Source: a virus (Duplodnaviria > Heunggongvirae > Uroviricota > Caudoviricetes). Taken from it: a stretch of 30,075 bases of DNA. A program made the translations under genes and the position numbers. Of this stretch, positions 1 through 30,075 are shown piece after piece. The DNA is taken from the IMG/VR virus record IMGVR_UViG_2563366969_000005; one strand, given 5' to 3'. How positions within the stretch are numbered: the stretch's first letter is position 1; each line of letters opens with the position of its first letter. Under the pieces are notes generated by a model. The model saw only the letters and a list, made by a program, of their open reading frames with translations, searched no databases and had not been told where the DNA came from.

Positions 1-47
1 CAAAAAAACACAAACCATAAAGACGGCCATAGGTGGTCTTTATGGTT
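1..47 (-). terminator. Putative intrinsic terminator downstream of the C-int operon
   Basis: Perfect 12-bp inverted repeat aaccataaagac (13-24) / gtctttatggtt (36-47) with an 11-nt loop. On the minus strand the hairpin is followed by tgtgttttttt (reverse complement of 1-12). No T-run on the plus strand. Confidence 0.4.
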
Positions 48-116
48 TACAATAGACGCAGCCGTTATTAAATTTAAATCCAACAGCGTTAAAATAAACT
101 AACAATATACGCATAA

Positions 117-1157
117 TTAATCTTTCCATTTAAAACCATTACATAATGTTAAAGGATTAAATGTTACAGCCTCCTCAAGATGATCCGGGGAGAAATGTGC
201 ATACTTCATAGTTTCACGAATATTCGCATGACCGAGTATACGTTGCAGCACAAGAATATTCCCGCCATTCATCATAAAATGAGCGCCGAAGGTATGACGC
301 AGAACGTGTGTCTTTTGCCCTTCCGTCAGTTCGATATCCGTTAGTTTGAGCATCTTTTTAAACTCCTGATAGCAAGGCTTAAACATCTTTCCCTGCCTTT
401 CAGATAATTCGTCATACAACCATTTTGGGATCGGAACGGTTCGATTCTTTTTCCCTTTCGTTTTGGTGAAGGTCAGTTTATGTGGCGAGAGCTGGGGACG
501 TGTCAACCTCTCAGCCTCACCCCATCTAGCACCTGTTGCAAGACAAATCTTAACAATCATGGTGAGGTCTTCTTTTCCGTATTGCTCGCATGCCTGAAAC
601 AATTTCGGAATTTGAGACAAAGTGAGCCAAGACATTTCTTTCTCGGCTTCCTTGAAAACACGGACTCCATCAAGTGGATTTGGTAAGCTCCACTCCCCTA
701 GCCTTTTGAGCTCATTAAATACAGCCTCAAGATATTGTTGCTCACGATTGACAGTTATCGGTTTAGCAATCCATTTTGCCGGGTCTTTATGATAGCCATT
801 ATCTATCTCCCCCCGAAGTCGGCGGTCACGGTAATGAGCCCAATCTTTAGCAGTAAGGCGGGATGCAATAGGGTCGCCAAGTCCATTACACACGATTTGA
901 AGTTTAGCTAACCGCGACTTACTGGCGACCAGTGCCTGTCCGTGTAAATTATGCCAAAGCTGGATAATCTCACTTAAGCGTCGGCGGTCTTCTTTCTTGC
1001 CGAGCCACGGCTTATCCTCACTCTCACTTTTCGTAAATGCTTCGAATGCCTCGGCCTCACCTTTGGTATTGAATTGCCGACGTATACGCCGCCCTTCTCG
1101 ACCATTTGGATAGAGCTCGCATAACCATTTGCCATTTTTTTGCTTACTTACAGTCAT
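117..1157 (-). CDS. int: Phage integrase, tyrosine recombinase (P2 Int-like)
   Basis: 346-aa ORF. The C-terminus carries the tyrosine-recombinase catalytic region (HVLRHTFGAHFMMNGGNILVLQRILGHANIRETMKYAHF). Position downstream of the repressor on the same strand matches the P2 C-int arrangement. Confidence 0.93.
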   Translation of the reverse strand: MTVSKQKNGKWLCELYPNGREGRRIRRQFNTKGEAEAFEAFTKSESEDKPWLGKKEDRRRLSEIIQLWHNLHGQALVASKSRLAKLQIVCNGLGDPIASRLTAKDWAHYRDRRLRGEIDNGYHKDPAKWIAKPITVNREQQYLEAVFNELKRLGEWSLPNPLDGVRVFKEAEKEMSWLTLSQIPKLFQACEQYGKEDLTMIVKICLATGARWGEAERLTRPQLSPHKLTFTKTKGKKNRTVPIPKWLYDELSERQGKMFKPCYQEFKKMLKLTDIELTEGQKTHVLRHTFGAHFMMNGGNILVLQRILGHANIRETMKYAHFSPDHLEEAVTFNPLTLCNGFKWKD

Positions 1158-1179
1158 AATGTCACCGAGGCAACTCTAA

Positions 1180-1518
1180 TTATTCCCAAAGTGCTGTTGC
1201 AGCATCCATTACAGGATCCAAAGGAATTTTTACGCCTGCATACTCCGGGCTATCTTTCCAAACAGTATCAATATTGCTCCCCTCAAGCTTTCCAGACTTT
1301 ACTCCATCAATCGCAAAACCATTTAATGGGTATCGGTCATCTGTTGCTTTGTCGTACACAAAGGCATATTTACCGTTGACACAAGACACCGTAGCTTTTT
1401 CAAAAGTTAACGGCCAATCCTCACCAAACTTAGCGCCATCTAAATCCTGTGTTTTTTCAGCGGCTGAGGCTCCAAAAGAAAGGGTAAGAAGCAGAGCTAA
1501 AAAGAGTTTACATTTCAT
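1180..1518 (-). CDS. Small secreted/periplasmic protein of unknown function (probable moron)
   Basis: Internal ATG at 1518 chosen over the 136-aa ORF-track start. It is preceded by AAGGGA 6-7 nt upstream and starts 8 bp after the repressor stop. N-terminus MKCKLFLALLLTLSFGASAA looks like a signal peptide with an A-S-A cleavage site. Composition is visibly lower in G+C than the flanking int and repressor genes. Confidence 0.65.
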   Translation of the reverse strand: MKCKLFLALLLTLSFGASAAEKTQDLDGAKFGEDWPLTFEKATVSCVNGKYAFVYDKATDDRYPLNGFAIDGVKSGKLEGSNIDTVWKDSPEYAGVKIPLDPVMDAATALWE

Positions 1519-1526
1519 AATGTCCC

Positions 1527-2387
1527 TTACACGTGTTTTTCCAATGTGAAAACTACAGCCCCGGCAGGAGTAATGTCTGTAATGTTGCATTCAAACTCAG
1601 CAGACTTATTTGACAACCTGACTTTTCCACCGGGCAAGCGAATTACATCAAAAACATCAAGAGCGCCGTCGATATCAATTAACCAGCGACCATTACTTAT
1701 ATTCGAAGCAGAACAGTCGACAAGCCAAGAGGCAGCTACACCGTCAACAAAAATCAATTCCCCTGAGTTAGAAGGAATCATTGAGGGGTCAGGATGCCAC
1801 GTTCCTGCATCCTTAAGCTCACCAGATTCAAGACGAGATTTTTTAATAGAAAAACCAGATGTGACATCTTCCCTGTTAGCTCGCATTTGCCCCTTGCCTG
1901 TTGCTAACCATTCCAGTGACGTATCGGTATCAAGAGCGCATGTAACAACAACATCACCAGGGAAAAAATCTCGCCTTACCCATGTGCTAATTGTGCCAGA
2001 GGAAATGCCGAGCAAATCACCGAGCTCCTTTTGCATGGTAAAGCCATACGCATCAAGAATCCTACGCAAAACGGTTTTACCACCATTCGTCATAATCTCG
2101 TCATAAAGCTCTTTGCCTTTTAACTTGCAACTGGCTCGCTCGTGATTTGCATTTGCAAGTTCTCCATTTACAAGCCAATTGATATCAGCTCCCGTGTCAA
2201 GACAACACCTAACTATGACATTGCCAGGTATTGCATCACGCTGAACCCAGCCGCTAACGCTGTGTTTAGCGATACCTAGCAGGTCAGCCAAATCCTTTTG
2301 CATCTTGACCCCATAGGCTGACATTAAGCGTTCCAATACGCCGTTCGTTGCACTAACACGCCACTGAACATCAAGCTCAGAACTCAT
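1527..2387 (-). CDS. Prophage repressor, CI-type, with tandemly duplicated N-terminal HTH domain
   Basis: 286-aa ORF with AGGGG Shine-Dalgarno upstream of the ATG at 2387. Residues about 15-78 and 104-168 are clear paralogous copies (shared motifs AYG..MQK.L.DLLGI, W..RD..PG.V.V.C.LDT, WL..G). Transcribed divergently from the Cox/Apl-CII operon, as expected for the immunity repressor. Confidence 0.85.
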   Translation of the reverse strand: MSSELDVQWRVSATNGVLERLMSAYGVKMQKDLADLLGIAKHSVSGWVQRDAIPGNVIVRCCLDTGADINWLVNGELANANHERASCKLKGKELYDEIMTNGGKTVLRRILDAYGFTMQKELGDLLGISSGTISTWVRRDFFPGDVVVTCALDTDTSLEWLATGKGQMRANREDVTSGFSIKKSRLESGELKDAGTWHPDPSMIPSNSGELIFVDGVAASWLVDCSASNISNGRWLIDIDGALDVFDVIRLPGGKVRLSNKSAEFECNITDITPAGAVVFTLEKHV

Positions 2388-2508
2388 AAAAACCCCTACA
2401 GATAATTTTATGGGTGTTTACAGAAAACTTTTTACGATCTATAGTGGCATTCATCGACCAAGATGCACACCACTGCACTACATTTCAAACAACAGGAGAT
2501 AATGCGAT
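2388..2508. promoter_or_regulatory. Divergent immunity-region promoter/operator interval (lysogenic versus lytic early promoters)
   Basis: 121-bp AT-rich intergenic region between the divergently transcribed repressor and the first early gene. Contains repeated tacag motifs (ctacagataa, ttacagaaaac). Exact operators were not resolved. Confidence 0.5.
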
Positions 2509-2880
2509 ATGTCAGATGCAAAATCAATCTCGACGCACGACTCGCAAAACTCACAAAATCAAACTGTGCTGCTAGATCCAACACAGTTTGATGCCATCGT
2601 TACCGCCATGCTGCCAGCTCTACAGACAATGATTCGCTCCGCTATGTCAGACACGATGACTGTGAAAGACTTCGCCGCTACTCGCGGTGTTAGCGAGCGT
2701 CTGGTCTGGCAATGGCTCGATGAGGGAGTCCTTCTCAAAGCTCCGACCAAAGACTTTTCCAACAAAGAGGAAGCTGCTAAACGAAGCCGAACCCTCGTAA
2801 ACGTAAAAGCATGGCGCGATAAGCTGACTCAACAAGCGATTGATTGTCGCTACATCGACCAGCGCACCGCTCTTAACTGA
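2509..2880 (+). CDS. Cox/Apl-like early regulator, possible excisionase
   Basis: 123-aa ORF, first gene of the lytic early operon, with AGGAGA 9 nt upstream of the ATG. An HTH-like segment (TVKDFAATRGVSERLVWQWLDEG) is present. The role is assigned by position in P2/186-type switches and is not verified. Confidence 0.55.
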   Translation: MSDAKSISTHDSQNSQNQTVLLDPTQFDAIVTAMLPALQTMIRSAMSDTMTVKDFAATRGVSERLVWQWLDEGVLLKAPTKDFSNKEEAAKRSRTLVNVKAWRDKLTQQAIDCRYIDQRTALN

Positions 2881-2912
2881 ATTTGATTATGCAAGTTAGA
2901 GGGAATTTAACC

Positions 2913-3422
2913 ATGTTTGATTTTCAGGTTTCCAAACATCCCCACTATGACGAAGCATGCCGCATTTTCGCACAGCGTCACAATATGGCGAAGCTGGCCG
3001 AGCGTGCAGGTATGAACGTTCAAACGTTACGTAACAAGCTCAACCCGGAACAGCCTCACCAGTTCACGCCGTCTGAATTGTGGCTGCTGACTGACCTGAC
3101 CGAAGACTCAACCCTCATTGATGGTTTTTTAGCGCAGATTCACTGCCTACCATGCGTGCCGGTTAATGAGTTGGCTAAAGACAAATTGCAGTCTTATGTC
3201 ATGCGCGCAATGCGTGAACTCGGCGAACTGGCGAGCGGCGCGGTATCTGATGAACGTCTGACCATTGCCCGTAAGCACAACATGATTGAAAGCGTTAACT
3301 CCGGCATTCGCATGTTGTCATTGTCGGCTCTGGCTCTGCATGCACGTCTGCAGACTAATCCAGCTATGTCGAGCGTGGTCGATACCATGAGCGGTATTGG
3401 CGCATCGTTTGGTCTGATTTGA
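2913..3422 (+). CDS. cII: Phage regulatory protein CII (186 CII / CP76 family)
   Basis: Translation MFDFQVSKHPHYDEACRIFAQRHNMAKLAERAGMNVQTLRNKLNPEQ... matches my recollection of coliphage 186 CII. Start ATG 2913 has AGAGGG 9 nt upstream. The ORF track's longer 2883 start is a TTG with a second ATG at 2889, judged less likely. Confidence 0.85.
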   Translation: MFDFQVSKHPHYDEACRIFAQRHNMAKLAERAGMNVQTLRNKLNPEQPHQFTPSELWLLTDLTEDSTLIDGFLAQIHCLPCVPVNELAKDKLQSYVMRAMRELGELASGAVSDERLTIARKHNMIESVNSGIRMLSLSALALHARLQTNPAMSSVVDTMSGIGASFGLI

Positions 3423-3429
3423 GGTGCGT

Positions 3430-3630
3430 ATGCTGAAAAGTGAACCGTCATTCGCATCTCTGCTCGTTAAGCAAAGCCCCGGCATGCACTACGGCCACGG
3501 CTGGATCGCAGGTAAGGACGGCAAGCGCTGGCACCCGAGCCACTCGCAGGCTGATTTACTGGCTGGCCTCTCTACTCAAAAGCGGGGGGGATCATGGCTA
3601 TCGAAGCTGTTTCCGCGACTGTTCCGCTAA
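3430..3630 (+). CDS. Small early protein, hypothetical (position of 186 fil-like genes)
   Basis: ATG 3430 with GAGG 5 nt upstream, immediately after the CII stop. 66 aa, basic. No recognisable motif. Confidence 0.45.
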   Translation: MLKSEPSFASLLVKQSPGMHYGHGWIAGKDGKRWHPSHSQADLLAGLSTQKRGGSWLSKLFPRLFR

Positions 3631-3932
3631 AAGCGGGTGAACGTCTGGCCGGTCTCAATCATGTTGCCGAATTGCGCGCGAGATATTGGGGCGATAGCTG
3701 GAAAGAGGTTGAACGTTTTGTCGATGATATGCGCGATAAACGTGACCCACAATTTGAAGAAAATAATCGGGCGCTGGCCGCTATTTTCTTTCTGGCAAAA
3801 ATACCGGCGGCTCGTCATGAACTCGAATTAAGTGAGCTGACTACTGACGAGAAAAAGGCGCTTATTACAGCGATGAATCATTTTCGTGCAGTAGTGAGCT
3901 TATTTCCCAAACGGCTAACCATGCCGAATTAA
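3594..3932 (+). CDS. Hypothetical early protein
   Basis: 112-aa ORF. A G-run (GGGGGGG) lies 3 nt upstream of the ATG. Overlaps the previous small gene in another frame, giving operon-like packing. Confidence 0.55.
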   Translation: MAIEAVSATVPLKAGERLAGLNHVAELRARYWGDSWKEVERFVDDMRDKRDPQFEENNRALAAIFFLAKIPAARHELELSELTTDEKKALITAMNHFRAVVSLFPKRLTMPN

Positions 3933-3999
3933 TCCAAACAGAAATTTAATGGCGTAAACCCGCCGGGCATCTTATTGCCCGAAATCAGGAGAGTTAATT

Positions 4000-4227
4000 A
4001 TGCGTAATACCGAAATCCGTAGTTTTAACACTGATAGCGATGCGCTGGCCGTATTGCTGACCGATGCAAAAAAAGAAGAGCGTAAAGACCGCGCGCTCGC
4101 TGTTTCCATCCGCCTTGAGGCGCTGGCTATCCATATTACCAGAGAGGGAATGAGCGGCACCGAAGCTGCCGAACTGCTGCGCCGTGAAGCAACCCGCTTT
4201 GAGAATGAATCACAGGAGCTGCACTAA
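4000..4227 (+). CDS. Hypothetical early protein
   Basis: 75-aa ORF with AGGAGAG upstream. Its stop overlaps the start of the TraR-like gene. Confidence 0.55.
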   Translation: MRNTEIRSFNTDSDALAVLLTDAKKEERKDRALAVSIRLEALAIHITREGMSGTEAAELLRREATRFENESQELH

Positions 4228-4448
4228 TGGCCGACGCAATGGATTTAGCACAACTGCGCGAGCAGGAAGACCGCGAACGCCACATCAGCAACGCACGCAC
4301 CCGTATCGCTGCACCTTCCCGTTTTCTTTGCGAGGAATGTGACGCACCAATCCCGGAAGCTCGCCGCATTGCGATTCCGGGCGTGGCTTTTTGCGTAACC
4401 TGCCAGCAAATCGCAGAGCTAAAAAACAAACACTATCGGGGGGTATAA
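4227..4448 (+). CDS. TraR/DksA-family C4 zinc-finger protein
   Basis: 73 aa with CEEC-x17-CVTC (C-x2-C ... C-x2-C). Sits directly before the replication gene, as in P2-like early regions. Confidence 0.85.
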   Translation: MADAMDLAQLREQEDRERHISNARTRIAAPSRFLCEECDAPIPEARRIAIPGVAFCVTCQQIAELKNKHYRGV

Positions 4449-4449
4449 A

Positions 4450-6672
4450 TTGGCTGTTCAATTCGCTTATCCGTGGAACGTCCCACGGTCGGCAATCTCC
4501 AGCCCATACCTTACTTATGAGCAACAGCAAAGCCGCGACCGTATGTTCGCGGCTTTGCTGCATGCAAAAAAGGTGCTTTCTCTCCAGCCCGACTGCGTGC
4601 GGTTAGATGTTTATCGCACTGCTGCGGTGCTGGAACAAAATCAGGGTAGTCAACGAGCCAATGCATTTTTAATCAGCTTCTGCAAAAAGGCATTGCCGCG
4701 TCTTGAACTGGTCGCAAAAAAATACGAATGCGCTGGTATCAACAGCAAGGTATCAACCGCTGTTTTTGGAAGTCATTTTGATACTCAGCAAATGCAATAT
4801 CTGTCGTCACGCATGGTTAATATGGTCGCCCGATATAACCGTCTCCCGGACATGTCGCGCGCTGATGTTGACCTGTTGGCCGCTGATATTGCTAATTTCA
4901 TTCGTGGTGAACTTGCCAACATTAATGACCACGGATTCGGCGAGCTTAAAACGCTGTACACCTGGTATATTCGTGCTGGCTTTATTTCCCTCCAATTCAA
5001 CGTTATCCCACCACATTGGGAGCGGGTTGAAAAAAAATATGTCGGTGCGGATGAAATCGCACCGGCTATCGCCAAAATGTTTAACGATGGGTGGTGGCGC
5101 GGTCTTTTGCGCCGTGTAGCAGCTACGTGGCGCGAACACCTGCAAATTGCAGTCGGCAACGTCAGTAAGAAAAAAAACACTTACGCGAGTAAAAACTGCG
5201 TGACTGACTGGCGTGAACAAAAGCGCCGCACTCGTGAATTTCTCAAAGGTCTGGATCTCGAAGACGAAGACGGCAACCGTATCAGCCTAATTGAAAAATA
5301 TGATGGCTCAGTTGCTAACCCTGCGATTCGCCGCTGTGAGCTCATGACCCGCATTCGTGGGTTTGAAAACATCTGTAATGAGCTCGGTTATGTCGGTGAG
5401 TTTTACACTCTAACCGCGCCGTCAAAATATCACGCCACGACTAAAGCCGGTTACCGTAACAGCAAATGGAGCGGTGCCAGCCCGGCTGACACGCAAAACT
5501 ATCTAACCGGTATCTGGGCGCGTATCCGTGCCAAACTACATCGGGAAGATGTCCGTATTTTCGGTATTCGTGTCGCCGAGCCCCATCACGACGGCACTCC
5601 ACACTGGCACATGCTGATGTTCATGCTGCCGGAAGATGTTGAATATGTTCGCTCCATCGTCCGTAAATACGCATGGAAAGAAGACCGCCACGAACTGAAA
5701 AGCGATAAATCCCAAAAAGCACGTTTCCACGCGGAGTCCATTGACCCGGAGAAAGGCAGCGCAACCGGCTATGTTGCTAAATACATTTCAAAAAATATCG
5801 ACGGTTATGCTCTCGATGGTGAAACCGATGATGAAAGCGGTGAGCTGCTGAAAGAGACAGCCCCCGCCGTTTCAGCATGGGCTGCGCGCTGGCACATCCG
5901 TCAGTTTCAGTTTATTGGTGGTGCGCCGGTGACGGTTTACCGTGAGTTGCGTCGCCTCGCTGATACCGAAACCGCGCACGGTCTGAGCGTTGAGTTTGCC
6001 GCCGTCCATGATGCCGCCGACGCTGGTGACTGGGCTGGTTATGTTAATGCTCAGGGTGGGCCGTTTGTCCGTCGCGATGATTTACAGGTGCGCACACTGT
6101 ATGAACCGCGTACCGAGCTTAATCAGTACGGTGAGGAAACGGTATGTATTAAGGGGGTCTACGATTCCTCCATAGGTGCAGGAAGCCCGATTTTAACCCG
6201 GCTCACTCAGTGGAAGATTGTTCCGAAGCGTGCTGTTGATTTGGCCGTTGACCTTCAGGACGGCAAAGCCGTCCCTCGGAGTTCTGTCAATAACTGTACG
6301 GGAAGCGAAAGCGATCCACCGATACTGGATTTAACAAAACCACTGAGTCGGCGTGAAAGACGAGAATTGACCAACCGACTCAGGAAGCAAAAGCCAGCAG
6401 TACGGCGAAAATTCATCCACGGAACGGATGAGCAAAACGCAGCTATAGCTAAAACTATCGATGAGATACATCTGACAACCGGCATTAATATCAGCCGGGG
6501 CGAAGCCCTGCACCTGATGGCCGGTGGTAAAAGTTGTTTTGATGGTAAATGGCTACGCGGAACGGCCAAAGGAGAAATATTTTCCGCAGCACCATCGCAT
6601 GAGGCTAAAGCTCGGAAAATCCTTAATCGTGTTGCGGCGATGGCTGAAGCATCAAAACCAATACATGAGTAA
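4450..6672 (+). CDS. A: Replication initiation endonuclease gpA (rolling-circle Rep, P2 A-like)
   Basis: 740-aa ORF with an HUH-type motif (PHWHMLMF) and a downstream catalytic tyrosine context (GYVAKYISKN). The start is a TTG at 4450 after a G-run; an in-frame ATG at 4543 is an alternative. Confidence 0.9.
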   Translation: MAVQFAYPWNVPRSAISSPYLTYEQQQSRDRMFAALLHAKKVLSLQPDCVRLDVYRTAAVLEQNQGSQRANAFLISFCKKALPRLELVAKKYECAGINSKVSTAVFGSHFDTQQMQYLSSRMVNMVARYNRLPDMSRADVDLLAADIANFIRGELANINDHGFGELKTLYTWYIRAGFISLQFNVIPPHWERVEKKYVGADEIAPAIAKMFNDGWWRGLLRRVAATWREHLQIAVGNVSKKKNTYASKNCVTDWREQKRRTREFLKGLDLEDEDGNRISLIEKYDGSVANPAIRRCELMTRIRGFENICNELGYVGEFYTLTAPSKYHATTKAGYRNSKWSGASPADTQNYLTGIWARIRAKLHREDVRIFGIRVAEPHHDGTPHWHMLMFMLPEDVEYVRSIVRKYAWKEDRHELKSDKSQKARFHAESIDPEKGSATGYVAKYISKNIDGYALDGETDDESGELLKETAPAVSAWAARWHIRQFQFIGGAPVTVYRELRRLADTETAHGLSVEFAAVHDAADAGDWAGYVNAQGGPFVRRDDLQVRTLYEPRTELNQYGEETVCIKGVYDSSIGAGSPILTRLTQWKIVPKRAVDLAVDLQDGKAVPRSSVNNCTGSESDPPILDLTKPLSRRERRELTNRLRKQKPAVRRKFIHGTDEQNAAIAKTIDEIHLTTGINISRGEALHLMAGGKSCFDGKWLRGTAKGEIFSAAPSHEAKARKILNRVAAMAEASKPIHE

Positions 6673-6746
6673 TTCATATCCATATCATGCACATACAGCA
6701 ATCGCTCTATTCGTATTTTTTCTTCCCATCTTTTGCTAATACGTGC

Positions 6747-6766
6747 TACTGTATAAATATACAGTA
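6747..6766 (+). promoter_or_regulatory. LexA operator (SOS box) overlapping the promoter of the downstream operon
   Basis: tactgtataaatatacagta contains a perfect CTGT-N8-ACAG core (CTGTATAAATATACAG, 6749-6764), palindromic and AT-rich in the centre. A TTGCTA -35-like hexamer lies at 6733-6738. The operon ATG is 20 bp downstream. Confidence 0.8.
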
Positions 6767-6785
6767 ACCCTTTGGGAGGGATTTC

Positions 6786-6968
6786 ATGGTTGGCGAACAT
6801 TTCAGCCGAACGCAGCAAAAGTGGGCTTGTGTGCAATTTATTGCCGAGGTATCTCTGATTACAAACTGCAAGCCATCAGACTTAAAGCTCGCGCTCACTC
6901 TCATTGCAGACCTAGCAAACAGCGAAAATAACGAAACCGAAGATGATAATTTTTATAAGGCTGATTAG
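6786..6968 (+). CDS. Small SOS-operon protein, possible Tum-like antirepressor N-terminal part
   Basis: 60-aa ORF with GGGAGGG upstream, directly after the LexA box. Ends at a TAG that is in frame with the DinI-like gene 3 bp downstream. Confidence 0.5.
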   Translation: MVGEHFSRTQQKWACVQFIAEVSLITNCKPSDLKLALTLIADLANSENNETEDDNFYKAD

Positions 6969-6971
6969 ATT

Positions 6972-7205
6972 ATGAGAATCAATATCACGCTGGATAAAGA
7001 GCAAAAAATTAGTCAGGCAACATTGGATGCACTTGAGGCTGAACTGTACCGCAATCTTCAACCTATTTACCCAAAGACTGCTATCCGAATTCGCAAGGGC
7101 TCCGCTAATGGCGTTGAACTAAGCGGTTTGAAACTGGACGAAGATAAAAAACGAGTAATGGAAATCATGCAGCAGGTATGGGAGGACGATAGCTGGCTGC
7201 ATTAA
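6972..7205 (+). CDS. DinI-like protein (DinI / 186 Tum C-terminal domain family)
   Basis: 77 aa. MRINITLDKEQKISQATLDALEAELYRNLQPIYP...MEIMQQVWEDDSWL aligns by eye with E. coli DinI (MRIEVTIAK...ALAGEL...ISEILQETWE). LexA-box control fits an SOS-induced function. Confidence 0.85.
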   Translation: MRINITLDKEQKISQATLDALEAELYRNLQPIYPKTAIRIRKGSANGVELSGLKLDEDKKRVMEIMQQVWEDDSWLH

Positions 7206-7207
7206 CA

Positions 7208-7276
7208 AACGCCGCCGGTGCTGAAACTTGCTTTCAGTGCTGGCGGGGTTGAACAACTCGCACCGCGAGGCGCTAG
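7208..7276 (+). repeat. Copy 1 of a duplicated ~69-bp element containing a hairpin (7215-7243)
   Basis: aacgccgccggtgctgaaacttgctttcagtgctggcggggttgaacaactcgcaccgcgaggcgctag, immediately after the DinI-like stop. Closely matches the copy at 7613-7681. Confidence 0.7.
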
Positions 7277-7400
7277 TTCTTCCTCTCAAAGTTTCTCGAT
7301 GTTTTATTGGTTACACACCAGTGATGAATGGGACGTTACCTTAGCGGGTTTTATAGTGGCGCTGTGGCAGCACTAAATAAAATTCATTGAGGGCGATAAT

Positions 7401-7610
7401 ATGCATCGACTACCGGGCGAAATTCCGCAGCACAAAACTAAAAGCATCAAACTGATGGCCATCGTTCATCGTCTGCAGCAGATAATGGTCAATGAGAATT
7501 TGACACCCGCCGAGCTGGTCGGGTGTGCCGAAATAGTCAGGGATAATTACGGCACGCTGGATAGCATCAGCAAGCCGACATATTACTCACCGCCACCACG
7601 TCGACCATAG
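7401..7610 (+). CDS. Hypothetical small protein in the SOS operon
   Basis: 69-aa ORF with GAGGG 7 nt upstream of the ATG. Followed directly by repeat copy 2. Confidence 0.5.
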   Translation: MHRLPGEIPQHKTKSIKLMAIVHRLQQIMVNENLTPAELVGCAEIVRDNYGTLDSISKPTYYSPPPRRP

Positions 7611-7612
7611 AT

Positions 7613-7681
7613 AACGCCGCCGGAGCTGAAACTCGATTTCAGGTCTGGCGGGGTTGAACAACGAGCTACGCGAGGCGTTAG
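7613..7681 (+). repeat. Copy 2 of the duplicated ~69-bp hairpin-containing element
   Basis: aacgccgccggagctgaaactcgatttcaggtctggcggggttgaacaacgagctacgcgaggcgttag, immediately after the stop at 7610. Roughly 85 percent identical to copy 1 by eye. Confidence 0.7.
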
Positions 7682-7743
7682 CCGGTCATAGCGTCGCAAA
7701 TACTTCAACCGTCTGCTGGTTAAATAATTCGAGGTTTTTGGAC

Positions 7744-7938
7744 ATGCAAAATCCCCTTTCATCGAAAAATGACCCGTTTGCCGATTGGGCAAAGAATCTG
7801 ACTTTAATGGCTTTAAATAACGATCTGAGCTCTCGCGAGGTGGAAAGCTACACCGCAAAAATGGTCGAGCAGGCCGGTAAAGATGAGCTATCAGTCGTTA
7901 TCAAACACCTGTTAAATCACATCAGAATGCGCAAATAA
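7744..7938 (+). CDS. Hypothetical small protein in the SOS operon
   Basis: ATG 7744 with GAGG 9 nt upstream. The ORF-track version starts at a TTG (7654) inside repeat copy 2 and is judged too long. Confidence 0.45.
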   Translation: MQNPLSSKNDPFADWAKNLTLMALNNDLSSREVESYTAKMVEQAGKDELSVVIKHLLNHIRMRK

Positions 7939-7954
7939 GAGGAACTATATAAAT

Positions 7955-8056
7955 ATGTTATCTCTCGTTTATGAAAATCCGTGGACGACGATTTTTCTGA
8001 TGATTGTCGCCAGCATGTGCCTCAACAGTGTTATTGGCGCATTGCGCGGCCATTAA
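7955..8056 (+). CDS. Possible 33-aa hydrophobic peptide (MLSLVYENPWTTIFLMIVASMCLNSVIGALRGH)
   Basis: Short ORF below the ORF-track cutoff, translated by hand. AAGAGG lies about 12 nt upstream. It ends about 20 bp before a strong intrinsic terminator and has one predicted TM-like segment. Could be fortuitous. Confidence 0.25.
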   Translation: MLSLVYENPWTTIFLMIVASMCLNSVIGALRGH

Positions 8057-8076
8057 TCGCGACAAAACCAGACTAA

Positions 8077-8105
8077 AACCGGCACCCTGAATGCCGGTTT
8101 TTTTA
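8077..8105 (+). terminator. Rho-independent terminator ending the early/SOS transcription unit
   Basis: Stem aaccggca (8077-8084) / tgccggtt (8092-8099) with loop ccctgaa, followed by a run of T (through about 8104). Confidence 0.7.
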
Positions 8106-8264
8106 TGCCATTTTTCCGCGAACTTCCCGTTTTTTAGTCGTGCATGCATCAGGTGCATGGTTTTGCATGCGTCAGTCTTGCCCGTTCTGTCCGTGCGCCG
8201 CCAGAGCTAGCGCGGATCCAGAGTTGTCATGCAACTGCATTAAAACCGACCCATAAAGCGGGCA

Positions 8265-8283
8265 GGCGTGGCGGGGAAAGCAT
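8265..8283 (+). other. cos: cos site (19-nt cohesive-end sequence, 186-type)
   Basis: GGCGTGGCGGGGAAAGCAT. As I recall it this is the 186 cohesive end; P2 is GGCGAGGCGGGGAAAGCAC. It lies between the replication/SOS region and the portal gene, as expected in an integrated P2-family genome. Confidence 0.65.
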
Positions 8284-8502
8284 TGCGCGCCAGCAGTGAT
8301 GCGTAATAATAAAAATTATCCTCTGAGCGCGTCGTGATGGCGCTGTCGTGGTCGCTGCTGGTTCGTTGGTGGTCGGGTGTGTTCGTGCGCGTGAGACGCA
8401 TCTGATGCGTGATGGTGGTGTGCATGGAAAAGCCACCAGGAGCAGCGGCTTTACAGGAGTGGCAGGATTCAAACTGCTAATTATGTTTCTACTATGATTA
8501 AA

Positions 8503-9507
8503 CTAATTTACATGTATGTAGAGTTCACCGTCGCCAGACCAATCGGGACACTCTAAAACAAGCCCAAACTGCTTGAATATTTCATCAATGATTATTGTTA
8601 TCTCCCGAAAATCACCAAAACCTGTAATGTGCTGGTCATTAAACTTCCCATAAAGATTCTGAAAAGCAATGCCTAATTCTGATAATTGATATCTTATATT
8701 TGAGTTGGATAGTGTAAGGGATAGCTTTGGATCGTATTCTTTAATATTGATGTTTAGAGAATGGACATAACCCATCGCATAAGCATAAGAGTTGATGATT
8801 AGCCTGATACGTTTTTTTACTTCGAGATACATGTCATTCAGAGAAATATTACCGTACTTATAACCCCAGATGAGTTTTTCAATCTCGTCAGATACTTCAT
8901 TTACAACAGTGTCAAGATTCTCTAAAAATAAATCGATAGTTTCTTGAGGGGCAGACCCCGAAGACATGTAATTAGCGAGATATTCAGACCATGCACGCGT
9001 GGCTGAGATAAGAAGCGCGCTACCATACTCGTTGACTGTAAAGTTTTGGGCTAAGCATGTTAGTAAGTTTTTTTCATGTACGTGCACTAATTCATGGTGA
9101 ATGCGATGGATGACTGCGAGGTATCCTTCTTCTTTCAGTTTTAAGAAGCTACCATCATTGAAAAGCTCAACAAAAAAATCAATCGATAGCACAAGGGTAT
9201 ATTCTTCACATAGCCCATCATTGCCAATTTTTGTTACTAACTGCCCGACGGCTGCGCCCTGTTTGCTATTGGTAAATGAACTAGGGGATTTGTGTTGGTA
9301 AGAGGATGTTACCTTTTGAAGAGCTTCACTGAAGTTATAGGAAACAATCACGCATTTTAATTTGGAGATATCAAGATTGAGATTTTTTGTTAAAGCTCGG
9401 ATAGCTTCTAGTGTGAAATTACCGATATTATTTGCTTCTTGCTCAGTAGCGAAACCTTCGAGGGTTATTTTAAAATCAGTTTCCAAAATATTAATCTCCG
9501 CGCCCAT
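8503..9507 (-). CDS. AT-rich cargo protein of unknown function with His-rich HExxH motif; candidate anti-phage defence or exclusion gene
   Basis: 334-aa ORF, conspicuously AT-rich against a GC-rich backbone. Contains IHRIHHELVHVHEKN (HELVH is an HExxH pattern in a His cluster). Lies between cos and the portal gene, downstream of Q on the same strand. Weak Shine-Dalgarno. No family recognised. Confidence 0.8.
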   Translation of the reverse strand: MGAEINILETDFKITLEGFATEQEANNIGNFTLEAIRALTKNLNLDISKLKCVIVSYNFSEALQKVTSSYQHKSPSSFTNSKQGAAVGQLVTKIGNDGLCEEYTLVLSIDFFVELFNDGSFLKLKEEGYLAVIHRIHHELVHVHEKNLLTCLAQNFTVNEYGSALLISATRAWSEYLANYMSSGSAPQETIDLFLENLDTVVNEVSDEIEKLIWGYKYGNISLNDMYLEVKKRIRLIINSYAYAMGYVHSLNINIKEYDPKLSLTLSNSNIRYQLSELGIAFQNLYGKFNDQHITGFGDFREITIIIDEIFKQFGLVLECPDWSGDGELYIHVN

Positions 9508-9525
9508 TGTTTTGATATTCGATGC

Positions 9526-9554
9526 ACTATAGCTTTCGCAGATTGCATCTTCAA
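9526..9554 (-). promoter_or_regulatory. Putative sigma70 promoter for the cargo gene at 8503-9507
   Basis: On the minus strand: TTGAAG (-35, plus coordinates 9549-9554), a 17-nt spacer, then TATAGT (-10, plus coordinates 9526-9531), about 20 nt upstream of the ATG at 9507. Lies in the 77-bp gap after the Q stop. Confidence 0.45.
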
Positions 9555-9584
9555 TAATGAGCGCAGAGATTGTGGCGGCCTAAG

Positions 9585-10631
9585 TTATTCTGGGTTGTCG
9601 AGGGTGTACTCTTTGAATCTGATGACCTCCATGCCGAGCCAGTCATTTACCTCCCTGAACCTGTCCTGTAGCGGCGACAGCTCGTTGCGCACAAATACCT
9701 TTGCCACCTTCTCAACATCACCGAGTGAACCGATATTCTCGGGCTTGCCGCCCATGAGCTGGAACGGTACGCGGTGCGCGTCCATCAGATCGGCGGCACT
9801 GGCCTTCTTGATGTTGAAAAAGTCATCCTTTGTGGCGACCTCGCTCAGTGGCACGATTTTGATGCCGTCCGGTTTTCCGCCGGGAGCGTAGAAAAACAGG
9901 TTCTTAAAGTTGCCGAGCCCTTTTGAGTTGCGCATCGCCTCGCGCAGCGATTCGACGTCGGTCGCGCTCTGCGCCGGGTCAGTCACATACATGATGTAAC
10001 CCGCGTGCGCGCCGTTCTGATAATACTTGCGGCGGAACAGCGTCGCGGATTCATTCAGCCAGGCGGAATTTAGCGCGCTGAGATATTCGGGCAGGCCGTA
10101 AATCTCCTGATTAATGTCGGGCTCCAGCAGGTGAAACACGGTATCAGGCGCGAACTCGTGCGGCTGGGTGAAGTTTTCCACAAACCAGAAAATCGAATCG
10201 TCGACTCCGCGTCGGGTGTATTTGGCTGGCGAGGCCAGCAGTTTGATTAACTGGCCGGTGACGCTGTGGCGCTGCTCAAGAAAGGCGTTACCGAACACCA
10301 GATAATCGAGCGCAAAGCGGCTGAAATCCTGACGGGATAACAACGGGTGCGGAATGTAGGTGCTCGCGAGCACGTTACGCTTAACATAAATTGGCGAGCT
10401 GTGATGCACGGCAGAGCGCAGGCTCTTTGCCAGCCCTGAGAAGCTGACCGGCGGCTCGTACCATTTGCCGTTACTGATGCACTCGACGTAATCCAGAATG
10501 TCGCGCTTATCGAGTACCGGCACCGGCTCGCCGAAGGTGAACGCTGTCGTTTTTGGCGGTGTGCTGGCGGTCAGTTGTTGTGGTTTGCTGGCCTTTTGTG
10601 CGTTGGCTTTACGGGATTTTTGTTTACCCAT
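9585..10631 (-). CDS. Q: Portal protein (P2 gpQ-like)
   Basis: 348-aa ORF immediately downstream of the large terminase on the same strand, with the size and position of P2 Q. Assigned by synteny and length. Confidence 0.88.
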   Translation of the reverse strand: MGKQKSRKANAQKASKPQQLTASTPPKTTAFTFGEPVPVLDKRDILDYVECISNGKWYEPPVSFSGLAKSLRSAVHHSSPIYVKRNVLASTYIPHPLLSRQDFSRFALDYLVFGNAFLEQRHSVTGQLIKLLASPAKYTRRGVDDSIFWFVENFTQPHEFAPDTVFHLLEPDINQEIYGLPEYLSALNSAWLNESATLFRRKYYQNGAHAGYIMYVTDPAQSATDVESLREAMRNSKGLGNFKNLFFYAPGGKPDGIKIVPLSEVATKDDFFNIKKASAADLMDAHRVPFQLMGGKPENIGSLGDVEKVAKVFVRNELSPLQDRFREVNDWLGMEVIRFKEYTLDNPE

Positions 10632-10632
10632 T

Positions 10633-12402
10633 TTAGTTGAACTCCAGAATAGATTTAGGCTGCATGCCGCTACCGGCAGAAAGCGGTTCGTTTAACAGGG
10701 CGTGCATGGTCGCCCATGCGATATCGGCGTGGCTGGCTTCCTCGGTGCGGCTGGCCTCATAGGTGGCGCTGCGCCCGCTGCTGGTCATGGTTTTGCGGAT
10801 GGACATAAACGACTGCGTGACGTCGGTTGCTCCGGCGTCGTACTCCAGACAGCCACGGCGAATGGTGTCTTTCGCCTTGAGTACCATTGCGGTTTTCATT
10901 TCAGGTGTGTAACGGATGCCGCGTGCCGCCGGGTAAAATGAGCGCACCAGCTGGAACACGCCGAGACCGAGGCCGGTTGCGTCAATGCCGATGTATTCGA
11001 CGTTGTATTTCTCGGTCAGCTTGCGGATGCCCTCTGCCTGTGCTGCAAAATCCATGCCCTTCCACTGGTGGCGCTCCAGCATGCGGAACTTGCCACCAGA
11101 GACCACCGGCGGCGCGAGCACGACGCACCCGGCACTGTCGCCGGTGTGTGACGGGTCGTAGCCAATCCAGACAGGACGAGAGCCGAACGGATGGTCGGCG
11201 AACGGGGCAAAGTCCTCCCATTCCTCCATCACATCGACCATGCAGCGCTGCAGCTCCTCGAACGGGAATACCGACGCTTTATCGTCGACAAACTCGCACA
11301 TAAACAGGTTCTTAAAGTCCTCATCACTGTTTTCGCGTTTGAGCTGGTCGAGGTCGAACAGGGTGCAGCCACCCGCAAGGGCGTCCTCAATGGTGACAAT
11401 CTGCCGCCACTGGCCATCGTCGCAGAGCTGGCCACCGGCGAGCGCGCTGTGACTGATGTCGATTTCGATGCGGTCGGCAATCCGGCTGCGCCCCTTGTTG
11501 AACAGCTCGCCAGACCAGAAGGGGTAAGCGCCGTGCGCCAGCGTGGAAGGTGTCGAAAAATAGGTCGAGCGCAGGTGCTTTTGCGAGGCCATGCCCGAGG
11601 CGACTTTGCGCAGTTTCTGAAAATTCGGGATCCAGAATATTTCATCGACATACAGATCGCCGTTATGGCTCTGCGCGGTGTTGGAATTGGTACCGAGAAA
11701 AATCAGTTTTGCGCCGTTGTTACCGATGACAATCGGGTCGCCAGTCAGGTCAACGTCGACCAGTCGCGCAAACTGGATGATGTATTCGCGGAACACGTAA
11801 GCCTGCGTTTTACTGGCTGATAAAAATATCTGGTTATGGCCGGTTTTGAGTGCGCGCAGCAGTGCCTCGCGGGAGAAATAGAATGTCGCGCCAATCTGGC
11901 GGGATTTGAGAATGTCACGAATACGGTGCTCCAGTCCTGCGCGGTACCACTGCAACTGGTACTCGAAAGACTGGTCGAAAAATAATTCCTCTAGTTTATC
12001 GATAGCCTCGTCGCTGAAAAAATTCTTTTTCGGCTTTTTGCGCTCCCCTTTGTTGCGGTTGGCGACGTTGGGGTTAAGGTCGGCTTCGTTGCCGGTCTGG
12101 CTGTAGCGGTTGACTCGCGCCAACCGTTCAATCTGCCGTCCGAGTAGGTCAATCTCTTTGAAATCACCCCCTGTCTTTTGCGGCTTGGCGATGAGCTGAA
12201 TCAGCCTAGCCTCAAGGCTGCTTTCAACGCGGGAAATCGGCGCGATGCCGTCCCAGCCGTCGCGCTGCTTCCAGCTCTGCACGGTCGGGCGCTTGACCTG
12301 CAGCATTTCGGCAATCTGTGGCACGGAAAAACCCTGCCAGTAAAGCAGCGATGCCTGCCGTCGCGGGTCATGCAACAAGGTTGTATCGGTGGAATTGGTC
12401 AT
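10633..12402 (-). CDS. P: Terminase large (ATPase) subunit (P2 gpP-like)
   Basis: 589-aa ORF transcribed divergently from O-N-M-L, forming the P-Q operon as in P2. Confidence 0.9.
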   Translation of the reverse strand: MTNSTDTTLLHDPRRQASLLYWQGFSVPQIAEMLQVKRPTVQSWKQRDGWDGIAPISRVESSLEARLIQLIAKPQKTGGDFKEIDLLGRQIERLARVNRYSQTGNEADLNPNVANRNKGERKKPKKNFFSDEAIDKLEELFFDQSFEYQLQWYRAGLEHRIRDILKSRQIGATFYFSREALLRALKTGHNQIFLSASKTQAYVFREYIIQFARLVDVDLTGDPIVIGNNGAKLIFLGTNSNTAQSHNGDLYVDEIFWIPNFQKLRKVASGMASQKHLRSTYFSTPSTLAHGAYPFWSGELFNKGRSRIADRIEIDISHSALAGGQLCDDGQWRQIVTIEDALAGGCTLFDLDQLKRENSDEDFKNLFMCEFVDDKASVFPFEELQRCMVDVMEEWEDFAPFADHPFGSRPVWIGYDPSHTGDSAGCVVLAPPVVSGGKFRMLERHQWKGMDFAAQAEGIRKLTEKYNVEYIGIDATGLGLGVFQLVRSFYPAARGIRYTPEMKTAMVLKAKDTIRRGCLEYDAGATDVTQSFMSIRKTMTSSGRSATYEASRTEEASHADIAWATMHALLNEPLSAGSGMQPKSILEFN

Positions 12403-12567
12403 TGATGCCTCGCCGTAGTGGATTCAGGGCAAGGCTACTTAATGGCCGTCAGTGATTCGCTAAGGTGCTGTTGTGTGGGCGGTTGTCCAGTCGTCATTGG
12501 TGGTCTGGCGTGTCCTGAGTCTGGAAACTGGCGGTGACCAGTAACCTCAACCTCAGGACTCCTGACA

Positions 12568-13422
12568 ATGGCAAAAAAAGTCTCAAAATTCTTTCGCATC
12601 GGCGTCGAGGGTGACACCTGCGACGGCCGCATTATCAGCGGCAACGATATTCAGGAAATGGCCGAATCGTTTGACCCTCGCGTCTACGGTTGCCGCATTA
12701 ACCTTGAGCATATTCGCGGTCTCTTTCCTGATGGCGACTTCAAACGCTTAGGCGATGTGGTTGAACTGAAAGCTGAAATAATTGACGACGATTCTGCGCT
12801 TAACGGCAAATGGGCGTTGTTCGCCAGAATCACCCCAACCGACGACCTGATTGCGATGAATAAAAAATTGCAGAAGGTCTACACCTCAATGGAAATTCAG
12901 CCGAATTTTGCCAATACCGGCAAATGCTACCTCGTCGGCCTTGCTGTCACCGATGACCCGGCGAGCCTCGGCACTGAATACCTCGAATTCTGCCGCAACG
13001 CGAAGCACAACCCTCTGCAGCGCTTTAAGGCCAACCCTGAAAACGTCTTTTCCGCTGCCACGCTGGCCGAACTGGAATTTGAAGACGTTCCCGATACGGT
13101 GCTAAACAGCCTGGCAGATAAGGTGAAAGCCATTTTCAGCCGTAAGCAGGTCAGCGACGATGCGCGCCTGAATGATGTGCATGAAGCGGTGACCACCGTC
13201 AGCGAGGATGTGCAGACCAACCTCACTGCGCAGGATAAGCGTCTTTCCGCTATGGAAGCCGCGCTTACCACCTTTAAACAGGAACTGACCGGCAAGATTG
13301 AAGAAACCAGCCAGGCATTTTCCGCCCTGAAAGCCACCCTCGACAAAACCGAAAGTTTCAGCCAGCCGCGACGCACGAAAGCCAGCGGCGGTGGTGGCGA
13401 TGAGCTGCTGACCGACTGCTGA
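12568..13422 (+). CDS. O: Capsid scaffolding protein (P2 gpO-like)
   Basis: 284-aa ORF, first gene of the rightward head operon. N-terminus MAKKVSKFFRIGVEGDTCDGR... matches my recollection of gpO-family scaffolds. Confidence 0.9.
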   Translation: MAKKVSKFFRIGVEGDTCDGRIISGNDIQEMAESFDPRVYGCRINLEHIRGLFPDGDFKRLGDVVELKAEIIDDDSALNGKWALFARITPTDDLIAMNKKLQKVYTSMEIQPNFANTGKCYLVGLAVTDDPASLGTEYLEFCRNAKHNPLQRFKANPENVFSAATLAELEFEDVPDTVLNSLADKVKAIFSRKQVSDDARLNDVHEAVTTVSEDVQTNLTAQDKRLSAMEAALTTFKQELTGKIEETSQAFSALKATLDKTESFSQPRRTKASGGGGDELLTDC

Positions 13423-13498
13423 TAAACCGCAGACCAGAAACCGGGCGGTAACTCCGCCCGATGCAGTGACTAACCGATAAATTCAAACAGGAAATACT

Positions 13499-14566
13499 AT
13501 GCGCCCGGAAACCCGTTTTAAGTTCAATGCCTATCTGACCCGCGTCGCTGAGCTGAACGGCATCAGCACTGATGACGTCAGTAAAAAATTCACCGTCGAG
13601 CCGTCCGTCACGCAAACGCTGATGAACAAAGTGCAGGAGTCATCCGCGTTTCTGCAGACGATTAACATTCTGCCGGTCGCAGAAATGAAGGGTGAGAAAA
13701 TCGGCGTCGGTGTGACCGGTACTATCGCCAGCACGACCGACACCTCGGGCGATGATGAGCGTAAGACCGCAGACTTCACCGCGCTTGAGTCCAACAAGTA
13801 CGAGTGCGACCAGATTAACTTTGACTTCCATCTGAAATATAAAACCCTCGACCTGTGGGCGCGTTTTCAGGACTTTCAGCGCCGCATCCGTGACGCCATT
13901 GTTAAGCGTCAGGCGCTCGATTTCATCATGGCCGGTTTTAACGGTACCACCCGCGCCGCCACCTCTGACCGCACCAAAAATCCGATGCTGCAGGATGTAG
14001 CCGTCGGCTGGCTGCAGAAATACCGCAACGAAGCCCCGACGCGTGTGATGAGCAATATCACCGATGCTGACGGTAAGGTCGTTTCGGCAGTGATTCGCGT
14101 CGGTAAAAACGGCGACTATGAGAACCTCGACGCGCTGGTGATGGATGCTACCAACAACCTGATTGACGAGGTTTATCAGGATGACCCGAAACTCGTTGCC
14201 ATCGTTGGCCGTAAGCTGCTGGCCGACAAATATTTCCCACTGGTGAACAAGCCGCAAGAAAACAGCGAAGCGCTCGCGGCAGATATCATCATCAGCCAGA
14301 AGCGAATCGGCAACCTGCCTGCTGTGCGTGTGCCGTACTTCCCGGCGAATGCCGTGTTAGTGACAACGCTGGAAAACCTCTCTATCTATTTCATGGATGA
14401 GAGCCACCGCCGCAGCATTGATGAAAACCCGAAAAAAGACCGCGTGGAAAACTACGAGTCAATGAATATCGACTATGTGGTCGAGGCGTATGCCGCCGGG
14501 TGTCTGCTGGAAAACATCACCCTGGGCGATTTCACCGCACCTGCAGCACCGGAAAGCGGAGAGTAA
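13499..14566 (+). CDS. N: Major capsid protein (P2 gpN-like)
   Basis: 355 aa. MRPETRFKFNAYLTRVAELNGIS...FTVEPSVTQTLMNKVQESS... is closely similar to P2 gpN as I recall it. Confidence 0.93.
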   Translation: MRPETRFKFNAYLTRVAELNGISTDDVSKKFTVEPSVTQTLMNKVQESSAFLQTINILPVAEMKGEKIGVGVTGTIASTTDTSGDDERKTADFTALESNKYECDQINFDFHLKYKTLDLWARFQDFQRRIRDAIVKRQALDFIMAGFNGTTRAATSDRTKNPMLQDVAVGWLQKYRNEAPTRVMSNITDADGKVVSAVIRVGKNGDYENLDALVMDATNNLIDEVYQDDPKLVAIVGRKLLADKYFPLVNKPQENSEALAADIIISQKRIGNLPAVRVPYFPANAVLVTTLENLSIYFMDESHRRSIDENPKKDRVENYESMNIDYVVEAYAAGCLLENITLGDFTAPAAPESGE

Positions 14567-14570
14567 GCCC

Positions 14571-15320
14571 ATGACGAGCCCCGCACAGCGTCACATGATG
14601 CGGGTCTCGGCCTCTCAAGCCGCGCAGCGGGAACAAGCCCCGCTGCGCCATGCAACCGCCTACGAGCAGATGCTGGTAAAGCTGGCCGATGACCGCCGCA
14701 CGTTGAAAACCATCCGTTCAAACGAACTGAAAGCCGCGAAAAAGCGTGAGCTGCTGCCGTTCTATGCGCCGTGGGTCGCCGGTGTGCTGGCTGATGGCCG
14801 TGGTGCGCAGGATGACATTCTGATGACAGTCATGCTGTGGCGTCTCGATGCCGGTGATATCGCTGGCGCGCTGGAAATTGCGCCATACGCGCTGAAGCAC
14901 GGCCTCACCTCTGACTATCGCCGCACGACACCTTACATGCTGGTTGAGGAGGTGGCGCTTGCCGCGCTGCGCCTGCGCGATGCCGGTGAGCCTGTCGACC
15001 TCGCATTACTGCTGACCCCCCTTAGCCTGACCGACGGCGCTGACGTTCCCGATATGGTGCGCGCTCGACTGCATAAGGTGACCGGTCTAACCCTGCGCGA
15101 TGCCGGTCAGAGCGCCGAAGCACTGGCACAGTTTCAGCGCGCGATGCAGCTCGACCGCAATGCCGGTGTGCGCAAAGAGATTGAGCGACTGGAGCGGGCA
15201 TTGAAGCCTAAGCCCGATGCCGCGCCCCGTAAAACGACTAAACCGCGCACGCGCAAACCTGCCACCAAACCGGCGGCAAAGCGCGGGCGTCCACCAAAGG
15301 CGGTAAAAACCGCCGGTTAA
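14571..15320 (+). CDS. M: Terminase small (endonuclease) subunit (P2 gpM-like)
   Basis: ATG at 14571 (MTSPAQRHMMRVSASQ...) with GGAAAGCGGAGAG upstream. The ORF-track 14475 start overlaps the N gene end and is rejected. Pro/Lys/Arg-rich C-terminus typical of gpM. Confidence 0.9.
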   Translation: MTSPAQRHMMRVSASQAAQREQAPLRHATAYEQMLVKLADDRRTLKTIRSNELKAAKKRELLPFYAPWVAGVLADGRGAQDDILMTVMLWRLDAGDIAGALEIAPYALKHGLTSDYRRTTPYMLVEEVALAALRLRDAGEPVDLALLLTPLSLTDGADVPDMVRARLHKVTGLTLRDAGQSAEALAQFQRAMQLDRNAGVRKEIERLERALKPKPDAAPRKTTKPRTRKPATKPAAKRGRPPKAVKTAG

Positions 15321-15335
15321 CTGAACGCTCCCCGA

Positions 15336-15385
15336 GCCGGTCGCCGTCAGGGTCAAAGCGGGTTTTGACCCTGACGGCGACCGGC
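15336..15385 (+). other. Perfect 22-bp inverted repeat (stem-loop) between M and L
   Basis: gccggtcgccgtcagggtcaaa (15336-15357) and tttgaccctgacggcgaccggc (15364-15385) are exact reverse complements, with a 6-nt loop. No U-tract follows on either strand, so it is not a canonical intrinsic terminator. Confidence 0.6.
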
Positions 15386-15413
15386 GTCCACCGCCCAACC
15401 TAATGAGGTTGTC

Positions 15414-15923
15414 ATGACGACAGTAATACTGAATCAGCCCGACGAACCGCAGGACGTACCGGGCGTGGTGATTCCCGCACCGGAGACGGGCGACGCAGTG
15501 ATTAAAAACACGTTCTTTTTCCCTGATGTGGATCCGAAGCGGGTGCGCGAGCTGATGCGCCTTGAGCAGACGGTTTCCGATGCGCGCCTGCGCAACGCCA
15601 TCAAGACCGGCATGGCGGAAACCAATGCGGAGCTTTACGACTACCGGCTGCGCCAGATTGCCGCAGGGTTTAAGACACTGGCCGACGTGCCTGACGCCGA
15701 GGAAATCGACGGCGAGAATGTGCGCGTTTTCCACTACCTCAGCGCCGTGACGGCGATGGCGACCGCCACCCTGTATGAGCGTTATCGCGGGGTTGAGGCC
15801 ACCGGCAAGGGTGACAAAAAAGCCGACAGCGTCGAAACCACCATTGATGACCTGTGGCGGGATATGCGCTGGTCGGTCTCGCGCCTGCAGGATAAGCCGC
15901 GCTGTATCGTGGGTCAGCTCTGA
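15414..15923 (+). CDS. L: Head completion/stabilisation protein (P2 gpL-like)
   Basis: 169-aa ORF after M with GAGG upstream. Position and size match gpL. Confidence 0.85.
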   Translation: MTTVILNQPDEPQDVPGVVIPAPETGDAVIKNTFFFPDVDPKRVRELMRLEQTVSDARLRNAIKTGMAETNAELYDYRLRQIAAGFKTLADVPDAEEIDGENVRVFHYLSAVTAMATATLYERYRGVEATGKGDKKADSVETTIDDLWRDMRWSVSRLQDKPRCIVGQL

Positions 15924-16126
15924 TGAAAGTCTACGCGATGCAGGGCGACACCATCGACGCGCTTTGTGCCCGGTATTACGGGCGCACTGAGGGCGTGGTC
16001 GAGGCGGTGCTGCAGGCTAATCCCGGTCTGTCTGAGCTGGGCGTCATTCTGCCGCATGGCACGGCAATTGACCTGCCCGACGTGGCATCGTCACCCGTAA
16101 CAGAAACTATCAACCTTTGGGAGTAA
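15923..16126 (+). CDS. X: Tail protein X (P2 gpX-like)
   Basis: 67-aa ORF MKVYAMQGDTIDALCARYYGRTEGVVEAVLQANPGL... as in P2 X. Confidence 0.85.
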   Translation: MKVYAMQGDTIDALCARYYGRTEGVVEAVLQANPGLSELGVILPHGTAIDLPDVASSPVTETINLWE

Positions 16127-16129
16127 ACC

Positions 16130-16426
16130 ATGACAGAAGGGGAAAAAGGCGTCCTGTCACTGTTTGTGATTGGCGTGATGATTGTTGTCGGAAAAGTGCT
16201 GGCGGGTGGTGAGCCCATTACCCCGCGCCTGTTTATCGGCCGCATGCTGCTCGGCGGTTTTGTTTCAATGGTCGCCGGTGTTGTTCTGGTGCAGTTTCCA
16301 GATATGTCACTGCCTGCCGTTTGTGGGATTGGATCCATGCTCGGCATTGCAGGTTATCAGGTGGTGGAAATCGCCATTCAGCGCCGCTTTAAGTCACAAA
16401 AGGGGGATAGCGATGCCGGTCATTAA
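16130..16426 (+). CDS. Y: Holin (P2 gpY-like)
   Basis: 98 aa with two to three hydrophobic TM segments and a charged C-terminus. Located directly before the lysozyme gene. Confidence 0.85.
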   Translation: MTEGEKGVLSLFVIGVMIVVGKVLAGGEPITPRLFIGRMLLGGFVSMVAGVVLVQFPDMSLPAVCGIGSMLGIAGYQVVEIAIQRRFKSQKGDSDAGH

Positions 16427-16910
16427 TACTCACCAGAATATCGCCGCGTTTCTGGACATGCTGGCCTATTCCGAAGGGACGGCGACGCATCCGCTGACGA
16501 AAAATCGTGGTTACGACGTCATTGTCACTGGCATTGATGGCAAGCCGGAAATTTTCACCGACTACACCGACCACCCTTTCGCACATGGCAGACCAGCGAA
16601 AGTGTTTAATCGACGCGGCGAAAAATCCACGGCATCAGGGCGTTACCAGCAGCTTTATCTCTACTGGCCGCACTATCAGAAACAGCTCGCATTGCCTGAT
16701 TTCAGCCCGTTGTCGCAGGACAAACTTGCGATTCAGTTAATCCGGGAGCGCGGTGCCATTGAGGATATTAAAGCGGGGCGTATTGAGCGAGCAATTTCAC
16801 GTTGCCGCAATATATGGGCGTCGCTACCGGGTGCAGGTTACGGCCAGCGTGAGCACAGCCTCGACAAACTGGTCACTGTGTGGCGCACGGCTGGCGGGGT
16901 GATGGCATGA
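16413..16910 (+). CDS. K: Endolysin / lysozyme (P2 gpK-like)
   Basis: Start at MPVINTHQNIAAFLDMLAYSEGT... (ATG 16413, AGGGGGATA upstream). The ORF-track 16182 start runs through the holin gene in another frame and is rejected. Motif FLDMLAYSEGT is typical of this lysozyme family. Confidence 0.9.
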   Translation: MPVINTHQNIAAFLDMLAYSEGTATHPLTKNRGYDVIVTGIDGKPEIFTDYTDHPFAHGRPAKVFNRRGEKSTASGRYQQLYLYWPHYQKQLALPDFSPLSQDKLAIQLIRERGAIEDIKAGRIERAISRCRNIWASLPGAGYGQREHSLDKLVTVWRTAGGVMA

Positions 16911-17320
16911 AAATCCTGATAACGCTGCTGGTGCTGGCCGTGCTCGGGCTGCTGTGGTTGCGCCATGAGAACGGCAATTTATCCCGCTCCTTTGAGACGG
17001 CAAACCGCGTCGCAAGCGAACAAAAGACGACGATTAGCATGCTGAAAAATCAGCTCAGTGTTGCCGGTCAGCTTGCCCGACGTAATGAATCCGCGCAGGT
17101 GGAACTGCGCGAACAGCTCGCAAAGGCCAGCGCAGAGGCCAGCCGCCGTGAGCAGACGATAACGAGGTTACTTAATGAAAATGAAGCCTTTCGCCGCTGG
17201 TATAACGCTGCTTTGCCTGATGTTGTGCGTCGGCTGCACACCCGCACCGCCTGCGCCAGTGCCGGTGATTGTGGTCAGCGGATGCCCGAGGGTGAGCCTT
17301 TGTCCGATGCCGGGAAGTGA
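16907..17320 (+). CDS. lysB: LysB / Rz-like inner-membrane spanin
   Basis: Start MKILITLLVLAVLGLLWL (ATG 16907, overlapping the K stop as ATGA). N-terminal TM followed by a charged, coiled-coil-like region. Confidence 0.75.
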   Translation: MKILITLLVLAVLGLLWLRHENGNLSRSFETANRVASEQKTTISMLKNQLSVAGQLARRNESAQVELREQLAKASAEASRREQTITRLLNENEAFRRWYNAALPDVVRRLHTRTACASAGDCGQRMPEGEPLSDAGK

Positions 17321-17465
17321 CCCGAAAACCAATGGTGACCTGAGCGCAGATATCCGCCGTCTTGAGGGCGCGCTGACCGCCTGCGCGCTGCAGGTTAAAA
17401 CCGTCAAACACTGTCAGGATGAACTCGATGCAGAAGCACAAAAGCCTGCGCAAAGCGCTGATTAA
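17175..17465 (+). CDS. lysC: LysC / Rz1-like outer-membrane lipoprotein spanin (embedded in lysB, alternate frame)
   Basis: 96-aa ORF in a different frame inside the 3' part of lysB. Signal-like N-terminus ending in cysteines (LMLCVGC) followed by a proline-rich stretch (TPAPPAPVPV). GAGG lies 6 nt upstream. Confidence 0.6.
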   Translation: MKMKPFAAGITLLCLMLCVGCTPAPPAPVPVIVVSGCPRVSLCPMPGSDPKTNGDLSADIRRLEGALTACALQVKTVKHCQDELDAEAQKPAQSAD

Positions 17466-17895
17466 CGCCGTGCCGCAGCTCCGAAATAATCCCGATATGC
17501 TGCGCCTTTTTGCCGACAACGGCCATACCGATTCCCGACTGGCGAGCTCGCTGTCGTTTGAAAAGGTGTACGTGCTTAACGTGGTGGTGACCGGCTTCAC
17601 CGGTGACCTTGATTTGATATTCGTGCCGGTGCAGGCGTGGCTGCGTGAACATCAGCCGGACATTATGACCACCGACGACGGGCGGGAAAAAGGATTCACC
17701 TGGATTATTGATATCAATAACGACGATTCGCTCGATATCAGTATCAGCCTGAGGCTCACCGAGCGCACGCTCGTCAAAGAGGTCGACGGCGCGCTGCACG
17801 TCAGCTATGCCCCTGAGCAGCCACTGCCTGAGCCGGTGACGCGCCCGGTCGAGCTGTACGTTAACGGCGAACTGGTGAGTAAGTGGGATGAGTGA
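17419..17895 (+). CDS. R: Tail completion protein (P2 gpR-like)
   Basis: 158 aa. ...NPDMLRLFADNGHTD...SLSFEKVYVLNVVVTGFTGDLDLIFVPVQAWLREHQPDIMTT... resembles P2 gpR. Confidence 0.85.
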   Translation: MNSMQKHKSLRKALINAVPQLRNNPDMLRLFADNGHTDSRLASSLSFEKVYVLNVVVTGFTGDLDLIFVPVQAWLREHQPDIMTTDDGREKGFTWIIDINNDDSLDISISLRLTERTLVKEVDGALHVSYAPEQPLPEPVTRPVELYVNGELVSKWDE

Positions 17896-18343
17896 ATTAA
17901 CCGCGCTGCAGGAACGCCTTGCCGGTCTGATTGCCAGCCTGTCACCGGCGGCACGTCGGCAAATGGCGGTTGAGGTTGCGAAAAAGCTGCGTACCAGTCA
18001 GCAACAGCGTATCAAGCGCCAGCAGGCACCCGACGGCACCCCGTATGCGGCACGAAAGCGCCAGCCGGTGCGGAGCAAGAAAGGTCGGATTAAACGTGAA
18101 ATGTTCGCCAAACTGCGCACCAGTCGCTTTATGAAAGCCAAAGGCAGCGACAGTGCGGCGGTGGTGGAGTTTACCGGCAAGGTGCAGCGCATGGCGCGGG
18201 TGCATCAGTACGGCCTAAAAGACCGGCCAAACCGCAACAGCCGGGATGTGCAGTACGAGGCGCGACCGTTGCTCGGATACTCTTCATCAGACTTACAAAA
18301 AGTTGAGAGTTTAATTATGGATGCTTTATGTCAACGCCATTGA
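17888..18343 (+). CDS. S: Tail completion / virion morphogenesis protein (P2 gpS-like)
   Basis: 151 aa, MSELTALQERLAGLIASLSPAARRQ... as in P2 gpS. The last ~20 codons switch abruptly to AT-rich codons. Confidence 0.85.
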   Translation: MSELTALQERLAGLIASLSPAARRQMAVEVAKKLRTSQQQRIKRQQAPDGTPYAARKRQPVRSKKGRIKREMFAKLRTSRFMKAKGSDSAAVVEFTGKVQRMARVHQYGLKDRPNRNSRDVQYEARPLLGYSSSDLQKVESLIMDALCQRH

Positions 18344-18380
18344 CTTTGGATTCGCTGAGAATTATTATATAACTCAGCGA

Positions 18381-18442
18381 TAGAGGTGGACTGGTGTCTA
18401 GGTGGGCGTGCCCACTGAGTTGGGTTCGATTCCCTAACCTCG
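18381..18442 (+). other. tRNA-like fragment (T-arm/T-loop GGTTCGATTCC with partial acceptor 3' strand); not an intact tRNA
   Basis: GGTTCGATTCC (18423-18433) is the canonical T-loop consensus, flanked by an imperfect T-stem (TTGGG/CCCTA) and preceded by a short hairpin (GTGGG-CGTG-CCCAC). There is not enough sequence for D and anticodon arms. It overlaps the stop codon of the minus-strand cargo gene. Confidence 0.35.
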
Positions 18443-19270
18443 TATTATTCCTCTCGATATTTTTATTGCTGGGTTTTCCTTTCTTATTTCATTTTTAATT
18501 TGCTCATCACAAATTAAATAATCTATGTTTTTTGCTTTAACAAGTTCTTTAACGCTAATGTTAATTGAATTTAATAGATTTGCATTCCGCATGTTAGCCC
18601 CTTCATAAGTAACGGATTTAAAATCACATCCTTTTAATATGCAGCTTTTCATTTCGCCATCTGTAAAATACCCCCCTTCAAAACTGCAGTTTTCGAAAGT
18701 GACATTTTGAAAACATGTATTAAATGCCTTAATATTTCTTAGCTTGCAGTTTTTGAATTTAACACTCTTAACTCTATTGCCTGTAATATTTAGAGCTTGA
18801 ATTGTGCAATTATCGAAAGAACAATCTCTAATGTATGATTCGCTCATATTCAAGCCGGTTAAGTCAGCGTCTTTAAAATGTAAATATTTGATAGTGGACA
18901 TTTTATCAAGTTCAATCCTTGGAACTTGAATGTTATATATTCCTTTAGCATTTAACTGACGTATGATTTTTATCTTCATAATATTCAGTTCTGCAGAAGA
19001 ATGCTTTGCCAGATTTTCAAGATCTTCAATTAGTTCGTGAATAGCATCTTTATTTTGCCTTTTATTTTCAAAATAGTAAAGAATCACACCCAAAACAAGA
19101 AAGTCTAAAATTGAAGAATTTGCATTAACAAGAAAATTCTCCATGAATTTTGAGTTGTAGTTATCATTATAAACAGACAACCCTACTATAAGCCCGGAGT
19201 ATAAAAAAAAGATACCTATAATATATTTCATATTGCTTATTGTACGCCTAAAAGATGAAGTTCTTTTCAT
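18434..19270 (-). CDS. AT-rich membrane-anchored pentapeptide-repeat protein (cargo gene between S and V)
   Basis: Start chosen at MKRTSSF... (ATG at 19270, GGCAGGTAG upstream); the ORF-track start is 19315. Two hydrophobic helices (YIIGIFFLYSGLIVGLSVY, ILDFLVLGVILYYF) are followed by repeats of the pentapeptide type (ADLTGLNMSES, CSFDNCTIQALNITGNRVKSVKFKNCKLRNIKAFNTCFQNVTFENCSFEG...). Very AT-rich compared with its neighbours. Confidence 0.8.
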   Translation of the reverse strand: MKRTSSFRRTISNMKYIIGIFFLYSGLIVGLSVYNDNYNSKFMENFLVNANSSILDFLVLGVILYYFENKRQNKDAIHELIEDLENLAKHSSAELNIMKIKIIRQLNAKGIYNIQVPRIELDKMSTIKYLHFKDADLTGLNMSESYIRDCSFDNCTIQALNITGNRVKSVKFKNCKLRNIKAFNTCFQNVTFENCSFEGGYFTDGEMKSCILKGCDFKSVTYEGANMRNANLLNSINISVKELVKAKNIDYLICDEQIKNEIRKENPAIKISRGIIRG

Positions 19271-19407
19271 TACTACCTGCCATATGTTTTGTGTGATTTT
19301 CGAATGAGTCAACACTCAAATGATACATGAATGCACACCGAATTGTGTAGAAGAGCATACAGCTGAATCGTTTTGCTCTTGGCTTTAACAATCGGCATTC
19401 TTTTTTC

Positions 19408-20043
19408 ATGAACACATTAAACACCATTCAAGAGTTAGCACGTGCCATTCGCAACCTCATCCGCTCAGGCGTGGTGACTGAGGTCGATACTGTGCAGGGG
19501 CTGTGCCGCGTACAAAGCGGCGGGATCCAGACTACATGGCTGAACTGGCTGACCACCCGCGCCGGTCGTTCGCGGACGTGGTGGGCTCCCTCGGTCGGTG
19601 AGCAGGTTCTGCTGCTGGCAATCGGTGGCGAGCTTGATACCGCTTTCGTGCTGCCGGGTATTTTCTCCGACGATAACCCCGCCCCGTCTGCCTCGGCGGA
19701 TGCGTGGCATGTGGCTTTCCCTGATGGTGCGGTCATTGAGTACGAGCCCGAAACCGGCGCGCTGACGGTCAGCGGCATAAAAACGGCCGACGTGACGGCA
19801 TCGGAGTCCATCACCGCAACCGTACCGCTGGTACTGGTGAAAGCCTCGACCAGTATCACCCTCGACACCCCGGAGGTGATTTGCACCAATAAGCTAACGA
19901 CGGCGACGCTTGAGGTGCAGAAAGGCGGCAAGATGAGCGGCAATATCGAACATACCGGCGGGTCACTGTCGTCTAATGGCAAGGTACTCCACACCCATAA
20001 ACACCCGGGCGACAGCGGCGGGCAAACGGGGGCACCGTTATGA
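19408..20043 (+). CDS. V: Baseplate spike / assembly protein (P2 gpV-like)
   Basis: 211 aa. MNTLNTIQELARAIRNLIRSG...HTHKHPGDSGGQTGAPL matches P2 gpV including the C-terminal HTHKHPGDSGG motif. Confidence 0.92.
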   Translation: MNTLNTIQELARAIRNLIRSGVVTEVDTVQGLCRVQSGGIQTTWLNWLTTRAGRSRTWWAPSVGEQVLLLAIGGELDTAFVLPGIFSDDNPAPSASADAWHVAFPDGAVIEYEPETGALTVSGIKTADVTASESITATVPLVLVKASTSITLDTPEVICTNKLTTATLEVQKGGKMSGNIEHTGGSLSSNGKVLHTHKHPGDSGGQTGAPL

Positions 20044-20387
20044 CGGCGCGCTATCAGGGGATGAACCGAAATACCGGCCTTGGCATCAGCGATACCGAGC
20101 ATATCAGCCAGAGCATGCGCGATATTCTGCTGACGCCGGTCGGCTCGCGGGTGATGCGTCGTGAATATGGCTCGCTTCTGTCGGCGCTGATTGATATGCC
20201 GCAAAACCCGGCGCTCAGGCTGCAAATTATGGTGGCGTGCTATTCGGCTATCCAGAAGTGGGAACCGCGCATCAGGCTTACATCCATCAGCTTTGAGGCC
20301 GGCGACGCTGGCGAGATGTATGTCGATATTACCGGGATGCGTACCGATACCGGTGCGTCAGTTTCAACCACTGTTTCACTGAGTTAA
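20040..20387 (+). CDS. W: Baseplate wedge protein (P2 gpW, gp25-like)
   Basis: 115-aa ORF overlapping the V stop. Size and position match gpW. Confidence 0.88.
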   Translation: MTARYQGMNRNTGLGISDTEHISQSMRDILLTPVGSRVMRREYGSLLSALIDMPQNPALRLQIMVACYSAIQKWEPRIRLTSISFEAGDAGEMYVDITGMRTDTGASVSTTVSLS

Positions 20388-20393
20388 ATAACT

Positions 20394-21302
20394 ATGGCAA
20401 CCGTTGACCTGAGTCAGTTACCCGTTCCCGATGTGGTTGAGGAACTGGACTATGAAACCATCCTTGCGGAACGCAAAGCGACGCTGATATCGCTCTATCC
20501 AGAAGACCAGCAGGAGGCCATTGCCCGGACGCTCACACTTGAGTCAGAGCCGGTTGTTAAGCTGCTGCAGGAAAACGCCTACCGTGAAGTTATCTGGCGT
20601 CAGCGGGTGAACGAAGCCGCGCAGGCGGTGACGCTGGCCTACTCCGCCGGTAACGACCTCGACGTCGTAGCCGGGAACAATAATACCGAACGCCTGACCA
20701 TCACCCCGGCGGATGATACCACCATCCCGCCGACACCTGCCGTTATGGAATCTGATACCGACCTGCGACTGCGCACGCAACAGGCGTTTGAGGGATTGAG
20801 CGTGGCGGGTCCGGTCGGTGCATATGAGTATCACGGCCGCAGCGCCGACGGGCGGGTCGCTGACGTTTCGGTCGCCAGCCCGTCGCCAGCCTGCGTGACG
20901 ATTACCGTGCTATCGCGTGAGGGGGACGGCACTGCCAGCCCTGAGCTACTGGCGATTGTTGATAAAGCGCTGAACGCCGAAGATGTGCGCCCGGTAGCTG
21001 ACCGGGTGACCGTCCAGTCAGCCGAGATTGTGCCCTACCAGATTGACGCAACGCTCTACGTTTACCCCGGCCCGGAGTCTGAGCCCATCAGGCAGGCATC
21101 AGAGCAGAAGCTGAAGAGCTACATCAGTGCGCAGCACCGTCTCGGGCGTGATATTCGACTGTCAGCCATTTACGCGGCGCTGCATGTTGAGGGGGTACAG
21201 CGTGTCGAGCTGGCATCACCGCAGGCCGACATTGTGCTGAGTAAGTCGCAGGCGTCGAACTGCACCGAGTACCAGATAACTATCGGGGGATCGGATGAGT
21301 GA
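20394..21302 (+). CDS. J: Baseplate protein (P2 gpJ-like)
   Basis: 302-aa ORF in the V-W-J-I-H-G block. Confidence 0.88.
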   Translation: MATVDLSQLPVPDVVEELDYETILAERKATLISLYPEDQQEAIARTLTLESEPVVKLLQENAYREVIWRQRVNEAAQAVTLAYSAGNDLDVVAGNNNTERLTITPADDTTIPPTPAVMESDTDLRLRTQQAFEGLSVAGPVGAYEYHGRSADGRVADVSVASPSPACVTITVLSREGDGTASPELLAIVDKALNAEDVRPVADRVTVQSAEIVPYQIDATLYVYPGPESEPIRQASEQKLKSYISAQHRLGRDIRLSAIYAALHVEGVQRVELASPQADIVLSKSQASNCTEYQITIGGSDE

Positions 21303-21903
21303 CAGGCTGTTACCCGCTGGCTCGTCGCCGCTGGAAGTTGCCGCCGCTGCTGCACTTTCTGAGATTCAGCGCGTGCCGGTACCGTTGCGCACCCTGTGGA
21401 ACTGGCGTACCTGCCCGGTAAACCTGCTGCCGTATCTGGCGTGGGCGCTGTCGGTCGACCGGTGGGATGAGAAGTGGCCGGAGGCGACAAAGCGCAGCGT
21501 CTGCGCGTCTTCGTTTTTCGTCCATCAGCACAAAGGCACCATCAGCGCATTGCGTCGGGTGGTTGAGCCGCTCGGTTTTCTGATTGAGGTGCGCGAGTGG
21601 TGGCAGCTCGACGAGGAGCCTGGCACATTCCGCCTCGTTGTCGGCGTGCTCGATAGCGGCATCACTGACGAAATGTATCAGGAGCTTGAGCGCCTGATTG
21701 AAGACGCCAAACCGGCAAGCCGTCATTTGACAGGGCTGGCTATCAGCCTGAGTGCGACCGGCGAGCTGTATGTCGGCGCGGGATGTTACGACGGCGACGC
21801 GCTGACCGTTTACCCCTACACCCCTGAGGAAATTGTCGTCGGCGGTGAATATTACCCGGCCTCGGCCATCCATTTGATTGATAACCTGAGAGTGAACGCA
21901 TGA
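21295..21903 (+). CDS. I: Baseplate/tail protein (P2 gpI-like)
   Basis: 202-aa ORF overlapping the J stop. Canonical position. Confidence 0.85.
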   Translation: MSDRLLPAGSSPLEVAAAAALSEIQRVPVPLRTLWNWRTCPVNLLPYLAWALSVDRWDEKWPEATKRSVCASSFFVHQHKGTISALRRVVEPLGFLIEVREWWQLDEEPGTFRLVVGVLDSGITDEMYQELERLIEDAKPASRHLTGLAISLSATGELYVGAGCYDGDALTVYPYTPEEIVVGGEYYPASAIHLIDNLRVNA

Positions 21904-22982
21904 CCGCAAAATATTTTGCCATTCTGACCAATCAGGGCGCGGCGCGGCTGGCGAACGCGGCGGCACTCGGTACCAAACTCAACCTGACGCAGATGGCCGT
22001 CGGTGATGCGAATGGTACGTTGCCGACCCCTGACCCGGCGCAGACGAAGCTCATTAACCAGAAGCGCATCGCGCCGCTGAACCTGCTGACCGTTGACCCG
22101 GTCAATACCAGCCAGATTATCGCGGAACAAATTATTCCCGAGAATGAGGGTGGTTTCTGGATCCGCGAGATTGGTCTCTATGATGATGCCGGTGTGCTTA
22201 TTGCCGTGGCGAACTGCCCGGAAACCTACAAGCCGCAACTGCAGGAGGGAAGCGGCCGCACGCAGACCATTCGCATGATTCTGATTGTGTCGAGCACGTC
22301 GGCTATTACCCTGAAAATCGACCCGTCGGTCGTGCTGGCAACGCGCCAGTATGTCGACGATAAGGTTATCGAGGTAAAAGCTTATGCCGATAGCCTGATG
22401 GCTGCACACCTTGCCGCTGCTGACCCGCACGCTCAGTACCTCAAAACAGCGGATATTGATAAATATATTCCGGTTGGTTTTCCGCTGCCGTGGCCGCAGG
22501 CAACACCGCCGGAGGGGTGGTTAAAATGCAACGGTGCAGCGTTCGATAAGGCGAAATATCCAAAGCTGGCCGTCGCTTATCCTTCTGGCAATCTGCCTGA
22601 TTTACGCGGTGAGTTTTTGCGTGGCTGGGATGACGGGCGAGGTATTGACAGCGGTCGAGTATTGCTCAGTGCCCAAGTAGATGACTTCAAAGCTCATCGG
22701 CATGAGTCCTATTTTTATGCAGGAGTATCACGTAACGAGGTACCTCTGACAAGTCTGCCAAGCTCGGATGAAATGCTGACGTTAAGCTCAGCGACGAGCT
22801 CGCTGGCACCGCTTGATATTGATGCCAACGGCACTCTAATCGGCAATGATGATTACAACTGTCTTGCAGAAGGTAACAAAAACAATAAGCGAACCGCGAC
22901 CGGGTTGAGTACCAATATTATAGGCGGAACTGAAACCCGACCACGCAACATCGCATTTAATTACATCGTGAGGGCGGCATAA
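21900..22982 (+). CDS. H: Tail fiber protein (P2 gpH-like N-terminus with short distal receptor-binding region)
   Basis: 360 aa. The N-terminal part (MAVGDANGTLPTPDPAQT...GGFWIREIGLYDDAGVLIAVANCPETYKP...) resembles the conserved gpH N-terminus. The protein is much shorter than P2 gpH (about 669 aa as I recall), so the distal part differs. Confidence 0.85.
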   Translation: MTAKYFAILTNQGAARLANAAALGTKLNLTQMAVGDANGTLPTPDPAQTKLINQKRIAPLNLLTVDPVNTSQIIAEQIIPENEGGFWIREIGLYDDAGVLIAVANCPETYKPQLQEGSGRTQTIRMILIVSSTSAITLKIDPSVVLATRQYVDDKVIEVKAYADSLMAAHLAAADPHAQYLKTADIDKYIPVGFPLPWPQATPPEGWLKCNGAAFDKAKYPKLAVAYPSGNLPDLRGEFLRGWDDGRGIDSGRVLLSAQVDDFKAHRHESYFYAGVSRNEVPLTSLPSSDEMLTLSSATSSLAPLDIDANGTLIGNDDYNCLAEGNKNNKRTATGLSTNIIGGTETRPRNIAFNYIVRAA

Positions 22983-23578
22983 TGGCGAAAGCAACATTGA
23001 ATAAAAGTGGTATTGCCACAAAAGCTGGCGATGTGACGGTCTTTAACTACGACGGGGAAACGCGAGAGTTTTTGTCGACTTCCACCGAGTTTTTGGCGGT
23101 GGGCGTGGGGATTCCAGCCAACTCCTGTATCGATGCACCGGTAGCTGAGAAAGACGGTTTTGCCATTTGCCGCTCGGTCAGTCTTGATGGGTGGGTTTAT
23201 GTTATCGACCACCGGGGAGAAACTGTATATGACACGGAAACCGGCAAGCCTGTCGAGATAACCGGGCTCGGTGATTATCCTGATAATGTGACCATCATCG
23301 AACCACTGACGCCTTATGACCGCTGGAACGGTAGCGAATGGGTTACGAATGCGGATGCGCAGAAAAGCGGTCAGATTGCAGCAGCAGAACAGAAAAAAGC
23401 CTCATTGCTGGCCGAAGCCCAAAGCACAATCAGCCTGTGGCAGACTGAGCTGCAGCTCGGCATCATCAGCGACGATGACAAGGACAGCCTGATTGCGTGG
23501 ATGAAATACATTCAGGCGCTGAACGCGGTCGATACCTCCACGGCACCGGATATCGAGTGGCCGGTTAAACCGGAGTAA
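22982..23578 (+). CDS. G: Tail fiber assembly chaperone (P2 gpG / Tfa-like)
   Basis: 198-aa ORF immediately after H with start overlapping the H stop. Position and size match Tfa. Confidence 0.85.
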   Translation: MAKATLNKSGIATKAGDVTVFNYDGETREFLSTSTEFLAVGVGIPANSCIDAPVAEKDGFAICRSVSLDGWVYVIDHRGETVYDTETGKPVEITGLGDYPDNVTIIEPLTPYDRWNGSEWVTNADAQKSGQIAAAEQKKASLLAEAQSTISLWQTELQLGIISDDDKDSLIAWMKYIQALNAVDTSTAPDIEWPVKPE

Positions 23579-23583
23579 TGCGA

Positions 23584-23607
23584 GGCGGGCTGATGCCCGT
23601 CTTTTTT
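23584..23607 (+). terminator. Rho-independent terminator after the V-G operon
   Basis: Stem ggcgggc (23584-23590) / gcccgtc (23595-23601) with one G-U pair and loop tgat, followed by ttttttg. Confidence 0.7.
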
Positions 23608-23709
23608 GTAATTTGTTTATGTGCCATCCGCTACCCATCGCCGACAAATAGCCCCTCACCAGACCAGCCAGGACAATAACACTCGCCCACTAACCACGGA
23701 GTTAACCGG

Positions 23710-24888
23710 ATGAGTGATTTTCACCACGGCGTGCAGGTGCTTGAGATTAACGACGGTACCCGCGTCATTTCCACGGTCGCAACCGCAATCGTCGGCATGG
23801 TCTGCACGGCCAGCGATGCAGATGCCGCGACATTTCCCCTCAACGAGCCGGTACTGATTACCAATGTGCAGAGCGCCATTGCAAAAGCCGGTAAAAAAGG
23901 CACGCTGTCTGCTTCCCTGCAGGCTATCGCCGACCAGTCAAAACCCGTCACCGTAGTCGTGCGCGTTGCCGAAGGTACGGGAGAAGACGCCGAAGCGCAG
24001 ACCATTTCTAACATCATCGGCGGCACGGATGAGAACGGTAAATACACCGGTATCAAGGCGCTGTTGACTGCCGAAGCGGTCACCGGCGTTAAGCCGCGTA
24101 TTCTCGGCGTGCCGGGTCTCGACACGCAGGAAGTCGCAACCGCACTCGCGTCGGTCTGTATCAGCCTGCGCGCCTTTGGCTATGTCAGCGCATGGGGCTG
24201 TAAGACCATTTCCGAAGCGATGGCCTATCGCGAGAATTTCAGTCAGCGCGAGCTAATGGTCATCTGGCCTGACTTCCTCGCATGGGACACCACCACTAAC
24301 GCCACCGCAACAGCCTACGCCACCGCTCGCGCGCTCGGCCTGCGCGCCTACATCGACCAGACTGTCGGCTGGCATAAAACCCTGTCTAACGTCGGCGTGC
24401 AGGGTGTCACCGGCATCAGTGCCTCAGTGTTTTGGGATTTGCAGGCATCCGGCACCGATGCTGATCTGCTCAACGAGGCCGGGGTCACGACACTGGTGCG
24501 TAAGGATGGCTTCCGCTTTTGGGGTAACCGCACCTGCTCTGATGACCCGCTTTTCCTGTTTGAGAACTACACCCGCACCGCGCAGGTGCTGGCCGACACG
24601 ATGGCCGAGGCGCACATGTGGGCGGTCGATAAGCCCATCACCGCATCGCTTATCCGCGACATTGTCGACGGCATTAACGCCAAATTCCGCGAGCTGAAAT
24701 CAAATGGCTACATCGTGGACGGTGAATGCTGGTTCGACGAGGAATCGAACGATAAGGAAACCCTCAAGGCCGGGAAACTGTATATCGACTACGACTATAC
24801 GCCGGTTCCACCACTGGAAAGCCTGACCCTGCGCCAGCGTATCACCGATAAATATCTGGTGAATCTGGCCGAATCGGTCAACAGCTAA
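23710..24888 (+). CDS. FI: Tail sheath protein (P2 gpFI-like)
   Basis: 392-aa ORF, first gene after the G terminator. Size and order match FI. Confidence 0.9.
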   Translation: MSDFHHGVQVLEINDGTRVISTVATAIVGMVCTASDADAATFPLNEPVLITNVQSAIAKAGKKGTLSASLQAIADQSKPVTVVVRVAEGTGEDAEAQTISNIIGGTDENGKYTGIKALLTAEAVTGVKPRILGVPGLDTQEVATALASVCISLRAFGYVSAWGCKTISEAMAYRENFSQRELMVIWPDFLAWDTTTNATATAYATARALGLRAYIDQTVGWHKTLSNVGVQGVTGISASVFWDLQASGTDADLLNEAGVTTLVRKDGFRFWGNRTCSDDPLFLFENYTRTAQVLADTMAEAHMWAVDKPITASLIRDIVDGINAKFRELKSNGYIVDGECWFDEESNDKETLKAGKLYIDYDYTPVPPLESLTLRQRITDKYLVNLAESVNS

Positions 24889-24903
24889 GGAGCCTGAAAT
24901 AAC

Positions 24904-25422
24904 ATGGCACTACCCCGCAAACTCAAATATCTGAACATGTTCAACGACGGTCTGAGCTACATGGGCGTTGTTGAATCCGTGACCCTGCCGAAGCTGACCC
25001 GCAAGCTCGAAAACTATCGCGGCGGCGGTATGAATGGTGCGGCGGCGATTGACCTCGGTCTCGACGATGATGCGTTAACCGTCGAGTGGTCTGTCGGTGG
25101 CCTGCCTGATGTGGCGCTGTGGGCGCAGTACGCCGCGCCGGGTGCTGACGCTGTGCCGTTGCGTTTTGCTGGCTCTTACCAACGTGACGACACTGGCGAA
25201 ATCGTGGCGGTCGAGGTGGTCATGCGTGGCCGTCATAAAGAAATCGACGGCGGCGAGAATAAGCAGGGTGAAAACACCTCGACCAAACTGTCGACCGTAT
25301 GCACCTATTACCGCCTCACGATTGATGGTAGCGACGTCATCGAAATCGATACCGTCAACATGGTTGAGAAGGTGAACGGCGTCGACCGTCTGGAACAGCA
25401 CCGCCGCGCAATCGGGCTGTAA
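24904..25422 (+). CDS. FII: Tail tube protein (P2 gpFII-like)
   Basis: 172-aa ORF following the sheath gene. Confidence 0.9.
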   Translation: MALPRKLKYLNMFNDGLSYMGVVESVTLPKLTRKLENYRGGGMNGAAAIDLGLDDDALTVEWSVGGLPDVALWAQYAAPGADAVPLRFAGSYQRDDTGEIVAVEVVMRGRHKEIDGGENKQGENTSTKLSTVCTYYRLTIDGSDVIEIDTVNMVEKVNGVDRLEQHRRAIGL

Positions 25423-25485
25423 TTCCCTGACCGGTCAGCACTGCTGGCCGGTTATTAATCCCCATTCAGAGCAGAGAAAAACATC

Positions 25486-25821
25486 ATGGCAAAAGCACCA
25501 CGTAAAACCGCTGAATTTGTTGATATGGCTGGCAATGAAATTGACACCGTAAACCCGAACGTCGTGACCCTCGACAAGCCGATTAAGCGCGCCGGTCAGA
25601 CGATAGATAAAGTCACACTGATTGAGCCGAACGCCGGTACCCTGCGCGGTGTCAGTCTGGCAGCGGTGGCGCAGTCCGAAGTCGATGCGCTGATTAAGGT
25701 ATTGCCACGCATGACCTACCCCGCGCTTACGGCGCAGGAGCTTACCGCAATGAACCTGCCCGATATGCTGTCGCTGGCCGCTAAGGTGATTGGTTTTTTG
25801 TCACCGGCTTCGGCGGAGTAG
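25486..25821 (+). CDS. E: Tail assembly chaperone gpE (zero-frame product)
   Basis: 111-aa ORF upstream of the tape-measure gene. Contains a slippery run near its 3' end. Confidence 0.85.
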   Translation: MAKAPRKTAEFVDMAGNEIDTVNPNVVTLDKPIKRAGQTIDKVTLIEPNAGTLRGVSLAAVAQSEVDALIKVLPRMTYPALTAQELTAMNLPDMLSLAAKVIGFLSPASAE

Positions 25822-25973
25822 ATTTCCCGCCCGACCTGTCGACCGATGACCTGATGGCGGATATCGCGGTGATATTCCACTGGCCGCTATCAGAGCTCTA
25901 TTCCCTGAGCCTGACCGAGCTCATCACATGGCGCGAAAAGGCGCTGCAGCGTAGCGGACACCACAATGAGTAA
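25486..25973 (+). CDS. E': gpE+E' frameshift fusion product (-1 shift at 25794-25800)
   Basis: Hand translation of the -1 frame after the slippery site gives ...VTGFGGVDFPPDLSTDDLMADIAVIFHWPLSELYSLSLTELITWREKALQRSGHHNE, ending at TAA 25971-25973. This is the conserved arrangement upstream of tape-measure genes. Confidence 0.6.
25794..25800 (+). other. Programmed -1 frameshift slippery heptamer (T TTT TTG) of the E/E' tail chaperone pair
   Basis: tttttttg lies 21 nt before the E stop. The -1 frame stays open from here to a TAA at 25971-25973, which overlaps the T start codon. Confidence 0.7.
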
Positions 25974-28410
25974 TAACCTGAGACTTGAGGTTTTGCTGAA
26001 AGCGGTCGACCAGGCGACCCGACCGCTTAAATCCATCCAGACCGCGAGTAAAACCCTGTCGGGCGATATTCGCGACACACAAAAAGGGCTGCGTGACCTG
26101 AACGGGCAGGCCGCGAAAATTGACGGTTTTCGCAAAACCAGCGCTCAACTGGCCGTAACCGGCCAGTCGCTGGAGAAGGCAAAGCGCGAGGCTGAAGCGC
26201 TTGCCACGCAATTCAAAAATACTGAGCGCCCGACGCGAGCGCAGGCACAGGTGCTCGAATCCGCAAAACGTGCCGCCGAGGGGCTGCAGATTAAATACAA
26301 CAGCCTCACCGAGTCGGTTAAACGCCAGCAACGCGAGCTGGGTGCCGCCGGTATCAATACCCGCAATCTGGCAAACGATGAGCGGGGGCTTAAAACACGC
26401 ATCAGCGAGACGACGGCGCAGCTCAACCGGCAGCGTGAAGCATTGGCGAAGGTCAGCGCACAGCAGGCGCACCTAAACCGAGTGAAAGAGCGATATAAAT
26501 CGGGTAAGGAGCTTGCCGGTAACATGGCCGCTGCAGGTGCTGCCGGGGTCGGTATTGCGACAGCGGGAACGATGGCCGGGGTTAAATTGCTGATGCCCGG
26601 TTATGACTTTGCGCAAAAAAACTCCGAGCTGCAGGCCGTGCTTGGGGTCGATAAGCAGTCTCCAGAAATGCAGGCTCTACGCAAACAGGCGCGTCAGCTC
26701 GGCGATAACTCAGCGGCCTCAGCAGATGATGCCGCCGCCGCGCAGATTATTGTAGCCAAATCTGGCGCAGATAAAGACGGCATAGTGGCGCAAACACCGG
26801 CCATTCTGAATATGTCGCTGGCAAATAAAAAAACTATGGAGGAAAACGCCGCTTTGCTTATTGGCACCAAATCGGCATTCGGGCTCGCAGATGACAAGGC
26901 ATCGCATATAGCAGATGTCATATCGATGGCGATAAATAAAACACAGGCATCATTTGAGGGATTAAACGACTCACTTACATATGTTGGTCCAGTTGCCAAA
27001 GATGCCGGTGTCAGCCTAGAAGAAACCGCCGCGATGCTGGGTGCGCTACACGATGCAAAAATCATAGGTTCGATGGCAGGAACTGGTAGCCGAGCTGTTT
27101 TAAGTCGACTGCAGGCTCCAACTGGCAAAGCCTATGATGCCATTAAAGAGCTTGGCGTTAAGACGATGGATAAAAAAGGCAATACACGGCCAATCTTTAC
27201 CATCCTGAAAGAAATACAAGCCAGCTTTAAGCGCAACAACCTCGGTACAGGTCAAAAAGCCGAGTATATGAAAACGATATTCGGCGAGGAAGCCAGTTCC
27301 GCTGCAAGTGTGTTAATGGCCGCAGCGGCCAGTGGAAAACTGGATGAACTGACCAAGATAATTAAGGATTCTGACGGTAAAACCGAGGAATTGGTTAAGG
27401 TCATGCAGGATAACTTAGGTGGCGACTTCAAAGAGTTTCAATCCGCTTATGAGGCCGTCGGTACCGACCTCTACGACCAGCAAGATAGCTCATTGCGTCA
27501 GCTAACTCAGACAGCAACACGGTATGTGCTAAAGCTTGATGACTGGATCAAAGACAACAAGGAGTTAGCGGAAACTATCGGCATCATCGCCGGTGGTGCG
27601 CTGGCGCTGATTGGTATCATCGGCGGCATTGGTCTCGTTGCGTGGCCGGTTGTCATGGGGATTAATGCCATTATCGCCGCTGCTGGCGTGCTGGGTACGG
27701 TCTTTACTGTCGTCGGTAGTGCCATTGCGACAGCGCTCGGTGCGATTACCTGGCCGATAGTGGCCGTCGGTGCGGCGATTGTGGCGGGGGCGCTACTCAT
27801 CCGTAAATATTGGGAGCCCATCAGCGCATTTTTCTCGGGAGTGATTGAGGGCATCATGAGTGCCTTTGCCCCAGTCGGGGAAATGTTCGCTCCACTGGCT
27901 CCCATTTTTGATGGTCTCGGCGAGAAACTGCGCGGCGTCTGGCAGTGGTTTAAAGACCTGATAGCACCGGTTAAGGCCACGCAGGAAACGCTTGATAGCT
28001 GCAAAAATGTCGGCGTCATATTTGGTCAGGCACTGGCCTCTGCCTTGATGGCTCCGCTCAATGTTTTTAACAAGCTGCGCAGCGGTGTCGACTGGCTTCT
28101 CGAAAAGCTCGGCATCATCAACAAAGAGTCGGACAGCCTCGACCAGACCGCCGCCAAAACCAATGCCGCCACACAGGGTAATTCCTACATCCCGGCAACC
28201 AGCACATATGGCGGCTATCAGGCTTATCAGCCAGTTACCGCACCGGCGGGGCGCTCTTACATTGACCAGAGCAAAAGCGAATACAACATCAATCTGCCGG
28301 GAGGTGTTGCGCCGGGGCATCAGCTTGACAGACAACTACGCGACACGCTCGAACAGATTGAGCGCGATAAACGCGCCCGCCAGCGTGCCAACATGACCCA
28401 CGACTATTGA
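25966..28410 (+). CDS. T: Tail tape measure protein (P2 gpT-like)
   Basis: 814-aa ORF with an Ala/Gly-rich hydrophobic central segment, in the canonical position after E/E'. Confidence 0.9.
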   Translation: MSNNLRLEVLLKAVDQATRPLKSIQTASKTLSGDIRDTQKGLRDLNGQAAKIDGFRKTSAQLAVTGQSLEKAKREAEALATQFKNTERPTRAQAQVLESAKRAAEGLQIKYNSLTESVKRQQRELGAAGINTRNLANDERGLKTRISETTAQLNRQREALAKVSAQQAHLNRVKERYKSGKELAGNMAAAGAAGVGIATAGTMAGVKLLMPGYDFAQKNSELQAVLGVDKQSPEMQALRKQARQLGDNSAASADDAAAAQIIVAKSGADKDGIVAQTPAILNMSLANKKTMEENAALLIGTKSAFGLADDKASHIADVISMAINKTQASFEGLNDSLTYVGPVAKDAGVSLEETAAMLGALHDAKIIGSMAGTGSRAVLSRLQAPTGKAYDAIKELGVKTMDKKGNTRPIFTILKEIQASFKRNNLGTGQKAEYMKTIFGEEASSAASVLMAAAASGKLDELTKIIKDSDGKTEELVKVMQDNLGGDFKEFQSAYEAVGTDLYDQQDSSLRQLTQTATRYVLKLDDWIKDNKELAETIGIIAGGALALIGIIGGIGLVAWPVVMGINAIIAAAGVLGTVFTVVGSAIATALGAITWPIVAVGAAIVAGALLIRKYWEPISAFFSGVIEGIMSAFAPVGEMFAPLAPIFDGLGEKLRGVWQWFKDLIAPVKATQETLDSCKNVGVIFGQALASALMAPLNVFNKLRSGVDWLLEKLGIINKESDSLDQTAAKTNAATQGNSYIPATSTYGGYQAYQPVTAPAGRSYIDQSKSEYNINLPGGVAPGHQLDRQLRDTLEQIERDKRARQRANMTHDY

Positions 28411-28423
28411 GGGAGATTAAACG

Positions 28424-28909
28424 ATGATGCTTGCTCTCGGAATGTTTGTGTTTGAACTTCGCACCCTGCCTTACCAGTCGATGCAGCATTCGAAAGATTA
28501 TCGCTGGGTGTCCAATGACCGGGTGGGTAAACCACCTGCCTATCAGTTTCTTGGCGAGGGAGAAAATTCTATACAGCTTGCTGGTACGCTATACCCCGCT
28601 ATCACTGGCGGTTGGATCTCACTTAAGGCTGTAGAGGTGATGGCCAATGAAGGCAGAGCGTGGCCGTTGATAGAGGGAACCGGAAATATCCTCGGGATGT
28701 ATATCGTCGATAAAGTATCGACTACACGCACCGAGTTTTTCAGTGATGGTGCGGCCAGAAAGATTGATTTCACGCTTTCGCTAAAACGGGTTGATGAATC
28801 GCTGACAGAGATGTTTGGTGACCTGAATAAACAGGCCAGTGAGCTTCTCGGCTCTGCCGGTAATTTGACAGATAAACTGCAGGGTATGCCCGGAGGTTTC
28901 ACTGCATGA
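28424..28909 (+). CDS. U: Tail protein gpU-like
   Basis: 161-aa ORF after T. MMLALGMFVFELRTLPYQSMQHS... matches my recollection of P2 gpU. Confidence 0.88.
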   Translation: MMLALGMFVFELRTLPYQSMQHSKDYRWVSNDRVGKPPAYQFLGEGENSIQLAGTLYPAITGGWISLKAVEVMANEGRAWPLIEGTGNILGMYIVDKVSTTRTEFFSDGAARKIDFTLSLKRVDESLTEMFGDLNKQASELLGSAGNLTDKLQGMPGGFTA

Positions 28910-30075
28910 TAACGGGGATGGCAATTGACGCCGGTGCTAGCCTTGCACCGGCTTTTATGCTGACGCTGAACAGTCAGGACATTACCAGCAACTTCAGCGA
29001 CCGGCTGATTTCTCTCACCATGACGGACAATAGGGGCTTTGAAGCTGACCAGCTCGACATTGAGCTCGATGACACCGATGGGAAAGTCGAGTTACCCCTG
29101 CGCGGGGCAGTGCTGACGTTGTGGCTTGGCTGGCAGGGTTCGGCGCTGCTGAATAAGGGGGATTTTACGGTCGATGAGATTGAGCACCGGGGGGCTCCTG
29201 ATACCCTGACCATCCGGGCGCGCAGCGCGGACTTTCGCGGCACGCTAAATTCCAGGCGTGAAGAGTCATGGCACGACACCACCATCGGCGAACTGGTCAG
29301 TACCATCGCAAAGCGCAACAAACTGACGGCCAGCATTGCGGAATCGCTGAAAAAAATCCCGGTACCGCATATCGACCAGTCGCAGGAATCCGACGCGGTA
29401 TTTTTGAGTCGACTGGCTGACCGCAACGGGGCAACGGTATCGGTGAAGGCAGGGAAACTGTTGTTTCTGAAAGCCGGTAGTGCGATGACGGCCAGCGGCA
29501 AACCCGTCCCGCAAATGACGCTGACCCGCAGTGATGGTGACCGTCATCAGTTTGCCATTGCCGACCGTGGGGCTTATACCGGCGTCACTGCTAAATGGTT
29601 GCACACCAAAGACCCGAAGCCACAAAAGCAGAAAGTAACGCTGAAACGCAAGCCAAAAGAGAAGCACCTGCGCGCACTGGAACACCCAAAAGCAAAGCCG
29701 GTCAGCAAAAAGACAAAGGTCAAAAAAGAACAGGAAGCACGTGAGGGTGAGTACATGGCCGGTGAAGCCGATAACGTGCTGGCGCTGACGACGGTCTATG
29801 CCTCAAAGGCACAGGCGATGCGCGCCGCTCAGGCTAAGTGGGATAAACTGCAGCGAGGCGTTGCGGAGTTTTCAATCACACTGGCGCTAGGGCGAGCGGA
29901 TTTATTTCCTGAGACGCCTGTACGCGTGTCAGGCTTTAAGCGCGTCATAGACGAGCAGGCATGGTTAATCAGCAAGGTGACCCACAACCTCAATAATAAC
30001 GGTTTCACGACGGGCTTAGAGCTTGAGGTTAAACTCTCCGATGTGGAGTACAGCTCAGAAGAAAATGAGGAGTGA
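28906..30075 (+). CDS. D: Tail protein gpD-like (late control gene D)
   Basis: 389-aa ORF overlapping the U stop. It ends with TGA exactly at the window end, so the gene is complete. Canonical last gene of the tail operon. Confidence 0.88.
   Translation: MITGMAIDAGASLAPAFMLTLNSQDITSNFSDRLISLTMTDNRGFEADQLDIELDDTDGKVELPLRGAVLTLWLGWQGSALLNKGDFTVDEIEHRGAPDTLTIRARSADFRGTLNSRREESWHDTTIGELVSTIAKRNKLTASIAESLKKIPVPHIDQSQESDAVFLSRLADRNGATVSVKAGKLLFLKAGSAMTASGKPVPQMTLTRSDGDRHQFAIADRGAYTGVTAKWLHTKDPKPQKQKVTLKRKPKEKHLRALEHPKAKPVSKKTKVKKEQEAREGEYMAGEADNVLALTTVYASKAQAMRAAQAKWDKLQRGVAEFSITLALGRADLFPETPVRVSGFKRVIDEQAWLISKVTHNLNNNGFTTGLELEVKLSDVEYSSEENEE

Follow-up and report, generated by a model that had tools for sequence, protein, structure and literature searches.

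A DUF2511-family protein with a predicted signal peptide is encoded as variable cargo between the repressor and integrase genes of a P2/186-type prophage

Between its repressor gene cI and its integrase gene int, Salmonella phage PSP3 carries a small gene (gp28/orf28, NP_958085.1) that RefSeq describes as a "DUF2511 domain-containing protein". The same gene is found in SEN1, Midge, vB_EcoM-613R3, SW9, SI22, and RCIP0057, the Midge record calling its product a "putative periplasmic protein". DUF2511 genes situated between a XerD-type recombinase and a phage CI repressor have been recorded in Enterobacteriaceae (PMC8689200), and the family, the fold, and the gene context of the gene described here are thus already published. 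The structurally characterized member of the family in Escherichia coli is YebY (PDB 7N0J), the product of the third gene of the yobA-yebZ-yebY (AZY) copper operon; YebY is periplasmic by experiment, and most members of the family have predicted signal peptides (PMC8689200). Its fold is shared by the extracytoplasmic protein MlbQ (2MVO/6QFP), a lipoprotein of Microbispora NAI-107 self-resistance that has been proposed to bind its ligand, NAI-107, directly outside the cytoplasm (PMC8689200). DUF2511/YebY is a widespread family (770 cluster representatives), for which roles in copper handling and in the binding of peptide antibiotics are both considered.

A comparable gene arrangement is found in the vibriophage K139, a P2-related member of the P2 family, in which the interval between cI and int holds orf2 and glo. 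Glo (NP_536629.1) is a 137-aa, 13.6-kDa protein with a signal peptide; the K139 record lists it as "periplasmic protein; involved in phage exclusion" and places it in a PL lysogenic operon with the order cI-orf2-glo-int.

The window analyzed here, a 30,075-nucleotide stretch of viral DNA (IMG/VR record IMGVR_UViG_2563366969_000005), carries an orthologue of PSP3 gp28 that is 92% identical over 112 aa and sits in the same slot with the same spacing. The PSP3 and window proteins differ at several signal-peptide residues and at the C terminus, which reads ...ALCE in PSP3 (with the disulfide cysteine) and ...ALWE in the window, and the integrase gene that follows is a different allele. The features of the region are as follows.

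1..48, minus strand: lysogenic-operon terminator of the intrinsic type, with a stem of 14 bp (12-48) and then GUGUUUUUUUG
117..1157, minus strand: tyrosine integrase gene int, 346 aa, with Pfam Int_N and Phage_integrase domains; last gene of the lysogenic operon
1158..1179, minus strand: spacer of 22 nt between the small ORF and the int ATG at 1157, without a terminator by sequence and terminator scan
1518..1180, minus strand: small ORF, 112 aa plus stop codon; the same 112-aa CDS is in RefSeq
1182-1180, minus strand: stop codon of the small ORF
1180..1461, minus strand: mature DUF2511/YebY-fold domain, residues 20-112 plus stop (Pfam PF10709)
1462..1518, minus strand: part coding for the predicted signal peptide, residues 1-19, MKCKLFLALLLTLSFGASA, by hydropathy and the -3/-1 rule
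1518-1516, minus strand: ATG of the small ORF
1519..1528, minus strand: junction of cI and the small ORF, with the Shine-Dalgarno sequence AAGGGA (1528-1523), which overlaps the stop codon of cI; CATT and the ATG follow
1529-1527, minus strand: stop codon of cI
1527..2387, minus strand: immunity repressor gene cI (286 aa), the product of which has a pair of Phage_CI_repr HTH domains at its N terminus, ahead of a CI C-terminal domain
2417..2445, plus strand: candidate early lytic promoter pR, TTTACA-17-TATAGT, matching 10/12 consensus positions in a promoter scan
2499..2527, minus strand: candidate lysogenic promoter pL, TTGATT-17-CATTAT, matching 8/12 consensus positions in a relaxed hexamer scan

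The small ORF is a genuine, previously catalogued gene of an E. coli P2/186-type prophage. Its coordinates confirm the original prediction of a 112-aa protein located 8 bp past the repressor stop and ahead of int on the same strand: the gap from the cI stop codon to the ATG is 8 nt, and all three genes share one strand. A spacing of 8-9 nt at this junction is kept in essentially all loci that carry DUF2511, and the 22-nt spacing to int is found in relatives as well. The matches to Pfam and phrog_2950 described below, together with dN/dS values of 0.09-0.23 against relatives, identify it as a real gene under selection rather than a chance ORF. A longer version, a 136-aa extension to an ATG at 1590, was rejected; it overlaps cI out of frame and has no Shine-Dalgarno sequence, and RefSeq and every homologue use the start at 1518.

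The ORF rides on the lysogenic operon and has neither a promoter nor a terminator of its own. The repressor upstream is matched by PF07022 in two stretches (E = 1.3e-52) and by PF16452 (E = 1e-20), and is 98% identical to PSP3 CI. In a terminator scan, both the 8-nt gap and the 22-nt gap came out free of terminators, with none ahead of the ORF, and the sole promoter candidate for the ORF itself (1544-1517) was discarded because its -10 element lies over the ATG. The operon ends in a strong terminator, the hairpin and U-run at the window's edge (folding energy -29.1 kcal/mol, z = -3.2, for minus-strand RNA from window positions 1-125). Candidate pL faces pR and overlaps the start of an apl/cox-like gene, with the -10 placed 5-10 nt ahead of the ATG (2509) of that gene and the -35 placed 13-18 nt within it; the annotated pL of phage 186 has the same geometry relative to apl, and pR of phage 186 is likewise found between cI and apl. 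From these relations we infer the assignment of pL to 2499..2527, which remains that of a candidate. Since the ORF lies inside the operon with no terminator ahead of it, the co-transcription with the repressor that was originally proposed is plausible by analogy with the annotated operons of 186 and K139. Rfam and tRNA scans of the window gave no matches.

In terms of localization, the ORF product is predicted on rule-based grounds to be exported by a Sec-type signal peptide. Residues 1-4 (MKCK) form an n-region with a rule-based charge of +2, followed by an 11-residue h-region (L5-F15) with a peak 9-residue hydropathy of 2.97 and by A-S-A at positions -3 to -1, which places the predicted cleavage site after Ala19. 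The window protein has a cysteine within the n-region (Cys3, codon 1512-1510), where the closest alleles have Arg, His, or Gly. There are 47 distinct alleles of DUF2511 in this slot, and the signal peptide was compared across 46 of them. A signal peptide of ~19 residues (19-22 as extracted) is kept in 46/46; the residues at -1 and -3 are small, with the single exception of an Ile at -3, and A-E/D-K/N follows the cleavage site, while the sequence of the signal peptide itself diverges. The signal peptide claimed in the original prediction is thus borne out by the n/h/c-region rule and by its conservation across alleles. No allele has a cysteine at the cleavage site (the window protein reads FGASA|AEK in the c-region), and a Cor/Llp-type exclusion lipoprotein, for which the lipobox Cys at +1 would be expected, was rejected.

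The homology and structure searches that the original prediction had called for place the protein in Pfam DUF2511 with the YebY/MlbQ fold, despite the loss of one hallmark, the cysteine pair. The ORF matches DUF2511 (PF10709) with E = 4.5e-16 and 59.5 bits (cut-off 21) over profile positions 5-86 of 87, and matches phrog_2950, annotated "unknown function", over its full length (E = 1.3e-51); there is no NCBIfam match for the ORF. The sequence of YebY 7N0J is matched with E = 3.4e-6 at ~29% identity. An AF2 model of the protein is of moderate quality (pLDDT 66), limited by a shallow alignment, as the word-indexed protein search behind it gave only a tight phage clade (18 matches). Nonetheless, a Foldseek search of the PDB with this model returned YebY chains at the top (E 1.6e-5 to 4.6e-4; best TM 0.62/0.71) and MlbQ second (probability 1.00, TM ~0.55, 21% identity), with nothing significant beyond these two. 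A profile search of 1.84 billion representatives yielded 770 relatives at E ≤ 1e-3. The hallmark residues Trp35, Tyr63, Asn66, Gly67, Trp87, and Pro91 are all present in the window protein; among 148 family representatives, these columns are occupied by the same residue in 148, 145, 143, 142, 140, and 136 sequences, respectively. YebY and the window protein, which are similar in length and each have a Sec signal peptide, also have the W...C...Y-P-L-N motifs in common.

The lost hallmark is the C-terminal half of a disulfide. In YebY the pair Cys48-Cys113 has been termed strictly conserved, and mutation of either cysteine abolished protein expression (PMC8689200). The window protein retains the first of the two as Cys46, a column that is Cys in 147/148 family representatives, but has Trp111 (codon TGG, 1188-1186) in place of the second, such that the mature protein has a single cysteine. 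Column 111 is Cys in 142/148 representatives, and the C-terminal Cys is kept in 46 of the 47 distinct slot alleles, the sole exception being the allele of the window. The substitution may thus have impaired this copy by destabilizing or inactivating the protein, in line with the behavior of the YebY cysteine mutants. Further, among the 19 E. coli complete genomes carrying the window allele, seven (one of them annotated "frameshifted") have a 10-nt frameshifting deletion that takes out the codons for R-Y-P-L, whereas the 25 other alleles in the same search, judged on length alone, revealed no change. These observations can be rationalized with a decaying passenger, in which C111W removed the stabilizing disulfide and left an unstable or inactive protein in this prophage lineage, the ORF surviving only through its young age and its place in an essential operon; such decay would fit any ancestral function. 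Several observations point the other way. The exact protein is found on at least 1000 contigs, and there is another Trp allele (P0001), with differences at two further residues, indicating that the Trp form has endured and become widely distributed. Aside from C111W, only one residue separates the mature protein from the closest Cys allele. The frameshift arose once and may be clonal, and six of the 148 family representatives likewise lack Cys at column 111. We regard decay as a serious possibility, albeit one that we hold to be the less probable state of this copy.

The relation to YebY raises the question of copper. A phage protein that acts like YebY would damp YebZ/YobA-dependent periplasmic copper import and thereby alter the copper load and the mar-dependent antibiotic tolerance of the lysogen. 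The Pfam family and the fold are shared with YebY. Less copper accumulated through YebZ when YebY was co-expressed, and activation of mar has been tied to the AZY operon (PMC11923076); since AZY is found in enterobacterial hosts, a phage protein would meet its partners there. However, identity to YebY is only ~29%, and the phage gene is never alongside copC/copD homologues, lying instead between cI and int in 65/65 IMG/VR loci found with a DUF2511 query. YebY bound copper only with its cysteine pair reduced (PMC8689200), whereas the window allele has no equivalent of Cys113, and the hosts already have a yebY of their own. Copper conversion is therefore, in our estimation, unlikely.

The second structural neighbor suggests an immunity function, in which a bacteriocin-, microcin-, or lantibiotic-like peptide would be sequestered in the periplasm and the lysogen protected from competitors. 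The MlbQ fold is that of the model, the direct binding proposed for MlbQ offers a precedent, and an immunity protein would be well served by the constitutive, low-level expression expected of the lysogenic operon. The two proteins are only 21% identical, however, and MlbQ, which comes from a Gram-positive actinomycete and is encoded with ABC transporters, is a lipoprotein that has a long linker, whereas the window protein has no lipobox (its mature start is AEK) and no transporter or bacteriocin gene nearby. We know of no candidate ligand for Enterobacteria. An MlbQ-like role is accordingly still less probable than one in copper handling.

The position of the gene was surveyed in a census of the 80 IMG/VR loci whose integrases most resemble that of the window (82-100% identity). 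DUF2511 is present in 57 of these (71%), alone in 53 and with a second gene in 4; the slot is empty (2-76 nt) in 14, and other small genes occupy it alone in 9. In phage 186, cI and int abut and the slot is empty. The alternative occupants include a 134-aa secreted protein, a transmembrane+WYL protein, and a bPH_3+SHOCT protein, and they look envelope-targeted or defense-like. In PSP3/186-like coliphages, the cI-int junction is thus a variable slot for cargo, with four or more alternative occupants, and the presence or absence of the gene in related prophages, a check proposed at the outset, shows that it is not a conserved part of the integrase operon in all relatives. The divergence of DUF2511 correlates weakly with that of its neighbors (rho 0.36 with cI and 0.28 with int, compared with 0.66 between cI and int), and the alleles of DUF2511 reassort independently of the gene on either side. 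Together with the variable slot, this independent reassortment supports the reading of an accessory gene. Synonymous divergence from PSP3 is saturated in int but low in the other two genes (dS 0.09 for cI and 0.17 for DUF2511), which points to a recombination breakpoint between the ORF and int.

The census also bears on whether the ORF could be an integral part of the lysogeny machinery, acting for example in Int expression or in cI-int coupling, rather than cargo. Its fixed spacing within the operon (8-9 nt and 22 nt) in all carriers and its frequency among the closest relatives would be expected for such a part, but the 14 relatives and phage 186 that have no gene there, and the nine with unrelated genes, would not, and an exported product would have no access to DNA or Int. 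We consider this explanation very improbable.

In terms of distribution, DUF2511 was found in only ten of 50,697 phage records, all PSP3-like and corresponding to seven phages, and two distant DUF2511 queries retrieved the same ten records and no others. This confinement indicates that DUF2511 is not a widespread phage weapon. A scan of 147 family representatives against PHROGs gave phrog_2950 as the only shared family, and a scan with one genome per species revealed 2 loci only. In a search for plasmid carriage, the only matches were to multi-megabase records that are actually chromosomes.

Taken with the predicted export, these results are most consistent with the ORF encoding a PSP3 gp28-type exported DUF2511 protein that is optional cargo of the cI-int slot and likely an envelope-protective periplasmic factor, a reading to which we assign a probability of about 0.5. 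The gene would share with cI and int the transcripts that start at the lysogenic promoter pL and at a CII-dependent establishment promoter, such that its product would be made in the lysogen, and translation would begin from its own Shine-Dalgarno sequence. Sec export and cleavage after Ala19 would then yield a 93-residue soluble periplasmic α/β protein, which could act as a small binding or blocking protein that shields the lysogen at the envelope.

Among the possible forms of such protection, we tentatively favor exclusion of superinfecting phage after adsorption, by analogy and with somewhat less than even confidence. The lean toward exclusion or protection derives from three comparisons: Glo, a periplasmic exclusion protein, occupies the same slot in K139; the cI-int interval is a defense hotspot in K139-like Vibrio phages (PMC9122126); and the alternative occupants of the slot in coliphages have the envelope-targeted or defense-like look noted above. 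As judged by sequence, Glo is an analogue of the ORF protein and not a homologue; a BLASTP comparison of Glo with the DUF2511 protein gave no alignment at E ≤ 100, and no Glo homology was found for the 134-aa alternative cargo. Glo reportedly blocks infection at an early step. The studied members of the family, YebY and MlbQ, point elsewhere than exclusion. A search of PADLOC-DB 2.0 matched no defense family at E ≤ 0.01 for the ORF and none for the 134-aa cargo, whole-gene dN/dS gave no sign of an arms race, and a literature search found no phenotype data for the gene in a lysogen. A bolder version, in which a YebY-fold protein captured by one P2/186-type lineage and expressed from the immunity operon became a new lysogenic-conversion factor, either a DNA-entry blocker or a regulator of copper import and mar-linked antibiotic tolerance, is rather doubtful. 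As a blocker, it would be a soluble periplasmic block on phage DNA entry that is unrelated to known exclusion proteins; in either form, its phage context would give the first clean genetic handle on what the DUF2511 family binds.

For the window gene itself the message is modest, since it is an annotated member of a known family and the copy may be impaired. For the family, carriage by a phage in an operon expressed in every lysogen suggests that the fold confers a benefit at the envelope without copper partners, and the phage copy offers an easy system for finding the ligand, in which isogenic lysogens with and without the gene, or with the Cys and Trp alleles, could be compared. The slot survey extends the picture of cI-int cargo in K139-like vibriophages to enterobacterial phages.

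The ORF had been described at the outset as a typical moron of lower G+C than its neighbors. It does behave as dispensable, presence/absence cargo, but a promoter and terminator of its own and a deviating composition, the other marks of a moron, are not found. The G+C content of the ORF (41.9%) is nominally below that of int (44.8%) and cI (45.2%), as it is at third codon positions (31.9%, compared with 42.7% and 39.4%), but neither difference from the flanks is significant by Fisher's exact test (41.9% vs 45.0%, p = 0.31; third positions 31.9% vs 41.2%, p = 0.076). The true contrast in composition is between the int-ORF-cI module as a whole (44.5% G+C) and the rest of the window (53.1%).

The prophage that makes up the window is of the P2 family and the 186/PSP3 type (genus Eganvirus). 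E. coli FDAARGOS_1253 has a prophage with 100% identity to it, located between rplS and yfiB. Head to tail on the minus strand lie cI, a 112-aa gene of the DUF2511 family (the ORF) and int, with the following features.

Features of the lysogeny region
2387..1527, minus strand: cI, 286 aa, two Phage_CI_repr HTH domains and a CI C-terminal domain
1518..1180, minus strand: the ORF (DUF2511), 112 aa
1157..117, minus strand: int, 346 aa
12-48, downstream of int: strong intrinsic terminator, 14-bp stem then a U-run (z = -3.2)
2417-2445, plus strand, upstream of cI: good pR candidate
2527-2499, minus strand: pL candidate, weaker than pR, TTGATT-17-CATTAT

The cI stop codon (TAA, 1529-1527) is followed on the minus strand by TAAGGGACATTATG, placing the ATG of the ORF 8 nt after cI, with an AAGGGA Shine-Dalgarno sequence overlapping the stop codon; the gap from the ORF stop to the int ATG is 22 nt. 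The original prediction, read from the sequence, was right about the coordinates of the ORF, its length, its strand relation and the 8-bp gap.

The ORF is a genuine gene, with matches to Pfam DUF2511 (PF10709; E = 4.5e-16, 59.5 bits, cut-off 21) and, over all 112 positions, to phrog_2950 (E = 1.3e-51), which is annotated as "unknown function"; its dN/dS relative to homologues is 0.09-0.23. RefSeq holds the identical CDS as a DUF2511 domain-containing protein, and the exact protein is found on at least 1000 contigs of public data. The orthologue in PSP3, gp28 (orf28), has 92% identity and the same position, and SEN1, Midge, vB_EcoM-613R3, SW9, SI22 and RCIP0057 carry this gene too. Gene, family, fold and cI-int context are thus already in databases and the literature.

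In terms of fold, the only match in a sequence search of the PDB is E. coli YebY (7N0J, E = 3.4e-6). An AlphaFold2 model of moderate quality (pLDDT 66), built from a shallow alignment of 16 sequences, gave significant Foldseek matches in the PDB to YebY chains only (E 1.6e-5 to 4.6e-4, TM 0.62/0.71), followed by the lantibiotic self-resistance lipoprotein MlbQ (2MVO, 6QFP; probability 1.00). Homology to YebY and the fold shared with MlbQ each suggest a function. YebY lowers YebZ-dependent copper accumulation (PMC11923076), and modulation of copper by the ORF protein is an unlikely reading that we rank second; MlbQ is proposed to bind a lantibiotic (PMC8689200), and peptide immunity, ranked third, is less likely still. 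Against 1.84 billion cluster representatives, a profile search returned 770 relatives at E <= 1e-3 and just one at E <= 1e-30; the phage clade therefore forms a single compact sub-family. In 148 aligned representatives, the near-invariant columns are Trp35 (148/148), Cys46 (147/148), Tyr63 (145), Asn66 (143), Gly67 (142), Trp87 (140), Pro91 (136) and Cys111 (142/148). A broad alignment of DUF2511 representatives includes lipoprotein, membrane-anchored, zinc ribbon-fused and tandem-repeat forms, the last including one of three domains. Weak matches to phrog_4980, "superinfection exclusion" (E = 1.9e-4), came from two representatives, and the N-terminal extensions of these are probably responsible.

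The predicted signal peptide of the ORF was judged by rules on sequence features. A positively charged n-region, MKCK (+2), precedes an 11-residue hydrophobic core, L5-F15 (peak 9-residue hydropathy 2.97), which is too short for a membrane anchor; Ala-Ser-Ala at -3 to -1 predicts cleavage after Ala19, and there is no lipobox. A signal peptide of about 19 residues (19-22 as extracted) is present in all 46 alleles examined of the 47 distinct DUF2511 versions at the cI-int junction (slot alleles). These 46 begin with 1-3 Lys/Arg and have a small residue at -3 (Ile in one) and -1 and a near-invariant A-E-K after the signal peptide, while the sequence of the core has drifted; a functional signal peptide is expected to keep its properties in this way even as its sequence changes. 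The homologue YebY has been shown to be periplasmic, and signal peptides are predicted in most family members (PMC8689200). The proposal that the protein is secreted is supported by these features and their conservation.

No terminator-like structure is present in the 8-nt or the 22-nt gap. Promoter-like hexamers near the ORF are unable to serve it, as the -10 element sits over the ATG. The geometry of the pL candidate relative to the apl-like ATG at 2509 exactly matches that of the annotated pL of phage 186, and in 186 and K139, a P2-related vibriophage, the annotated lysogenic pL transcript passes through cI and int. Together, these observations are sound grounds to infer that the ORF would be co-transcribed with cI in the lysogen.

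The CI repressor carries tandem Phage_CI_repr HTH domains at about residues 13-75 and 106-169, before its C-terminal domain; PSP3 CI has the same form, whereas 186 CI has one HTH domain and 192 aa. The CI proteins of surveyed relatives align with it only from residue 9-18 onwards, which suggests that CI N-termini are variable among them. The gene in the apl/cox position (2509-2880, plus strand, 123 aa) has no Pfam match, fitting the description of the PSP3 Cox/Apl analogue as a singleton (PMC3448106); the Midge record names the gene in this position a Cox-like repressor on HHpred evidence.

The occupancy of the cI-int interval (the slot) was recorded in the 80 IMG/VR loci with integrases most similar to that of the window (82-100% identity). 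This census of the cargo slot in PSP3/186-like coliphages is new.

Slot content in 80 loci
DUF2511 alone: 53
DUF2511 with a bPH_3+SHOCT protein: 3
DUF2511 with a 134-aa secreted protein: 1
134-aa secreted protein alone: 3
187-aa transmembrane+WYL protein: 5
bPH_3+SHOCT protein alone: 1
Empty (2-76 nt): 14

In phage 186, cI and int abut and the slot is empty. In the complete genome of E. coli E21 (L004 3386-3790), the 134-aa secreted protein replaces DUF2511 beside an int that is 94% identical. The WYL, bPH_3 and SHOCT assignments are backed by Pfam, and the 130-134-aa secreted protein has no Pfam match. The 187-aa protein has N-terminal transmembrane helices and a WYL domain, and the bPH_3+SHOCT protein has 166-170 aa; alternative cargo was seen in loci L004; L011, L016, L034, L067, L068; L083; L043; and L071, L072, L075, L123. 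Apart from generic WYL models, this cargo has no PADLOC match.

DUF2511 alleles span 46-100% identity, with int confined to 92-95%. Pairwise divergence of DUF2511 is only weakly correlated with that of either cI (rho = 0.36) or int (0.28), compared with 0.66 for cI and int; 43 pairs share the same DUF2511 with cI more than 20% different, and 25 show the reverse pattern. Between the window and PSP3, dS is 0.09 for cI and 0.17 for DUF2511, with int saturated (90% amino acid identity), which points to a recombination breakpoint between the ORF and int. By these comparisons the ORF behaves like a cassette that can be exchanged within the lysogenic operon, supporting the reading of an accessory, lysogen-expressed and exported protein. 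The moron originally predicted stands in this form and not as a classical moron, since the gene is without transcription signals of its own.

The lower G+C content claimed for the ORF does not hold up. Its values of 41.9% overall and 31.9% at third positions, compared with 44.8% and 42.7% for int and 45.2% and 39.4% for cI, do not differ significantly (Fisher p = 0.31 for all positions, p = 0.076 for third positions), and the dip is no more than chance. The contrast is between the whole lysogeny module (117-2387, 44.5%) and 2401-30075 (53.1%). The ORF thus matches its neighbours in composition but is not conserved in all relatives. Of these two features, which together would have spoken against an accessory gene, only the first is seen.

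In K139, the same interval of the PL operon holds glo and orf2, and glo is annotated as "periplasmic protein; involved in phage exclusion". According to Rousset et al., K139-like Vibrio phages have a defence hotspot in this interval (PMC9122126). Glo and DUF2511 have no sequence similarity, so the parallel is one of analogy only. The other slot occupants are envelope proteins or have defence-flavoured domains. For prophage cargo, location has been a better guide to function than distant homology. On these two grounds, co-occupants and location, we rank first, ahead of copper modulation and peptide immunity, a role in envelope-level protection, which would most likely be post-adsorption superinfection exclusion (probability about 0.35-0.4). 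Counting against exclusion, the ORF has no PADLOC match, its whole-gene dN/dS has no sign of an arms race, and, of 50,697 phage records, only ten have DUF2511, all of them PSP3-like and representing seven phages.

A further new point is the loss of a conserved disulfide cysteine in a widespread allele with a frameshifted derivative. The ORF protein ends in ...ALWE, in contrast to the ...LC-x of PSP3 gp28 and all other slot alleles; among the 47 distinct slot alleles (120 loci), only that of the window lacks the C-terminal Cys. Codon 111 is TGG (1188-1186), a single base from TGT or TGC. In YebY, Cys48 and Cys113 form a disulfide; the melting temperature drops by about 5 degrees when it is reduced, and replacement of either cysteine abolishes protein expression (PMC8689200). 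A sequencing error is ruled out: 12 complete E. coli genomes have the exact Trp allele, P0001 is a second Trp allele with differences at two other residues, and in 7 further complete E. coli genomes the Trp allele of the window has lost 10 nt (GATACCCATT), which takes out the R-Y-P-L codons and causes a frameshift. One deletion carrier (Ecol_545, L150 581-909), with cI and int proteins identical to those of the window, is annotated as a frameshifted pseudogene. In the same search, 25 other alleles, not translated one by one, had unchanged length. A single event probably gave rise to the deletion, so the statistics are weak, but they point in the direction of relaxed constraint on the Trp allele. 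Whatever the ancestral function, we suggest tentatively that the Trp111 copy in the window may be impaired.

Other accessory genes were observed in or near the prophage. A pentapeptide-repeat protein (18434-19270, minus strand, 278 aa), whose sole PADLOC match is weak and SLATT-like (E = 0.0027), is encoded on the opposite strand among baseplate and tail genes, in the P2 Z/fun-type accessory position. Between replication gene A and the portal gene, where P2-like phages have their main known defence hotspot, the stretch from 8503 to about 10,600 holds small hypotheticals, a DinI-family gene and a 334-aa gene (8503-9507, minus strand) whose product matches nothing in Pfam or PADLOC. A hypothetical gene of 269 aa (L005 2392-3201) sits just beyond window position 1, between the int terminator and yfiB, convergent with int; it is absent in strain E21, where int is about 170 bp from yfiB. 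Its product has a weak HEPN-like PADLOC match (E = 1.2e-4), and the gene may be cargo of the int-att hotspot described previously (PMC13586616).

Follow-up and report, generated by a model that had tools for sequence, protein, structure and literature searches.

A PSP3-type phage immunity repressor with two tandem DNA-binding heads that may read separate operator classes

Introduction

The immunity repressor CI of a 186-like Escherichia coli prophage carries two paralogous helix-turn-helix (HTH) heads in a single subunit, which raises the question of whether both heads sit side by side on one operator or whether each reads DNA of its own. Few alternatives to the lambda genetic switch are understood quantitatively, and that of coliphage 186 is among them. 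The canonical 186-type CI consists of one head and one C-terminal domain (CTD) in about 190 residues, from which the protein considered here departs with 286 residues and two heads. For 186 CI a wheel of seven dimers is established, and the two-headed CI is known from its sequence and a monomer model.

We analyzed the gene in its context of 30,075 nucleotides of Caudoviricetes DNA (IMG/VR record IMGVR_UViG_2563366969_000005), referred to as the window. An initial annotation, made by eye, had described two tandem CI-type HTH domains followed by a CTD, and had proposed that one subunit could contact two half-sites of an operator. The features discussed are collected in Table 1.

Table 1. Positions of the repressor gene, its domains, candidate operators and neighboring genes in the window
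Feature	Position	Strand	Remarks
cI	1527..2387	-	286-aa immunity repressor; ATG ORF; HTH(D1)-linker-HTH(D2)-linker-CTD
CTD, residues 180-283	1539..1850	-	C-terminal oligomerization domain of 186 CI type; PF16452; Foldseek
D2, second HTH, residues 103-167	1887..2081	-	HMM limits; nearly invariant head
D2 recognition helix, residues 127-139	1971-2009	-	GISSGTISTWVRR
Inter-domain linker, residues 79-102	2082..2153	-	
Extra half-site	2123-2130		ACTTGCAA; 22 nt from FL palindrome
FL-like palindrome	2145..2160	.	ATTTGCATTTGCAAGT; 1 mismatch to ACTTGCA-NN-TGCAAGT; inside cI, codons 76-81, end of D1
D1, first HTH, residues 14-78	2154..2348	-	HMM limits; variable, immunity-type-specific head
D1 recognition helix, residues 38-50	2238-2276	-	GIAKHSVSGWVQR
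Direct repeat, 13 nt	2397..2431	+	TACAGATAATTTT / TACAGAAAACTTT, 22 nt apart (2397/2419); only proximal copy conserved in relatives
Predicted early lytic promoter pR	2417..2445	+	TTTACA, 17 nt, TATAGT; promoter scan 10/12
Type-specific pR spacer core, 13 nt	2423-2435	+	GAAAACTTTTTAC; candidate D1 operator
apl/cox-like gene, 123 aa	2509..2880	+	first gene of pR operon; phrog_3554, E 3e-75; PSP3 gp30 homologue
FR-like site	2881..2896	.	ATTTGATTATGCAAGT; 3 mismatches; 32-nt gap between apl-like stop (2880) and cII ATG (2913)
cII	2883..3422	+	PF06892; likely start ATG 2913, as in PSP3 gp31
LexA box	6749..6764	+	CTGTATAAATATACAG; perfect; upstream of tumA; sole zero-mismatch match in window
tumA	6786..6968	+	60-aa candidate antirepressor; 96.7% identical to PSP3 gene annotated tumA
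dinI-like gene	6972..7205	+	second gene of SOS operon; PF06183 DinI, E 7e-24

A 186-type repressor with a second head

A Pfam search found the family PF07022 (Phage_CI_repr) in two stretches of the encoded protein (E 1.3e-52) and PF16452 (Phage_CI_C) at residues 180-277 (E 1e-20). An HMM built for this analysis placed the HTH domains, here termed D1 and D2, at residues 14-78 and 103-167 (each E about 1e-35), confirming the repeat boundaries of about 15-78 and 104-168 that had been read by eye. The estimate that the repeats are roughly half identical was likewise accurate, as BLASTP aligned the two halves with 37 identities in 74 positions (50%, E 4e-25) and without low complexity. Residues invariant among 60 homologues fall at equivalent places in both heads with an offset of 89 (R20/R109, Y25/Y114, W47/W136, R50/R139, C61/C150, T65/T154, W71/W160, L72/L161 and G75/G164). 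The recognition helices are nevertheless unlike (IAKHSVSGWVQR in D1 versus ISSGTISTWVRR in D2), and the difference falls at the usual specificity positions, AKHSVSG in D1 versus SSGTIST in D2.

An AlphaFold2 model of the monomer made from a 60-sequence alignment (pLDDT 82) has two separate five-helix bundles and a beta-rich CTD, in agreement with Pfam, BLASTP and the HMM on the tandem architecture; it replaced a model made without an alignment, which was unusable (pLDDT 36). The helices of D1 span residues 17-74. The linkers at residues 78-86 and 171-177 are of low confidence, the former with pLDDT below 50 and predicted to be disordered, and a helix at residues 92-100 precedes D2. With a pTM of 0.39, the model does not give the inter-domain geometry.

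The protein shares its HTH family and CTD fold with 186 CI (PDB 2FJR and 2FKD; U32222). Full-length CI matched 2FJR with E 6e-22 (phmmer), and the modeled CTD superimposes on 2FKD, the CTD of 186 CI, with a TM score of 0.89 and an rmsd of 1.6 Å over 107 columns (Foldseek) at 27% sequence identity. Consistent with the single DNA-binding domain of 186 CI, only D2 plus the CTD aligns to 2FJR (identity about 30%), and 186 CI and other CIs of about 190 residues align to residues about 100-285 only. These results show that the protein is a 186-type CI, comprising an HTH head and a CTD of the kind that forms a wheel in 186 CI, plus a second, paralogous HTH head at its N-terminus.

Other repressor identities were considered. 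A self-cleaving repressor of the LexA or lambda CI type was rejected, as an S24 peptidase CTD was not among the Pfam matches listed (Peptidase_S24, PF00717, absent from the 25 listed of 27 matches at E up to 1); LexA CTDs are distant fold neighbors in Foldseek (E 1e-7 to 1e-4, TM 0.4-0.6), behind the 186 CI matches. An identity with the P2 C repressor was rejected because the PHROG and Pfam matches of CI are to CI-type families only. In P2-type switches, P2 C plays the same role from the same genomic position, but is unrelated in sequence and is a single small domain of 99 residues; it was not returned by profile or sequence searches with the window CI, and C and CI are not alignable according to the literature. 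PMC2995052 and PMC1904268 describe binding of P2 C to direct repeats.

Occurrence and published descriptions

The window CI is 97.9% identical over all 286 residues to CI of the Salmonella/E. coli phage PSP3 (genus Eganvirus; AY135486, AAN08403.1) and 99.7% identical to cI of phage 613R3, and the DNA of the gene is 100% identical in E. coli chromosomes, where it is annotated 'phage repressor protein CI'. As the protein is the already sequenced CI of PSP3, the gene is not new. PSP3 CI, annotated only as 'immunity repressor', does not differ materially from the window CI, and PSP3 has the same gene order (int, a DUF2511 gene, cI, apl-like, cII, fil onward, then A, tumA and dinI). In the window, cI opens the leftward lysogenic operon, with int behind it, and faces the pR-apl-cII operon, a layout also found in the 186 record. 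The apl/cox-like gene of the latter operon matches the Cox-like excisionase family phrog_575 weakly (E 8e-5) and gave no match in Pfam. Together these data show that the window CI is the immunity repressor of a PSP3-type, 186-like E. coli prophage of the P2 family.

Of 5426 complete E. coli genomes, 68 have a match to the stretch from cI through its operator (window 1527-2520). The tandem-head architecture occurs in hundreds of Enterobacterales prophages, and two-head layouts account for 22 of the 127 CI cluster representatives (50%-identity clusters). Many homologues of the tandem-CI family come from Klebsiella, Enterobacter and Salmonella, and the family is common in clinical Enterobacterales.

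No published description of a CI head duplication was found in the literature on PF07022, tandem HTH proteins and PSP3. The duplication in PSP3 CI and its consequences appear to be undescribed; PMC3448106 ascribes the size of PSP3 CI to 'a longer C-terminal domain' than that of 186 CI, a view that should be corrected.

The two heads evolve at different rates

Over 128 tandem CIs, mean entropy is 0.99 for D1, 0.34 for D2 and 1.00 for the CTD, mean identity is 69% for D1 and 90% for D2, and the D2 recognition-helix columns have zero entropy. D1 falls into discrete classes, pairs being either about 95% or about 53-61% identical. In comparisons of the window CI with those of Midge, SW9 and the tandem locus L013, pN of D2 is 0.06-0.08 at a pS of 0.71-0.87, and pN of D1 is 0.26-0.27 (versus Midge and SW9). 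As pN of D2 is low even though synonymous sites are saturated, the conservation of D2 reflects purifying selection and not recent exchange. D1, D2 and CTD types assort independently among tandem CIs, which indicates frequent recombination within cI.

D1 sequences form a clade of their own and D2 sequences cluster with the heads of single-domain CIs, so that D2 would be, by sequence relationship, the counterpart of the sole head in the latter. Two such single-domain D2-type CIs lacking D1 were identified, namely P0133 (metagenomic contigs L006 and L007) and that of a Chimaeribacter californicus prophage (L024). Their heads are 75-85% identical to the window D2 and have the same helix, SSGTISTW(V/I)RR, and the same CTD type, and a P2-like replication gene lies nearby, as in the window's phage. 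A third candidate, P0135, was rejected as a split form, its locus consisting of a 73-aa D1 ORF, 78 nt with stop codons, and an ORF for D2 plus CTD.

A type-specific core at pR

The predicted pR occupies the position relative to the cI start that pR has in 186. The DNA from cI to the pR -10 element differs between D1 types, and everything rightward is identical. Within this DNA, the 13-nt core of the pR spacer, GAAAACTTTTTAC, which has no other occurrence within the window, follows D1: spacer differences amount to 1.96/13 between loci with the same D1 helix and to 7.63/13 between loci with different helices, and spacer distance correlates with D1 helix distance (Mantel r 0.75, reached by 0 of 5000 permutations). 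Spacer distance also correlates with D2 helix distance (r 0.59), and the covariation is inflated by linkage and shared ancestry, D1 and the spacer being no more than about 200 nt apart. The spacer is kept in same-helix loci despite a scrambled upstream 30 nt and saturated dS. The discrete D1 types with their differing pR operator DNA support the predicted distinct immunity specificity that the initial annotation had thought probable.

The annotation had also suggested a search for matching repeated half-sites between cI and the apl-like gene (2388-2508), and none suited to two like heads was found. Two repeats occur in this interval, one direct (13 nt) and one inverted (12 nt), but both are marginal against shuffled sequences (12/200 and 7/200, respectively). 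The distal copy of the direct repeat is not conserved in L012 and L026-L029 despite the same D1 helix, and with distal copies unconserved the two repeats were dropped as operators.

A redundant duplication would be another reading of these data, in which both heads bind similar DNA, the extra head adds avidity, and the differences in rate and the covariation merely trace mosaic recombination boundaries. The frequent recombination inside cI that follows from the independent assortment of D1, D2 and CTD types is in keeping with it, as is the adjacency of D1 to the operator, with which it is inherited as one cassette. We nonetheless consider redundancy very improbable, as the helices differ at the specificity positions, purifying selection on D2 is strong despite saturation at synonymous sites, and the pR operator is unrelated in sequence to the flanking sites described below.

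Palindromes at the flanking sites

The single-domain D2-type loci offer an indication of what D2 may read. In L006, a perfect palindrome ACTTGCA-N2-TGCAAGT lies between the -35 and -10 elements of pR, and in L024 the palindrome occurs with 4 mismatches at the same pR offset; the assignment of the D2 half-site rests on these two independent loci. In tandem phages the palindrome is found at flanking positions instead of at pR. Upstream of D2, an FL site inside cI, at +209 to +227, was present with 0-4 mismatches in each of the 17 tandem loci that were scanned, and in L023 each of the two half-sites carries a matching substitution; as the site lies within coding sequence, its conservation is in part protein constraint. 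Orthologous FR-like sites at the same apl-cII junction occur with 2-3 mismatches in PSP3, Midge, SW9, L009-L011, L018 and L026 and with 4 mismatches in L013, and were not found in the Pectobacterium-group loci. A third site, ACTTGCAAATGCAATT, covers the -35 element of the ogr-like gene in E. coli EC1, which carries the window's own prophage, 16 nt beyond the window end; this late-activator promoter was located via strain EC1, the prophage of E. coli S3 being shorter than the window.

The 186 record annotates CI sites at FL inside cI, at FR at the apl-cII junction and at pB, and the predicted binding positions of the window CI, pR included, are the same as those of 186 CI. PSP3, Midge and SW9 have exactly three palindrome matches each (at most 3 mismatches) in about 6.8 kb, where about 0.3 would be expected, and every one of them occupies an FL, FR or pB position of the 186 record. 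Over all 30 kb of the window, the 2 matches observed compare with 1.1-1.5 expected, which is not significant by itself; the argument rests on position and conservation.

These palindromes bear on a composite operator, in which D1 and D2 of one subunit would lie side by side on the same DNA. A dimer would then bring four heads to an extended pR, where the variable core would be read by D1 and the conserved flanking bases by D2, with the palindromes as secondary sites. The predicted flexible stretch at residues 78-86 would permit adjacent binding, the pR core is asymmetric, with no consistent dyad axis in 15 loci scanned, as expected for head-to-tail heads, the sequences TTTACAG and GATCTA(A/T)AGTG (GATCTAWAGTG) on either side of the spacer are kept in 19 of 19 tandem loci beyond what a promoter needs, and an extra half-site lies close to the FL palindrome. 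Against this, around pR the best palindrome match in 20 tandem loci has 5-7 mismatches, which is background, so that no D2-type half-site stands out there, and the FL, FR and pB palindromes resemble ordinary symmetric dimer sites of the same form as the pR operator of the single-domain relatives. A composite operator is therefore unlikely, although to be taken seriously, and the related proposal of the initial annotation, one subunit spanning two like half-sites, finds no support, the helices and the evolutionary rates of the heads being different.

The evidence favors two heads with an operator class for each, rather than one subunit spanning the half-sites of one operator. The correlations by which heads are assigned to sites suggest a division of labor, in which D1 would read the immunity-specific pR core and D2, as a symmetric pair in a CTD-mediated dimer, would read ACTTGCA-N2-TGCAAGT.

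The SOS operon and the candidate antirepressor

The SOS-controlled antirepressor operon proposed by the initial annotation exists in the window, where a LexA box precedes tumA and a DinI-family gene. Phage 186 employs an SOS-controlled antirepressor instead of CI cleavage, and the same is predicted here from the LexA box, tumA and dinI. A personal communication cited in PMC3121763 credits PSP3 TumA with the antirepressor activity, and a comparison of TumA with 186 gave no significant match at E 1e-3. Its occurrence among 50,697 phage records is confined to the 10 with the tandem CI, and it is 96.7-98.3% identical across three D1 types. Since TumA is constant in heteroimmune relatives, its most probable target is a constant part of CI, either D2 or the CTD. 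In the single-domain, D2-type locus L006, a LexA box is followed by a 64-aa ORF that is weakly TumA-like. For the ORFs at 7401-9507 of the window, PADLOC and Pfam gave nothing.

The near constancy of TumA across D1 types, and its restriction to the tandem-CI subfamily, would also fit a D2 that no longer binds DNA and serves as a protein-interaction module, either for TumA docking or as an oligomer spacer, the palindromes being fossils or the sites of another factor. D2 is more conserved than is usual for a DNA-reading head, and the FL palindrome is where a fossil of the ancestral operator is predicted to lie. However, the recognition helix of D2 is identical to that of the single-domain CIs, which must bind DNA with it, and sites are present at all three positions of known 186 CI binding. 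Fossil palindromes would moreover leave unexplained both the retention of the sites where synonymous sites are saturated and the matching half-site substitutions in L023, and the FR-like and Pag-promoter sites fall outside the duplicated unit. We regard the loss of DNA binding by D2 as distinctly unlikely.

Discussion

The account we prefer, in which we place slightly better than even confidence, is that of a PSP3-type two-headed CI that arose by tandem duplication, divides operator recognition between its heads, and is inactivated through the LexA-tumA operon via a constant part of CI. D2, next to the CTD, would keep the ancestral specificity, and D1 would be the added head. In the tandem phages the D2 palindrome would have moved off pR to FL, FR and the -35 element of the ogr/Pag promoter (pB), and a CTD-held oligomer could use D1 to grip pR and D2 to grip the flanking sites. 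If D1 reads the pR core, it would set which phages are repressed.

The two-head layout probably goes back to a tandem duplication of about 267 nt comprising the pR operator and the head. The codon that aligns with Met1 of the single-domain CIs follows FL at a distance of 39 nt, equal to the gap behind the pR palindrome in L006 and L024, and a shift of FL by 267 nt lands on the -35 element and spacer of pR. The counterpart of the linker-encoding segment in the single-domain relatives is non-coding, as it aligns with their promoter and 5' region. After the duplication, the pair of pR core and D1 may have diversified into immunity types, and the pair of FL and D2 may have stayed ancestral, along with FR, pB and the antirepressor interface. 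A further-reaching proposal, to which we give a little less than an even chance, is that duplication of operator and head yielded two subfunctionalized heads, D1 with the pR core forming a swappable immunity cassette and D2 keeping loop sites, late-activator repression and antirepressor sensitivity constant, with the shared TumA cross-inducing heteroimmune relatives. Induction would proceed through the LexA-controlled tumA-dinI operon, and the shared antirepressor predicts cross-induction of heteroimmune prophages.

The comparison with 186 is instructive. In 186, CI damps pE at FR. The single head of 186 CI reads two types of site, TCTCAATTGGGAGA at pR and ATTCAC-N5-GTGAAT at FL, FR and pB, whereas the two heads of the window CI would read one type each, and the half-sites, TTGCA in the window and TTCAC in 186, are unrelated. 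A relative of 186 that apparently splits two operator tasks between two heads would be a natural counterpart to a one-head, two-site-type repressor, and offers an experimental handle on the contributions of flanking and pR sites to repression, to looping or wrapping, and to the control of pE and of late genes. It also provides a concrete path by which immunity specificity can change and the remaining circuit stay as it is.

Repressors with two DNA-reading modules per polypeptide are known from other systems. Engineered single-chain 434 repressors hold two modules in one chain, recognize one site and act as monomers. PMC9283540 describes a monomeric mycobacteriophage repressor with two domains, both of which read one asymmetric or composite site. 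Unlike these proteins, the window CI adds an oligomerization domain, and its modules appear, as judged from sequence comparison, to address separate operator classes.

Lastly, two PF07022 heads with a 186-type CTD also occur in CIs of 313-358 residues in the group of Klebsiella phage 4LV2017 and P0137, in that of P0184, P0196 and P0199, and in P0234. These are independent duplications (D1-D2 identity 51-68%), as their heads are nearest to each other or to different single-domain lineages, outside the PSP3 D1 and D2 clades; in the 4LV2017 switch only GTGAA-type motifs and no TTGCA palindromes were seen. Two heads would thus have at least three independent origins among 186-type CIs, and the architecture may be a general route to new immunity types.

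Architecture and Family of the Repressor

The initial annotation read the cI product as two tandem copies of a CI-type helix-turn-helix (HTH) domain, and this proved right in substance and in its coordinates, since Pfam, a dedicated profile, pairwise comparison and the positions of invariant residues agree. Pfam matches the bacteriophage CI repressor HTH family (PF07022) in two stretches of the protein (combined E 1.3e-52). A small purpose-built HMM places the first head (D1) at residues 14-78 and the second (D2) at residues 103-167, each with E ~1e-35, BLASTP of the D1 half against the D2 half gives 37/74 identities (E 4e-25), and the residues that are invariant across 60 aligned homologues recur at equivalent positions of D1 and D2, 89 residues apart. 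Residues 180-277 match the CI repressor C-terminal domain (CTD; PF16452, E 1e-20), and PHROGs assigns the protein to phrog_4, "transcriptional repressor".

An AlphaFold2 model built on the 60-sequence alignment (pLDDT 82) comprises a bundle of five helices (residues 17-74), a second bundle with an additional N-terminal helix (92-163) and a beta-rich domain (181-283); the linkers (78-86 and 171-177) are of low confidence, and with a pTM of 0.39 fixed inter-domain packing is not predicted. Foldseek aligned the modelled CTD with that of phage 186 CI (2FKD) at a TM-score of 0.89 and an rmsd of 1.6 A, and the full chain with 2FJR at E 9e-18. Head family, CTD fold, gene position and predicted induction logic all place the protein among the 186-type CIs, from whose canonical form it differs in having two heads instead of one; it is neither a P2 C-type repressor nor an S24 self-cleaving repressor.

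The window CI shares 97.9% identity with PSP3 CI and 99.7% with that of Escherichia phage vB_EcoM-613R3, and the first 6.7 kb of the window are 97% identical to 613R3 and 87% to PSP3. Of 5426 genomes, 68 match the cI-operator DNA, with 100% identity in several complete E. coli chromosomes; the gene's annotation there is "phage repressor protein CI". Among 5.8 billion proteins, 731 relatives were retrieved; among the best 120, from Klebsiella, Enterobacter, Salmonella, Citrobacter, Pantoea, Cronobacter and other hosts, nearly all are 277-290 aa long, and two shorter ones, of 208 and 267 aa, appear to be truncated. Two heads occur in ~22 of the 127 representatives of 50%-identity clusters with a detectable head. 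Single-head CIs of ~190 aa, including 186 CI, align solely to residues ~100-285, that is, to D2 and the CTD. The size of PSP3 CI has been ascribed to "a longer C-terminal domain" than that of 186 CI (PMC3448106), the one literature comment on it that we found, and no description of a head duplication was found in the literature on PF07022, tandem HTH or PSP3. The gene is already known as PSP3 CI and its architecture is retrievable from domain databases; the apparently new elements are that head duplication is recognised as a widespread, recurrent variant, and comparative evidence suggesting a different operator class for each head.

Layout of the Switch Region

Leftward, the genes run cI, a DUF2511 gene and int, which is the layout of the 186 switch; rightward follow an apl/cox-like gene, cII (PF06892), fil with further genes, and replication gene A.

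Features of the switch region, SOS operon and adjoining variable region
Feature	Position	Strand	Remarks
DUF2511/YebY-family gene	1180-1518	-	between cI and int; signal-peptide-like N-terminus MKCKLFLALLL...
cI	1527-2387	-	ORF, 286 aa
FL-like palindrome	2145-2160		1 mismatch; inside cI, where 186 has FL
Predicted pR (early lytic promoter), sigma-70	2417-2445	+	TTTACA-17-TATAGT; same place as 186 pR
apl/cox-like gene	2509-2880	+	123 aa; first gene of pR operon; conserved across tandem-CI phages
FR-like palindrome	2881-2896		3 mismatches; fills gap between apl stop and cII start, where 186 has FR
LexA box	6749-6764		perfect; downstream of gene A, before tumA
tumA	6786-6968		60 aa; 96.7% identical to PSP3 gene annotated tumA
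DinI-family gene			directly after tumA
Two small ORFs	7401-7610, 7654-7938		
334-aa ORF	8503-9507	-	between tumA-dinI operon and late (packaging/head) genes; phrog_11743 sole match

The apl/cox-like product weakly matches the Cox-like excisionase family phrog_575 (E 8e-5) and has no Pfam match; its PSP3 counterpart was a singleton without detectable domain in the 2011 literature. The interval between the pR -10 and the apl ATG (2446-2508) is 100% identical in the window, PSP3 and the tandem-CI phages Midge and SW9, despite their differing D1 and operator types. Within it TGCAC occurs at 2464-2468 and 2474-2478, spaced by 10 nt, and Pectobacterium relatives carry TGCAA repeats with 11-nt spacing in the same place; as in the pR-pL interval of 186, these repeats probably bind the Apl/Cox-like protein. 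On the minus strand, a weak pL candidate (TTGATT 2522-2527, CATTAT 2499-2504) lies below the scan threshold. The DUF2511/YebY gene probably starts at the ATG at 1518; the longer ORF call from 1590 would overlap cI. Its location between cI and int makes expression from the lysogenic operon probable.

Unequal Evolution of the Two Heads

Averaged over alignment columns, entropy across 128 tandem CIs is 0.34 in D2 versus 0.99 in D1 and 1.00 in the CTD. No residue of the D2 recognition helix ISSGTISTWVRR varies; D1 sequences group into separate classes, ~95% or ~53-61% identical to the window D1, and D1 type and CTD type assort independently. Nei-Gojobori comparisons with Midge, SW9 and the relative locus L013 gave a saturated pS of 0.71-0.87 and a pN of 0.06-0.08 for D2, and a pN of 0.26-0.27 for D1. 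Since pN is low while synonymous sites are saturated, these rates show that D2 conservation is selective and not caused by recent exchange. PSP3-, Midge- and SW9-type phages differ from one another in the DNA between the cI start and the pR -10. Simple redundancy of the heads appears highly improbable beside the unequal selection on them.

Proposed Operator Classes of the Two Heads

We lean modestly towards a division of labour in which each head would have its own operator class, D2 binding palindromes and D1 the pR core. Two independent phages with a D2-like head only (loci L006 and L024), whose CIs have the same recognition helix as D2, carry a palindrome between the pR -35 and -10: L006 pR reads TTGACA-ACTTGCAAATGCAAGT-t-TAGATT, and L024 has GCTTGCAAAGTCAAGA at an equal offset. 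A scan for ACTTGCA-NN-TGCAAGT with up to 3 mismatches gave two matches in the 30-kb window versus 1.1-1.5 expected, a count that is not significant alone, and the weight of these palindromes is in their positions. PSP3, Midge and SW9 have exactly three matches each in ~6.8 kb versus ~0.3 expected, at FL, at FR and 45-60 nt upstream of Pag/ogr, the gene of the late activator, where 186 has its pB sites. In the E. coli EC1 prophage, identical to the window at both ends and used for the DNA beyond it, the ogr-like gene has ACTTGCAAATGCAATT across its -35, 16 nt past the window end. The FL-like palindrome is present in 17/17 tandem loci scanned (0-4 mismatches), perfect in L018 and with a matching substitution in both half-sites of L023 that keeps the core dyad symmetry. 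At pR of 20 tandem loci the best match has 5-7 mismatches, which is background. We infer that D2 reads ACTTGCA-NN-TGCAAGT as a symmetric pair, as its single-head relatives must, and that tandem phages keep only distal D2 sites, with none at pR. A role of D2 as a protein-interaction module only is quite unlikely alongside the recurrent palindromes at FL, FR and pB.

The 13 nt between TTTACA and GATCTA in pR (window 2423-2435) sort by D1 recognition helix.

D1 recognition helices and the pR spacers found with them
D1 helix	pR spacer
AKHSVSG	GRWAAYTTTTWAC
PSNSVST	SGAACTCATTTTC
HANNVSS	WCAAAAWTTTAGC
(A/S)KSNVAG	GRTAYRMAAAACR
AKSN(V/A)AS	GTTMAAYAAAGC

Spacers differ at 1.96 of 13 positions among same-helix loci and at 7.63 of 13 among different-helix loci, and the covariation (Mantel r 0.75, reached by 0/5000 permutations) is to be read with the caveats that D1 and spacer are physically linked and that D2 helix distance also correlates with spacer distance (r 0.59) via shared phylogeny. 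Pantoea loci whose D1 helix is identical or almost so keep the spacer, with the 30 nt upstream of the -35 scrambled and synonymous sites saturated; L028 and L029 from this genus have E in place of A40 in the D1 helix. The spacer occupies the operator position of 186 and of single-head relatives, and D1 is the sole variable reader available, because the repressor must act at pR and because D2 and the CTD can be near-identical across different pR cores. The window spacer motif has no further copy, neither in the window nor in the PSP3 switch region. No consistent dyad was found in the pR core, which is a further caveat on D1 binding there. A composite operator with both heads on pR could be fitted to such a core; with the D2 palindrome class absent from pR, we consider it unlikely.

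Under the preferred division of labour, an oligomer built by the CTD would bridge pR and the distal sites, the FR-like site would damp pE, and the Pag site would block late-gene activation, the latter two as in 186. The proposal is testable and relevant to a well-studied switch, and the evidence is all computational.

Probable Origin by Duplication

The D1-to-D2 offset of 89 residues corresponds to 267 nt. In alignment, Met1 of the single-head CIs falls on codon 95 of the tandem gene. The FL-like palindrome precedes this codon by 39 nt, the distance that also separates the pR palindrome from the cI ATG in L006 and L024; moved by 267 nt, FL falls on 2412-2427, the pR -35 and spacer. The simplest reading of this geometry would be a tandem duplication of a unit of pR operator and head, in which the inter-domain linker derives from the former promoter and 5' region and FL from the former operator, followed by divergence of the heads. 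A neighbour-joining tree separates the D1 sequences into a clade without any single-head protein and groups D2 sequences with single-head proteins. The tree contains at least three further independent head duplications (the 4LV2017/P0137 group, the P0184/P0196/P0199 group and P0234), whose two heads either pair with one another or have their nearest relatives in separate single-head lineages.

Klebsiella phage 4LV2017 is among the CI lineages with recurrent head duplication; of other relatives, P0228 has two such heads and a seemingly S24 peptidase-type C-terminus, and P0214 (525 aa) contains six or more short HTH-like matches along its chain. Locus L008 (3701-4570 of metagenomic contig ERZ21615822) encodes a split repressor, a 73-aa D1-only ORF followed, after 78 nt with stop codons, by a 189-aa D2-CTD ORF; the split looks secondary, because its spacer is homologous to linker coding sequence. 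A SIR2-like gene lies directly downstream of cI in L008.

SOS Operon and TumA

The antirepressor-based induction suggested in the initial annotation from the Tum/DinI-like SOS operon is reasonable, because PSP3 TumA carries antirepressor activity according to a personal communication cited in PMC3121763. By tblastn, TumA occurs in 10 of 50,697 phage records, exactly those with PSP3-type tandem CI, and is 96.7-98.3% identical across three D1 types. Being constant across D1 types, TumA thus shows no coevolution with D1, and its contact on CI is most likely a part that is itself constant, which would be D2 or the CTD; the constancy of TumA may contribute to D2 conservation. Its near-invariance across immunity types predicts SOS cross-induction between heteroimmune relatives. 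In L006 (1047-1290), a LexA box CTGTATATAAACACAG precedes a 64-aa ORF directly after the replication gene, and this ORF weakly resembles TumA (25% identity, pairwise E 4e-7).

The 334-aa ORF has no match in Pfam or PADLOC, phrog_11743 is a family of unknown function, and the two small ORFs at 7401-7610 and 7654-7938 are likewise unassigned; accessory or anti-phage genes are frequent in this variable region in P2-like phages (PMC9122126). In E. coli S3 (NZ_CP010228.1, 692.5-712 kb), both cI and gene D match the window at 100% identity, and the prophage copy lacks ~9 kb, since the distance from cI to gene D is ~18 kb there and ~27 kb in the window.

Follow-up and report, generated by a model that had tools for sequence, protein, structure and literature searches.

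The 30,075-nucleotide stretch of virus DNA analysed here (hereafter, the window) carries a LexA-controlled pair of small genes that we identify, with a probability of about 0.85, as the PSP3-type (Eganvirus, 186-like) tumA-tumB SOS-induction operon of an Escherichia coli prophage. This two-gene arrangement is real and conserved, and having already been described for the phages PSP3 and Fels-2, it is not a new one. Judged from the comparisons with related loci, the in-frame TAG at 6966-6968, which separates the two genes, reads as a normal gene end and not as a mutation. The window as a whole represents a P2/186-like prophage, in which integrase, cI, cII, and replication gene A are followed by portal, terminase, and tail genes, and its region of interest (6680-7400) is 100% identical to the chromosome of E. 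coli FDAARGOS_1253. The features referred to throughout are as follows.

1527..2387, minus strand: cI, 186-type immunity repressor and presumed target of TumA (from Pfam)
6723..6752, plus strand: p95-like SOS promoter, predicted from its alignment with p95 as annotated in phage 186
6747..6766, no strand assigned: LexA operator (SOS box) TACTGTATAAATATACAGTA, predicted, overlapping the -10 element
6774..6780, plus strand: Shine-Dalgarno sequence of tumA, GGGAGGG, read from the sequence and conserved in the alignment of relatives
6786..6968, plus strand: tumA, 60 aa, putative antirepressor and homologue of the N-terminal part of 186 Tum; TAG stop at 6966-6968
6972..7205, plus strand: tumB, 77 aa, DinI family (Pfam DinI), starting 3 nt past the tumA stop
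7208..7250, no strand assigned: very stable hairpin with a 15-bp perfect stem (7212-7246), just 3' of the tumB stop

Predicted LexA operator and promoter, and the two reading frames

The predicted LexA operator is the 20-mer TACTGTATAAATATACAGTA (6747-6766), which agrees with the palindromic LexA consensus TACTGTATATATATACAGTA at 19 of 20 positions and encloses the 16-mer CTGTATAAATATACAG (6749-6764), the latter being identical in the window and PSP3. Within the 30-kb window, this is the sole site with three or fewer mismatches, and none of 100 shuffled sequences contained any such match; the bare CTGT-N8-ACAG motif is non-significant by itself, as it occurs at least once in 26 of 100 shuffles. 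A generic scan of 6600-7500 for sigma-70 promoters and terminators returned no call, and so we placed the promoter by homology to p95 of phage 186. Here, the upstream 60 nt and the annotated p95 promoter and LexA site of 186 can be aligned base for base, which gives a predicted -35 of TTCCCA (6723-6728), an 18-nt spacer, and a predicted -10 of TACTGT (6747-6752), while TTGCTA (6733-6738), proposed in an earlier note on this DNA, represents an alternative -35. The LexA box covers the -10 and starts at its first base, and the same layout is found in 186. With either choice of -35, the suggestion in the earlier note that an SOS box overlaps the core promoter is thus borne out. Moreover, the ACTGT...ACAGT half-sites are invariant across 13 aligned relatives, 186 included, and a CTG-N10-CAG box is positioned 35-41 nt 5' of the ATG of the tumA homologue in 25/25 loci from different species.

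Downstream of the operator, GGGAGG (6774-6779) provides a strong ribosome-binding site 6 nt ahead of the tumA ATG. The coordinates first given for the two ORFs (6786-6968 and 6972-7205) and their shared frame all proved correct, with the two starts lying 186 nt, or 62 codons, apart (6972-6786) and a single ATT (6969-6971) standing between the ORFs. The only Shine-Dalgarno-like element of tumB is an AAGG placed 11 nt upstream, and since the tumA stop also comes just 3 nt before the ATG, tumB is probably translationally coupled to tumA. The proposal that this second ORF is DinI-like held up well, as TumB matched Pfam DinI (PF06183) with an E value of 7e-24 (84.3 bits, the cut-off being 24.2; profile positions 2-63 of 63) and could be aligned from end to end with E. 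coli DinI (PDB 1GHH; E 2.6e-9). By virtue of this family membership, TumB may bind RecA filaments and modulate their co-protease activity.

As for the hairpin, the fold of 7200-7330 has an energy of -46 kcal/mol (z -3.75), and a 72-nt element (7205-7276) containing the hairpin is 93% identical to the 186 DNA downstream of orf97. The hairpin lacks a T-run and received no terminator call in the generic scan (6600-7500), and in an Rfam search of 6600-8500 at a permissive threshold, it matched no family, with just a chance-level Thr_leader (E 0.65) being returned for the region. Possibly, the hairpin would mark the transcript end of the operon or act as its stabilising element.

The stop codon between tumA and tumB

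Megablast against phage genomes returned matches of 93-95% identity in the Salmonella phages PSP3, SEN1, SW9, and SI22, the Escherichia phage Midge, and the Klebsiella phage RCIP0057. In PSP3 (GenBank AY135486), tumA is annotated as 'similar to 5' end 186 tum; UV induction of prophage' and tumB as 'similar to dinI and 3' end of 186 tum'. With TumA as the tblastn query, the phage collection yielded the PSP3 group only (10 records), and Fels-2 was not among them. In the published description, Lemire et al. (2011) likened 186 Tum to an antirepressor fused to DinI (PMC3121763), and the article describes tum in PSP3 and Fels-2 as split by a stop codon, with the antirepressor encoded by the upstream gene. 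For PSP3, the article attributes the antirepressor activity of the upstream gene to a personal communication of G. E. Christie, via Bunny et al. (2002) (PMC3121763).

When searched against 5.8 billion proteins, the 60-aa product returned 152 clusters, nearly all of which are 60-61 aa long and none of which includes a DinI domain. The genera represented are Escherichia, Salmonella, Klebsiella, Citrobacter, Cronobacter, Enterobacter, Yokenella, Kluyvera, Kosakonia, Buttiauxella, Atlantibacter, Phytobacter, and others. Among 1.84 billion representatives, an exhaustive HMM search recovered 35 clusters (50% identity level), mostly of 58-79 aa, and a DinI fusion was found in none of the 35. Moreover, the tumA homologue is a separate gene in 25/25 species-level loci, ending in TAG, TAA, or TGA, and all 27 loci examined have the stop. 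In loci with an adjoining DinI-like gene, the tumA-tumB gap is 3 nt and in frame in the PSP3 clade and in locus L015 (whose junction is TAA GCG ATG), 2 nt in L023, and 17 nt in L027. In 18 of the 25 species-level loci, no DinI-like sequence occurs downstream of tumA (1.5 kb fetched, less for one short contig), and both the LexA box and tumA are kept in these DinI-less loci. Because the DinI-like gene is missing from so many loci, and because gaps and frames vary among the others, the sequences indicate that the LexA box and the short gene are the constant unit, that the DinI-like gene is optional, and that an in-frame junction is not consistently required. Furthermore, tumA is under strong purifying selection, with dN/dS values of 0.03-0.13 between the window and other genera, at synonymous sites that are at or near saturation.

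Two alternatives had been put forward in the earlier note, these being a Tum homologue split by an amber mutation that affects inducibility and a genuine two-gene arrangement, and it is the latter that is correct. According to the former, a Tum gene of about 139 aa would have been recently broken by a nonsense mutation, leaving the prophage crippled or non-inducible, and this could account for two ORFs in one frame with just a TAG and one codon between them, as well as for the collinear alignment of 186 Tum through the stop. However, the same stop and junction are present in isolated, viable phages (PSP3, SEN1, SW9, SI22, and others) and in no fewer than 37 complete E. coli genomes, which carry separate annotations for the two genes, while the family is dominated by stand-alone homologues of 60-61 aa, with no fused homologue found. 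In addition, the type of stop codon and the tumA-tumB spacing vary among genera, and tumA and its stop persist despite the saturated synonymous sites. With the stop conserved across genera and the gene under purifying selection, we regard a recent lesion of this kind as exceedingly improbable. Pseudogene status for tumA was likewise rejected, given a stop in 27/27 loci, no fused homologue, and the low dN/dS range.

A leaky TAG, or one suppressed in amber-suppressor hosts, would instead yield a minor 139-aa TumA-TumB fusion, equivalent to 186 Tum and relevant to induction, next to the two separate proteins, and this we consider very unlikely. That stop and start lie in one frame with a single codon between them, that this junction is kept so in the PSP3 clade and the more distant L015, and that a fused form is functional in 186 all speak for such a product. 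Yet the frame is not conserved in distant relatives (gaps of 2 nt in L023, 17 nt in L027, and 10 nt in the E. coli HS prophage DuoHS), the stop in L015 is a TAA, and tumB is missing altogether from most relatives. The in-frame lineages, moreover, number two of five, which is close to the chance expectation of one in three. If read-through were true, there would be three products (antirepressor, DinI-like protein, and fusion), the ratio of which would set the induction threshold, and the junction would constitute a one-step route from a two-gene ancestor to the fused 186 tum. The reading we retain is that of two separate genes, with the TAG ending the first.

TumA, the CI repressor, and the predicted route of induction

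Pairwise BLASTP of TumA (ORF60) with 186 Tum gave no alignment. By hhalign, the TumA profile placed residues 16-47 onto Tum residues 14-45 without a gap (P 1.4e-4), and a broader TumA-family profile matched a 186-type N-domain profile with 94% probability (E 1.2e-7, 55 columns). In fact, tblastn with 186 Tum residues 14-145 produced one collinear alignment that passes through tumA, the stop, and tumB (E 1e-26). From these profile comparisons and this collinearity, TumA appears homologous to the N-terminal part of 186 Tum, by a similarity that is weak but real. The earlier note had envisaged, as the outcome that would speak against a Tum relationship, a 60-aa ORF conserved as a separate gene in relatives and with no likeness to the Tum N-terminal region; conservation as a separate gene was indeed found, whereas the absence of similarity was not. 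With the promoter, the N-terminal module in TumA, and TumB all aligning, the locus stands as a homologue of the 186 SOS (tum) operon, as that note had supposed.

For its part, TumB shares 47% identity with residues 71-145 of 186 Tum. Here, we noticed that residue 1 of TumB lines up with Tum residue 71, the position at which the 186 annotation puts a GTG start for an internal product, Tum95.5 ('truncated Tum - modulates SOS induction'), and this exact coincidence of starts is an addition of the present analysis. Given that internal start, a separate DinI part is produced by 186 as well. The N-domains of the 186 type often stand alone as 63-78-aa genes named 'Tum protein'. Since short forms commonly stand alone and the TumA searches returned no fused relative, the fused 186 Tum would most simply be a derived state of the same two modules, with the direction of change read from this distribution. 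As a separate observation, one stand-alone 186-type 'Tum protein' gene precedes a DNA methylase gene and not DinI.

The AlphaFold2 model of TumA (mean pLDDT 70) consists of two helices (residues 8-25 and 30-50) that form a two-helix hairpin, and the core KWACVQFIAEVSLIANCKPSDLKLALTLIADLA is almost invariant among homologues. A Pfam search with TumA matched no family, no relative turned up among PDB sequences searched with the TumA profile, and PADLOC matched neither tumA nor the downstream ORFs to a defence system. TumA does match PHROG 1993, which is listed under 'unknown function', and with RefSeq giving 'hypothetical protein' and Pfam no family, there is an annotation gap for this 60-aa gene, as a result of which the SOS inducibility of many Enterobacteriaceae P2/186-like prophages is not read off automatically. 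The value of our analysis is mainly in annotation and prediction, the locus being the 186-type SOS operon in its known tumA/tumB form. Otherwise, its addition is a modest one, namely that a short antirepressor under a LexA box would be the constant element, the DinI-like add-on optional, and the fused 186 Tum unusual.

With regard to the presumed target of TumA, the window CI matches Pfam Phage_CI_repr twice, its N-terminal helix-turn-helix domain being duplicated, as well as Phage_CI_C, and it shares 32% identity with 186 CI over the helix-turn-helix and C-terminal domains. The 186 CI is a non-cleaved repressor. When the window CI was compared with Pfam at E values up to 0.001, no peptidase family was matched, the hits being confined to helix-turn-helix and DNA-binding families and Phage_CI_C. 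Lambda-type induction by repressor self-cleavage was rejected, as the CI has no LexA/S24 peptidase match. Because the CI is of the 186 type and shows no match to a peptidase family, induction of this prophage by antirepression is well supported at the sequence level, and the earlier proposal of SOS wiring through antirepression, and not through repressor self-cleavage, is upheld to that extent.

Taken together with 186 homology, the sequence suggests the following course of events. In the lysogen, host LexA would bind at 6747-6766 and block the p95-like promoter. Upon DNA damage, the RecA-stimulated cleavage of LexA would free this promoter, and such derepression would lead to a tumA-tumB transcript. 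TumA, as a two-helix protein of about 60 aa, would then bind the 186-type CI and block its operator binding, so that CI would stay uncleaved and the lytic genes would switch on. TumB, made from the same mRNA and probably by coupling, would tune the SOS signal via host RecA filaments, in the role of an optional accessory module and not of the inducer. Antirepression of CI has been shown for 186 Tum, which binds CI and prevents operator binding (PMC3121763), and is genetically supported in PSP3 and DuoHS; for the TumA-CI pair of the window, we infer it by analogy.

The reverse assignment, in which TumB is the induction effector (via RecA filaments or CI) and the 60-aa ORF a leader or accessory peptide, receives very little credence from us. 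It gains from the DinI-like part of 186 belonging to the active Tum protein and from DinI homologues accompanying LexA-controlled antirepressor genes in the unrelated Gifsy prophages, but a LexA box and tumA occur without a DinI gene in 18 of 25 related loci, and tumA is strongly selected as a protein. Moreover, in DuoHS, a P2-like prophage of E. coli HS, mitomycin C lysis is abolished by an in-frame 'tum' deletion or by lexA(Ind-) (PMC12055606), and the gene deleted as 'tum' bears the locus tag ECHS_RS04495 (PMC12055606 supplement), meaning that induction is lost with the short ORF even though the DinI-like gene stays. Published work also gives the antirepressor activity in PSP3 to the upstream gene, and in Gifsy prophages induction was not measurably changed when the dinI homologues were deleted (PMC3121763). 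We thus keep TumA as the putative antirepressor, for which the DuoHS deletion serves as an analogy and is not a test of the TumA protein itself. In light of the unchanged induction in the Gifsy deletions, the contribution of TumB to induction may be a subtle one.

Comparison with known systems

The likeness to PSP3 (genus Eganvirus) extends over 721 nt at 94.5% DNA identity, with TumA being 97% and TumB 99% identical and the ORFs again comprising 60 aa and 77 aa. The TAG-ATT-ATG junction is identical, the tumA-tumB pair is likewise located directly downstream of replication gene A, and PSP3 also has a tandem-HTH CI (of equal annotated length) and the downstream orf37 homologue. Differences are at the strain level only and amount to a few substitutions, although the host of the window is E. 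coli and that of PSP3 is Salmonella. Phage 186 shares with the window a homologous promoter and LexA operator, an equal genomic position for the operon, and a CI of one family. In contrast, both modules of 186 Tum are found in one 146-aa polypeptide with a longer linker, whereas the window has two ORFs split by a TAG. The orf97 that is downstream in 186 is absent from the window, and the window CI, at 32% identity, has an extra HTH domain compared with 186 CI.

In DuoHS, the arrangement is similar in that a LexA box, a short ORF after gene A, and a separate DinI-like gene are all present. More specifically, ECHS_RS04495 is a 62-aa 'hypothetical protein' in RefSeq that directly follows gene A behind a LexA box; after a gap of 10 nt and in a different frame comes the 77-aa DinI-like ECHS_RS04500, which is 79% identical to TumB. 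However, the 62-aa ORF aligns with TumA only marginally, although the register is kept (P 2e-4), the 10-nt, out-of-frame gap differs from the in-frame 3 nt of the window, and the DuoHS CI has 189 aa, a single HTH, and 35% identity to the window CI. With the DinI-like protein 79% identical, the short ORF barely alignable, and CI at 35%, the pattern is that expected of a repressor-specific antirepressor, and the conservation of the DinI module while the short protein and CI diverge fits such an antirepressor alongside a host-directed DinI. Short ORFs of the DuoHS type were found in 66 records of the phage collection, including Salmonella phages and one Felsduovirus record.

The Salmonella Gifsy prophages have LexA-controlled operons of dinI, an antirepressor gene (gfoA/gftA), and irsA, and their repressor is uncleaved (PMC3121763). 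Like the window, they pair a small antirepressor with a DinI homologue in a LexA-repressed operon, but they are lambdoid phages, with dinI coming first (the order being reversed) and with repressors of the GfoR/GtgR family. Compared with E. coli DinI, TumB is phage-encoded, has 77 aa instead of 81 aa, and is predicted to be co-transcribed with an antirepressor, while its full-length alignment takes in the C-terminal acidic helix region ending in W.

Tandem helix-turn-helix domains in CI

The gene for the 186-type immunity repressor of the window, the presumed target of the antirepressor TumA, is as follows.

1527-2387, minus strand: cI, 285-286 aa

Here, we noticed that the N-terminal helix-turn-helix (HTH) domain of CI occurs in two tandem copies (residues about 16-75 and 105-164), each of which matches residues 12-71 of 186 CI, and that these are followed by a C-terminal domain of the 186 type. 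This duplication accounts for the greater length of the protein in comparison with 186 CI (about 190 aa). Moreover, the tandem-HTH architecture is common to the CI proteins of Salmonella phages PSP3 and SW9, the latter sharing 74% identity overall with the window CI and diverging most in the first HTH copy. While a 2011 paper credited PSP3 CI with a 'longer C-terminal domain', its extra length is instead an additional N-terminal HTH.

tumA loci in records of other species

Among the tumA loci fetched from other species' records, one from an Atlantibacter metagenome-assembled genome (L015) carries a DinI-like gene behind tumA.

1687-1916 of L015, 3' of tumA: DinI-like gene, junction TAA GCG ATG

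Because its similarity to TumB is split over two different frames, this gene is either frameshifted, and thus decaying, or the product of an assembly error. Two further loci, L008 and L011, come from records titled 'Bacillota bacterium' (a MAG) and 'Chryseobacterium sp.'. In sequence, both are P2-like prophage DNA of the kind typical of enterobacteria, which makes contamination or mis-binning of the underlying assemblies likely.

A low-GC ORF before the portal gene

The DNA that separates the tum region from the portal gene contains an ORF, on the strand opposite to the tum operon.

8503-9507, minus strand: ORF, 334 aa

With a GC content of 36-38%, below that of its flanks (about 52%), it looks like acquired cargo on compositional grounds. 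It had no match in Pfam or PADLOC, and its sole PHROG match was 11743, which is without known function. Its position is that of the variable cargo region near cos in P2-like phages, occupied in P2 by old and tin.

DNA downstream of tumB

Three features lie 3' of tumB, both ORFs being on its strand.

7205-7276, directly 3' of tumB: 72-nt element, hairpin at 7208-7250
7401-7610, plus strand: ORF, 69 aa, PHROG match of unknown function, PSP3 gp37 homologue
7654-7938, plus strand: ORF, 94 aa, PHROG match of unknown function

The 72-nt element, which has a perfect stem of 15 bp and no match in Rfam, is 93% identical to the 186 DNA downstream of orf97; the sequences on either side of it bear no relation to those of 186 or are missing, and orf97 itself is not in the window. 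The hairpin lacks a T-run on the plus strand, and on the minus strand reads as the stem and then CGTTTGTT. Since no terminator was predicted between tumB and the two small ORFs, both may be part of the SOS-induced transcript, a possible parallel to 186, in which orf97 lies within that transcript.

Follow-up and report, generated by a model that had tools for sequence, protein, structure and literature searches.

A covarying folded element directly behind stop codons at module borders of P2/186-like phages and prophages

Two 69-nt repeats in a 30,075-nt stretch of Caudoviricetes DNA (IMG/VR record IMGVR_UViG_2563366969_000005; hereafter the window) are members of a widespread and previously uncatalogued family of folded elements. 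The element marks the joints of gene-module exchange, including the left edge of an anti-phage hotspot, and its structure, its strand, its distribution and its behaviour at recombination joints could all be documented in the present analysis.

Both copies lie on the + strand, at 7208-7276 and 7613-7681, and a covariance model (R1) scores them at 91.8 bits (E=1e-21) and 91.1 bits, respectively. They form the one two-copy family detected by a repeat search of the window, with a spacing of 405 nt and 86% identity over 69 nt (59/69). A degenerate 47-nt pattern of the element has two matches in the window, namely these two copies, with 0 expected from 100 shuffles. The original prediction had called the copies near-identical, which is right as to the repeat and slightly overstated as to its degree. 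Each copy starts 3 nt past the last base of a stop codon, as had been noted. The first stop codon (TAA, 7203-7205) belongs to a DinI/TumB-like gene (6972-7205, +; Pfam DinI, E=7e-24) and is separated from the element by 2 nt. The second (TAG, 7608-7610) ends an orf37-like gene of 69 aa and unknown function (7401-7610, +; phrog_11386), which lies between the copies. Both copies are presumably transcribed from the SOS promoter whose LexA box CTGTATAAATATACAG is found at 6749-6764 on the + strand, the counterpart of the annotated p95 LexA site of phage 186. The first canonical intrinsic terminator downstream, a hairpin with a T-run, is at 8075-8101, 394 nt past copy 2; it is reported on the minus strand by the terminator scan, and the + strand sequence also shows a T-run after the hairpin. 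The right limit of the variable region is cos (8265-8283, +), with the 186-type cohesive end GGCGTGGCGGGGAAAGCAT. A pyrimidine-rich stretch, UUCUUCCUCUC, follows copy 1 only.

From the stop codon onwards, the element reads NN, AAC, a hairpin of 15-18 bp (P1), the linker GUUGAACAA, a mini-hairpin of 5 bp (P2) and GCGUUAG. In copy 1, P1 spans 7208-7250; its helix (7212-7226 with 7232-7246) includes three G-U pairs, carries the loop CUUGC (7227-7231) and can be extended at its foot by AAC/GUU (7208-7210 with 7248-7250). The stem of 12 bp described at first was thus correct but incomplete, the full helix having 15 bp. P1 is followed by the single-stranded linker GAACAA (7251-7256), whose columns are at least 90% conserved in the gene-A-anchored alignment A3, by a P2 that folds in a Watson-Crick form (CUCGC-ACC-GCGAG, 7257-7269), and by GCGCUAG (7270-7276; family consensus GCGUUAG), at the last base of which the homology blocks stop in the alignments. 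Copy 2 has its P1 at 7613-7655 (7617-7631 with 7637-7651, one G.G mismatch, loop CUCGA), its linker at 7656-7661, a P2 of the tandem G.A form (CGAGC-UAC-GCGAG, 7662-7674) and the 3' end GCGUUAG at 7675-7681, all on the + strand. The stem change from U-G in copy 1 to A-U in copy 2 is indeed compensatory; the adjacent pair, missed earlier, goes from G-U to the G.G mismatch, a 1x1 internal loop in the fold. Folded as + strand RNA, copies 1 and 2 reach -35.5 and -30.6 kcal/mol (z about -4.0; none of 200 shuffles is as good), versus -25.3 and -22.5 kcal/mol on the minus strand (z -1.5 and -2.4). Strong folding is restricted to the + strand, in agreement with the early claim that the stem pairs fully only there. 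With DNA parameters, the + strand hairpin reaches -21.2 and -24.4 kcal/mol (z -4.3 and -5.9). The second mini-hairpin, the conserved 3' tail, the role as mosaic joint and the wide distribution were all absent from the first reading of this DNA.

A covariance-model search of P2/186-like loci shows that the stem is conserved in relatives, with both pairing and compensatory changes present. Across 60 distinct copies, the pairing of P1 amounts to 93.8%, and both sides have changed in 11 of its 18 pairs. Compensatory cells number 79, versus 16.5 in shuffles (0/500 shuffles reach 79), and the pairing is about 40% when the partners are slid by 1-3 columns as a control. A second set, of 85 distinct copies whose loci had been collected solely by means of the A protein, gives the same result (95% paired; 73 compensatory cells versus 15). 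Selection on a single-stranded structure of the + strand, first suggested by two copies, is real, with a signal far beyond theirs. The G.U cells of P1 number 186 and its A.C cells 21 in the gene-A-anchored alignment, and the + strand folds better than the minus strand in 107 of 115 copies (means of -22.7 and -15.8 kcal/mol). The three AAC/GUU closing pairs show little or no variation (60/60, 57/60 and 54/60). Across the family, P2 occurs in two states, CUCGC/GCGAG or CGAGC/GCGAG with tandem G.A, in the 60- and 85-copy alignments alike. This structural evidence fits both + strand RNA and displaced + strand DNA.

Several further features were considered and discarded. A closing helix AACGCC/GGCGTT around the whole element lacks covariation, its 5' side being variable (AACCCC, AACGTC, AACCGC and others) and its 3' side fixed as GGCGTT. 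A pseudoknot between the P1 loop CUYGY and GCGAG is compatible with the C/U variation, but the frequent loops CUGGY and CUAGC mismatch, GCGAG is nearly invariant, and the pairing would compete with P2. The element does not look like a coding or read-through extension, since the indels between copies are not multiples of 3 and the changes are stem-compensatory rather than codon-like. An apparently much higher conservation of the tail than of P1 was an artefact of retrieval with a tail pattern; the two are equally conserved in the gene-A-anchored set (0.82 and 0.80, respectively). A search of the window for a trans target of the tail found no complementary site besides its own opposite strand.

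The family is present in P2/186-like (Peduoviridae) phages and prophages of Escherichia, Salmonella, Klebsiella, Yersinia, Erwinia and Citrobacter. In E. coli, 452 of 5,426 complete genomes contain the element, with 1-2 copies in each; strain Res13-Sevr-PER07-33 gives a 100% match. Wherever the neighbourhood of a locus was inspected, the locus proved to be a P2-like phage or prophage. All hits of at least 45 bits are on the gene A strand (160 A-anchored loci). Among P2-type prophages, about 36 of the 80 loci searched carry it. The element is dispensable: about one-third to one-half of close relatives, and P2 itself, are devoid of it, and decayed copies occur. A contig scan with a 17-nt pattern gave mostly chance matches, the genuine ones being a Citrobacter locus and an Enterobacteriaceae MAG. 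The whole window has no match in Rfam 15 at gathering thresholds; relaxing the cut-off to E<=10 over 7150-7750 yields only a spurious miRNA match (19 bits versus a threshold of 52). No earlier description of the element, or of its tail sequence, was found in the literature searchable here. The “site-specific recombination” of Nilsson, as reported in a review, concerns inverted repeats around the fun gene, which is another locus (PMC8987985).

The genes preceding the element belong mainly to three unrelated families, DinI/Tum-like, orf37-like and orf97-like, and the stop codon, whether TAA, TAG or TGA, ends 2 nt before AAC behind all of them. In phage 186, the element comes after orf97, with the annotated terminator t95b 24 nt further downstream. 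In P2-type prophages, it is directly 3' of the last conserved early gene. The original prediction had tied the element to the SOS operon, a view that does not hold: the same element closes the early operon of P2-type prophages, where there is no SOS operon. A convergent ORF ends within 150 nt in 33 of 144 distinct contexts, and 27 of these 33 lack an intrinsic terminator within 200 nt. Of the 33 convergent ORFs, 15 have their stop codon on the TTA of the terminal GTTAG (offset -8). A new LexA-box promoter is present in some relatives, about 45 nt past the element. Within the element itself, a promoter scan found no sigma-70 promoter and no promoter-like hexamers.

At the DNA level, the element behaves as an island: copies whose flanks on either side are unrelated still share about 80% identity (baseline about 0.53). 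The ends of homology blocks show a 3.3-fold enrichment within 10 nt of the element, and BLAST blocks against phages end at query positions 506/509, 577 and 982/983, which are the element ends. In P2-type prophages, it sits exactly at the border between the conserved early operon and the variable cargo. A unit of 405 bp, made of the orf37-like gene and one element copy, is present or absent among relatives. One locus, L134, equals another, L129, minus this unit, and its junction carries a chimeric element: recombination between two copies demonstrably deletes the intervening gene. A sequence of about 70 nt is thus kept in unrelated contexts and therefore serves as a DNA-level homology patch, through which recombination exchanges, deletes or adds neighbouring modules. 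This is the behaviour of a short conserved sequence between unrelated modules with breakpoints at its edges. It recalls the PeSL of T4-type phages and the linker sequences at mosaic boundaries, which are likewise short conserved intergenic sequences or stem-loops at module borders, providing homology for shuffling. Such boundary sequences and PeSL were reportedly described by Susskind and Botstein in 1978, Clark in 2001 and Arbiol in 2010. PeSL differ in lying at the 5' ends of genes, with a promoter; the present element is flush with a stop codon at 3' ends, shows covariation of the RNA type and has no promoter-like hexamers.

The reading that we favour, tentatively and at a little less than even confidence, is that the element is a cis-acting structured RNA of the + strand that punctuates 3' ends and, in addition, provides portable homology for module exchange. 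It would act after the last gene or genes of rightward operons downstream of the replication gene A, namely the SOS operon (186/PSP3-type phages) or the early operon (P2-type phages). On transcription of the + strand, the P1 hairpin of 15-18 bp would form directly behind the stop codon and oppose 3'-to-5' exonucleases, and the GUUGAACAA linker between P1 and P2 may be a processing site. P1 would thereby fix the mRNA 3' end and the stability of the upstream cistron where an intrinsic terminator is absent, and uncouple this cistron from the downstream sequence. Since P1 begins within the footprint of the terminating ribosome, it may in addition reduce translation of the ORF before it, an effect reported for REP hairpins near stop codons. 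The activities first proposed for the hairpin, as an RNase site, a stabiliser, a retroregulator or a protein site, would all be compatible with this anatomy. What counts against a simple exonuclease barrier is that the conserved linker, P2 and GCGUUAG would be superfluous for it.

Known systems offer partial parallels to such RNA punctuation. The protective stem-loops at Rho-dependent 3' ends are also stable hairpins without a U-tract directly 3' of a gene, and are proposed to block PNPase and RNase II, giving a precise steady-state 3' end. They are individual structures that form no repeated family and are followed by rut sites, whereas the element adds a conserved linker, a second mini-hairpin, a 3' motif and travel between genomes. 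In 80 contexts, the C>G skew typical of rut sites is absent from the 80 nt that follow the element, with a mean of -0.04 and positive values in 40%, so that the architecture of a Rho-dependent 3' end is incomplete here. Like REP/BIME sequences, the element is a repeated imperfect palindrome that is presumably transcribed, lies in 3' UTRs or between cistrons and is a substrate for recombination. REPs stabilise the upstream mRNA and, when the stop codon is no more than about 15 nt away, reduce translation of the gene before them. A REP measures about 35 nt and bears a GTAG head; there are hundreds of them in the chromosome, in either orientation, and they are associated with RAYT transposases. 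The element, in contrast, has about 70 nt, a 5' AAC and no GTAG, and is found in 1-2 copies, in one orientation, in P2-like prophages only. The sources for these properties of REP/BIME are said to include Newbury in 1987 and Liang and Deutscher in 2015. The RNase III signals of phage T7 are likewise intercistronic hairpins that recur with similar sequence, at which the polycistronic transcript is cut into units with a protective 3' hairpin. These early-gene sites have an internal loop and stems of about 20 bp or more in total; P1 is a nearly perfect helix of 15-18 bp, and cleavage here is hypothetical.

Among the alternatives, it is possible, though unlikely, that the element is a non-canonical attenuator, terminator or pause site of the + strand, at which P1 would stall or release RNA polymerase in the absence of a U-tract, possibly aided by Rho, NusA, NusG or some other factor that the conserved tail recruits. 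The G+C-rich hairpin of an intrinsic terminator is there (15-bp stem, -30 to -35 kcal/mol), but the + strand U-tract is not, the next bases being GAACAAC. None of the 9 nt after the hairpin is U in 97 of 136 copies, and the terminator scan makes no call on this strand, which rules out a canonical intrinsic terminator there, as had been asserted. Position nevertheless speaks for attenuation. In phage 186 (NC_001317), the partial terminator t95a occupies the same place after the DinI-like gene tum, and its G-rich hairpin foot, which ends in GGGGUUG (CAUGGGGUUG then UUUUG), is similar to the P1 foot GGCGGGGUUG. This t95a is an ordinary partial intrinsic terminator, with a short hairpin and a U-tract; the hairpin of the element is longer, and GAACAAC replaces the U's. 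In one related locus (L205), a P1-like hairpin with the same apical sequence has a T-run in place of the tail. Many contexts have no other terminator ahead of a convergent gene. Judged by eye, a GG-N8-C|G lies 11 nt past the core stem, in keeping with the G-10/Y-1/G+1 pause consensus, but the putative +1 G is a U in the CUCGC variants, including copy 1. Attenuation is further disfavoured by the two more genes that lie between copy 2 and the first canonical terminator of the window, by the annotated end of the p95 transcript of phage 186 at t95b, downstream of the element, and by the missing rut-like skew. The tail was also compared with the ops element of RfaH, GGCGGTAGnnTG: GGCGTTAG agrees at 7 of 8 positions, with its mismatch at G5. 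This G5 is important in ops; the nnTG that follows is unconserved here and conservation ends after TTAG, so that the candidate was rejected.

Rather improbable is the view that the element is primarily a DNA-level module for recombination, either a conserved linker or a folded single-strand recombinase site resembling integron attC, with RNA irrelevant. In its favour are the homology islands and breakpoints, the loss of a gene together with one element by way of the direct repeat, and the location on the left edge of the P2 defence hotspot. As in attC, a hairpin with a strand bias, conserved in structure and variable in sequence, stands directly past the stop codon of a mobile ORF; it is closed by conserved AAC/GTT triplets, and GTTGAAC fits the attC core GTTRRRY. 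The 7-bp R''/R' complementarity of attC is missing, AAC/GTT alone being paired: the 4 nt before AAC (ACAA, GCAA, AGAT, AGAG and others) neither follow RYYY nor complement GAAC. Moreover, conserved extrahelical bases are not seen in the P1 alignments, and the upstream genes come mainly from three common families, with 1-2 copies per genome, rather than from diverse cassettes. No integron integrase is known in P2-like phages to our knowledge; the phage records consulted annotate none in the stretch downstream of gene A, and attI is lacking as well. The compensatory changes and the 9:1 excess of G.U over A.C are the main difficulty, plain homologous recombination requiring neither a hairpin nor a strand bias.

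A combined view, to which we give little credence, makes the element a dedicated portable “cassette-end” module, the fold of which would be recognised by a factor, insulate transcripts at module borders and actively direct recombination to the left edge of the hotspot. A specific phage or host factor could recognise it through the conserved linker, P2 and GCGUUAG, and by analogy the element could then be a functional counterpart of integron attC sites without the integron integrase. The 3' arm of P1 carries a Chi-like octamer, GCTGGCGG; as this octamer is in the active orientation, RecBCD might help after entry at the cos end, which is close by.

It is also doubtful that the element works as a minus-strand or bidirectional intrinsic terminator, halting leftward transcription of convergent cargo genes before it runs in antisense through the SOS or early operon. 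The minus strand continues after the hairpin with GUU and a U-rich stretch, the complement of AAC, NN and the stop codon; at least 4 of the 9 nt past the hairpin are U in 95 of 136 copies. Such a terminator would account for the way the upstream stop codon abuts the hairpin and would suit the 33 contexts with a convergent ORF end, often inside GTTAG. The U content there is moderate, and the minus-strand stem has C.A mismatches where the + strand has G.U pairs; selection favours + strand pairing, and minus-strand folds are weak (z -1.5 and -2.4). In most contexts (85 of 144), moreover, there is no convergent ORF of 100 aa or more with its end within 150 nt and no intrinsic terminator within 200 nt, and the terminator scan calls the element on neither strand.

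Least probable of all is a single-stranded DNA signal on the + strand displaced by rolling-circle replication from the gene A origin, such as a lagging-strand priming or helicase-loading site: the element is always on the gene A strand, at 0.5-2.3 kb past the end of gene A in 186-type loci and with all P2-type matches in the same sense, folds well as DNA on the + strand only and is dispensable, as are the single-strand origins of rolling-circle plasmids, but it is missing from P2, the model for B-dependent lagging-strand synthesis, and from one-third to one-half of the relatives, its fixed stop-codon offset and two copies per genome are unexpected for a priming site, three G.T mismatches are costly in a 15-bp DNA stem, and no similarity to the origin nick region of gene A holds in both P2 and 186, the 7-mer CGCCTCG of the tail being common to P2 only.

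P2-like prophages are very common in enterobacteria. Their gene A-to-cos region is a recognised hotspot in which anti-phage systems are swapped at a high rate, by a mechanism stated as unknown (PMC9122126; PMC13586616). In the P2-type prophages that carry it, the element provides a precise and conserved landmark of the left border of this hotspot. It is also a concrete homology patch of 70 bp, at which exchange and the gain or loss of gene units demonstrably take place. As a new covarying RNA motif outside Rfam, it leads to a testable prediction on mRNA 3'-end formation or insulation. If its tail binds a factor, the element would represent a new regulatory device; if it binds none, the element would still be a useful feature for annotation and a candidate natural insulator part.

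Within the Peduoviridae, the window belongs to the genus Eganvirus and is a 186/PSP3-like prophage. Across the stretch holding both copies of the element it matches a prophage carried by E. coli Res13-Sevr-PER07-33 with 100% identity, and BLAST against phages gave about 92% identity over 6700-8150 with Salmonella phages SW9 and SI22. Downstream of the replication gene A (4450-6672), a LexA box (6749-6764) precedes a tumA-like ORF (6786-6968) and a DinI/TumB-like ORF (6972-7205), followed by element copy 1 (7208-7276, + strand), an orf37-like ORF (7401-7610), copy 2 (7613-7681, + strand) and two small ORFs (7744-7938 and 7955-8056). The second of these lies directly before the bidirectional intrinsic terminator (8075-8101) that ends the SOS operon, and its strongly hydrophobic 33-aa product (MLSLVYENPWTTIFLMIVASMCLNSVIGALRGH) may act as a toxin or small membrane peptide. 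Beyond cos (8265-8283), on its far side, the minus-strand ORF 8503-9507 (334 aa, phrog_11743, without Pfam match) is cargo lying between cos and the portal gene (9585-10631).

The original prediction of a repeated, folded element after two consecutive small genes is borne out. The copies are 69 nt long, 86% identical and spaced by 405 nt, no such match being expected by chance, and each starts 3 nt past a stop codon. The + strand RNA folds (-35.5 and -30.6 kcal/mol, z ~ -4) are much stronger than those of the minus strands, as had been proposed, and no U-tract follows the hairpin. The 12-bp stem first described is present but its length was understated, since the helix has 15 bp and can be extended by AAC/GUU; likewise, the U-G to A-U change between copies 1 and 2 was correctly read, but an adjoining G-U to G.G mismatch went unmentioned. 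The covariance-model search advised for P2/186-like loci recovered the element, with a compensated stem, in many 186-type and P2-type loci, and the real extent of the finding goes far beyond what inspection of one sequence could show. This is a + strand structured element under selection, which sits at gene and operon 3' ends and serves as a stretch of shared homology at which modules are exchanged.

The consensus, drawn from two sets of distinct copies (60 and 85), reads from its 5' end as a stop codon with NN, AAC with one variable base, the main hairpin P1, one variable base with GUU, the linker GAACAA, a 5-bp mini-hairpin P2 (C(GA or UC)GC-N3-5-GCGAG) and the tail GCGUUAG; similarity between copies ends directly past UUAG. 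P1 has 15-18 bp, a G+C-rich base, a top that is always A-run/U-run and a loop that is mostly CUYGY. Among 60 distinct copies, pairing holds in 93.8% of the P1 alignment cells, both sides have changed in 11 of 18 pairs, and compensatory cells number 79 vs 16.5 in shuffles (0 of 500 reaching 79), which upholds the selection on structure suspected from the two copies; shifting the partners by 1-3 columns leaves only about 40% paired. Loci anchored on gene A, and thus selected independently of the element's own sequence, gave 95% pairing and 73 compensatory cells vs 15, in a model-fitted alignment that somewhat favours structure. The tail stays constant while the stems differ entirely in some copies (e.g. 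at loci L183, L008 and L108). Support for P2 structure is moderate. It occurs as Watson-Crick CUCGC/GCGAG or as CGAGC/GCGAG, whose two middle positions would form tandem G.A pairs (a non-canonical but stable motif). Both states are found inside otherwise identical lineages, an intermediate CUAGC was seen, and one inner pair is compensated in locus L203 (GAGU...ACGAG).

Several resemblances were recorded alongside this anatomy. The 3' arm of P1 in copy 1 (7239-7246, GCTGGCGG), as in most E. coli and Salmonella copies, has one mismatch with Chi (GCTGGTGG), in the orientation that would be active for RecBCD entry from cos, 1 kb rightward; copy 2 has TCTGGCGG at this position. The conserved 3' end GGCGTTAG (7269-7276, 7674-7681 and family consensus) is one base (G5 -> T) off the RfaH-recruiting ops core, GGCGGTAG. 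In the late-gene region, the 93-nt gap between the + strand ORFs 14475-15320 and 15414-15923 holds a separate, perfect 22-bp inverted repeat (CCGGTCGCCGTCAGGGTCAAAG ... TTTTGACCCTGACGGCGACCGG, 15336-15385), which reaches -50.7 kcal/mol when folded as the + strand and -58.2 as the minus strand (z ~ -6), without U-tract, its top being A/T-rich like that of P1.

BLAST with an 83-nt query placed the element in 66 phage records, with Escherichia, Salmonella, Yersinia, Klebsiella and Erwinia hosts. Phage 186 carries 1 copy, just 3' of orf97 and 24 nt upstream of the annotated terminator t95b; PSP3, SW9 and SEN1 carry 2 copies apiece, P2-type phages, Wphi and P2-EC58 among them, a single one preceding the variable cargo, and phage P2 itself none. 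Among complete E. coli genomes, 452 of 5,426 contain it in 1-2 places each, 486 of the 490 places being chromosomal. The covariance model R1, run on loci retrieved solely via the A protein (80 186-type and 80 P2-type), matched about 50 of the former, 0.5-2.3 kb downstream of the gene A end, and about 36 of the latter. All matches of at least 45 bits in these loci are on the gene A strand; the only minus-strand matches are weak (at most 37 bits) and overlap + strand copies. A genome-collection scan added one Citrobacter locus and one from an Enterobacteriaceae MAG, the remainder being largely chance matches.

Three unrelated families are common as 5' neighbours, namely DinI/Tum-like (43 distinct contexts), orf37-like (43) and 186-orf97-like (26), and a stop codon (TAA/TAG/TGA) lies 2 nt upstream of AAC in most contexts, the orf97 group having an additional in-frame TAA two codons before it. 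An intrinsic terminator follows within 200 nt in only 30 of 144 distinct contexts. In 33 of the 144, a convergent ORF (100 aa or longer) ends within 150 nt, and 15 of these 33 ORFs take their stop from the TTA of the terminal GTTAG, leaving the element able to lie flush between two convergent genes. In loci L170, L186, L189 and L197, a second LexA box about 45 nt 3' of the element (CTGTATGCATATACAG; CTGTATATACGAACTGT in L186) is followed by a Shine-Dalgarno and ATG, and an extra SOS-controlled gene is predicted to begin right after the element. The gene order in P2-type prophages (A, DUF3850 (orf91), orf37-like, element, variable cargo, portal gene) makes the element the left border of the anti-phage hotspot described in P2-like prophages by Rousset et al. 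2022 (PMC9122126). In some relatives an ordinary terminator replaces it after DinI/Tum-like genes (L205 5352-5386; phage 186, L001 1205-1236, t95a). The L205 hairpin has the same apical sequence (GAAAACTGGTTTTTC) as P1 variants, and the t95a foot ends in GGGGTTG, as does that of P1, which hints at an evolutionary relationship between the element and these terminators.

An RNA punctuation element is the most economical reading, proposed tentatively at somewhat less than an even chance. At a gene 3' end, P1 would protect the mRNA, as do the 3' stem-loops that guard against PNPase and RNase II (PMC6061677). An intercistronic site for processing or insulation would be expected to have this same layout, in which a short single-stranded linker separates a strong 3' hairpin from a small 5' hairpin. 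T7, with RNase III sites between its early genes, offers an analogy. Since the hairpin begins within the footprint of the terminating ribosome, it may also reduce the output of the upstream ORF; REP elements at most about 15 nt from a stop codon reportedly lower that of the upstream gene. Counting against punctuation are the absence of a rut-like skew downstream and the conserved linker, P2 and tail, which it leaves unaccounted for. It is unlikely that the element acts instead as a non-canonical + strand attenuator or pause; GG-N8-CG, 11 nt past P1, agrees with the consensus pause motif, and this resemblance, like that to ops, is probably a coincidence.

Elements with both flanks unrelated (150 nt up, 80 nt down) are still about 80% identical, P1 and tail alike, the aligner's baseline being about 0.53. 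Homology-block endpoints, which are mutually non-independent, fall within 10 nt of the element in 7.6% of cases vs 2.3% expected (3.3-fold), and the block ends at query 506/509, 577 and 982/983 in the phage BLAST are element edges. Locus L134 equals L129 minus a 405-bp unit (orf37-like gene plus one element) and the one element left there is chimeric between copies 1 and 2, which shows that the direct repeats recombined. Two units, orf37 with an element and orf97 with an element, are common to 186-type and P2-type genomes. The element can also be lost piecemeal: decayed copies have the hairpin deleted (L166 7609-7657, L208 7620-7668), P2 deleted (L373 6317-6382) or the tail diverged (L188, L344), a further one lies at L384 8622-8687, and some show an exact deletion of the P1 top (AACGCCGCCGGTG joined to TTGAAAAAC...) while others are without P2. 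Since such copies exist, the element is dispensable. A DNA-level recombination site, plain linker or attC-like, is quite unlikely as its primary nature, and the defining features of attC are lacking, as are those of REP, ops and intrinsic terminators.

P1 contains 186 G.U vs 21 A.C cells and the + strand folds better than the minus in 107 of 115 copies; the selected structure is therefore that of the + strand as a single strand. A minus-strand or bidirectional terminator is very unlikely; AAC, NN and the stop codon do yield a U-rich run when read as their complement, but pairing is selected on the opposite strand. DNA-parameter folding is likewise asymmetric between strands, and folding alone, compatible with + strand RNA and displaced + strand DNA alike, cannot separate them; a single-strand DNA replication signal is highly improbable.

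The element is absent from Rfam 15, and its tail was not found in the literature searched. It is undescribed in two recent P2-hotspot studies: hairpins, stem-loops and terminators are unmentioned in PMC13586616, and in PMC9122126 the repeats and conserved sequence mentioned concern other things, stem-loop and intergenic being unmentioned. The older Stockholm "site-specific recombination" concerns the fun locus, according to a review (PMC8987985). No earlier report of a stem-loop at the hotspot border was found in the literature searched, though the older Stockholm papers may mention one. The evidence is good for the structure, the strand, the distribution and the behaviour as a recombination joint. 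In its working the element resembles REP elements, protective 3' stem-loops and phage boundary sequences, and it is filed as a stem-loop at gene 3' ends and a repeat at module boundaries, specific to one phage family. Its interest would rise if the conserved tail recruits a factor or directs cargo exchange at the defence hotspot.

Follow-up and report, generated by a model that had tools for sequence, protein, structure and literature searches.

The window, the whole 30,075-nucleotide stretch of viral DNA that was analyzed, represents nearly an entire 186-like prophage and, over the stretch tested, shows 100% identity to the E. coli FDAARGOS_1253 chromosome. The minus strand encodes an integrase (117-1157) that is 51% identical to 186 Int and a CI-type repressor of 286 amino acids (1527-2387) with two CI-type HTH stretches and 32% identity to 186 CI; immunity and attachment site therefore differ from those of 186. 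The cII gene precedes the gene for replication protein A (gpA; 4450-6672), and after A lie a Tum/DinI SOS module that is split like that of PSP3, then three small ORFs and a t95b-like terminator; PADLOC and Pfam searches of the small gpA-side ORFs yielded nothing usable. On the other side of cos are the portal gene (9585-10631, minus strand; Pfam Phage_portal), a homologue of P2 Q and its 186 counterpart whose product is 94% identical to the 186 portal, and the gene for the large terminase (10633-12402, minus strand; Pfam Terminase_6N, Terminase_6C, and Terminase_5), a P2 P homologue that is 98.6% identical to 186 Orf12 and is expected to be the cos cutter. The small terminase subunit, homologous to P2 M and 186 R, is encoded at 14571-15320 on the plus strand and is 91.6% identical to the 186 R protein, which its record annotates as "terminase subunit; P2 M homolog". 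The rightward late genes follow, through D, where the window ends. With the exception of the tail-fiber host-range genes (K and the downstream ORF), all of the 186 late proteins are represented at full length with 80 to 99% amino acid identity, so that the prophage appears to be intact, and 186 specificity is expected of its terminase. The divergence of the repressor and integrase is not matched in the late genes, which are nearly identical to those of 186.

The cos site lies between gpA and the 3' end of the portal gene. The 19-nucleotide sequence GGCGTGGCGGGGAAAGCAT occupies 8265-8283 on the plus strand and occurs once in the 30-kb window, even when three mismatches are allowed (chance expectation, 0.01). 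It matches bases 1 to 19 of phage 186 (U32222) at 19 of 19 positions, a stretch that the record annotates as the cos cohesive end, where the 5' end marks the top-strand cut and the 3' end the bottom-strand cut, and the first 19 bases of the Salmonella phage PSP3 are the same 19-mer, described in its record as "identical to 186 cos". The first-pass annotation had proposed a 186-type cohesive end here, with the proviso that a difference between the 19-mer and validated cos sequences of the family would speak against it; the comparison bore the placement out exactly and revealed no mismatch with 186 or PSP3. The cohesive end of P2 and P4, GGCGAGGCGGGGAAAGCAC, is identical at 17 of 19 positions, the two differences of the window 19-mer being the substitutions T5A and T19C. 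When the segment 8000-8620 was compared with phage records by BLAST, the last base of the linear records of 186, EtG, and SEN1 aligned with position 8264 and the first base of the PSP3 record aligned with position 8265. These record ends and the synteny with 186 agree that the internal cos orients the genome with its left end toward the portal gene (Q), as the first-pass annotation had proposed. On the grounds of identity to 186 and PSP3 cos, uniqueness in the window, and the ends of deposited records, 8265-8283 is predicted to form a 19-nucleotide 5' overhang and the first bases of the mature left end, and since the prophage is syntenic with 186 and its late genes are intact, the virion left end should be position 8265. 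With cos located, the coordinates of the packaged genome are set, which aids annotation; the prophage is organized exactly like 186.

Intrinsic terminators flank cos on both sides. On the plus strand at 8075-8106, a hairpin followed by a T-run ends the gpA-side accessory (SOS/tum-type) operon and aligns with 186 positions 30436-30463, annotated as t95b. On the minus strand at 8422-8452, downstream of the cargo gene, the terminator-like hairpin GCTGCTCCTGGTGGC followed by TTTTCC ends the terminase-portal late operon and aligns with tW of 186 (164-187) and tQ of P2 (160-181). Between cos and this second terminator lies a noncoding block (8300-8426) that is GT rich on the top strand and CA rich on the late-transcript strand. 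The alignment with P2 and 186 that had been suggested as a check was carried out against the recircularized cos junctions of 186, PSP3, and P2: homology with 186 and PSP3 is unbroken from about 8075 to about 8452, both terminators included, and homology with all three phages breaks at about 8453 and returns at the portal gene. The intervening DNA (8453-9572, minus strand) is an inserted cassette of low GC content (0.34 to 0.41, versus about 0.55 for the phage backbone) running from the portal stop to the terminator. In 186, PSP3, and P2, the portal stop codon is only 5 to 10 nucleotides from tW/tQ, and in 186 and PSP3 it is 8 to 10 nucleotides from tW and approximately 176 nucleotides from cos, whereas in the window, 1.1 kb of cassette separates portal stop and terminator. 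At the portal-side junction, just past the portal stop, the heptamer GCCGCCA (9573-9579, minus strand) corresponds to the left arm of the tW stem in 186 (186: ...AAGCCGCCAGCATGGCGGCTTTTT) and represents a remnant of a tW-type stem; in addition, the two hits in this locus of a profile of the uninterrupted cos-portal interval overlap at profile positions 216-229, inside the terminator. The insertion junction therefore lies in or at the terminator hairpin. A weak promoter-like sequence, TTGAAG-17-TATAGT (9526-9554, minus strand), is found between the portal stop and the cargo start; a promoter consensus scan of the region returned 5 sites versus 4.1 expected, and this site is not above chance.

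The cassette carries an ORF of 334 amino acids (8503-9507, minus strand), here called the cargo gene, in the same orientation as the terminase-portal operon. Its stop codon (8503) is 219 nucleotides from the end of the cohesive sequence (8283), so that the claim of a cargo gene at the extreme left of the packaged DNA, about 220 bp from cos, is accurate; it is the first gene inside the left end. The accompanying remark that an insertion this close to cos must preserve packaging signals needs qualification: the cassette lies outside every conserved element, tW/tQ included, and it is not especially close, as other prophages carry cargo just 10 to 35 nucleotides from the cohesive end. The gene has no counterpart in 186, PSP3, or P2, and the arrangement was found in 26 of 5,426 complete E. 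coli genomes and, at the same position, in phage vB_EcoM-613R3. In an IMG/VR contig (L090:8125-9129), the same gene at the same position is 91% identical and split into ORFs of 113 and 154 amino acids; this copy is apparently a pseudogene, and the cargo is therefore not always maintained.

The cargo protein is uncharacterized: it had no Pfam match and no PADLOC match at an E value of ≤0.1, it belongs to phrog_11743, a family of unknown function, and all 78 database clusters are named "hypothetical". Among 25 homologues, down to 41% identity, the motifs H137-H138-E139-x-x-H142-x-H-E145 and W173-S174-E175-Y176 are invariant, and residues H138, E139, H142, and E175 conform to the HExxH…E pattern of gluzincins. 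An AlphaFold2 model (pLDDT, 89.6; pTM, 0.89) gave M1 (IRAP) and M61 aminopeptidases as best Foldseek matches, which were weak (E values of 0.012 to 0.05; TM scores of about 0.35), and a search of PDB sequences with the family profile returned chance matches only. Distant members of the family stand alone in variable islands of Shewanella, Psychromonas, Kosakonia, and Serratia, where their neighbors include toxin-antitoxin, nuclease, resolvase, HEPN, and type VI secretion genes. A role in phage defense or another conflict system is plausible as a prediction. A bolder proposal, which we consider unlikely, is that the protein is a new single-gene antiphage or counterdefense effector of divergent gluzincin type, expressed from its own promoter in the lysogen, and that the two insertion slots described below are mechanistically distinct. 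If this were true, the slot between portal and terminator would receive cargo that runs in the direction of the late operon and shares its terminator. The slot next to cos would receive convergent cargo that replaces the GT-rich block and would constitute a second point of entry into the P2 hotspot.

We surveyed 160 loci around portal homologues, 80 from species-representative genomes and 80 from IMG/VR contigs; in 158 of them, the cos core, in the expected orientation, lay downstream of the portal gene. The distance from portal stop to cos was 149 to 230 nucleotides (median, about 170) in 109 loci and longer, up to 4.8 kb, in the other 49 (34 of 79 genomes and 15 of 79 viral contigs); portal-side cargo is thus common. 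Breakpoints were located by mapping an nhmmer profile of the uninterrupted cos-portal interval onto the 49 long-gap loci. A simple hairpin-plus-T-run finder for tQ, applied to the 158 loci, missed 47 of the 109 uninterrupted ones and was dropped. There are two points of cargo entry. In class I (19 loci, the window included), homology runs from cos through the block to or past the terminator, and the cargo lies beyond the late-operon terminator; in class II (30 loci), homology ends 10 to 35 nucleotides beyond the cohesive end, and the adjoining DNA is of background composition. Orientation, counted in the 39 loci with a portal-stop-to-cos gap of more than 600 nucleotides, differs between the classes: class I cargo runs in the direction of the portal gene in 8 loci and against it in 5, and for class II cargo the corresponding counts are 2 and 23, with 1 further locus of mixed orientation (Fisher P of about 9e-4, a rough value as the loci are not independent). 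The portal-side slot of other loci holds Lamassu, Olokun, NsnA, PD-T4-2, and type II restriction-modification genes. The closest phage record, ON470592 (L006), shares the portal-side cargo of the window but carries, on the gpA side of cos, a gene (942 bp, 2947-3888, minus strand, opposite strand) that differs from what the window has there (7744-8140), and its homology with the window begins at 8140, just outside the conserved island described below; the two sides of cos therefore swap cargo independently. Three surveyed loci (L046, L055, and L063) are enterobacterial-type P2-like prophages in assemblies labeled Vagococcus sp., Bacillota MAG, and Chryseobacterium sp.; their portals are 75 to 78% identical and their cos sites are of P2 or 186 type, and contamination or misbinning most likely accounts for the host labels.

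Conservation around cos is concentrated in few places. A four-way alignment of P2, P4, 186, and the window defines a common core of 57 bp (8236-8292, plus strand) that matches the 55-bp core of P2 and P4 published by Ziermann and Calendar in 1990, as quoted in PMC5694545, PMC9594776, and PMC9122126. In a cos-centered alignment of 154 distinct sequences, conservation peaks at 8235-8294, with a majority fraction of 0.82 to 0.96, and is strong nowhere else; weaker islands occupy 8135-8174 and 8325-8344. Within the first of these, the sequence GTGCATGGTTTTGCAT (8153-8168, plus strand), of the form GTGCAT-N4-TTGCAT, lies on the gpA side 112 nucleotides from the cut and is a candidate terminase-recognition element. 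This island forms a local peak of 0.79 against about 0.42 in its flanks, is kept at the same distance in the window, 186, P2, and P4, and was found in 120 of 157 loci with one mismatch allowed, at 111 to 113 nucleotides from the cut in 107 and at 121 to 123 nucleotides in 13, with no intermediate values. The spacer between island and core is variable, contiguous homology mostly ending 30 to 39 nucleotides from the cut. Because fixed, helically phased spacing across a variable spacer is typical of protein-binding sites, we infer from conservation and spacing that the island is an accessory recognition element; the shift from 112 to 122 nucleotides equals one helical turn and points to a protein contact specific to one helical face. 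The second island corresponds to a secondary patch on the portal side, TCTGAGCGCGTCGTGATGGCGCT (8322-8344, plus strand), that is conserved in 186, PSP3, and P2, has a majority fraction of 0.6 to 0.73, and was not found in P4 in the four-way alignment or in most class II loci. A search of 7900-9700 against Rfam at a permissive threshold returned only a chance-level match to Thr_leader (E value, 0.62) and no known RNA family.

Satellite phage P4 lacks structural genes and is packaged by the helper terminase (PMC9122126), and in the four-way alignment it shares only the 57-bp core and the island with P2, 186, and the window. Sequence-specific packaging thus most likely relies on the core together with the gpA-side island, these being the only elements that the satellite also retains. 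For builders of P2/P4 cosmids and for those who analyze hotspots, core and island (at 112 or 122 nucleotides) are the parts that never move; the practical point is that the portal-side GT-rich block has often given way to other DNA.

That block is compositionally unusual. The G+T content of 8314-8433 is 0.68 against a window background of 0.49 ± 0.06, within the top 0.2% of 120-nucleotide windows, and the GC skew is +0.20 to +0.28; on the minus strand, the 127 nucleotides of the block comprise 0.37 C, 0.31 A, 0.18 G, and 0.14 T. The first-pass annotation was thus right to describe the flanks as GT skewed. Its description of them as GC rich is valid relative to the cargo (0.34 to 0.41) but not relative to the backbone, the flanks having a GC content of 0.51 to 0.58. 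The composition of the block is conserved (G+T of 0.67 ± 0.04 in the 109 uninterrupted loci), and its sequence is poorly conserved (majority fraction, 0.42 to 0.55). Three ORFs span cos, at 8144-8299 on the plus strand and at 8227-8472 and 8240-8425 on the minus strand. They had been thought noncoding in spite of their length, and this view is upheld: no gene is annotated where they lie in the curated records of 186, P2, and PSP3, and their frames are disrupted by single-base indels relative to 186. RefSeq (WP_024195493.1) and ON470592 annotate the ORF at 8240-8425 as a 61-amino-acid "hypothetical protein" that straddles the cut site; we rejected it as a gene on account of that position, its absence from the curated records, and its broken frame, and the annotation is probably an artefact of the CA-rich strand.

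We consider it highly probable that the locus as a whole is a 186-like cos (Peduoviridae, Eganvirus type) at 8236-8292, with its cohesive end at 8265-8283, a packaging signal formed by core and island, and cargo inserted before the late-operon terminator. Packaging in P2-type phages starts from monomeric circles. Once the prophage has been induced and excised, its own terminase (10633-12402 together with 14571-15320) would introduce staggered nicks, before 8265 in the top strand and after 8283 in the bottom strand, giving a linear genome with 19-nucleotide 5' overhangs. The left end would lead from 8265 through the GT-rich block, the late-operon terminator, and the 334-amino-acid cargo to the portal gene, and the right end would be formed by the gpA-side accessory region, with 8264 as its last base. 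The cargo cassette entered between the portal stop codon and the tW/tQ terminator; it thus has the orientation of the terminase-portal operon, shares its terminator, and touches no conserved element of cos. The comparisons themselves establish the identity to the annotated 186 cos, the position and orientation of the site, the pattern of conservation, the insertion breakpoints, and the integrity of the prophage genes; we infer that the prophage is inducible and is cut at 8265/8283, and likewise which of the conserved elements would be bound by terminase.

The readings that compete with this one concern the status of the prophage and the function of the GT-rich block. Many P2-like prophages in E. 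coli are cryptic, and the late activator gene B/ogr and attR lie outside the window, which stops at D, so that cos could be a relic in a defective prophage and define no virion ends. We regard this as very unlikely: the late genes from terminase to D are full length at the identities to 186 given above, the tail-fiber host-range genes excepted; the prophage has an integrase, a CI-type repressor, cII, A, and the Tum/DinI SOS module; its cos is intact in the core and on both flanks; and a near-identical element has been deposited as phage vB_EcoM-613R3. The first-pass annotation saw in the GT-skewed flank a probable terminase-binding region, and the block could accordingly be the terminase-binding part of cos, comparable to cosB of lambda, beyond which insertions must stay. 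In 128 of 158 loci, the strand asymmetry of its composition persists (G+T of 0.63 to 0.67), and the block sits on the left end. In electron microscopy of P2 and 186, the left end reportedly enters the capsid first, and the cosB side of lambda does likewise. Longer cos flanks also raised the transduction of P2 cosmids (PMC9594776). Against these points, P4, although packaged by the same terminase, has nothing in common with the block past 8292; in 30 of 158 loci, those of class II, the sequence beside cos is ordinary (G+T, 0.50; GC, 0.38); and the sequence of the block is poorly conserved. The title of the 1996 paper of Dodd and Egan, moreover, indicates that retrons replace exactly this DNA. 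The assignment of terminase binding to the block consequently does not stand up well, and we judge it improbable; the block is probably not an essential packaging signal, P4 being the one case of proven packaging in its absence.

The block might instead act as RNA, in the manner of a rut site, providing a Rho-dependent backup terminator behind tW/tQ that shields cos from late transcription. The late-transcript strand is rich in C and poor in G over 127 nucleotides (0.37 and 0.18), composition is conserved where sequence is not, and in uninterrupted and class I loci the block is always directly downstream of the intrinsic terminator; where it is missing, in class II, the cargo is mostly convergent (23 of 26 loci). 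This reading draws on composition, however, and the block may be no more than tolerated spacer DNA with a mutational bias; we think a Rho-dependent function unlikely. Our preferred account, in which core and island form the signal, leaves the picture of P2-type packaging unchanged.

The site agrees with cos of 186 and PSP3 (Eganvirus) in its 19-mer, in the homology from t95b to tW, and in its placement and orientation relative to portal and terminase genes. P4 differs in having neither a GT-rich block nor a portal gene beside cos. The cos of lambda (cosQ-cosN-cosB) is likewise a staggered-nick site with flanking recognition elements that is internal to the prophage, but its overhang is 12 nucleotides rather than 19, the sequences are dissimilar, and the conserved accessory element of the window, unlike that of lambda, is on the side of the future right end. 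The retrons Ec67 and Ec86 of 186-related prophages are also foreign genes on the portal side of a 186-type cos, and to judge from the title of Dodd and Egan's 1996 paper (cited in PMC5694545 and PMC6868368), they replace the DNA between cos and terminator. They would then follow the class II pattern; the window belongs to class I, with cos-terminator DNA intact and the cargo past the terminator.

The identification made here is that of a known feature, correctly recognized in a new prophage. Knowledge of the 186 cohesive end dates back to the 1970s (Wang, Martin, and Calendar 1973, cited in PMC9594776) and that of the insertion slot to the 1990s, the interval from cosL to Q having been proposed as a pick-up site for foreign genes in P2-like phages (Dodd and Egan 1996 and Nakayama 1999, as quoted in PMC5694545). 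The gpA-gpQ interval beside cos is a well-studied defense hotspot of P2-like phages (Rousset and coworkers 2022, PMC9122126; NAR 2026, PMC13586616); the window cargo lies inside it and matches no PADLOC model. These two studies appear to handle the interval as one locus, undivided by side of cos or by terminator. The two insertion subslots with their orientation bias, the island at 112 or 122 nucleotides, and the evidence that the GT-rich block is dispensable are minor additions that refine this picture, and parts of them may already be in the literature.

A second cargo gene is present elsewhere in the prophage. It encodes a pentapeptide-repeat protein of 293 amino acids (18434-19315, minus strand; PF13599, E value of 3.7e-16) and sits between the tail-completion gene (186 O/P2 S homologue) and the baseplate V homologue, where the gap in 186 is only about 70 bp; in P2, this slot holds orf30.

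Follow-up and report, generated by a model that had tools for sequence, protein, structure and literature searches.

Between the portal gene and the cos site of a P2-family prophage lies a horizontally acquired, AT-rich gene that encodes a compact protein with the predicted fold and motifs of a gluzincin-type zinc metallopeptidase and that belongs to no named peptidase family. The prophage is contained in the window, that is, the whole stretch of 30,075 nucleotides that was analysed (IMGVR_UViG_2563366969_000005). Our best guess, which is tentative and falls somewhat short of an even chance, is that the gene is expressed from its own promoter in the lysogen and that its product acts, by analogy with Lit, as a one-protein defence based on infection-triggered proteolysis.

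The window corresponds to a prophage related to phages 186 and PSP3, family Peduoviridae. Its annotated gene order is the same as in 186, and the cos end as well as the portal and terminase genes match 186, PSP3 and numerous phages of Salmonella and Yersinia at about 90%. The 19-nt cohesive end GGCGTGGCGGGGAAAGCAT (8265..8283), already recognized as cos by the first-pass annotation, aligns to positions 1-19 of phage 186, which are annotated as cos there, and is invariant in 13 related loci. Likewise, the portal stop codon proposed at 9585 proved to be that of an ORF (9585..10631, minus strand) corresponding to W of 186 and Q of P2; over 416 bases from the stop codon, it shares 95% nucleotide identity with 186 W. 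This portal gene is the upstream neighbour of the inserted gene and has the same orientation. The alignment with 186 fixes both boundaries of the insert: window 8265-8438 matches 186 positions 1-175, the homology ending within the terminator tW (164-187), and window 9585 onward matches 186 position 196 onward, beginning at the portal stop codon. Therefore, the insert relative to 186, which includes the promoter and the gene, is located at 8449..9584 (1,136 bp; G+C 0.377).

The late-operon intrinsic terminator, equivalent to tW of 186 and tQ of P2, is retained downstream of the inserted gene (8426..8449, minus strand) as a hairpin (8446..8432) followed by TTTTCC. In relatives, both stem and loop carry changes, yet the stem is preserved (AGCCGC...GCGGCT in most of them, AGCCGC...GTGGCT in the window). 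The inserted gene thus fits precisely into the gap that separates the portal stop codon from the late terminator, on the strand of the portal gene. In P2 (cosL 1-19, tQ 160-181, Q stop 187) and in 186 (cos 1-19, tW 164-187, W stop 196), the interval from the portal stop to cos is 186-195 bp long and holds the terminator only, in agreement with the first-pass annotation, in which Q of P2 was said to abut cos. A 61-aa ORF annotated by RefSeq at 8240..8425, which overlaps cos, was considered as a partner gene and rejected, as it is part of the backbone common to the window and 186, and 186 has no annotation there. The gpA-to-cos part of the window (G+C 0.46) carries small genes only, annotated in relatives as UV-induction (Tum-like) or DinI-family genes, so the zincin gene is the sole sizeable hotspot cargo of this prophage.

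The composition of the gene differs sharply from that of its surroundings, as the first-pass annotation had noticed. The per-gene calculation gives a G+C of 0.375 and a GC3 of 0.36 for the ORF of 334 codons that it had reported, and that is indeed open, at 8503..9507 (minus strand), versus 0.556 and 0.71 for the portal gene, 0.569 and 0.72 for the terminase gene and a G+C of 0.524 for the whole window. The gene is carried by one of 37 matching phage records and by 28 of 5,426 complete E. coli genomes. Its proposed status of horizontally acquired cargo is supported by this compositional break, by its absence from 186, P2 and most relatives and by its rarity among E. coli genomes.

The occupancy of the interval between portal gene and cos was surveyed, as had been suggested, by using the portal protein as anchor; this provided 80 loci from IMG/VR, of which 78 have a recognizable cos and which are not independent samples. 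The occupant varies. In 65 loci, the portal stop is 155-182 bp from cos and the slot is empty; in seven others (377-491 bp), it holds a gene of 75 codons, DUF2188-like by similarity to an annotated one; in the last six (1.3 kb or more), it holds larger cargo. Among these six, one carries the zincin gene, and in the remaining five there are four distinct AT-rich cassettes of two genes each (G+C 0.34-0.39), all convergent to the portal gene, an orientation opposite to that of the zincin gene. One of these cassettes encodes a DUF262 protein matching NsnA and PD-T4-2_A, and another one a DndB/DpdB-like protein. Conserved presence of the gene at this site in all related phages, named in the first-pass annotation as evidence against acquired cargo, was looked for and is not what is seen, since only one of the 78 portal-anchored loci carries it. 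In the same loci, the distance from cos to gpA, which corresponds to the classical hotspot, ranges from 0.6 to 4.5 kb.

The hotspot described by Rousset 2022 is the whole cos-proximal gpA-gpQ interval (PMC9122126), and Vassallo 2022 also found this interval to be a defence hotspot, with four new systems at that position (PMC9519451). The assignment of the gene to this hotspot therefore holds for the interval as a whole; it does not hold for the locus that had been named, as tin and old of P2 are found on the opposite (gpA) side of cos and have their own transcript, whereas the zincin gene is on the portal side, where it forms part of the late transcription unit and reads in the same direction as the portal gene. 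Like the other cargo of the hotspot (old, tin and the systems of Rousset and Vassallo), it lies between gpA and gpQ, is AT-rich and variably present, and the neighbouring occupants carry defence domains. In location, variable occupancy and foreign composition, it is hotspot cargo, placed in a portal-side sub-slot. No homology of its product to a validated hotspot system was found by using PADLOC (PADLOC v2 included) or, by accession, in the Rousset supplements and the literature. Hundreds of uncharacterized gene sets are present in these hotspots, and a little over a third of the cloned systems showed anti-phage activity (Rousset 2022, PMC9122126).

The translation start had been placed at an ATG (9507), which gives a product of 334 aa (RefSeq WP_001580913.1); this start is very probably not the one used. 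A GGAG (9499..9496) is located 9 nt before a TTG (9486) that is codon 8 of the annotated ORF. The arrangement GGAG-N9/10-TTG/ATG-GAA precedes the conserved N-terminus (M/L-E-x-D) in nearly all homologues, including some with unrelated upstream sequence, and GGAG-N9/10-start is also found in loci where the upstream frame differs (L006, L028, L030, L034, L116 and L120). Furthermore, residues 1-7 of the 334-aa call have a pLDDT below 50 in the predicted structure. As the GGAG-spaced start is conserved and these residues are poorly modelled, translation very probably begins at TTG 9486, and the product would have 327 aa instead of 334. The revised coding sequence, stop codon included, spans 8503..9486 (minus strand), and the first seven codons of the annotated ORF (9487..9507, minus strand) are probably a 5' untranslated region containing the ribosome-binding site.

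A sigma-70-type promoter (-35 TTGAAG, 17-nt spacer, -10 TATAGT; 9526..9554, minus strand) had also been proposed upstream of the gene. In the window alone, this 9/12 match carries little information, as the region contains no more such matches than chance would give (5 found versus 3.7 +/- 1.9 expected). The promoter is nonetheless kept with the gene: both hexamers are found in relatives at 88-99% identity, and the pattern TTGA[AG][AG]-17/18-TATAGT lies 39-41 nt before the start in Serratia (L034, TTGAAA-18-TATAGT) and Enterobacter (L118, TTGAGG-17-TATAGT). The proteins of these two loci are 59-63% identical to that of the window, the spacer sequence is not the same and the gene upstream encodes a resolvase rather than a portal protein, which indicates that the promoter moves with the gene. 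The comparative evidence thus supports a promoter proper to the cassette. Taken together, sigma-70 promoter, GGAG ribosome-binding site, TTG start and 327-aa product make it a well-supported prediction that the cassette is self-contained and moves as a single gene. No terminator was predicted between the portal gene and the zincin gene. Since tW follows the cassette on the portal strand, read-through by late transcription is to be expected too, and the gene may be expressed in the lytic cycle of its own phage as well.

The HExxH pattern pointed out by the first-pass annotation is part of a histidine cluster, IHRIHHELVHVHEKN (residues 133-147). Its codons (H138-E139-L-V-H142; 9082..9096, minus strand) specify the predicted zinc-binding and catalytic motif, carried by a predicted helix (126-148), and the putative third zinc ligand, E175, belongs to a W173-S174-E175 block (8983..8991, minus strand) on a second predicted helix (160-185). 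Among 29 sequences with identities as low as 42%, H137, H138, E139, H142, E145, N147 and the block W173-S-E175-Y-x-A-N179 are invariant. In an alignment of 77 superfamily members at about 20% identity, E139 and H142 are kept in all 77, H138, E175 and A178 in 76, W173 in 72, D or E at 145 in 70 and H144 in 62. Such near-invariance at this level of divergence indicates, on sequence grounds, that the HExxH of the window protein is not due to chance. The spacing from H142 to E175 is 33 residues in the window protein and 32-41 residues across the superfamily.

The AlphaFold2 model (pLDDT 90.4, pTM 0.89) consists of an alpha/beta subdomain, the HExxH helix, the E175 helix, a helical bundle (188-313) and a small hairpin; the C-terminal bundle, of about 125 residues, is family-specific. 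The model has a thermolysin-like zincin fold, with HExxH on a helix and, on the next helix downstream, a glutamate within a W-[SD]-E-Y-x-A block that would complete metal ligation. HExxH followed by a Glu on the next helix is the pattern of gluzincins (clan MA(E)). The best fold matches, although remote, are nearly all true peptidases. Fold prediction and motif together make it well supported that the protein is a gluzincin and a member of no named peptidase family. As it has no hydrophobic segment and an acidic N-terminus, it is predicted to be cytoplasmic.

A word-indexed search retrieved 78 clusters of this family from Enterobacterales, Shewanella and Psychromonas, encoding proteins of about 323-347 aa when complete, and an exhaustive profile search retrieved 338 clusters at 50% identity, nearly all of them standalone proteins of 305-375 aa. 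Hundreds of E. coli contigs encode the exact protein, and each of its close variants is encoded by at least 1,000 contigs from Salmonella; alleles truncated to 106-113 aa are also in circulation in E. coli. Every copy in the databases is labelled 'hypothetical protein'. The gene matches phrog_11743, labelled as function unknown, and two other PHROGs that correspond to half-genes.

The view that the protein corresponds to no named system was borne out. Searches of Pfam and NCBIfam with the protein gave no match. The 5,027 PADLOC models matched neither the window protein nor 75 of the 77 superfamily members. Neither the protein nor the 77-sequence profile produced a meaningful match in sequence searches of the PDB, and Foldseek searches against the PDB and BFVD returned nothing significant. 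The protein accession was found neither in the literature nor in the supplementary tables of Rousset 2022, and literature searches for zincin or metalloprotease antiphage systems returned nothing matching the protein.

Three known peptidase groups were considered and rejected. Membership in the M1 aminopeptidases does not hold: PepN of E. coli aligns with an hhalign probability of 0.3%, over the HExxH helix only, the Pfam Peptidase_M1 model does not match, and the 'MEN' (GxMEN) exopeptidase motif is lacking. More generally, the protein differs from clan MA(E) gluzincins (M1 especially, also M9, M30, M36 and M4) by an H-to-E spacing of 32-41 residues versus 18-20, by the extension of the motif to HExxHxH[DE] and by its compact 327-aa standalone form with its own C-terminal helical bundle. 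An ImmA/IrrE-type (Peptidase_M78) anti-repressor was set aside, as there is neither M78 signal nor adjacent repressor. In the E. coli cryptic prophage e14, a single gene encodes the HExxH protease Lit, annotated there as 'cell death peptidase Lit', which cleaves EF-Tu when triggered by a phage peptide and so brings about abortive infection. Membership in its family (Peptidase_U49) is also rejected (hhalign probability 10.8% over 19 columns, with alignment of the HExxH helix only, BLASTP E 15 or worse, no match to Peptidase_U49 or to the PADLOC Lit model). Both proteins are prophage-borne, single-gene HExxH zinc proteases of about 300 aa, cytoplasmic (by prediction for the window protein), and have similar local motifs (ILHHEISHV in Lit, RIHHELVHV here), whereas their genomic slots and flanking domains differ. 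Lit would be the best functional analogue as a one-protein proteolytic abortive-infection system.

The genomic settings of the relatives are diverse. In all 16 loci at 88% identity or more, which belong to 186-like prophages found in genomes of Escherichia and Citrobacter (L004, L005) and on IMG/VR contigs, the order is portal, gene, cos, gpA; close protein homologues are also annotated in Salmonella. Homologues at 40-63% identity are solitary cargo in several other settings. In a second, very divergent P2-like lineage (portal proteins 32-34% identical), homologues at 50-58% identity are found in the order portal, ogr, gene, gpA; there, the gene begins about 50 nt after ogr and has no visible promoter, which suggests co-transcription with ogr. 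In a CTX-type filamentous (inovirus) prophage, a homologue is located after zot and before the integrase gene. In Enterobacter, Serratia and Shewanella, homologues adjoin a divergent serine recombinase (resolvase) gene that co-diverges with them; a search for invertible-promoter repeats around these copies gave nothing convincing. Other homologues are found in a Psychromonas island with a type I R-M system, a toxin-antitoxin fragment, VspR and helicases, beside a NERD-domain gene in Shewanella, and beside a YafO toxin gene and a P2-type tail cluster in Kosakonia; HEPN is also among the neighbours in homologue-bearing islands. An all-against-all comparison of the neighbours in 21 loci identified no recurring partner gene, except P2 backbone genes and the resolvase gene in three loci, and a toxin-antitoxin or other two-gene system was rejected on the lack of a conserved partner in these loci. 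Three distant members (25-32% identity) are located beside putA and a PP-loop ATPase gene, beside a betaine ABC transporter, and near a helicase gene and ligD, respectively; as they sit among housekeeping genes, the family as a whole is not intrinsically devoted to defence.

Two relatives of about 595 aa, from 77 sampled members, carry a DUF2971/PDC-S31 domain (residues 1-280) N-terminal to the zincin and helical module; one of them (P0135) has lost H138 and E175, and the other (P0200) keeps both. DUF2971 is ADP-ribosyltransferase-like and related to DarT and AbiGi (PMC12522546), and the validated antiphage gene Aristaios encodes this domain and no other (PMC11381338). Compared with Aristaios and PDC-S31, the window protein lacks the DUF2971 (ART-like) domain and has no PDC-S31 match. 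These fusions to a toxin-type domain appear to link the zincin module to conflict systems.

The argument for a function in defence or abortive infection is thus one of location and association. It draws on the position between gpA and gpQ, the defence domains of the co-occupants of the slot, the island and mobile settings of the homologues, the DUF2971 fusions and the precedent of Lit. Counting against it are the lack of a PADLOC match, the placement in the late operon, the housekeeping neighbours of distant members, the remoteness of the fold matches and the rate of activity among hotspot genes. Under the defence reading, the following model can be drawn. In the lysogen, the protein would be made from its own promoter. 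H138 and H142 of the HExxH motif would bind zinc together with E175, and E139 would act as the catalytic base. The family-specific helical bundle would provide sensing or auto-inhibition. When a competing phage infects the lysogen, this one-protein anti-phage module would then cleave either an essential host factor, leading to abortive infection in the way that Lit cleaves EF-Tu, or a phage protein. A bolder version, which we hold to be rather doubtful, is that the protein represents, as its first member, a previously undescribed class of one-protein antiphage systems: a standalone sensor-effector gluzincin (HExxHxH[DE] ... WSEY plus a private helical bundle) encoded by a mobile, promoter-bearing cassette that ranges over P2-like myoviruses, filamentous phages, resolvase islets and defence islands, and that would stop infection through triggered cleavage of a target unlike that of Lit.

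Because of its position ahead of the late terminator, on the strand of the portal and terminase genes, the gene should also be transcribed late, a timing that suits a benefit to the phage as well as defence. A protease expressed late, by read-through from the portal/terminase promoter, could for example act in counter-defence, by degrading a host defence or stress protein, or remodel the host. This would agree with the location of the gene, which follows the portal stop on the portal strand, precedes the retained terminator and is separated from the portal gene by no predicted terminator, with the probable co-transcription after ogr in the second P2-like lineage and with carriage by a filamentous phage. 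However, a gene with a purely late role would have no need of a conserved private promoter, some homologues are found in islets outside phages and in defence-type islands that have no phage genes in the vicinity, and the gene, being absent from most relatives of this phage, is dispensable for phage growth; a late role for the benefit of the phage is considered distinctly unlikely. A morphogenetic role in the head module, such as that of a maturation protease, has the adjacent portal gene as the sole point in its favour. It was rejected on the distribution of the gene, and is almost certainly wrong: 186, P2 and 77 of the 78 portal-anchored relatives lack the gene and still make virions, its composition is foreign and homologues exist outside tailed phages.

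The cassette might also be a non-defence accessory or selfish passenger, encoding a physiological or lysogenic-conversion peptidase (involved, for instance, in stress-linked proteolysis) or simply hitchhiking, as a neutral gene, by recombination at cos. The housekeeping neighbours of distant family members and the lack of a PADLOC or other defence signature would fit, as would the fact that most cloned hotspot genes showed no defence phenotype (PMC9122126); the truncated 106-113-aa alleles and the two half-gene PHROGs suggest frequent decay. Nevertheless, the catalytic residues are strongly kept in the mobile subfamily, the gene has been captured repeatedly, and as a solitary gene each time, by at least four kinds of mobile element, and the co-occupants of the slot carry defence-type domains, so that a non-defence role of either kind seems unlikely. 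YbeY is a zincin-fold protein that acts on RNA, and the window protein might similarly be a catalytically silent or non-peptidase zincin, serving as a binding or sensor module or performing another chemistry. This is quite improbable, given the retention of H, E, H and E in 76-77 of 77 members and the prevalence of true peptidases among the best fold matches. Infection-triggered proteolysis thus remains the tentatively preferred reading.

The hotspot, zincin proteases and proteolytic abortive infection were all already known; no description of this family, of its extended motif, of its architecture or of the portal-side slot in the late operon was found in the literature searched. As this locus shows, the P2-family hotspot has a second, rarely used landing pad within the late operon, on the portal side of cos. 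The gene is one among many uncharacterized hotspot genes and makes a good candidate for cloning, as it is well defined, common and easily testable. Even with no phage phenotype, it would represent a well-conserved family of predicted zinc peptidases, with 338 clusters at 50% identity and no Pfam entry. If the defence reading is true, it would offer a small and tractable protein for finding trigger and substrate, and, being common on E. coli and Salmonella contigs, the gene could influence the phage susceptibility of clinical and food isolates. To our knowledge, single-gene immunity by proteolysis is known mainly from Lit, which was described decades ago and is narrowly distributed. If the zincin family does likewise, triggered proteolysis would be a recurrent immune strategy, carried by a second, unrelated and far more mobile family.

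The slot between the portal stop and cos, which holds the AT-rich zincin gene in the window, carries other AT-rich genes in related prophages. Five of the compared loci (L035 7183-8729, L075 7127-8667, L100 7057-8800, L108 7140-9091 and L110 1408-3074) harbour four distinct two-gene cassettes that are AT-rich and convergent to the portal gene. These encode a DUF262/NsnA-like protein with a 221-aa partner, a DndB/DpdB-like protein with a 322-aa partner, a 274-aa protein with a 241-aa protein that has a hydrophobic N-terminus, and a 327-aa protein with a hydrophobic 228-aa protein. The last two pairs have no match among the defence-system models of PADLOC. Each of the four cassettes is itself a candidate defence system. 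In 7 of the 78 relatives, the slot is filled by a small conserved gene, about 75 aa long (MDNYHITKDGDKWK...) (L036, L042, L043, L063, L064, L077 and L089), where it lies about 150-500 bp past the portal stop.

The window carries a second cargo gene, which is strongly AT-rich (18434-19315, minus strand; 293 aa, G+C 0.30, GC3 0.28) and is flanked by tail/virion-morphogenesis genes on one side and by baseplate genes on the other. Its product is named a pentapeptide-repeat protein in RefSeq, and PADLOC models for the SLATT domain give a weak match to its N-terminus (RTasSLATT, E 6e-5). In P2, this slot is occupied by orf30. Phage vB_EcoM-613R3 (ON470592), which alone among 37 matching phage records has the zincin gene, carries a 942-bp hypothetical gene on that side of cos which faces gpA (L002 4947-5888). 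This gene is not listed in the annotation of L003, the strain identical to the window, so the contents of the two flanks of cos seem to vary independently of each other. A DUF2511-domain gene with a lowish G+C of 0.42 (window 1180-1590, minus strand; L003 1897-2235) has the integrase gene on one side and cI on the other; a 2026 NAR survey (PMC13586616) mentions minor hotspots of P2 close to the integrase. The hypothetical 61-aa CDS annotated over cos by both RefSeq and GenBank (WP_024195493.1; 8240-8425, minus strand) is probably a spurious call: it overlaps cos and GC-rich backbone common to phage 186, in which the equivalent backbone bears no annotation.

The zincin gene is also found in other company. 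In Enterobacter (L118 8116-9984), Serratia (L034 9042-11011) and Shewanella (L012 7040-8948), it is adjoined by a divergent serine recombinase gene (185-190 aa). Recombinase and zincin diverge in step (72% and 73% identity; 35% and 41%), suggesting that the two genes form a small mobile unit. A search for inversion repeats at these three loci yielded nothing convincing. In Enterobacter, the unit is itself adjoined by a 75-aa DUF2188 gene (L118 7711-7938), a possible homologue of the small gene in the portal-to-cos slot. A CTX-like filamentous prophage (L121 2948-12128) carries another homologue (42% identity) as its terminal cargo, in the gene order RstA/Rep_trans, RstB, Zot, zincin homologue and integrase; CTXphi has its toxin genes at this position.

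Dozens of E. coli contigs bear truncated zincin alleles of 106-113 aa (P0231 and P0233), and the N- and C-terminal halves of the gene are represented by two separate PHROGs, phrog_28537 and phrog_30021. Pseudogenisation therefore seems to be recurrent. Two fusions of about 595 aa (P0135 and P0200) carry a DUF2971/PDC-S31 ADP-ribosyltransferase-like domain at the N-terminus and the zincin with a helical module at the C-terminus. Two zinc ligands are missing from P0135 (H138R and E175A) but present in P0200, a hint that the zincin module can serve as a sensor or regulator without catalysis.

Follow-up and report, generated by a model that had tools for sequence, protein, structure and literature searches.

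An AT-rich segment that separates two tail genes of a 186/P2-type prophage raises the question of what it encodes, how it came to lie there and what it may do for its carrier. In the 30,075-nucleotide stretch of viral DNA analyzed here, in the following called the window, the insert between genes S and V comprises 1,064 bp with a GC content of 30%, where empty relatives have 68-71 bp. A preliminary description of this DNA had reported an AT-rich insert of approximately 1.06 kb with one minus-strand gene, and this part is confirmed, but a second gene, which encodes a tRNA-like RNA and overlaps the first, had been overlooked. The features discussed below are listed in Table 1, where PRP denotes the pentapeptide-repeat protein.

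Table 1 Features of the S-V junction in the window.
Feature	Position	Strand	Basis
Tail completion gene S (186 gene O homologue)	17888..18343	+	Pfam Phage_tail_S, E 3.7e-36, residues 3-147
Predicted sigma-70-type promoter of the tRNA-like RNA, TTGACT-17 nt-TATTAT	18340..18368	+	10/12 consensus matches, best in region
tRNA-like small RNA gene	18379..18445	+	Covariance models, compensatory changes; T arm GGGUUCGAUUCCC
PRP gene, 278 aa, membrane-anchored	18434..19270	-	Pfam, PHROG, TM and charge analyses
Candidate PRP promoter, TACACA-18 nt-TATCAT	19320..19349	-	9/12 consensus matches, by count no better than chance
TGT-N12-ACA dyad upstream of V	19344..19361	+	Read from sequence; back-to-back with the PRP promoter
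Baseplate spike gene V	19408..20043	+	Pfam Phage_base_V, Phage_spike, Apex

Boundaries and origin of the cassette

Alignment of the S region to 186 and I4 places the break in homology at 18276/18277, inside S, where the junction had been proposed to lie. The accompanying idea that the insertion had rewritten the C-terminus of S did not hold, since the gene is intact and a homologous allele has been swapped in that travels together with the cassette. Codons ~131-151 (18277-18343) derive from the cassette donor, and the S C-terminal alleles of cassette-bearing phages are similar to one another. Judged from these alignments, recombination between P2-like phages replaced the C-terminus of S with this allele. 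On the right, the boundary of recombination is diffuse (~19394-19450), because the first ~15 codons of V are diverged and AT-richer when aligned to 186 and I4.

The PRP gene is the only ORF between S and V, and neither the repeat scan nor the ORF list of the window revealed terminal repeats, a transposase or an integrase at the flanks of the cassette. The comparisons show that the cassette is a mobile two-gene cargo module of a 186/P2-type prophage, which was brought in by homologous recombination in the flanking genes S and V. This supports the earlier suggestion of a moron, meaning a horizontally acquired, AT-rich and independently transcribed cargo gene, here for a membrane-tethered pentapeptide-repeat protein.

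The S-V junction as a cargo site

Among 76 related viral contigs the S-V junction is empty in 57, occupied by this PRP gene in 4 and by other AT-rich genes in 15. The 19 occupied sites hold no fewer than 10 kinds of cargo, whose GC fractions are 0.30-0.41, and some of the alternative cargos match candidate defence families in PADLOC. With 14 carriers among 5,426 complete E. coli genomes in addition to the 4 contigs, the PRP gene is far from being a universal constituent of these phages, which would have spoken against acquired cargo. The junction shows the traits by which morons and P2-family cargo hotspots are recognized, namely insertion between core genes that lie side by side in relatives, content that varies, a deviating composition and candidate promoters.

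The known cargo hotspots of the P2 family are old/tin between A and Q, and Z/fun between G and FI. Like these, the S-V site carries AT-rich and variable single-gene cargo between conserved core genes, with alternatives that include defence candidates; it differs from them in being the boundary of two late operons. It is not named in Rousset 2022 (no mention of gpS, gpV or "tail genes"), Vassallo 2022 or Egorov 2024, and may fall under the hotspot described as "downstream of GpL / within the tail genes" (PMC13586616). The site had been put forward as a non-classical one, which stands as far as naming in these papers is concerned, but with 19 of 76 junctions occupied it is a recurrent cargo site and no one-off. 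This makes the S-V junction of 186/P2-type phages a further place to search for single-gene defence candidates, of which about one fifth are unannotated cargo.

A membrane-anchored pentapeptide-repeat protein

Two transmembrane helices at the N-terminus of PRP (TM1, residues ~15-34; TM2, ~42-66) are followed by a helical linker (67-108), a beta-helix (118-240) and a C-terminal helix (256-265). The pentapeptide repeats and the two membrane helices, both read from the translation in the preliminary description, were borne out: PF13599 scores 59.4 bits (cut-off 38), PF00805 scores 38.3 bits (cut-off 20.2), and two N-terminal TM helices are predicted. The repeat domain has the character of a right-handed quadrilateral beta-helix of ~6 coils, with a net charge of +4 and a pI of 8.7; the corresponding values of all 29 family members range from +1 to +6 and from 7.8 to 9.4. 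TM2 displays a conserved polar stripe, N49/S52/S53/D56, that includes an invariant acidic residue. The prediction for PRP is a protein of the inner membrane, with a cytoplasm-facing basic beta-helix mounted on a two-helix hairpin.

PRP matches PHROG 12514 (unknown function) with E 2e-141, and its RefSeq name is "pentapeptide repeat-containing protein". The Pfam search revealed no RNase domain, and PADLOC returned no significant match; its RTasSLATT model matched residues 6-69 weakly (E 0.0027, 15.5 bits), and no Pfam SLATT family appeared at E<=1. A scan of representative genomes matched only Paenibacillus and one generic cyanobacterial repeat protein, and scans of viral contigs with the distant family members P0038 and P0040 gave no matches.

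The first reading of the repeats had drawn an analogy to Qnr and MfpA. In such a scheme the repeat helix would imitate DNA and sequester a DNA-binding enzyme at the membrane, either as an anti-defence factor or for protection of topoisomerase. Qnr, MfpA and AlbG are the best structural matches of PRP, and a role in anti-defence against Sucellos has been reported as likely for a pentapeptide protein of a phage (bioRxiv 10.1101/2024.07.02.601686). The analogy nevertheless turned out to be weak, as the NCBIfam models for Qnr and MfpA both give 27.5 bits against cut-offs of 240 and 360, respectively, and the PRP helix is the shorter one. The pentapeptide-fold DNA mimics, such as MfpA and Qnr, are acidic. 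Qnr, MfpA, AlbG and McbG are soluble, acidic DNA mimics that form dimers, whereas PRP is membrane-anchored and its repeat domain is net positive in 29 of 29 family members. Due to this basic repeat domain, DNA mimicry of the Qnr type is very unlikely, and it would leave the RNA partner described below unexplained.

A tRNA-like RNA gene converging on the PRP gene

The second gene of the cassette specifies an RNA whose acceptor-like stem has 5 bp and whose short D-like arm has an invariant UGG loop; a variable hairpin takes the place of the anticodon arm, and a T arm follows. At its 3' end the gene runs over the final 12 nt of the oppositely oriented PRP ORF. Covariance models of the RNA score 95.5 and 85.9 bits, with one match per locus. 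In the alignment fitted to the model, 92.6% of the cells are paired compared to 43-56% when the partners are slid, in 8 pairs both partners change, and the covariation score of 0.342 (0.186 in shuffles) was reached in 0 of 500 shuffles. The two strands of the acceptor stem both occur and covary (GAGGU/ACCUC, GAGGC/GCUUC with G-U, AAGC/GCUU), and there are six or more different hairpin stems, each of which pairs. Owing to G-U pairs, the fold of the plus strand is the more stable one in 13 of 13 sequences.

Folding of single sequences was not significantly better than that of shuffles (z -0.4 to -2.4), and the minimum-energy fold of the Psychrobacter copies is not a cloverleaf. RNAalifold on the raw MAFFT alignment recovered the acceptor stem only, because hairpins of unequal length were misaligned, and the model-based alignment was used instead. 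For searching viral contigs, the loose DNA pattern TGGTGTC...GGTTCGATTCC was unspecific (>120 matches, mostly unrelated), and a tighter pattern worked.

With tRNA (RF00005) the RNA shares the cloverleaf layout, the canonical T-loop UUCGAUU (UUCAAUU in the L245 locus) and the invariant GG in the D-like loop. It differs in its acceptor stem of 5 bp instead of 7 bp, in that CCA is not encoded, and in the absence of an anticodon loop, whose 7 nt are replaced by a freely variable hairpin loop of 3-9 nt. A bona fide tRNA or known RNA family at this position was rejected, as ARAGORN and Rfam (E<=10) were negative for the window as well as for the enterobacterial loci.

The -35 element of the predicted RNA promoter shares bases with the S stop codon TGA (18341-18343). 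Across 13 diverse cassettes, one of which lies in a non-P2 context, TTGAC does not vary, and A2 and T6 of the -10 are nearly invariant; equivalent promoters are legible by eye in the Psychrobacter, Paenibacillus and L245 loci. Given where the promoter lies and how far the conserved structure extends, the RNA would be roughly 70 nt long and transcribed separately.

That island borders often carry 3' fragments of tRNAs (PMC8022706, P22 attP; bioRxiv 10.64898/2026.05.13.724894) could suggest that the element is a functionless relic of a tRNA-targeted integration site, or else a terminator, and that PRP acts alone; the negative tRNA calls would agree with this. A relic would not be expected to keep both acceptor strands covarying and all of its different hairpin stems paired, its promoter boxes would hardly be conserved, and the cassette is without the flanking integrase or terminal repeats of such a site. 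We regard this explanation as most improbable.

Linkage of RNA and protein across lineages

In the phage, plasmid and chromosomal loci surveyed, the tRNA-like RNA gene is a constant companion of the PRP family. It recurs beside members of 31-35% identity, on Psychrobacter plasmids and in a Yersinia-type P2-like prophage, and in the enterobacterial and Psychrobacter loci it is convergent with, and overlaps, the 3' end of the PRP ORF. This co-occurrence suggests an undescribed protein-RNA module, which probably serves phage defence or addiction. The Paenibacillus homologues of PRP have a degenerate tRNA-like gene directly upstream, not antisense to the PRP gene, and these elements, at 43 and 48 bits, lie above the threshold of the Rfam tRNA model and have aberrant anticodon loops that differ between the two. 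Against the enterobacterial RNA model they reach 12.5 bits (E 0.47), which does not demonstrate homology, and their adjacency could merely reflect an island inserted beside a tRNA.

Does the RNA then simply regulate the PRP gene? A membrane protein with a cytoplasmic domain, carried as prophage cargo with its own candidate promoter, would suit superinfection exclusion, where the sub-membrane repeat domain blocks the entry of DNA or an ejected phage protein without death of the cell, and the convergent, overlapping RNA gene of enterobacteria and Psychrobacter would only tune expression through convergent transcription or antisense pairing. Several observations make this rather unlikely. The PRP family is also found on small plasmids and at non-prophage chromosomal sites, the Paenibacillus RNA is not antisense, a conserved cloverleaf with covarying stems exceeds the needs of an antisense regulator, and the invariant acidic residue and polar stripe in TM2 suggest more than a passive anchor.

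The strict linkage of the two genes, with no other gene partner of PRP, also invites an explanation as selfish addiction devoid of an anti-phage role, in which an unstable tRNA-like RNA would neutralize a stable membrane toxin and loss of the prophage or plasmid would kill the cell. On mobilizable plasmids of 9-11 kb the PRP gene is among the few annotated genes apart from rep and mob, which is in line with addiction. The PRP gene also sits in a phage cargo site common to candidate defence genes, and in Salmonella Infantis there are split or truncated PRP copies, which a strict addiction module would resist. We hold pure addiction to be improbable, while noting its large overlap with the explanation preferred below, because many TA modules also abort phage infection.

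Comparison with known systems and a possible mechanism

Type III TA and Abi systems (ToxIN, AbiF-like) resemble the cassette in having a protein gene tightly linked to a structured small RNA with its own promoter, borne by phages or plasmids. Their known antitoxins are tandem repeats processed by the toxin, whereas the RNA here is a single-copy cloverleaf and the repeat scan of the window showed no tandem RNA array; and their known toxins are soluble endoribonucleases in contrast to a membrane pentapeptide-repeat protein.

In Hailong, an oligo-dA signal reportedly keeps the pentapeptide-containing HalA channel closed. Membership of PRP in the HalA family (PDB 9nyi) was rejected, since NF051894 gives 44.1 bits against a cut-off of 250 and matches the repeats only (residues 120-228). 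The likeness is confined to the generic repeat fold, for which Qnr and MfpA score higher structurally, and the order of domains is reversed: in PRP the two TM helices (15-66) precede the repeats (118-240), while HalA has its repeats at ~82-156 of 371 residues. HalA carries an IRK-type channel domain (PMC13586616), and no IRK or potassium-channel domain was found in PRP by Pfam. A neighbouring HalB nucleotidyltransferase is absent from the cassette and from all loci examined, and the nucleic acid of Hailong is enzymatically made oligo-dA as opposed to a genome-encoded tRNA-like RNA.

The explanation we prefer, with a rough probability of 0.4, is that PRP is a latent membrane effector regulated in trans by the tRNA-like RNA, together forming a TA-like or abortive-infection module. 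The effector would be membrane-damaging or ion-conducting, and the RNA would most likely be an inhibitory ligand of the repeat domain, comparable to oligo-dA on HalA or to the RNA antitoxins on type III toxins. When a phage infects or the element is lost, the RNA would disappear or be changed, the effector would be set free, and the infected cell would be stopped to the benefit of the lysogen population.

A more specific version of the latent-effector explanation, which is doubtful but somewhat better placed than exclusion or pure addiction, takes the pair as an undescribed class of RNA-gated membrane effector, in which an RNA encoded in the genome would play the part that DNA has in the Hailong guard. 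Binding of the basic repeat "crown" to the RNA, at its elbow and acceptor region, would hold shut a pore or ion-conducting path, with the invariant Asp and the Asn/Ser stripe of TM2 as its lining. Phage activities that cut, modify or sequester tRNA-like molecules, or halt their synthesis, would then cause opening, and such modules would have been spread by phages and plasmids over Gammaproteobacteria and possibly Firmicutes. If the pairing is functional, it would represent a new protein-nucleic-acid "guard" architecture with a membrane effector under the control of a tRNA-shaped RNA, as well as a new bacterial RNA family overlooked by standard tRNA and Rfam scans. Because the module is ~1 kb in size, consists of two parts and comes in natural variants whose stems are fully compensated, E. 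coli would allow direct tests of toxicity, of its rescue by the RNA and of phage protection.

Regulatory sites between the PRP gene and V

By eye, the arrangement TACACA...TATCAT/TATAAT of the candidate PRP promoter is also seen in the Klebsiella, Edwardsiella, Salmonella and Enterobacter cassettes. The dyad upstream of V, which we take to resemble the Ogr/B activator site of P2-family late promoters, was likewise recognized by eye in 4 of 5 other cassette clades.

Architecture and origin of the cassette

The AT-rich cassette between the tail genes S and V is a mobile module of two genes, encoding a membrane-tethered protein with a basic repeat domain and a tRNA-like RNA with its own promoter, and it is located in a cargo site common to candidate defence genes. 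The window is a 186-like prophage of E. coli (P2-family, Peduoviridae). Phage vB_EcoM-613R3 matches its first 25 kb at 97.9% identity over 92% of the length, the 186-like phages Midge and SEN1 match the same part at approximately 90%, and the gene order at the cassette (lysis genes, R, S, V, W, J, I, H) is the same in 186. S and V are separated by 1,064 bp, compared with 69 bp in 186 and 68 bp in an E. coli prophage whose site is empty, and in between the GC content drops from 0.57-0.62 to 0.29-0.34 and then returns. The coordinates are collected in the table.

Features of the cassette, of the window and of the comparison loci
Feature	Position	Strand	Remark
A-Q (old/tin) island	~6700-9580		between replication gene A and portal gene
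334-aa ORF in A-Q island	8503-9507	-	
S	17888-18343	+	tail gene
GC trough	~18300 to ~19400		
RNA promoter	TTGACT 18340-18345, 17 nt, TATTAT 18363-18368	+	best promoter-like site in region
8-bp inverted repeat	18353-18381	+	TCGCTGAG...CTCAGCGA, just past S stop
tRNA-like RNA	18379-18445	+	overlaps 3' end of PRP ORF
PRP gene	18434-19270	-	ATG start after AGGT, 278 aa
Alternative PRP start	19315	-	GTG
Three direct repeats in PRP gene	18685-18831		60-nt spacing
V	19408-20043	+	tail gene
Other S-V cargos (contigs L154, L186, L196, L197, L201, L202, L208, L219-L221, L223, L226-L228)	S-V gaps		
tRNA-like gene, hairpin, terminator, Paenibacillus L018	7797-7950		
tRNA-like gene, hairpin, terminator, Paenibacillus L020	3683-3860		
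Lone RNA-pattern match, metagenome L240	4808-4860		
Tandem duplication, cassette L028	~4825-4860		GGGAATCGAGGTTAGGGAATCGAGGTTAGGGAATCGAACC
IS009 match, prophage L012	695-860		
IS009 match, prophage L013	1518-1716		
IS009 match, prophage L015	667-841	-	

On the left side, about 97% identity with 186 extends as far as 18276 and no further, which places the junction within S, as the preliminary description had it. The further claim that the S C-terminus was rewritten is not borne out, as the 22 replaced codons specify an ordinary S tail. It is matched by the Phage_tail_S profile through residue 147 of 151, and its sequence, YSSSDLQKVESLIMDALCQRH, is closer to the S tails of cassette-bearing phages (FNSSDLQEIEIIIIDILGRNH, FHSSDLQKIEKLIINTLNQSY) than to that of 186 (FTRDDEQMIEDVIISHLGK). 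On the right side, V is AT-richer and diverged over its first ~15 codons. The cassette was thus acquired from another P2-like phage by homologous recombination through S and V, and not by an insertion that damaged S. No transposase, integrase or terminal repeats were found at the cassette. The inverted repeat surrounding the -10 box of the RNA promoter is confined to this cassette clade, other clades having a different sequence there; it could be a remnant of the S-operon terminator or a regulator of the RNA promoter.

The S-V junction as a cargo site

The exact cassette is present in 14 of 5,426 complete E. coli genomes and in one deposited phage. We fetched 80 viral contigs encoding S relatives, 76 of which had V too, and surveyed their S-V junctions: 57 were empty (68-71 bp), four contained a PRP gene and 15 contained other inserts (816-1,778 bp, GC 0.34-0.41, both orientations). 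Such a mixture of empty and occupied junctions with varied inserts shows that the S-V junction is a genuine variable cargo site. The cassette qualifies as a phage moron within a cargo hotspot, and the suggestion that it is a moron is supported. The other cargos encode UPF0489, FRG, DUF2971, DUF4062, a trypsin-like protease, an M48-like peptidase, 8xMP and multi-TM proteins, together with one pair of an amidase and a lipoprotein. Three have a match among the candidate defence families of PADLOC (FRG, PDC-S15; DUF2971, PDC-S31; trypsin-like, PDC-S45).

The classical literature describes A-Q (old/tin) and G-FI (Z/fun) as the P2 cargo sites, and a text search of Rousset 2022 gave no match to gpS, gpV or "tail genes". 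A 2026 survey (PMC13586616) gives, for P2, a hotspot "downstream of GpL ... within the tail genes" with 16% of systems, which may include the S-V junction. The window has a second AT-rich island (GC 0.38-0.39) in the A-Q region, where the 334-aa ORF, without a PADLOC match, is presumably cargo of the classical hotspot.

The pentapeptide-repeat protein

The sole long ORF in the GC trough encodes a bona fide pentapeptide-repeat protein (PRP). The 278-aa form is the one annotated in the GenBank entry of 613R3, under the name "YjcF", and the RefSeq product name is "pentapeptide repeat-containing protein". PF13599 (E 3.7e-16) and PF00805 (E 1e-9) both exceed the Pfam cut-off. An AlphaFold2 model (29 homologues, mean pLDDT 85.7) has helices at residues 15-34, 42-87 and 93-108, a beta-helix at 118-240 and a short C-terminal helix, and hydropathy maxima at residues ~25 and ~55 mark two membrane helices. 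Every observed element of the AT-rich two-TM pentapeptide-repeat gene initially proposed here is thus real, in GC content, ORF, Pfam, model and hydropathy. The inter-helix loop is not basic, unlike the N-terminus (MKRTSSFRRTISNMK) and the segment that follows TM2 (ENKRQNKD), so by the positive-inside rule the repeat domain should be cytoplasmic. Each of the direct repeats, spaced 60 nt apart within the gene, equals one 20-residue coil of the beta-helix, so the coils are still recognisably related in the DNA.

A search of 5.8 billion proteins gave a close family of 28 clusters with 52-99% identity, all from Enterobacterales, and one Paenibacillus protein at 26% identity as the sole further match. 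In Klebsiella, Salmonella, Yersinia, Enterobacter and Edwardsiella the gene is found at the S-V site, antisense to the late genes and with a GC content of 0.27-0.33, while a 339-aa variant in another prophage type has umuDC on one side and an SRAP-family gene on the other. With the N-terminal 117 residues as query, phmmer found 40 relatives among 1.8 billion representatives, from hosts including Citrobacter, Serratia, Yersinia, Salmonella, Klebsiella and Acinetobacter; pentapeptide repeats are present in 37 of these 41 sequences (window protein included), which shows that the architecture of two TM helices and repeats is fixed. In TM2, residues N49, N51, S52, S53 and D56 are almost invariant, and D56 remains nearly so throughout the diverse set of 41. 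Such a polar stripe with a conserved acidic residue, lying in a membrane helix, suggests a path for ions or a contact essential to an oligomer rather than a passive anchor. In a distant cluster from Salmonella Infantis and Klebsiella quasipneumoniae (P0038) several members are truncated or split, with 201-aa and 93-aa pieces in one genome, which suggests pseudogenisation in some lineages.

The PHROGs entry for the family, phrog_12514, is listed with unknown function, and PADLOC has no model for it. Qnr and MfpA proteins are acidic. The repeat domain of PRP has a net charge of +1 to +6 and a pI of 7.8-9.4 in all 29 members, so the idea of a DNA mimic of the Qnr/MfpA type finds no support, and DNA mimicry or anti-defence is very improbable; the charges computed for QnrB1 and MfpA as a comparison are approximate. 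Membership of Qnr/MfpA was rejected on both score and charge.

A tRNA-like RNA with its own promoter

Directly 3' of the PRP ORF the plus strand contains GGGTTCGATTCCC, a canonical T-arm, at which ARAGORN and Rfam detected nothing. The C-termini of PRP homologues translate this element in different frames (..GIEPNSVG.. in some, ..RESNPTQ in others), so the DNA is conserved independently of its coding. An alignment of 13 cassettes shows an invariant TTGAC(T/A), 17 nt, a -10 box with A2 and T6 nearly invariant, and then a conserved element of ~67 nt. The -35 box overlaps the S stop codon, and as a PRP gene in a non-P2 prophage context keeps the same promoter and RNA element, these are part of the cassette and not of S.

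The element folds as a cloverleaf. Its acceptor-like stem is GAGGU/ACCUC, GAGGC/GCUUC with one G-U, or GAAG/CUUC; UGG is invariant in the D-like arm (GAC-UGGU-GUC); the hairpin occurs with six or more unrelated stem sequences, every one paired; and a T arm completes the fold. In an alignment fitted to the RNA model, which favours the structure, 92.6% of the cells are paired compared with 43-56% when the partners are slid, both sides have changed at 8 pairs, and the covariation score is 0.342 against 0.186 for shuffled alignments (0 of 500 shuffles reach 0.342). The plus strand folds better than the opposite strand in 13 of 13 cassettes (mean -21.1 versus -16.3 kcal/mol), and since its G-U pairs become A-C mismatches on the opposite strand, we read the element as a structured RNA in the late-gene direction; single-sequence z-scores are modest (-0.4 to -2.4). 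As a real tRNA it was rejected, failing the tRNA membership tests. In one cassette the 3' acceptor/T-arm segment shows a short duplication in tandem.

Linkage of the RNA and the protein

The covariance model matches all 15 enterobacterial PRP loci and has no match in empty sites, in other S-V cargo loci or in the remainder of the window; the RNA is absent from all fifteen contigs with other cargo. The sequence pattern for the RNA has eight matches among 2.9 million viral contigs, and these eight are the very contigs with the PRP gene; in the metagenome collection four of five records adjoin one. That the element is a functionless tRNA relic is highly improbable in our judgement. The fifth record lacks both an adjacent pentapeptide gene and the complementary acceptor strand and is probably either a chance match or an unrelated sequence that looks tRNA-like.

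The linkage extends to distant relatives. Two small mobilizable Psychrobacter plasmids encode a PRP relative (31-32% identity) with a model match on the other strand just past its stop, at 16.9 bits (E 0.026) in one plasmid and 18.2 bits (E 0.012) in the second, and a readable upstream promoter (TTGTAA, 16 nt, TAT(G/C)CT). A Yersinia-type P2-like prophage has a 35% identical relative, also between V and S, a TTGACA box overlapping the S stop, and an RNA whose four changed stems are all paired (AAGC/GCUU; UUGA/UCAA; CUGA-GAGA-UCAG; GAGGG-UUCAAUU-CCCUC). In two Paenibacillus species a tRNA-like gene lies 130-160 nt upstream of the 26% homologue on the same strand; these genes exceed the Rfam tRNA threshold and have aberrant, mutually different anticodon loops ("Ile-tat", "Ser-tga") and weak acceptor stems, and comparison by the covariance model does not establish their homology to the enterobacterial RNA. 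Downstream of each lie first an 18-20 bp hairpin that is the exact complement of the 3' half of the RNA (its own T-stem and 3' acceptor strand) and then an intrinsic terminator, an arrangement that looks like an alternative-structure switch. We found no paper pairing pentapeptide-repeat proteins with tRNA-like RNAs. The observation in the preliminary description is confirmed. The partner RNA, the most interesting feature, lay just outside it.

A possible RNA-restrained effector

The two genes converge and overlap in Gammaproteobacteria but stand in tandem in Paenibacillus. As their arrangement is not constant, a conserved RNA-protein interaction in trans is more likely than antisense. A reading in which PRP provides non-lethal superinfection exclusion and the RNA regulates its expression we consider unlikely.

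The nearest mechanistic precedent for PRP and its RNA is Hailong, and type III toxin-antitoxin systems are the other. Bound DNA reportedly holds the channel of the Hailong effector HalA closed until phage exonucleases release HalA. Once activated, HalA, an ion channel of the membrane, depolarises the cell (review PMC13276650), and its structure has been determined with oligodeoxyadenylate bound (PDB 9nyi). On the strength of these precedents we propose, with a probability of roughly 0.4, that a latent membrane effector is held inactive by the tRNA-like RNA and would be freed by infection or when the element is lost. A pure addiction module is about as doubtful as the exclusion reading. We rate the cassette as a mobile protein-nucleic-acid module of the toxin/guard type; that PRP and the RNA represent a new class of RNA-gated membrane effector is a minority reading, though one with a real chance.

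Membership of the known systems was rejected in both cases, for HalA on score, HalB partner and domain order (HalA is the top NCBIfam match, in the repeats only and with 44 bits where the cut-off is 250), and for type III systems as there is neither a repeat array nor an RNase. Rfam also gave IS009 matches below threshold (36-45 bits, gathering score 117) in three related prophages, within the region of the tail-fibre assembly gene; these matches probably reflect coding-sequence conservation rather than RNA.

Follow-up and report, generated by a model that had tools for sequence, protein, structure and literature searches.

There are a number of described systems in which a nucleic acid is paired with a potentially harmful protein. 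Among the type I toxin-antitoxin systems, txpA/RatA and bsrG/SR4 of Bacillus subtilis have a convergent antisense RNA that overlaps the 3' end of the gene for a membrane protein, and the toxin is a peptide of fewer than 60 amino acids. Phages P1 and P7 encode the C4 RNA and satellite P4 encodes the CI RNA, which are immunity RNAs processed by RNase P. Other RNAs, such as mascRNA, tmRNA, and the 3' TLS of plant viruses, keep the "top half" of a tRNA and dispense with decoding. YrlA is also a tRNA-like module. In the type III toxin-antitoxin and abortive infection systems (ToxIN, AbiF-RCd22), a small structured RNA gene is found beside a potentially harmful protein gene, and the two are co-inherited on prophages and plasmids. 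The RNA gene is located upstream, on the strand of the toxin gene, and consists of tandem repeats, and the proteins of these systems include endoribonucleases (ToxN/AbiQ, CptN, TenpN). In C. difficile, the prophage AbiF toxin is neutralised by the neighbouring noncoding RNA RCd22 (PMC12373285). In the Hailong system, the membrane effector HalA is kept inactive by an oligodeoxyadenylate that is made by HalB (PMC13276650; PDB 9nyi).

The locus described here is in a P2/186-like prophage of E. coli. The window (the whole stretch of DNA that was analysed) is 30,075 nucleotides long. It possesses a low-GC cargo segment between the tail-completion gene S and the baseplate gene V, and the sole gene within the cargo, according to the list of open reading frames, encodes a pentapeptide-repeat protein (PRP). 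Comparison of homologous loci indicates that a conserved, structured, tRNA-shaped RNA element is present at 18380-18442 on the + strand. It is very probably a genuine RNA gene, with predicted expression, that is absent from Rfam 15 and from the PGAP annotation. The features of the locus are:

17888-18343, + strand: tail-completion gene S, the left flank of the cargo
18280-18343, + strand: low-GC replacement of the last 20-21 codons (approximately) of S (Midge alignment, GC profile)
18280-19407, no strand assigned: low-GC cargo segment, from the junction inside S to the start codon of V (composition profile)
18340-18345, + strand: -35 box TTGACT, which contains the S stop codon TGA at 18341-18343 (promoter scan, 10/12)
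18353-18379, no strand assigned: lineage-specific hairpin CGCTGAG...CTCAGCG (variant comparison)
18363-18368, + strand: -10 box TATTAT, 17 nt past the -35 box (promoter scan)
18380-18442, + strand: tRNA-like element, with ATA at its 5' end and G18442 at its 3' end (family covariance model R1)
18383-18387 and 18437-18441, + strand: acceptor-like helix of 5 bp, GAGGT/ACCTC
18389-18398, + strand: D-like hairpin GAC-TGGT-GTC with a UGG loop
18401-18416, + strand: middle hairpin GGTGGG-CGTG-CCCACT of 6 bp, without an anticodon loop
18420-18436, + strand: T arm TTGGG-TTCGATT-CCCTA, with the T loop at 18425-31
18434-19270, - strand: PRP partner gene, 278 aa, with its stop codon inside the T stem of the element (ORF list, PGAP annotation)
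19408-20043, + strand: baseplate gene V, the right flank of the cargo

The element is like a canonical tRNA in its four-helix cloverleaf, its T loop GGUUCGAUUCC, the GG of its D loop, and an acceptor-like helix that is stacked on the T arm. It is unlike one in its acceptor of 5 bp rather than 7, its D stem of 3 bp with a 4-nt loop, and its lack of an anticodon loop and of CCA. It resembles mascRNA, tmRNA, and the plant-virus structures in keeping the top half without decoding, but it differs from all of these modules in being tied to one protein-coding partner gene. In being a small structured RNA gene that is co-inherited, on prophages and plasmids, with the gene for a potentially harmful protein, the element recalls the type III systems, and the proposed logic of an RNA that neutralises a protein may be shared as well. 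However, the PRP is a membrane pentapeptide protein and not an endoribonuclease, and the element is single-copy, convergent, and tRNA-shaped rather than a tandem array. With the type I systems the locus shares its prophage and plasmid locations and a convergent layout, in which the predicted RNA gene reaches into the 3' end of the gene for a membrane protein. In this case the protein has 278 aa with a large soluble domain, and what is conserved in the RNA is its tRNA-like fold rather than a long antisense region. Hailong likewise pairs a membrane effector that has pentapeptide repeats with a nucleic acid that is produced constitutively, and this is the basis of the guard analogy used below. 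The order of the domains is reversed in the PRP (its transmembrane part is N-terminal), HalB is lacking, and the nucleic acid would be a genome-encoded RNA. C4 and CI may be analogous as small stable phage-borne regulatory RNAs that are matured by the tRNA-processing machinery of the host, but the element has no Rfam C4 match, a different fold, and no target complementarity that could be found.

The cargo segment has a GC content of about 30%, compared to about 60% around it. Of 5426 complete E. coli genomes, 14 carry it, as does a single phage record, vB_EcoM-613R3, in the S-V slot every time, and the studied region is 99.8-99.9% identical to these. In cargo-free 186-like phages S is joined straight to V. 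When the window was aligned to one of these, phage Midge, identity was lost past ...TTGCTCGG, inside S. The comparison with Midge and 186-type genomes therefore places the left recombination junction near 18280, about 100 nt to the left of the tRNA-like element, and not at the element, which the preliminary description had placed at the edge of the insertion. The GC content falls at the 3' end of S from 0.58-0.62 to 0.30-0.39, and the open reading frame with its replaced end is still a full-length match to Pfam Phage_tail_S. A cargo that brings its own low-GC end of S, with the junction inside that gene, points to homologous exchange between P2-like phages.

The preliminary description had reported an 11-mer with the T-loop consensus, GGTTCGATTCC, at this site. 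Its position on the + strand (18423-18433) is exact, and the window has no second exact copy. When one mismatch is allowed there are three matches, compared to 0.51 expected, and none of 100 shuffles reached three. Several details that had been given with it were also confirmed. The T stem is imperfect (TTGGG/CCCTA, one U·U mismatch), the stop codon of the PRP gene on the - strand, read here as CTA (18434-18436), is inside the 3' strand of the T stem, and the hairpin GCTGAG/CTCAGC is present at 18354-18378. The acceptor-like 3' strand had been considered partial, but ACCTC (18437-18441) has a complete 5' partner, GAGGT (18383-18387). It had also been stated that there was no room for D and anticodon arms, whereas this gap is occupied by a D-like hairpin (18389-18398) and a middle hairpin (18401-18416).

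The family covariance model R1 gives 83.3 bits at the element and has no other match in the window. The element has kept the elbow-forming parts of a tRNA, which are the GG of the D loop and the T loop, along with the 5-bp acceptor-like helix. Going by textbook tRNA structure, the D-loop TGG and GGTTCGATTCCC supply the counterparts of G18/G19 and psi55/C56, the elbow partners. The acceptor and T helices would stack to 10 bp and not to 12. In the place of the anticodon arm is a short hairpin that is free in its sequence and loop size, and therefore the element cannot decode. A reading as an integron attC-like site was rejected upon inspection, as there are no R'/R'' core sites and a cloverleaf is not a single imperfect hairpin. 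A short open reading frame within the element (GTG GAC TGG ... TGA) was dismissed because it crosses the middle hairpin, which is not conserved.

Homologues of the cargo protein were retrieved and the DNA beyond their stop codons was read. Sixteen distinct enterobacterial variants were aligned to the covariance model, and a set of 18 variants adds plasmid copies and the copy of a P2-like contig, L268. In the 16 variants, standard pairs fill 88.3% of the cells, compared to 44-54% with slid partners. Changes on both sides were found in eight pairs, against 3.4±1.3 in shuffles (0/500), a control that overstates independence since many of the variants are closely related, in a small family of about 42 protein clusters. 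Five of the six pairs of the middle helix covary. Across the 18 variants, plasmid copies included, all five acceptor positions have at least two types of Watson-Crick pair, with the versions GAGGU/ACCUC, GAGGC/GCUUC, GGAG/CUCC, AACUG/CAGUU, and AACGG/CCGUU. The middle hairpin has at least 11 different, unrelated stem sequences in this set, with loops of 3-8 nt, and is more stable than 95% of shuffles in 14 of the 18. RNAalifold recovered three of the four helices (acceptor, middle, and T) when the structure was not supplied. On a plain MAFFT alignment it recovered only the acceptor helix and a pairing of invariant bases in the D/T region, probably because the variable middle hairpin is misaligned by MAFFT. 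The D-like stem is the weakest helix, having 3 bp and no double compensatory change, and the invariant GGUGUC could pair instead with GAUUCC, which fits the data equally well. The two outer pairs of the T stem are often mismatched or bulged. GGTTCGATTCCC and TGG are invariant in all 16 enterobacterial variants. The plasmid copies keep the T loop, and in L268 it is TTCAATT.

Among the variants, identity to the window copy is 70-95% for the element and 65-83% for the adjacent coding DNA, the near-identical L016 being left out of both ranges. It had been considered that the 11-mer could be merely part of a conserved coding sequence in homologues of the cargo gene. This is not the case. In the window it is past the stop codon, as is most of the element, and the tails of the homologous open reading frames either stop before the element or cross it in two different frames (...RGQGIEPNSVGKPT and ...EVRESNPTQ). 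Since these tails differ in frame or end before the element, its conservation is not protein-coding.

A promoter appears to be conserved ahead of the element. TTGACT-17-TATTAT is the best promoter-like site of the region (10/12), and is predicted to be of the sigma-70 type. All 16 enterobacterial variants have a -35 box of TTGAC(T/A) and the 17-nt spacing. In the -10 box, A2 is found in 16/16 and T6 in 15/16. L268 has TTGACG-17-TACTGT, and thus 17 enterobacterial variants fit TTGAC(T/A/G)-17-NANNNT. Promoter-like sites with 16-nt spacing were found on the plasmids, TTGACT-16-TAAAAT in Acinetobacter (L138) and TTGTAA-16-TATNCT in both Psychrobacter copies. The -10 box is followed by the conserved ATAGAG after 10-12 nt (16 nt in one variant), and the promoter spacer is only 51-68% identical, again leaving out L016. 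In many phage copies the -35 box provides the stop codon of S. The hairpin at 18353-18379 covers the promoter spacer, the -10 box, and the predicted start, but it is present in the window and near-identical copies only, and is replaced by unrelated sequence in L001, L004, L005, and others.

Transcription would start near 18375, a few nucleotides upstream of the element. No intrinsic terminator was found within 110 nt downstream of the element in 15 variants. Given this and the tRNA-like top half, the simplest assumption is maturation by RNase P at the 5' end and trimming at the 3' end. On that assumption, the transcript is probably matured by tRNA-processing enzymes to a stable RNA of about 60 nt.

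The element was found at every homologue of the cargo gene for which the DNA was read, down to 24% amino acid identity (range 24-100%). In each case the two are convergent, with the element directly at the stop codon of the gene. The sites include P2/186-like prophages of six enterobacterial genera, chromosomal sites that are not in phages, and plasmids of Psychrobacter and Acinetobacter. P2-like S-V slots with the element are present in Klebsiella, Edwardsiella, Yersinia, Salmonella, and Enterobacter. S-V slots with an additional FRG-domain gene are found in L133 and L134, and in L268 the module is beside ogr/D rather than between S and V. Two chromosomal sites outside phages adjoin umuDC, one in Citrobacter (L005) and one that also has a nearby Abi_C gene (L048). 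The plasmids are small and carry full-length homologues at 24-29% amino acid identity, each with a tRNA-like element in convergent orientation directly at the stop codon. On one of these, pTCM-2, the module adjoins RelE/ParE and a restriction endonuclease. The protein family has about 42 clusters in 5.8 billion proteins, with an Enterobacterales clade and a Moraxellaceae clade. One homologue, P0036 from Atlantibacter, is an outlier.

DNA-pattern searches that were blind to the protein yielded family members only where the PRP gene was present, and neither these nor the protein-led searches ever found the element without the gene. A scan of contigs with GACTGGTGTC...GGGTTCGATTCCC gave 23 matches in CPR bacteria, Planctomycetota, and others, which are unusual tRNAs or tRNA-like genes and not this family. 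With the same pattern, no enterobacterial representative genome was found to carry the element. A viral scan with GCTGGYGC...GGTTCGATTCC gave ordinary tRNAs, none of them near a PRP gene. The metagenome scan for promoter and element gave mostly unrelated 3' ends of actinobacterial tmRNA and ordinary tRNAs. It contained three family members (L058, L061, and L088), of which only L058 is a new variant.

Judged by these loci, the module is one that moves as a unit between the slots of P2/186-like prophages, chromosomal sites, and small plasmids. The element is linked strictly to a single protein, both in cargo slots and next to toxin-antitoxin, restriction, and Abi genes, which suggests a two-component module. 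The comparison thus suggests an RNA-protein module that has not been described. A search of the literature yielded no description of a pentapeptide protein paired with a tRNA-like RNA, nor of the protein accession or the PHROG.

The PRP is predicted to have two transmembrane helices, followed by a helical linker and, at its C terminus, a pentapeptide-repeat beta-helix (AlphaFold model, hydropathy). The N-terminal half of the AlphaFold model is of low confidence (pLDDT about 40-60). The soluble domain has about 165 aa, and the repeat domain is basic (pI 8.9). The second transmembrane helix is the most conserved stretch of the family. The protein matches Pfam Pentapeptide_4 with 3.5e-16, and its matches to protein families are to pentapeptide-repeat families only. 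PADLOC gave no meaningful match, and PHROGs gave only phrog_12514, an entry without an assigned function. HalA (NF051894) is the best NCBIfam match, with 44.1 bits against a cutoff of 250, and covers the repeat region only. The HalA structure (PDB 9nyi) matched with E 0.0016 over 80 residues. The Foldseek matches include repeats of the MfpA/AlbG/Qnr type and are generic pentapeptide proteins only, with HalA absent among the 50 best that were listed. A structural kinship to HalA was not supported. With the match limited to the repeats and no HalB beside the gene, HalA is an analogue at most. A second gene that could correspond to the HalB nucleotidyltransferase was not found in the S-V slot of the window, and the neighbour in L133 and L134 is the FRG-domain gene, not a nucleotidyltransferase.

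Two origins had been offered for the T-arm sequence in the preliminary description, a footprint of the site-specific or illegitimate event that delivered the cargo gene, or a tRNA-mimicking RNA element. The element is near the left end of the cargo, as would be expected of a relic tRNA 3' fragment or att site. The 3' halves of tRNA genes are common att components and partial tRNA genes arise in this way, and a footprint of this kind is recognised by a direct repeat or a complete tRNA gene at the other end (PMC9897764). The viral contig L015 has an unrelated mini tRNA-like sequence of 49 nt, and at a distance of about 1.7 kb there is an integrase gene at the end of the contig. At the present locus, however, neither a direct nor an inverted repeat of the element flanks the cargo (18200-19500), there is no complete tRNA partner in the window, and there is no integrase in the S-V slot. 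No donor tRNA could be matched beyond the T arm. The element matches in the 5426 E. coli genomes were the 14 copies of the same cargo only, and BLAST against phages gave only matches of the 25-nt T arm to T5-like tRNA-Gly (E >= 0.6). The junction with cargo-free phages is elsewhere, inside S. If the element were a relic, one would also not expect three helices to be maintained by compensatory changes, nor a promoter and an unvarying placement beside the gene to be retained on three kinds of replicon. The scar reading is already largely refuted by these comparisons and must be regarded as very improbable, and it is the tRNA-mimicking RNA, with its covarying helices, its conserved promoter, and its strict co-occurrence with one protein family, that is supported. 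Matches to a T arm beside other cargo genes should not be presumed to be att scars, as the comparison of homologues overturned that reading here. The same description had held that the sequence is not an intact tRNA. This part stood, as neither ARAGORN nor Rfam has a tRNA model that scores above noise, but the structure is a whole cloverleaf and more than a T arm. A functional decoding tRNA of an unusual kind, or a tmRNA-like molecule, would explain the T-loop consensus, the GG of the D loop, and the acceptor-like helix, and L131 has a middle hairpin with a 7-nt loop and the highest tRNA-Sec score of the family (24.2 bits against a gathering score of 47). In the window copy, the Rfam tRNA-Sec model aligns from end to end at 18383-18441, with 14.1 bits and E = 4 against that threshold of 47. 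The scores of the family, 14-24 bits, are thus far under it, and every model of the Rfam tRNA clan (CL00001) is below threshold. Besides this weak match, no Rfam 15 family, C4 included, was found over the element at E <= 10. ARAGORN identified no tRNA or tmRNA genes in the window, none at the element in the related loci that were scanned, and no tag reading frame with a tRNA-like domain in the window. The acceptor of 5 bp, the middle loop of 3-8 nt without a conserved anticodon, and the missing CCA are also against decoding, and this explanation can practically be dismissed. By its sequence features the element is tRNA-shaped and is not a tRNA. It has also been considered that the - strand is the functional one, with a mirror cloverleaf that would serve as a 3' UTR stabiliser or terminator for the PRP mRNA, or would insulate the PRP gene and the late operon from each other in both directions. 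On this strand the mirror cloverleaf is the minimum-energy fold (over 111 nt, z = -3.9). The PRP mRNA has to extend into the element, in which its stop codon is located, and a canonical terminator is absent for both genes. The variants favour the + strand, opposite the cargo gene, with 19 G·U cells compared to two A·C cells, which would be the G·U cells of the - strand. The invariant loop matches the tRNA T-loop consensus on the + strand only, the conserved promoter points into the element on that strand, and on the - strand no U tract follows the structure. Function of the - strand is improbable.

The explanation that best accounts for these observations, and which we hold to be somewhat more probable than the remainder together, is that a promoter-equipped, tRNA-shaped RNA and the PRP form a fixed module in which the RNA is the regulatory partner of the PRP. 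Whether it controls the PRP is, taken alone, an evenly balanced question. As to the mechanism, we tentatively prefer one in which the RNA would bind the basic cytoplasmic repeat domain and hold a potentially membrane-damaging PRP inactive. The RNA would restrain the protein in the manner of a type III antitoxin or a Hailong guard. If the RNA were lost, cleaved, or sequestered during phage attack or plasmid loss, the PRP would be released. Antitoxin RNAs are usually labile, and the tRNA-like fold suggests a stable RNA, which counts against the antitoxin idea. It is possible, though unlikely, that this amounts to a two-component abortive-infection or addiction system, where the tRNA mimic guards a membrane-depolarising PRP and loss of the RNA releases it. 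By looking like the top half of a tRNA, the RNA would report the effects of a phage on tRNAs, tRNA processing, and transcription (cleavage, sequestration, or shut-off). A second option is that antisense transcription across the 3' end controls the PRP, and this we find about equally doubtful. The stop codon is inside or abuts the convergent element in all variants, and pairing with the 5' region and a terminator were not found. No terminator-like site was found between S and the element, and therefore read-through of the late operon would raise the level of the RNA. During lytic growth of the prophage, read-through past S could yield more RNA and antisense transcription into the PRP gene. Speculatively, the phage could in this way escape its own effector. 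The RNA could instead act in trans and independently of the PRP, with the gene linked by co-inheritance alone, as a decoy or competitor for an enzyme that recognises the elbow and acceptor. A tRNA-cleaving toxin or defence nuclease, RNase P, the CCA-adding enzyme, and a phage tRNA-modifying protein are possible targets. In favour of such a mimic, the invariant parts are the D and T loops of the elbow and the geometry of the acceptor, while the "anticodon" arm varies freely, and complementarity of the element to the 5' region of the PRP mRNA is no better than in shuffles (z -1.2 to +1.2). Against it, order, orientation, and abutment to the stop codon are kept down to 24% identity across prophage, chromosome, and plasmid, which would be difficult to account for if there were no functional link, and the element is never found without the gene. 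This makes an independent mimic rather unlikely.

If the prediction is true, the element represents an unannotated RNA gene family that can serve as a marker of a compact RNA-protein module. The module would be a cargo of P2/186-like prophage slots and of small Moraxellaceae plasmids. A tRNA-shaped RNA would then join the type III antitoxins, retron msDNA, and the oligo-dA of Hailong as the partner of an effector. It would also provide the first functional handle on a family of membrane pentapeptide-repeat proteins that has no known role. The whole module has about 1.1 kb (18280-19407), which is small enough for a direct test by cloning. L013 alone has a local threefold repeat of 14 nt.

The tail-completion gene S closes with ~21 codons (window 18280-18343) that are a low-GC replacement, homologous at the protein level (…LLGYSSSDLQKVESLIMDALCQRH). 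Thus, the cargo, a pentapeptide-repeat gene in the slot between S and the baseplate gene V, seems to carry a piece of S along with it. This piece seems to derive from a different P2-like lineage. The -35 box of the tRNA-shaped small RNA includes the S stop codon in many copies. A terminator-like hairpin followed by a T run is located within the conserved S coding sequence (window 18223-18244, minus strand), downstream of the cargo gene and ~190 nt from its stop codon. Cargo transcripts could end there. The number of such terminator-like sites is in line with chance (2 found vs 2.4 expected).

In the partner protein, which the cargo gene encodes, conservation is highest over the second predicted transmembrane helix (LVNANSSILDFLVLGVILYYFE; residues ~48-70, window 19060-19130, minus strand). 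The retention of this helix even in plasmid homologues at 24-29% identity hints that it could serve in a channel or in oligomerisation. Two Enterobacter-type prophages carry a further cargo gene in the S-V slot, upstream of the pentapeptide gene:

L133, 481-1428: gene for an FRG-domain protein, 315 aa
L134, 1792-2739: gene for an FRG-domain protein, 315 aa

In the variant of the tRNA-like element on viral contig IMGVR_UViG_2627853930_000003 (L013, 2700-2760, minus strand), the 14-nt 3' end (GATTCCCTAACCTC) is present as three tandem copies, and the repeat lengthens the stretch between the element and the coding end of the cargo gene. The copy in Acinetobacter pittii pTCM-2 (2300-2345, minus strand) has an additional hairpin that separates the middle arm from the T arm and resembles the long variable arm found in class II tRNAs.

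The T-loop 11-mer has two further, inexact copies in the window:

438-448, plus strand: copy with one mismatch
24741-24751, minus strand: copy with one mismatch

These are probably chance matches, since neither ARAGORN nor the family's covariance model (R1) finds anything at either site.

Other viral contigs contain tRNA-like sequences that are smaller still and share the GACTGGTGTC hairpin and the T arm with the element:

L015, 23-69, minus strand
L008, 7166-7205, plus strand
L017, 24-87, minus strand

They score 24-30 bits with R1, and none of the three has a pentapeptide gene nearby. The L015 version (49 nt) lacks a middle arm, and its acceptor is 7 bp long; it lies at a contig end, ~1.7 kb from a tyrosine-recombinase gene.

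Among the genome-contig matches (L019-L041), the tRNA-like genes have a GACUGGUGUC D arm with a 4-nt D loop. These genes are carried by Saccharibacteria and other Patescibacteria, Planctomycetota, and other MAGs. Some are 70-73-nt tRNAs (Met, Ala, Pro) according to ARAGORN, and the Saccharibacteria set ends in ...CCTCCACCA.
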